From NCBI GenBank assembly GCA_010015585.1, contig ML975172.1: DNA of 20,156 bases, one strand, 5' to 3'. Both the position numbers and the translations under genes were made by a program. Numbering within the stretch: the first letter of the stretch is position 1; each line of letters starts with the position of its first letter. This document shows, piece after piece, positions 1-20,156 of the stretch. The notes beneath the pieces are model-generated. The model saw only the letters and a list, made by a program, of their open reading frames with translations, ran no database searches and was not told the origin of the DNA. Source of the stretch: Eremomyces bilateralis CBS 781.70. Its lineage: Eukaryota.

Positions 1-1473
1 TGACTATTGACAACATTTCCCGAGTCGTGGTTCTGGAGTTGAGACGCCGAGTCGCAGTTGAGAAGATGGGTTTATTGACAAACTCCTCAGGCATTCAACT
101 GAAGATGAACTTGGAGCAGGAGTTCATAGTTACGACTTACGAGGAGTGACAAGGTCCTAGAGAACTCACGGACTTTCGCCCATTTCTCGCTTCCCAGCCT
201 CCCAAGTACCATCACGTGGCTGCACTTTGCAGTTCTACCTTAATTACTTCTGCACTCCTTCCCCATTAACTCCATACTCCTGCATAACTTGCTCATAACT
301 TCAGCATGGAACTTCCGCCCAACTTCTAGAAATGCACGTGATAATTTGGCACTTGCCTCCTGTATCGCTGATCGATCTCAAACTTGAGTTCTCCTTCACT
401 TCTTGCCTCTGGACTTCTGGAGGTGGTTTGTAGCACAATCATGCTTGGCGGAAAGAAGGAGCCCCGAAACTTGGAGGCCTGCATCCCAAAGCCACACTCA
501 GTTGAGACAGTCGTGTCGATAATTCTCATTTGTGAAGCTTAACTCTGCGACATCATTGTCATCTCGTCCAATCTTGGCAGAGAATATCATTCAACGATAG
601 CAACCAGTCTGACTAATCGACACGTGTGTCTTGGGAAATCCCAATAATAATTTGAAGCATGTTCTTCTACTCTGTGCAATATCAATTATTTTCTTGGTAC
701 CTTATCAACCCAGTTTTAGAGGTTAGTAAGAGGTCTCGCGTCGCACACGGTCATCTTCATCACAATAAGATTTTACGTGGGCACTAGAAGTGAGTTTACT
801 TCACAGATGAGGCTCATTTCAGAACGGAAGAACTATCAACTGAAGATGAATGAGTTTCGAGAGCTTCGTATTCACGATCGCCCCAACGAATTTATGGGAG
901 GCTCGGAAATCAGTGTTTAAGCTACTCTTCACGTCGCCAGCGGCATTTCGTATAACCACAAAGGCCCTCTCGTATTCTAGAACGATCATGATAATCCTAC
1001 AGCTCCTCGGCTATATATACCACGGACTTCGCGTCGGTCGAGCAACTGCGGAAAGGACAGATTCGTCCTAGCAATATTAGCCGTGCTGGCCTATGCAATT
1101 TCGGAAAGCTGGCTGGCACCGTGGCACGAACGTCTTGGACATCTGGAGGAGCAGTACATTAAAAGGCTGCGGAGGATATCAACATGAATCAGGCCGCTTC
1201 CAAACGCATTTACCTGCGTGTCCGGTATAAATTCCGATTTCAGAGAGAATCCACATAATCACCCATAATAAACGTGGAGAATGCTCACTTCCACCGCGTC
1301 TATCGCGAAGACTTTGCTGATCCCCTCCTTGGAGTATCCAACCCCCCCGCTAGCTCGACTTCCACGACGACTTCATGAGAAGCAAGACTAGGAGGCCATA
1401 GAAGCGTCTTGGGGGCGATATATCATGCATGTGTCTAGTGGAGTAGATTCTTGAACTCCAACCTGCCAGTCGA

Positions 1474-3171
1474 TCATAGAACATATCTAAAATATGGGTT
1501 CTCCTTGTCCGTCAGATCTTGGAATGCCAGATTTGCTCTTTCTTCTTCGCTACCTACTACGGCGTCTCTTTTCCTATTCTCGGACGAGAGAACGAAGTAT
1601 AGGGCAACGGAAGCAGCCATGCAGATGACGTAACTGGAATTGTTAGAAAGTGAGCGGTATATAGAAAAGGAAATTTTACCATATGATTAAGCCTGTCCAT
1701 AACTCTGGATAATGTTGTGACTTCGACTGCGACCGCACTAGTTGAGGTCCGATGATATTTCCTACACAGTAGGCAACGAAGATGGTGGCTGCTGTAAAGC
1801 TCTTCTTGGTATGGCCTGCCACGTTAGACATTCCGAGTACTATGGTGAGACTAGCGACGCCGCCAAAAGAGCCAGTGATAGAATAGCCGACCACAGGTGC
1901 TACTGCATGGTAAGTCCAGGAGCTTTTCCAGATTATTGCGCAGCCTGCGATGACGGGAAGACAGCAGAGTAGCAGCATGATGATTCGGATATTTGGAATC
2001 TTAGAGCCTAGGTAACCGGTGAGAAGGATGGTAATGAAAGCGAGGCCGCCTAGCGGGAATTGAAAGAGGATGGATTCTAGGGTGTCCCAGCCAAAAGTTG
2101 AAACAATCAGGGGTCCGAATCCACTGACAGCTCCGTTTACTGTGTATCTGATAGTGACATTAGATTTTTATTGAGATATATGAGTGGTCACTTACGCAGA
2201 TGCCATCATTATTGCTATAAGCCAAATTTTTAAGTCCATCACAGCTTCTTTCAGCTGTGACTTCTTAAACTTTATGCACCTCACACCAGTTTGGCCATAC
2301 CGCAGCCTTTCAACTGCTGCAAACCTCTCTTCTTTTGTCAAGAACCAAGCCGATACGGGAGAGCTTGGTATCAAAAAGCAGAATAATCCAAAAAAGAAAG
2401 TCAAGGATCCTGCAAGTAGATAAATGTACTGCCAGGAATGTAAACCACCAGTAGTGATCTGTGCAAACGCATAGTTCAACGCACCACCCAGTATCCCGAA
2501 AAGACCCGTACTGCTGATCCACCAACTCTGACGCATCGACTGCTCCGCTTGAGTATAGTAGCTAGATACAATGCACATGAACCCGGTTGGGATAACGCTC
2601 TCCACGAATCCAAGGAAAAACCGCTGAGCATACAGACCCTTGTATGTTGTGACAGCGGCTGTCACCATACAGACGCCTGCCCATAGAATAACCAAAAATC
2701 CGAGGACGCGGCCGACGTTGAAACGCTGCAGCGCGTAGCTCATAGGATATAAGCCCGCCAGCATTCCAAAGTAAAAGAGGGAAGTGGCCCAACTGAGTCG
2801 TGTGGTGTCGACCTTGGGCGGTGTAGTCGATTTGTCGACGAGACTCAGTTCAAGGTCAGTGGTCATGCCGAAGAGGACTGCGGAACCGAGGATCGCTTTA
2901 TCGTAGAAGACGAGGCCAACTGGGAGTTCATTAGCTATGGCTTCAGTCACTTTTCGAATGTTCGCTTGCATCCGAAGACCATGGCGGGAATTAAGAAAAG
3001 GTCGATCTTTCGCACTGCCCTGGCCATCACGACTGGATCAATGTTTCGTTCGACCTCTCCGACCATAGTGATTGCCACGTCCTTTTCAATATCGGCATGA
3101 TGGTCATCATAATCCTCCGGATATCGGACGGCATTTTGAGTGGTGGGAGGACCACCCTGGTGTTCTGTCAT
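1474..3171 (-). CDS. MFS transporter, anion:cation symporter (Dal5/allantoate permease-like) family; 4 exons: complement(join(1474..1633,1680..2147,2196..2919,2970..3171)), 517 aa
   Basis: Spliced translation gives family-typical motifs: VRKIDLFLIPAM, FYDKAILGSA, SLFYFGMLAGLYP, QRFFLGFVES, AWFLTKEER, NVAGHTKK, YCVGNIIGPQ and C-terminal FQDLTDKENPYFRYVL*. Introns 2920-2969 (GC..AG), 2148-2195 and 1634-1679 (GT..AG) keep frame; total 1554 nt. Substrate cannot be inferred. Confidence 0.95.
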
Positions 3172-3265
3172 TGCTAAAATCGTTGTTTCAAGTGAATTCG
3201 CAATCCTTCGACGGAGGCCCTTAAGTTGAAGCGCTGTTGACAGTAGGTACCGTACTATTGACGAA

Positions 3266-3440
3266 TATATAGGAAAGAAATTGACAATCCATAATAATCT
3301 TTTAAATGTGTGATATTTGCCGAGTATTGATGAAGTGAAGGCCGTACTAATGCAACCTTATGCAGCAAGCTTCACGTGTCGCAGAAATGAGGTTGATTAG
3401 GCGGGCGCCACGTTATGCGTCTCCTCCGGAAAATGAGTCA
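3266..3440 (-). promoter_or_regulatory. Putative promoter elements of the MFS gene: TATATA (3266-3271), TCACGTG E-box (3372-3378), TGAGTCA AP-1/Gcn4-type site (3434-3440)
   Basis: Exact consensus matches 95-270 nt upstream of the ATG at 3171. Motifs this short can occur by chance. Confidence 0.3.
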
Positions 3441-4325
3441 GGCGTAAACCTGTAAGCGGAATGTTTTTGAATAGATCTCGAGTATTCTCGATGTGTCGAT
3501 AGAGATGCTAGCAGCCTCTATCCGCTATCAGTATCAGATATCCCCTTTCTAGTAAGTAGTAGACGGGCAGATTTCAGTTTAAACCACATTTGGCCACTCC
3601 TTGCAAGCTTACAGGAAGAAACAATGCGAACAGTGACTCGGATGTTTTGGTCAGTGCGCGAATCCTTGTCGACCGTCAAACGAATCCTGCAGTAGTCTGC
3701 ACCACTCACCAGCGAAGGGGATGCGCGGATGGGAACACTACCCGTCCTAGGGCACCGGCTACCGGCCACTACTGTACGCCCCCCATGACCCTACATGGAC
3801 ACTTCCGCGATCAACGGTCGTGGGACAATGGGTCTCAGGCCCCAGACGGCCCTGGGGGCATTCCTCGACGCCTGGACGGGCGGTCCTAGGCGTGGGATTT
3901 GGGGGAGGGTGTGGGCAAGGGAGGCAAGAGTAGAAACGGCTGTTCTCTATAGAATTGTTAACTTTCTAGGAACTAGTTGTCTTGGTTGTAAATCATTCCT
4001 TAATCGAATCTGTTGTTTGACAGTGTCGATTGGGTGTCTGATGAACGAGCCCCATTTCAACGTGGCACCAATGATGAAAGCTGCCGTTAGATAATCCTGG
4101 ACTGGCCAGCCTTCCTCAGCCTTATCCCTGCACTTTAGTCTTTATACAGAGTCGTCCGCACGGTGATGAGATAATTTAAGCGTCCCCATTTTCGAGACTA
4201 GAGTCCTACGTTACGTTTACTGCGAGGAGAATATGAACGCATTGGTCAAGGCAGACAACGACTCTGCGTCCCTGACCAGCCTGTATATCCTCCTCATCGC
4301 CACATTCGTCGGACTTTGAATCATC

Positions 4326-5391
4326 ATGCCCAAGGGAAGTGTTCGTGGGGTTCTTTGGGATGCCAATGATGAGTTCAACCCAGCGGAAGCATGTGGTTGG
4401 GACTTTGAAAAGGTAATCTAGATATCTCTGAAGCTAAATTAGTGTTATTGACAAGAGATAGATTATAGCGTTCGGACAAAGCGTCTACGATTCGCCCGAG
4501 AAGTTCGGCATAGGCATTACGGACGGGCCAGATGATATAGCATTCAAGAATTATCTCAATCACTCGTGGCCGGTTGTCAAAAAGACACTGGAATGGAGAT
4601 GGGTGTTTTGCGCCGGAGATCCAGCCAAAGGGTCACCCGGGTGGATGTTCGTGGGATGGGATAAAATCCAACTGCCAGTATGCACGGTTTACGATTTCTA
4701 TGCATGGCTTCTCTCAATAGCGATTGTCCCAAGAGCCGCGGCCAACAGTCGGAACTTCTATCTTCCTCTTCTTGTCTGCTTTGGAAACTGGTGCTTCAAG
4801 ATCGCGGAAAATACTTCCGGCTTATGGATGCATTCTCCGTTCATGGTATCAATTGTACGATACCACTCCCTAGTCGAGCCTATAGTTCCTAGGGCATTCC
4901 TGGGAGTAACCATGCCAGACTCGAAGGCATTTGAAGAAGATCGTGACCGAACTCAATACGTGCATGCGATGCGACAGAACGACATCTACCGATATACGTC
5001 ACTTGTGCCGAATCCGAGGAATCCAGACAATAACCAACCTTTTGGGCGCTGTGCTGAGACATTCTTTTGGATGTTTGCTAAAAAGTAAGTCGAGTAGCAT
5101 TTATTACCTGCAAGATCGGCGAGATTCGATGCGCTAACTACATGTACTGTCATTAGCCCATCTGTTTGTAATTTGGAAAAATCCGTGTACGGAGTAGCAC
5201 TCCAGATACGAGAGGGCGAGTACTCGCTGATCCCAGTCGATGAATACCAAATGGGGAGGGAATTGAACGCTCTGAGAGATCCTTGCCGAAAGTCTTGTCA
5301 ATATCTGGCTGCACAAGTGAAGTCCTCCTGGGCTGGCGATGGCTGGCGGGAGAGCTTCGACATTAATCTTGCAATTGATCGCCAGTGGTAA
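4326..5391 (+). CDS. Uncharacterised fungal protein with putative Zn-dependent deaminase-fold signature; join(4326..4412,4462..5084,5157..5391), 314 aa
   Basis: Introns GTAATC..TAG (4413-4461) and GTAAGT..GCTAAC..TAG (5085-5156) join an upstream exon and ORFs 4603-5088 and 5173-5391 in frame (945 nt). The product contains FGRCAET (5041-5061) and LRDPCRKSCQYL (PC..C at 5281-5298). The gene model is well supported; the function is inferred. Confidence 0.8.
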
Positions 5392-5752
5392 AATCGAGGA
5401 CGGATGGTTTGAGCTGTGTCGTGTTGGGATGACGTTTGTGCACTCTCTTAAGACCCTCATGCGCTCTCTGACCCTACTTCACACCGTAAGGCCGTCCATG
5501 AGTATGTAGCGATGGCCAGTCTAATTAATCGTCACGGCCTAAATTTATACCTCTATTACCAGCGTTCCGGATCCTAAAACTACTATCGTTCAGCTCTAAA
5601 GAACTCTACAAAAGACTATTCGAATTAGTCCCCATTTGGCTGCCAATCCTTTCTAAAAAAAAGATCGAGATAGTGGTGTCCCGCAGCTACAAGTGCCAAA
5701 ACCTTTGTCAGATCAAACTCGATGTCCCAGTTCAAGTTGCGTTCGCCATAAA

Positions 5753-6439
5753 TCACTCCAAGACAGGGGTCTTTTCACGTTCGGGTTCGCTGTCCAAAAA
5801 CTCAAGCACAGGGCCATCATCTGCACATCTTTTCCAACTCTTTAATAACAAGCTCAGGCTTAATTGGCCATACTCCTCGTCCAGCCGGCGCGGAGAACTC
5901 GTGGGGTGAAGGATTTCTCCCTGCCGATGGTTGAAGCTCTCATTACCCAGGCGTGCAGCCTCATTCATAGCCTTTGCATGCCAGTGCTTGTACTGCTGAA
6001 AAGGGATTCCATCCAGAGAGGTTGTAAATGGTATGAGCCTGCCAGAACAAGAAAGGGGTTGGTTGGTTTTTCTTCAGCAGAGATGCATTCAATGACAGTG
6101 ACCAATTTCCATGTCATGGCACTTCCGATGATTGCATTTGCTTCAGGAAAAGCAGTTATAACCTTCTCAACCTTCCCCTGGCCAATCTGAAAGCCTGTCT
6201 CATCCATGTTGTAGACGTTGCATGGGCGGATGTGGTGGCTTTTGATGACACTCTCCCAGCGATCATAAAAAGCCTGCACTATCCATTGCAATATCTTCAG
6301 CCTGTATATGCTTAGGATCCATGGCGTAGTAAGGACCTACGCAATACTCGTGCAACGTGATATTTTTATTTTCACAGCGTCGGTACTTGGTGACAGCTGC
6401 AAGGATTCCACTCTCCTGATCATCTTCCTCAGGGGGCAT
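5753..6439 (-). mobile_element. Degenerate, internally deleted pogo/Fot1-type (Tc1-mariner superfamily) transposase relic
   Basis: Fragments in shifting frames: MPPEEDDQESGILAAVTKYRR (N-terminus, ATG 6439), NVYNMDETGFQIGQG (first catalytic D), KLVTVIECISA, LQPL/DGIPFQQYKHWH (third D, after a frameshift) and GVWPIKPELV. These are colinear with the element at 18476-20095. Element ends are not clearly identifiable. Confidence 0.9.
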
Positions 6440-7619
6440 GTTGGTGTTAAGATAATTAACTATTTGAGTGGAGTCTACAGATTTTGCGTTGTGTGGTTTG
6501 CGTTGACCTGTGGCGCACCCACCCTGGAGGGGGGAAGCCTGGCACGAGGCGTTCGCAGAATGCATTTTCGGTGTAGGGTGAGGCCAAACTCAACATTGTT
6601 TACAAATTTTCGAACCAACACATGAACTGTTGCTGAGGGGAGCGAGGTAAGCGTTGGGGACGGTCGCACTTGCCCAAAACATTTAGCTACGACGCCCAAG
6701 CAATCGACCGACTTGAAATGAATGGTTGTGCTGCAACCCTTGTCGCTTCGCCGTTCACTAGTCACCCCTCCAGCTCGCTTCACACTTCACTTCCATGATT
6801 CCAGCACTTTAGCTATCTGCCACATGAATCAAAGTTGGTCTGCTATGTGTCTATCAATTGTGCCACAGCGACACTAATTCTATAGGAAAAAGTATGATGG
6901 CTTCTCGAAGGATTATCCAACTGCTGGCACTTTTATCCGTTGGACTTTGCTGCAGCTTTGGGCGACACGTCGAGTGCAAAGTACTGTAATGGTACAACTT
7001 TAACTTTGCTGGTCTTACAAGTCGATTGACATATGTGGAGGTATTATTGGCCCAAGACATGGACAAGGTTGCGGGCTGTTTGGTGTTGAGAAGCACCTTG
7101 GCCTTTCCTGCTGACAATCGACTGCGCTTGGGGGACTTTGGAGATTAACTGTTGAACACATCTATAACTTCACAAATCAGCTGTTGCAAAACCGAAGGAC
7201 TGACCCCTAGGGAATCTGCATGGTCCTACGAGGCATGGAGTTTGGTAAGGTGTTTGAGCTTGGTCCGGAATAGAACTCGGACCGGTTCTTATAATTTAAG
7301 TCGTTCATCTAGATTCCGCAGACATGGATCTTCTTCTTGAGTGATTGATGTTTGAATCAACTGGAGCCATTCCAGGACACGGAGGCAAGTTGCAAGTTGC
7401 AAGTGATTGCAACAAAGTACTACCACTGGATAGTGGCTTTCGGAATAAATAATAATCCTATCCCCAGGTCGGATACGTACAGCCTTTCGTGGTTTTGCAC
7501 CATATTTATTCACTTCGCACTTGGCACTTCACTTAAGCAACATTGACTGGCAATTCATATTTCTGTAAAGCTACCTATCTAAACATTTAGATCTCTTAGC
7601 CGGATTATTTATTTAACCC

Positions 7620-9638
7620 CTACCTGTCCGAGAGATGGGTTGTCCGGATAATTCTTCTTTCCCTATTAGGAGTAGGAGGAGACACCATACGGGTTACCAC
7701 TCTATTCCTCGTACCTGAATCGCGTTCAGTCCGCAATTGGGGACTGCGTTCTCTCCTTACGTAGACTTGTTCCGGGCCATTGGAATACCTAGTTCTTCCA
7801 AACAAAACATCCCTCTCCCTTTCTCTTGTTCTCAGCGTTGTGAACCGCTGGTGACCCAGTATGTTCGCCACCGACTGTCCTTGTAACGCATCGACTCGGC
7901 CTCCATTCTGCATCGAAATCAGTCGAAATCCACACGCTGGTTGGGTGAACGAACCTGCTCTTTGATCTCCTCCAGCAGAGCGGTAATGTCGATCGTGTCT
8001 CCGGCGAGTGGCATTCTAAAAGGCGGCGGCAGTTCGTCGTCCTCAGATTCCTCATTCCCCTCAGACGAATTTGAGGAACTTCTTCCGTCATCAGTGTCTT
8101 CATCGTCCTTTGGTTTGGGCTTATCTTCTCCTTTTGAACCCTTTCCCTGGTTTTTCTTTTCACAATCCGGTTTTCTGGGTGGTTTGGAGGGGCCTGGTGC
8201 AGGCCGCCTGCGCTTCTCTTCTTGTATCAGAGCTGTGAGCCAAGTCAAGTTTGGCCGGATAGTGAATTGGGTTCTAAACTCAGGTTTCAGAAATGCGCCT
8301 TTGACATCGTTCGAACTTAGGAGAAGAAGTCGGTGTAGTCTTCCGTATCGTCGTTTTACCCTAACCTTCAACGGATGCAAGTGAACAAATCATCCGCCAT
8401 GATATGGGGAGAGTCGGAATCATACCTGAACACAGAAACGGAAGGTAAAGCAGGCTGACAAGGCTCTGAGAATGACCTCTACAAACCCTTTGGTCAGGGA
8501 AATCTGTCATGGCAGATGAAAAGTGGGAAATGAGAACATTCATTTACCATCGTGGGCGTCGGATGGGCTCCGAATCTTGCCAGTCACTTGCGATAGGATT
8601 TCCTGATAGGATTTCTTGAATGGACCATTGAGGGGAAAGTCCAGATATGGAAGGACACGCTTTGCAACTACATGAATCTTGAGGGTACGTTTCAGATCCG
8701 GTGTCAGCTGTTTGGTTTCTTCCTGGTTTCCTGCCCAAAACCACTGATACTGCGCTGGTCCATGGTTGCAGCCTCCGCGTTTTGACATCGGCGAACATCC
8801 ATCTTCATCGACCAGCCGATGAGCACTGACACTCCACGATTCTACGGCATATTGCACGTTTAACTCGGCGGAACGAGTTAGCCCAATCGAAACGTTCGCA
8901 GATGGCGTTGCGGACATCGTCAGTCCAGCTTGGGGGTTGACTGAGGTCGTCGTTTTCTTGGTCACGGTGAACGCGGCTGATGCGTCGGATTCTGGCGTCA
9001 TGACGAGTACCTCGTTGGATGAGTCACTGAAATATCGAAGGCAGATATCATGTGAGAATGGCTCATGGTTGTTTCTAATCTCAGTCAGCTTCACTCTCGC
9101 GGCAGAATGTTCATGATATTGACCGCTTCTGGGAATGGTATTGCAGAATCGTTGCCTCAATATTAAATCTCGCAGCAATGTGGATGTTCCCCCGAAGACG
9201 CTCAACCGTAATTGTAGGACTAAGAACAACGAATGAAATGTACGGCGCCTTATTGTTTGGACCAGCGAAATACTGATCCTTTAGATCGTCACAAAGCAAG
9301 GCAGGCACTCTGACCGCAGCGTCCAGGCTTGCAGTGTGCGCAACCAGCGTCTTAAGGAGGTCGCCAGGAACAGCCTTCAAGATTACAATGTATCCCGGGT
9401 CATTCTGTTGAGAATCAGCGGCGTTGTTCTAGACTAGGCCGGGCTCACGACACCAACCTCGTGCCATTTCCATGGCAGTCGAAACACATCTAAGGTTTCG
9501 GGACTGATGATATCGGCACGCATCTCGTATCTCAGATTAGTCCAGGTAGATAGTGGGATACCACAGCTGCGTTATGCTTACCTTGGCAAATGTCGGGCGG
9601 GATGCTCGGTCAGCATCGTTATCCCCTGATTCAGGCAT
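7620..9638 (-). CDS. Hypothetical protein, 7 exons: complement(join(7620..7907,7955..8365,8426..8478,8548..9074,9124..9404,9458..9523,9582..9638)), about 560 aa; N-terminal fungal RPT..PETL..LPW module, central beta-rich domain, charged low-complexity C-terminal half
   Basis: Six GT..AG introns of 47-69 nt join ORFs 9111-9380, 8540-9229, 7919-8380 and 7620-7913 into one open frame (1683 nt). The start codon is uncertain, and further upstream exons near 9680-9900 are possible. Confidence 0.72.
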
Positions 9639-10097
9639 ACTCTGGTAGGTGCGATACTCTTTGAGACCTTGTAAGCGTAACCTGAATGATACTTGTCGGT
9701 CAGAGGCCCAATAGCAATAGGTAAGCTGTTAACCACCGTCAGAAAAGCAAAGGCGACTCTTGTTCTTGTATCCAAAGGACATATGAAGCTAACAATAGGT
9801 GTGCAAGTATGAGTTGTTGAGGCTTGGCTCGCGTATTCATCAGGCTGTCGGCTACTGACACTTCATTGGGCGTTCATCTTCGAAGTTGATCGCCATGGTC
9901 ATCTTTGGGGAGTTTACAACCAGGAGGGGGACGGCGCACGCGCGATGCCCGACTACCAGGACATTTGAAACTTCAACGGTTGACGAGCTACGGTTAAATA
10001 CACATCCCTTCAAAAGGGACATCAATATTCCGCTACACTTACGGAGTGTACCGTTCCAAGTTCAACAACAGACAGACAGACCATCATGAATTTCAAG

Positions 10098-10105
10098 AAA
10101 AAAAA
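10098..10105 (-). terminator. RNA polymerase III terminator (T8) of tRNA-Phe
   Basis: Run of 8 T on the minus strand, 5 nt after the tRNA discriminator base. Confidence 0.85.
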
Positions 10106-10110
10106 GATCT

Positions 10111-10198
10111 TGGGGCAACCCGGGATCGAACCAGGGACCTTATGATACTCCAGAACCGAATCTTCAGTCACACACTCTCCCAACTGAGCTATTGCCCC
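10111..10198 (-). tRNA. tRNA-Phe (anticodon GAA) with a 15-nt intron at 10147-10161
   Basis: Minus strand reads GGGGCAA TA GCTC AGTTGGGA GAGT G TGTGA CT-GAA-G [ATTCGGTTCTGGAGT] A TCATA AGGTC CCTGG TTCGATC CCGGG TTGCCCC A. All four stems pair, A and B boxes are intact, and the intron lies at the canonical 37/38 position. Confidence 0.97.
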
Positions 10199-10410
10199 GA
10201 TCACATGATGTAATATCATGAACCGTCACTTGTCAACTTTTATACGAAATCCGATTTGATCCCGAGTATTACCAAACGAACTCTTTATCTTCTCCCGTTC
10301 CTTAGTAGCACTGGATGCTCAAAAATATAGTTGTTCGTATTTGTACCATCGTTAAAATCCAATTGAGAAACGAGATAAGCCTTTGCAGCAGCCAACGTAG
10401 CAAGCGAACG

Positions 10411-13400
10411 TCACACAACTAGAAAATCCCTCAGCTCCCCATTAATTCTCTCCATCTCCCGACCGATACGTTCGACTTCTGAAGACACTTGTCTCTGCAA
10501 CTCGGGATATCGTTCTCCTTCCACCGCCGCATTTTCATTCCTCAACATATCCAGATCCGCCTGCACCGCATCCAGATTGGAAGCAACGACTTCTTGAATT
10601 CTCCTTTCTAGGTCATCTACCCACCAGTAAAATTTTTCACTGCAACGCTTTCGGAGCTCTATGAATAGCTCTCCATCACCAAAGCGGCGACTGATGATAT
10701 CCTTGCGCCGTCCATGACTACCGCGTCCTGTTGAATCCATAAGCGATGCGAGATAGAGGTTGAGAGAATGCGGATGAACAGACCTCCTTCGAGATTGCAG
10801 CTTCGGTAGGATCCTTCCATAAGCTCGCCAATAATGGAGCTACGTATCCCGGTGAAAGTGTCTCTTTCGATTTGTCTACTCGATGTTAGTAATTGAAAGC
10901 CGTTTAGATCCAAGCTCCCATACCGAAGATCGTCCTCAAATGACTCTTGTGTCCGTTCTACTTCATCAAGAAGGAGACCACGTCTATGTTGGAGCGTGCC
11001 ACCCAAGGTTCTTATCGTGTTGACTGGGATAGCGGTGGTGGTAGCTGAGTAGCGGTTAGCTATGAGCGAGCAGTGTAATAAAAGAAAGTTTGACATACAT
11101 AGGGACTGGAGTATGGTATCCAAAGTCTCTCCAATCAGACTACAATCCTGAACATTCTGATCTTCGAGACCTTGGCATAGTCTATCCCAATGCTCGGCCA
11201 TAGTAGTTACCATCGCCTGCATCGCCTCGTCATTCCAACAGCGAGATCCAACCTTTTCCGTAGAGTGATCCCCGTAATTTCGGCAAAAGGCTGCATAGGT
11301 ACCTTCGTCATAGTTAGAATGTATTGCAAGGCGGGTGGAGATTGGTGTTACTGTGATGCCACTGTCACTTGTTAGTCTTCATTGCGTCTACTAATATCAC
11401 TGTGAAATGCTAGTACTAACCTCATTCCAGTCGAGACTGGCGGCTTTAGCAGCGAGGGTCCATGGGTAGCTCTGGACTCCTGTAACGAATAAGCTTCAAA
11501 GCATAACTGACCGGAGTAGCTCACGAACTCATGTTTCGAGGTATAAGCTCTTTAAATGTTCTCTTCCTGATCATTACGTTTTTGCTTAAGCCCGAGCCTG
11601 GCATCGTGAGCTTATGCGGATTTTAGATTAGCTAACATGCGGCACTTCGAGCCAGTCAGTGTACTTACAACCAGGAGTTGCTTGTCGACATCATCGATCA
11701 GATTGCGGATAGCTTCTTTTCGTCCAGCGTCAATACCTCCCGCACCGGATTGAACCCATAGCTCAATAGACCCGAGCAGTGCTGGAATCTCATGTTCGAT
11801 GTATCCTTTTGCAGCACGGAGCTGACTTTGCGCAACAATGGAGATACAATGTTTCCGAATTCCGGGAATGCCGCTTAGGTCCATGTATGGCTGGGCCTTC
11901 TCCCGTGGTTTCTTTCGAAAGTTCCAATAGTCCGTGTTGCTTACGCAAAACGTGGTTAACTCGATGTTAGGGAATTTTCCATTGTATTCCTCAGTCAGTT
12001 TCCGCATGACATTACGACTTCGGGTTGTCATGAGATGCGATTTCAGCCTAGTGCAGCAATCAGTGGGCGTCCATACATCGTTGGGCAATACACCTACTGG
12101 AACTTATGGCGTTCCTCCGATGCCCTGAAATGACACAAATATGTGAGCAGAACCTTTAGACAATAAGTAGTATGTGACTCACTCGAAGGATTTCTTGTCG
12201 TTTTTGAGCTGCCAATACTCCTTGCTGTCTTCACCATCCATTTCCTCAGGGTTATCGCCTTCAATATCTTCAAGCTCACTGTTAGTGTGACTGATTCGGT
12301 CGCGATCGGTTTGAAGCTCTTCCATCAATCCATTGAGAGTTGTTCCGTCTTCACCACGCCAATCGCGCCTCGCCTCATCTGCTCGAATATCCTGTCGCTT
12401 ATCAGTGCACGGCTACAATATCCGATGAAGTTGAGCCGAGGGATAATCCAATAGGGATAGAGAACACGTACATCGGCCTGTGTACAAATTATTCCGATAT
12501 TCCTCAAGTTAACTCTTCGGGCAAGCTGGAGTACATCCCGCACACCAACATCAGTCGTGGCACGACCGATCTTGCAGACGGCAAAGATCTCGTCACAATT
12601 CAGCATGTAACGTTCGGTGACTTTCGTTCGAGCTGAATTGATGTCCCTTAGGCCTGGAACTGGGATCAGTATATAGTTGAGAACGAACGTTTTTCGGATT
12701 TTGGGAGGACTACTCACCAGGAAGATCGGCTAAGATAAGACCTTTACTCAGGATGTATGCTTTCAAATAGATGCTGTTGCCATTAGCGCTAACCCCGCAA
12801 ACGTTAGACTTTGGCACATACCTAATCTTGCAAATGAATGGCCATGCTCCTCCATCCCGTTCGGAGCTCGAAGTCAGCTCCATCAATCGCGTGGAGCACG
12901 CTTCAGCAGTGGTAGCCATATGTCTCCTTTGGGCATTGACATCTCCGTCACGCAGGGGGGTATCCAACTCCTTAGCCCAATCAAGAAGCCTATTCAGGGG
13001 TGTTGCCATTGGCTCATCCAAGAGAAACCCTTCATTTCGCCTCAGACGAGTCCCAAATGCAGCCCGGAAGGTGTCTCGAGCAAGGGCAGCGTGTTCCCTG
13101 AAACCCTCGCCCCCGTCCTCAGGATCAGACTGGTCGCGGAGATGGTATCTCCGATAGCCATCTAGCAGGTCACGGAATTGGTCGGTAATCTCAGCCTCGT
13201 TGAAGTAGTCCACCACGATAATGAAATCATCTCGATTGTGGTGGTGGAACTCGGTCACTACGCATGTACACGCAGCGCCGCTGTTGCTCTATCGTAATGG
13301 TCAGCATCGCAAGTCAAGCAAGGTTGGGAGAACAATATCGCTACTGACAGTCTTGGCCAAACCTTTGATATCCAACAGCGTATTCAGGAGACTACTCTTG

Positions 13401-14388
13401 CCTAGAAAAGATATGATTATTGGCACATTCGTAAAGACACGGAAGGGTACTCACCTGCCCCCGAGTCTCCAATGAGGCCGACTGTACGGGTTGAGGGACA
13501 TTCAAATGCACTCAAGTTCTGTGCACGCTCATAGAGACTAGCGAATTTCGACCCCGACTCAGTATGTAATGGTAACTGCCGCAACACCGATACCAAACCA
13601 GCGACGAGTCCCTTCGCGTCTTTATATCCACGCTGGAAGTCCTGACGATGGAAGGGCTCCTCTGGAGGCTGTTCATCTTCGACCCTATAAGGGTCCTCGT
13701 TTATACGAGAACTAGATCGCCGTCGAGATCCTGACCGTCGACGCCTGGTCGAATCAGGAGTCGTACTCTCTGGGCTCAGCGAGTTGCGAGGGGTGCTGGG
13801 CGTTGGAGTTGGGAAATTGCGTTGTGACCCACTTGACCTTATCCCCAAGTTTTGCATCCGGCCCGCAATGCTGCTTGTGGAGGATCCTGGGTTTTGCTGG
13901 TGGTCGGCCGCATGACTTATTTCAGCTAGGGACAGTGTTTGGAACCCTCCTGCAATAGAGCCGGTGCTCCCCTGACGAGTTGGAGTAGCATTTTCGAATA
14001 AGTTCAGAGCACGAGTGCGTTCCGTTAGGCCATCTGTTGTAGAGCTTGGCATCGGGCTTCCCCTACTTGGTGAAGCCGATGACGAAGTCCCCGTTCCATA
14101 TTCCACCACAGGGGGCGGACTAACGGAGAATGAAGGGGTACGAGAGTGAACGGCGGGGCTGCTATGACTCGATGATGTCTCTTGGTCTCGTTCAGTGGAA
14201 GGAAGAGGCGTGTCTTTCCCGAAAGGAAATGGAGCTGTGGACGAATAGCTAGTAAATAGTCCAGAACGTGGTGTACTTGGATTGATCAATGGGCGACTCG
14301 ATGGACTCTGGGTCGGCTCGGATGTGGATAGCGATAAATCAGGGTCCATTGTAGTAGTTAGGCTGAATGATAAATTAGTCCCGTTCAT
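10411..14388 (-). CDS. Large dynamin-superfamily GTPase (Dynamin_N-type G domain; fungal SLIP-GC/NUGGC-like family), multi-exon, with a long S/T/P-rich N-terminus and helical C-terminal stalk
   Basis: After splicing introns 13402-13454, 13289-13348, 12774-12821 and 12654-12717: G1 GLIGDSGAGKSSLLNTLL, G2 region GAACTCVVTEF, G3 LILADLPGLRD and G4-like ICTQAD. Downstream exons carry LSGIPGIRKHC and a coiled-coil C-terminus ending at TGA 10411-10413. The start is 14388 or 14349. Exon boundaries below about 12500 are only partly resolved. Confidence 0.85.
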
Positions 14389-15216
14389 ATCCCTCTTATT
14401 CTCTTGTGGTCATACTTACTCGCGTCACAATGCCAGACAAGACACCGACCGCTTGACTCAAATATCACCAGACTAGGACTTTCAAGAAACACGACTCGCT
14501 AGTTGAATGAGCAAATAGAAACGCAAACGGAAAATAACAGACCTCAAAATATTTATGAGGAACTACGAGGAAAATAGACGTATATATTACTTGACCCCGC
14601 AATGAAGGATGCGTAGGATCGAAACGGAGATGTAACAGAACATTGCGGCACAGCAGCCAGATCACCCAGATGAATGGATGGCGGCGCTTATCGCGACATT
14701 CGGTTAATAGCTTCTGACCAAAACGTTTCATTGATCTCTTTCTCAATCATATTTATTGCACACTAGCTTATTTAGTAATATTTCAGGTATCAGAAGTGTA
14801 TCACCACTATACGGATCTTGATCCGAGTTGTGGTGATTGTTCGTCAAAACATCAATTCATTATGCGCGATATCGAAACAAGGCCTCAGGCATAAAAGGAG
14901 AACAACAATGATGACAGGCATTGCACTCAAAAGGTGAATCCATCTCTCCATAGCTTGCGACAAGGACGACAGTTGCAAAGAAAAATGTTTTAACGGACAT
15001 GCGTGCTTGAGCTTTCAGGTCTTGGCATGATAAGCACTGCGAAAAGCCACAGCACGATGTTGCAGAGGCAGAGGGAGAGGCCTCTGGGCAAGTGCTCTCA
15101 CGGAAGATTAGGAGGAACTGCTGTCAAAAATAGCGAGTGTAAACTCTGGGCGTACGTGTATCTCTGCCTCCTGATGATTCAAGAGTAGAGATGACATAGG
15201 TAGTATACTAAGAGAA

Positions 15217-17017
15217 TCACTTCTCCCTTTTGGTCCAGACTAGCTTCAGTTCCGCACAATTGGTTGTGAAAACATCCTCGCTATCGTTTAGAAGCGTGGA
15301 TCCATCTTCACCATCCGCAAATGTAACATCGAACTCGAGCACCAACTTCGAGATGACTGTTCTCAGCTCGTTCAGAGCCAGCTGCTTGCCAATGCAACCG
15401 AACTTCCCATTCGAGAAGGGCAAGAAGGCATCTTTCTTGAGGACAAGCTCAGGCTGTGTGCTCCAACGCTCTGGGATAAATTCGTTGGGATTGACATAGG
15501 CGCGTGGTGCTAAAAGAATGTTAGCATTACAAACACTGTGACAATGTCATTGTGGGAGTTACGCTTACAGCGATGGACGGAATAGATAGGTATGATAACA
15601 TTCACACCAGCGGGAAGCTGCTGTCCGTTGATCGTTGCCCCTTCAGCACCAGTTTGACGGTAGAGGCCACCTGAAACAGGGGGATGTAGACGGAGAGTCT
15701 CGTTAATCACGCCATTGAGATATGGGAGATATTGAAGCGCCGTGATATTCAACGAGTCATTGTTCTCGACCTTGTGCTCGTTGAGTTCTGCACGCAACTT
15801 TGCCACCAGTGTTGGATCTCGCGAGAGGTGGTAGAAGCAGTGCGTAAACGTCGCGGAAGTGGTGTCGCTGCCGGCAACGATTAGTAACCGGGAATCGCCC
15901 ATCAAAAGGTCTCTTTCTAGATTTGGGTCGTCGAAGAAATTGCCGGCCTCGAAGATATGAGACATAACGTCGGGTTCCTTGGGTTCGTATTTCTGTGCTT
16001 CAGTTAGCGCCCGTAAAGATGTCTTGGACTTCCTTACGTACCTTTCTTTCCTCAACACATTTATCACTGTACAGGAGTAAACGTCCCTGTGGGTTCATGG
16101 ACTTTGGTATCAACTTGATTATGACATGGACAATCCACCCTGCTGCACCAGTTACCCCCAGAATTCGTGGGGAATCGCGCACCATATCAATGTAGAAATG
16201 CGACTTCCCCGTTGCGAGCGCATTGAAGGACCGCCCGAATGCCAGATCGCCTAAACCGGGTCAGTTAACTCAGCACCAAACTTGAGGCGAAGGGGGACCA
16301 ACCCATAAAATCAAAAGCAAAGTAGCCTAACCACTTCGAAGCGTTGACGACCTGTCCAGATCTTTCTGCAATTTGGTCCACCAGTTGATCCGCATAATGA
16401 ATGATCCTGGAGTCGTATCCTCGTAGGGACTTCGTTGTGAAAGCCTTGTCCCATCCATGGCGTCGTCGTTGGTCATGGAGGCGTTTATCCCGCATCTGAT
16501 GGATACTCGTCATCGGCTTGCCACCGTCATACCACTCTGCTTTCTCGAAGGTTGACTGGGCGCCGTGCACTGGCATTACCATATCGGGATCGGAGATGGA
16601 GAGGAGATTAGGGCCGATGCGAACATATTCTCCGTGCTTAGCGTGCAGGCGGTCACGCTGTCGAAAGTGGTCAAGCTTCTTAGCAGCCCACAATATAGGG
16701 ACGAATTGCGATACTCTGGACGCGACTGGACCAGGAAAGTTCCGAAGAGGGTGGAAAAACAGTCGATAGATGCCGATACTGGTGAACAACGCAGCGAAAA
16801 AGGAGCCATAGCTGACAGCCAGGGTCACGATGGCCGCAGACAAAGTGAACTCAAAGTACTGAACAAGGGCGACGATGATAAGAGGAGGTCCACATGCGGT
16901 AGAAACGACATATGATGGAGCATGTAGGATATGGTCACCATGAATGAACCAAGCCAGATGAGACGAGACTCCAAGAAGTCCCGATGCAAGGGCAACAAAA
17001 TTCAAGGAGAACTCCAT
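15217..17017 (-). CDS. Cytochrome P450 monooxygenase; complement(join(15217..15509,15569..15992,16042..16250,16303..17017)), 546 aa
   Basis: N-terminal transmembrane segments, FFHPLRNFPGP, YVRIGPN, I-helix AGSDTT, K-helix ETLRLHPP, PERW and heme loop FSNGKFGCIG. Three GT..AG introns keep frame (1641 nt). CYP family and substrate are not assignable without a search. Confidence 0.96.
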
Positions 17018-18328
17018 GGTTTCGGTGGAAAAATCCGAAGGAACAAGCAGCCCTTCGTTATGTTTGTCAACGAGAAAAGGTAAAGATAATATTGAAAAGT
17101 CTGGCACCAAGTTGGGGTTGCAAATGGAGCATCCAATTGATATCGACTATCAAATGTTCACTTTTCATGCATCGATTGCTGACCGATGACTGGGGGTAAT
17201 GAGGCACTTTAAGTGTTGATCAACCGTTAGGAGTTAACCCTACCGAAATCATGCTGTACCTTGTAGCAGTTACAACCTACAACAGATGTAACCTCATCAG
17301 CGCCTCCGGAGAAATGTGGATCCAATTCTGAGGACATGTCAGATCTACTTTGATATTTGGGGAGTACCGCAACGTACATAGACTGCAAGGGCTGATGATG
17401 CCGTAATACAGTAGCTGAGAATCGGCGGCGTAGAGTGAACCTTGATCAGTTCTTTACTATGTAGGTAAAGATACTCCAACCAATCCGCTTAATATAATTA
17501 CTCTCTTTGTGGTACATGGATGATTAGGGAATGGGGGCCTAACTAGGTAATACGGAGTCCTATCCTCCAATTGGTTGTCTTCGAAACTTTGAGGTTTGTT
17601 CTACTCCATCGATTCTCAAATATGCGTCAGCCCTTCCGGACAAACTTTGGCATCCCCTACGTAGTCGGTAGTATACGCGGGGGAGGTGGGGACGGAATTG
17701 ACCGCGATGCGCACCCGGCCAACTGCAAGGGAAGGTCAAATAGGAAGCGTGATCGGAAAGCATAGGTAGTCGTTAAAACGTAAAGTTCGAGAAAAGACTC
17801 AAACATGTCGGCAAACTTGGAAAAATCGAGAATAATGTCGGATTGGTGGCTGACGGTCGATGGAGTTCTTGGACGACGATGTTCCAAGCATACCAAATGG
17901 TATCCATATGCCGAGGATTCAGTCACCGTAAGCCCTCTATCCAGTGGCGATCATGATATCAGTGCAGTGCTGACGCCTAACAGGAATCAGAATTCGACCA
18001 AGTGTCAAGTACTCAGCCTTACTCCGCTATGATGTGCAGACTACAGTAGGATGTACTATCAACTATGGTAGGATTTTCTGGACGAGTCGGGGGGCCTGGG
18101 CCATCCTAAACGATTGGGTTAACCCCTTGGAGAGTTGGAGTACTACTACGTATGTACGGAATACTGTGGAGTGTTACCTGCATTCATGTTGACCAAGATG
18201 GGCAAGAACGTCACAAGACAAGAAGGAGAGTCCCGCTCCGCATGTACCAGTAAGCACTTAACTGAATCCATGTAGTAGGTAGTTCCCCACATGGGCCTCG
18301 CAGAGAGGCCTGACGGGGGGCGTATGAA

Positions 18329-18340
18329 TCTCTCTCTCTC
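18329..18340. repeat. Short (TC)6 microsatellite
   Basis: TCTCTCTCTCTC, 10 nt outside the putative transposon end. Confidence 0.6.
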
Positions 18341-18352
18341 TGAATCCATTTA

Positions 18353-18390
18353 AGTAACCGTGCCCCATGACCGCCCCATGACCGCCTCAC
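18353..18390. repeat. Probable terminal inverted repeat (3' end) of the pogo/Fot1 element, with internal direct repeat GCCCCATGACC x2 (18362-18383), preceded by TA (18351-18352)
   Basis: Lies about 90-120 nt past the transposase stop. A TA target dinucleotide and internal direct repeats are typical of fungal Fot1/Pot TIRs. No partner TIR is visible in the window. Confidence 0.55.
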
Positions 18391-20095
18391 ACGGCCACAC
18401 CTTCCGGTGTAGGTGCTCCCACCCCAAATCATCATTTCGAATCAAATCATCAATTTTGAGGCTGTCGACTATCTGCTAGATTTCTGGTAACAGATCAATG
18501 AAAAACCCTAAGTTTTCCGTCTCATCAGCTGTATCCCGGGTCGTATATGCCTCTGTAGATTTTTCTGCCCGCTTTCCCCGTTTCCAATCGCGTTGTATCT
18601 TCCTACTAAGGGCTGCTCGCTCCTCCGCGCCCCTTGCCTCGATATGGCGCTTTGCCTGAGCAACTTCGACTGCACCCGTATGACCGAGGGGGAGTTTGAC
18701 CTGTCGGCGGCTCTTCTGCTTCTTGTCCTTCCTTTGGTGGCGTTGGATGGTATTCACGACACCCTTGAGCTCTTCGAGCAACTCGATTGACTCGATATTG
18801 GCCTGGGTTGCTTGGCGGATTCGACGTTAGAGTTTCTGACTTGAGAGTATTACCTCGGGCGTATTGAGAATATTTTCCTGTCTCCGGCGTGCCGTACGAA
18901 TAGTATTAGGTGGAGTTATATCAGGCGTCGCCGTAATACTTGAGGTTTGTGGCGGTGGAGACCCACGGTAGATTTGAAGCTCCGACTCCATATCTTGGTC
19001 CAGATTGACTCGGTGTGTAAGAGTTGACAAGACGATCTCCGGATCTAATGGCCAAAGACCTCTGTTTTTGAATGAGTGTCGAATCGTACGTCCCTTGAAG
19101 GCGTCTTTACGGATTTTCGGCATCTCTTCGAGAAATGAAGCCTTATCAGCCGCTGAGAATCCCTACCTCGAAATCTGTGTATTTGACCGCCGGAAATAGT
19201 GCTTTAACGCAAGAAACGGCTTGCCGTCAAGAGGCTGAAGGAAGTGGGTTGTATGAGGAGGAAACGGAAACAGAATAATATCAACCCCGTGGCAGAATTC
19301 GACGAAATCACGCGTAAGATGCGAGCCGTGGTTATCCATAAGGAGAAGTCGTTTTTCCCCTTGAGCCACCCGATTCTGAGTATGCTCATGGAAATGCTGG
19401 ATCCAATCGAAGGCAATAAGGTCATTTGACCATCCCGAAGTAGAGACGTTGATACGCCAGTCGTCCGGGACTCGGATATCTTTATACCACCGCTCAAGAT
19501 GATTCTCGCCCTTCAAGATAAAATACGGCGGAAGAACGAAGCCGTCGGCCGCTATACACTCGATATCCGTAACTAATTCGCCTGTTTCTGTACTCGCACT
19601 GCCTCGGTTTGCTCCCGGTTGGAAACTGACTACCTTTTGACGTTTCCCTTCGCCTAAACGGAAGCCGCTTTCGTCGAAGTTATATATATTCTTTCGTTCG
19701 ATCTTATGCTCTTCGATCTGCCGTTCAGGGAGAAGAAACCAATGCCGAATATACCCAAGGTCCTCGGAATAGAGGCGGTCGTCTTTGATTGGCTTTTGAT
19801 CGATAAGAGGAAGAGAATGGCGTTTAATGAAGTTGTATTTCTATCCTTTACCGACGCGTTGAGGCGCGTCGGCCTCGTTTGGGCTATTCCGGCGGAGGAT
19901 CGAGTTGGCGCAGTTCTCAATTTCCGCTAGGTTAGGAGGCGCTCCCCAATTATCGAGTAGGTTAATCCAATCGAGCAGAGCTTTCTCTTGAGACTTATCG
20001 AGCTTCGTGTTCTGTAGATATGGGTTGCGGTCGGCGTAGGAGGTCCGTTTCCCTTCGAGTCTGTTGTGAAGACGACAAAAGTAGAAGACTGATTA
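18353..20095 (-). mobile_element. pogo/Fot1-like DD35D DNA transposon with inactivated transposase (reading frame 18476..20092, three premature stops, 5' end missing)
   Basis: One frame runs RLHNRLEG..QEKALLDWINLLDNWGAPP..ANSIL..VGKG*KYNFIKRH (CENP-B-type HTH), NIYNFDESGF, IECIAADG, SGWSNDLIAFDWI, LLLMDNHGSH and PPHTTHFLQPLDG (35 residues between the last two D), then GLWPLDP. Stops at 19841-19843, 19163-19165 and 18827-18829. Confidence 0.95.
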
Positions 20096-20156
20096 TATTG
20101 ATTGATTTCTATGGAGCCTAACTAGTTGGGGATGTCTAGATACAGATGGTTGATCA

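Follow-up and report, generated by a model that had tools for sequence, protein, structure and literature searches.

A fungal CAE/PC-x3-C protein split by an intron points to a divergent deaminase family nearest to YwqJ-like toxin domains

The 314-amino-acid product of a three-exon gene from Eremomyces bilateralis CBS 781.70 belongs to a small fungal family that we judge, with moderate confidence, to be active zinc-dependent hydrolytic deaminases of the CDA superfamily. On our analysis, the family would stand nearest to the YwqJ-like deaminases, act on a polynucleotide and serve in intracellular conflict. The gene lies in a 20,156-nt stretch of contig ML975172.1 (hereafter the window). The original prediction of a divergent fungal deaminase-fold enzyme was supported: the predicted catalytic residues were conserved in 17/17 full-length homologues, the order of structural elements recurred in a predicted model, and hhalign aligned the family in register with YwqJ.

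Results

Splicing joins the two active-site motifs

It had been proposed that FGRCAET (residues 223-229, exon 2) and DPCRKSC (residues 278-284, exon 3) meet in one protein only after splicing, as parts of a three-exon product of 314 aa. Both statements proved correct. The pattern [CH]xE-x20-100-PC-x2-3-C occurred in no unspliced frame of the window. A 1251-nt contig of public run X1, a run whose type is RNA by guess only, aligned to positions 4190-4410, 4460-5084 and 5157-5561 with 0 other letters. It skipped exactly the same two introns at GT..AG borders, and the introns were covered by no contig, indicating that a spliced form exists; contigs cannot prove the absence of unspliced forms. The spliced sequence was letter-for-letter identical to a public protein (P0001), named 'hypothetical protein P152DRAFT_461454 [Eremomyces bilateralis CBS 781.70]' at NCBI. 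The gene is therefore annotated, without a function, and the claim that it was unannotated was wrong, since the NCBI gene model gives exactly this product.

Exon 2 encodes a conserved N-terminal module, helix 1, strands 1 and 2, a helical insert and the CAE helix. Intron 2 falls between the CAE motif and the PC-x3-C motif, inside the span of the deaminase core. The coordinates are collected in Table 1.

The transcript leader, which starts with the contig at 4190, contains an upstream ORF of 28 codons at 4233-4319 on the plus strand (ATG at 4233, TGA at 4317-4319). It ends 6 nt ahead of the main ATG, and the C-terminal half of its product is hydrophobic. Upstream ORFs are common in fungi, and this one could act as a brake on translation of a potentially harmful enzyme. 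A second contig of run X1 (157 nt, depth 3.3) aligned to 4028-4182 on the plus strand, just upstream of the transcript start. It lacked one base at 4141, which may reflect a strain difference or an assembly error.

Table 1. Features of the deaminase gene and its neighbours; positions are those of the window.
Feature	Position	Strand	Basis or remark
Spliced transcript-like contig (5' leader, CDS, 3' UTR)	4190..5561	+	one 1251-nt contig
Start codon ATG	4326	+	sequence
Exon 1, coding part, residues 1-29	4326..4412	+	phase-0 junction
Intron 1, 49 nt, GT..AG	4413..4461	+	contig joint 4410 to 4460 (cut +2) and sequence
Exon 2, residues 30-236 and two bases of codon 237	4462..5084	+	sequence, model
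Intron 2, 72 nt, GTAAGT...GCTAAC (branch-like)...TAG	5085..5156	+	contig joint 5084 to 5157
Exon 3, last base of codon 237, residues 238-314, stop	5157..5391	+	sequence
Stop codon TAA	5389-5391	+	sequence
N-terminal region, residues 1-122	4326..4740	+	model; no Pfam match
Deaminase-fold core, residues 123-312	4741..5382	+	spans intron 2
Arg200, possible substrate contact (strand-2/helix-2 insert, helix 187-207)	4972..4974	+	R in 44/46 and 16/17
G224-R-C226-A227-E228, first zinc ligand (Cys) and catalytic Glu, start of helix 2	5044..5058	+	G, C, A and E in 17/17
CAE codons	5050-5058	+	sequence
P279-C280-R-K-S-C284, second and third zinc ligands, start of helix 3	5281..5298	+	C280 and C284 in 17/17; P279 in 16/17
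DPCRKSC, residues 278-284	5278-5298	+	sequence
MFS transporter	1676-3357	-	upstream of deaminase gene
Decayed pogo/Fot1-type transposase fragment	5965-6336	-	downstream of deaminase gene; stop-bounded, NMDETGF-type motif
Dynamin-like protein with DUF7605, large split ORF set	10411-14409	-	Dynamin_N E 2.6e-4, below curated cut-off; DUF7605 E 1.1e-35
P450	15510-17146	opposite to deaminase gene	downstream
DDE_1 (pogo/Fot1-like) transposase ORF	19163-19840	-	near window end

A small and divergent fungal family

An exhaustive HMMER search of 1.84 billion representatives returned 46 proteins at E<=0.001, five of them at E<=1e-10; a word-indexed sequence search found only the protein itself. All named records among the 46 were fungal, from Ascomycota (Eremomyces, Pyrenula, Periconia, Cyphellophora, Chaetothyriales sp., Mycoblastus, Aspergillus udagawae and A. 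vadensis) and Basidiomycota (Fibroporia, Leucogyrophana, Infundibulicybe and Marasmius). We used three alignments: A1, with all 46 homologues; A2, with the 17 of the 46 that continue past the CAE helix to the Cys pair, the 29 omitted rows ending earlier or lacking the motif; and A3, with 45 rows, obtained from A1 by removing P0022, P0027 and P0041 (without the motif) and adding P0047 and P0048. Identity to the 314-aa protein ranged from 17 to 38% in A1. By its sequences, this is a small, fast-diverging family with members only in Dikarya fungi so far seen.

Fourteen of the 46 proteins (P0005, P0007, P0009, P0010, P0014, P0016, P0017, P0020, P0021, P0028, P0030, P0031, P0034 and P0042) end exactly 12 residues past the first zinc-ligand Cys, which is the exon 2/intron 2 border of the E. 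bilateralis gene. This suggests that the intron 2 position is probably conserved across the family and that many public models are probably truncated there, without the Cys pair. Such a loss would help to explain why the family has gone unrecognized.

Known-family models did not detect the family. Pfam gave no match for the separate exons, the whole protein (E<=10) or any of the 46 homologues, and PF00383, PF14431 and PF14441 in particular matched neither the 314-aa protein nor any homologue (for PF14431, at E<=1 for the homologues). NCBIfam had no match among the 17 homologues, the PDB none by sequence or profile search, and the family profile found nothing in five bacterial genomes, all of which have PF14431 matches.

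In the ESM Atlas, a Chordata cluster named 'uncharacterized protein isoform X1' (349-364 aa) came third when ranked by language-model features (0.92, 190 shared); it also appeared in the structure list, at TM 0.43-0.45. This cluster may be a vertebrate relative of the fungal family.

The predicted zinc ligands and catalytic Glu are conserved

Members of the deaminase superfamily carry [H/C/D]xE at helix 2, providing the first zinc ligand and the catalytic Glu (PMC5889660, PMC3239186), and CxnC (n>=2; usually PCxxC) across the loop and the start of helix 3. In the E. bilateralis protein, C226-A-E228 stands directly ahead of helix 229-235, and P279-C280-x3-C284 adjoins helix 284-291. When we shuffled the protein, the motif pair [CH]xE-x20-100-PC-x2-3-C arose in 692 of 200,000 shuffles (0.35%); by itself the motif is thus only suggestive, and conservation must carry the case.

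Conservation of CAE and PC-x2/3-C in homologues had been named as a check on the prediction, and it was borne out: C226, A227, E228, C280 and C284 were each present in 17/17 full-length homologues, whose identity to the 314-aa protein is only 17-29%. The other invariant positions of A2 were P131, G224 and G249, and P279 and R200 were each kept in 16/17. In A1, the first Cys was kept in 45/46 rows, the catalytic Glu in 41/46 and Arg200 in 44/46; the Gly of G-x-CAE was kept in 43/45 rows of A3. The 3-residue spacing of the Cys pair, pointed out earlier as unusual, was confirmed here and recurred in 6 of the 17 full-length members, the other 11 having C-x2-C; the named C-x3-C members are all ascomycetes. 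Over the 17 members, (P)C-x2-3-C started 45-95 residues after the Cys of CAE.

The fold could host a protein without deaminase activity, either a zinc-stabilized binding or regulatory pseudo-enzyme or an enzyme of other chemistry on the same scaffold. Non-deaminase activities are known for this fold (PMC3239186), and the canonical strands 4 and 5 are missing from our model (below). Against this stands the catalytic Glu, kept as counted above, a residue typically missing from deaminase paralogues that are inactive; in Tad3, for example, HxE has no E (PMC3239186 Table 1). We regard such a protein as very improbable here.

The predicted structure suggests a deaminase-type core

An AlphaFold model built from the single sequence was unusable (pLDDT 30); with the 45-row alignment, the model reached pLDDT 84.1 and pTM 0.88. 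Its core elements were helix 125-147, strands 157-165 and 172-178, helix 187-207, CAE followed by helix 229-235, strand 248-253, and PC followed by helix 284-291. The order that had been read from the sequence, helix-strand-strand-CAE helix-strand-PCxxxC helix, was therefore reproduced. The fold of the superfamily is a three-layer alpha/beta structure with a five-stranded sheet of order 2-1-3-4-5. In the model, no strand follows helix 3, and the canonical strands 4 and 5 are absent. The strand-2/helix-2 insert comprises residues 179-225, including helix 187-207, and 25 residues separate strand 248-253 from P279.

The predicted long N-terminal extension was also found, residues 1-122 preceding the core in the model as helices within 19-73, a beta-hairpin (91-102) and a helix (105-116). 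The region matched no known family in Pfam; its D107 and S114 were nearly invariant in the homologue alignments. As had been stated, no signal peptide was apparent in the first 30 residues.

Deaminase rows dominated an exhaustive structural search, the best two being cytidine deaminase and blasticidin S deaminase. Foldseek gave only a weak list (E 0.56-7) that included USP, LapG and papain-like protease chains, and the Atlas structure list held UCH and transglutaminase clusters at TM 0.25-0.26. These hits, together with the chance frequency of the motif pair, would suit a protein outside the deaminase fold, in which the Cys and Glu motifs form another metal or thiol site on a novel or papain/transglutaminase-like fold. 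However, an invariant His or Asp that could pair with a Cys nucleophile is absent, the exhaustive search favoured deaminases, and the in-register alignment with YwqJ, which takes in both motifs and strand 3, scores far above its shuffled controls (next section). We consider a different fold very improbable.

Profile comparisons suggest YwqJ as the nearest clade

In a protein language-model search, the named clusters closest to the whole protein (0.79) and to residues 150-314 (0.82) were YwqJ-like; these values serve as leads only. We then compared alignments by hhalign, using PF14431, PF00383 and PF14441 domains and one PF14428 domain taken from bacterial genomes; the YwqJ set consisted of 15 bacterial domains from one phylum only. 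The 45-row family alignment matched the 15 YwqJ domains with a score of 37.0 (P 8.6e-5, probability 60%, 74 columns), with G-x-CAE, the strand-3 Gly and PC..C each falling on its counterpart. Sixty column-shuffled controls scored 11.6 on average (sd 2.3, maximum 20.1), all below the real score. With the 17-row alignment, the scores were only 28.2-28.8 (P 0.0014-0.002, with probability 14% at P 0.002), a level reached by 0/100 shuffles.

YwqJ gave the best score of the seven comparison sets tried. The 45-row alignment scored 23.3 with CDA (P 0.012), 21.8 with OTT_1508, 20.6 with guanine-deaminase-like, 15.4 with TadA and 14.7 with RibD domains, and the 17-row C-terminal block matched 25 PF00383 domains at P 0.0085. 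As yardsticks, YwqJ itself scored 37.3 with CDA, 25.0 with guanine-deaminase-like and 18.4 with TadA domains. The family thus stands at about the same distance from YwqJ as classical CDA does.

A homologue search seeded with YwqJ yielded no fungal bridge among the best 120 of 1,591 matches, which were only near-identical Streptomyces-type proteins. PF14431 was found in 0/301 genomes sampled from the phylum of a Bacillus genome, PF14441 in 0/301 Actinomycetota and 0/5 mixed genomes, and PF14428 in 1/301 genomes sampled.

A zinc deaminase of the same fold might instead act on a free nucleoside, a base or a small molecule such as a cytidine-like antibiotic, in detoxification or secondary metabolism. 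The two best structural matches are enzymes of this kind, and both use CxE, as the family does (PMC3239186); the protein is also stand-alone. Yet YwqJ-like toxin domains outscored CDA in the profile comparison (37.0 against 23.3), and long pocket inserts with lost C-terminal strands are traits of toxin-type clades (PMC3239186). We therefore rate a small-molecule substrate as possible but unlikely.

Genomic neighbourhood

The MFS transporter and P450 genes near the deaminase gene would suit a small-molecule substrate; these neighbours lie on the opposite strand, and no cluster was evident. No functional link between neighbouring genes and the deaminase was found in the window. The transposase fragment downstream was 44% identical over 78 aa to the DDE_1 transposase ORF, indicating that the deaminase gene sits beside a decayed transposon. 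The window had no repeats of at least 40 nt. About 5 kb downstream of the deaminase gene, the split ORF set with DUF7605 suggests, from its sequence, a multi-exon gene for a dynamin-like GTPase.

Discussion

For the polynucleotide deaminase that we favour, the following mechanism may be proposed. C226 at the start of helix 2 and C280 and C284 at the start of helix 3 would hold one Zn2+, and Glu228 would shuttle protons to and from a zinc-bound water, which would attack the amino-bearing carbon of the base. These roles of Cys and Glu in zinc binding and water activation are established chemistry of the deaminase superfamily. The substrate would be a base within a polynucleotide, with C-to-U conversion in RNA or single-stranded DNA, and Arg200 of the strand-2/helix-2 insert may help to hold it. 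We favour a polynucleotide because the family shows affinity to toxin-type clades, has large inserts beside the pocket that include a conserved Arg, is distributed patchily among fungi and has diverged strongly. Two points count against it: the closest structures that have been solved are of enzymes acting on nucleosides or blasticidin S, and the protein has no detectable nucleic-acid-binding domain. Since a signal peptide is lacking, the enzyme would act inside the fungal cell, presumably to counter foreign or selfish nucleic acids and not for nucleotide salvage. An intracellular conflict role has been proposed for mushroom YwqJ-like proteins (PMC3239186).

Both the deaminase superfamily and the notion that some fungal deaminases derive from toxins are known already (PMC3239186). 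In literature searches, which covered the deaminase superfamily, fungi and base editors, no description of this family came up, and neither Pfam nor NCBIfam captures it; the Laccaria bicolor protein placed in the YwqJ clade in PMC3239186 may be a member of the family. Judged from the alignments, the family's own traits are its N-terminal module, an Arg in place of His in the insert, and the ascomycete C-x3-C variant.

Deaminases of toxin origin that act on nucleic acids have repeatedly become eukaryotic editors or mutators (AID/APOBEC, DYW) and are a source of base-editing enzymes. With a spliced transcript-like form, a complete catalytic signature and members in fungi only, and missed by Pfam, NCBIfam and Foldseek, the family is a candidate fungal mutator or editor and could supply a small new deaminase scaffold. 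More speculatively, and rather doubtfully, it could be the founding ascomycete example of an unrecognized, Dikarya-wide clade of toxin-derived polynucleotide deaminases: intracellular editors or mutators, converting C to U (or another base) against transposons, mycoviruses or non-self nuclei, with their own N-terminal targeting module and possibly vertebrate relatives. If so, eukaryotes would have a further mutator lineage next to AID/APOBEC, and base editing would gain a compact new scaffold; should the enzyme prove to act on nucleosides or an antibiotic only, the interest of the finding would be modest.

Comparison with known deaminases

For the DddA/DddB double-stranded DNA deaminase toxins (PF14428, BaDTF3), the comparison was uninformative: one DddA-like domain scored 11.5 (P 0.52), and the same single sequence also failed against the YwqJ and CDA sets.

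Fungal members of the OTT_1508-like group (PF14441) have been described as 'fast-evolving fungal deaminases' (PMC3239186). The present family has CAE, whereas 11 of 14 Rickettsiales domains have HAE. The GxxK ahead of the Cys pair is absent, the family reading L-x-D-P-C instead, and PF14441 did not match. The hhalign scores were 21.8-23.1 (P 0.017-0.034) against bacterial OTT_1508 domains only, the comparison set holding no fungal ones. Only the Cys-pair region aligned with the 45-row alignment (20 columns, P 0.034) and with the C-terminal block (40 columns); with the whole 17-row alignment, 65 columns aligned.

Cytidine and blasticidin S deaminases (CDD/CDA clade, within PF00383) differ from the family in several ways. 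PF00383 gave no match, and hhalign scores were 22-23 (P 0.012-0.018). The motif spacing here is about twice as long, and the strand 4-5 hairpin was not seen. In addition, the Arg of the CDA-type PCxxCR is absent, most members reading PCxNC, which also argues against the small-molecule substrate discussed above.

The YwqJ clade (PF14431) comprises C-terminal toxin domains of bacterial polymorphic toxins, with basidiomycetes among its hosts, and its helix-2 signature is Gx[CH]xE (PMC3239186 and its Table 1). The PF14431 model detects 0/46 family members, and the two His residues shared by the whole bacterial set (H54 and H129 of its alignment) are not conserved in the fungal family, in which the insert is present without a conserved His and its conserved residue is Arg200. 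The family also differs in about 120 additional N-terminal residues with conserved positions of their own (D107, S114) and in the C-x3-C spacing of 6/17 members. Moreover, the fungal protein is stand-alone, eukaryotic, encoded with introns and probably intracellular, with no secretion or immunity context. On the other side, the two share Gx[CH]xE at helix 2 (here G224-x-C226-x-E228) and a long insert that separates strand 3 from the Cys pair, the first Cys and the PC Cys being 54 residues apart here and 60 in Streptomyces-type domains (hand count). They also share the YwqJ-type truncation after helix 3 or strand 4, nothing being modelled past helix 3 in our protein. Three YwqJ features are thus present, and the conserved His and a Pfam match are not, so PF14431 membership is not proven; from these sequences, the family core appears to be a member of the superfamily whose nearest relatives are the YwqJ-like deaminases of bacterial polymorphic toxins.
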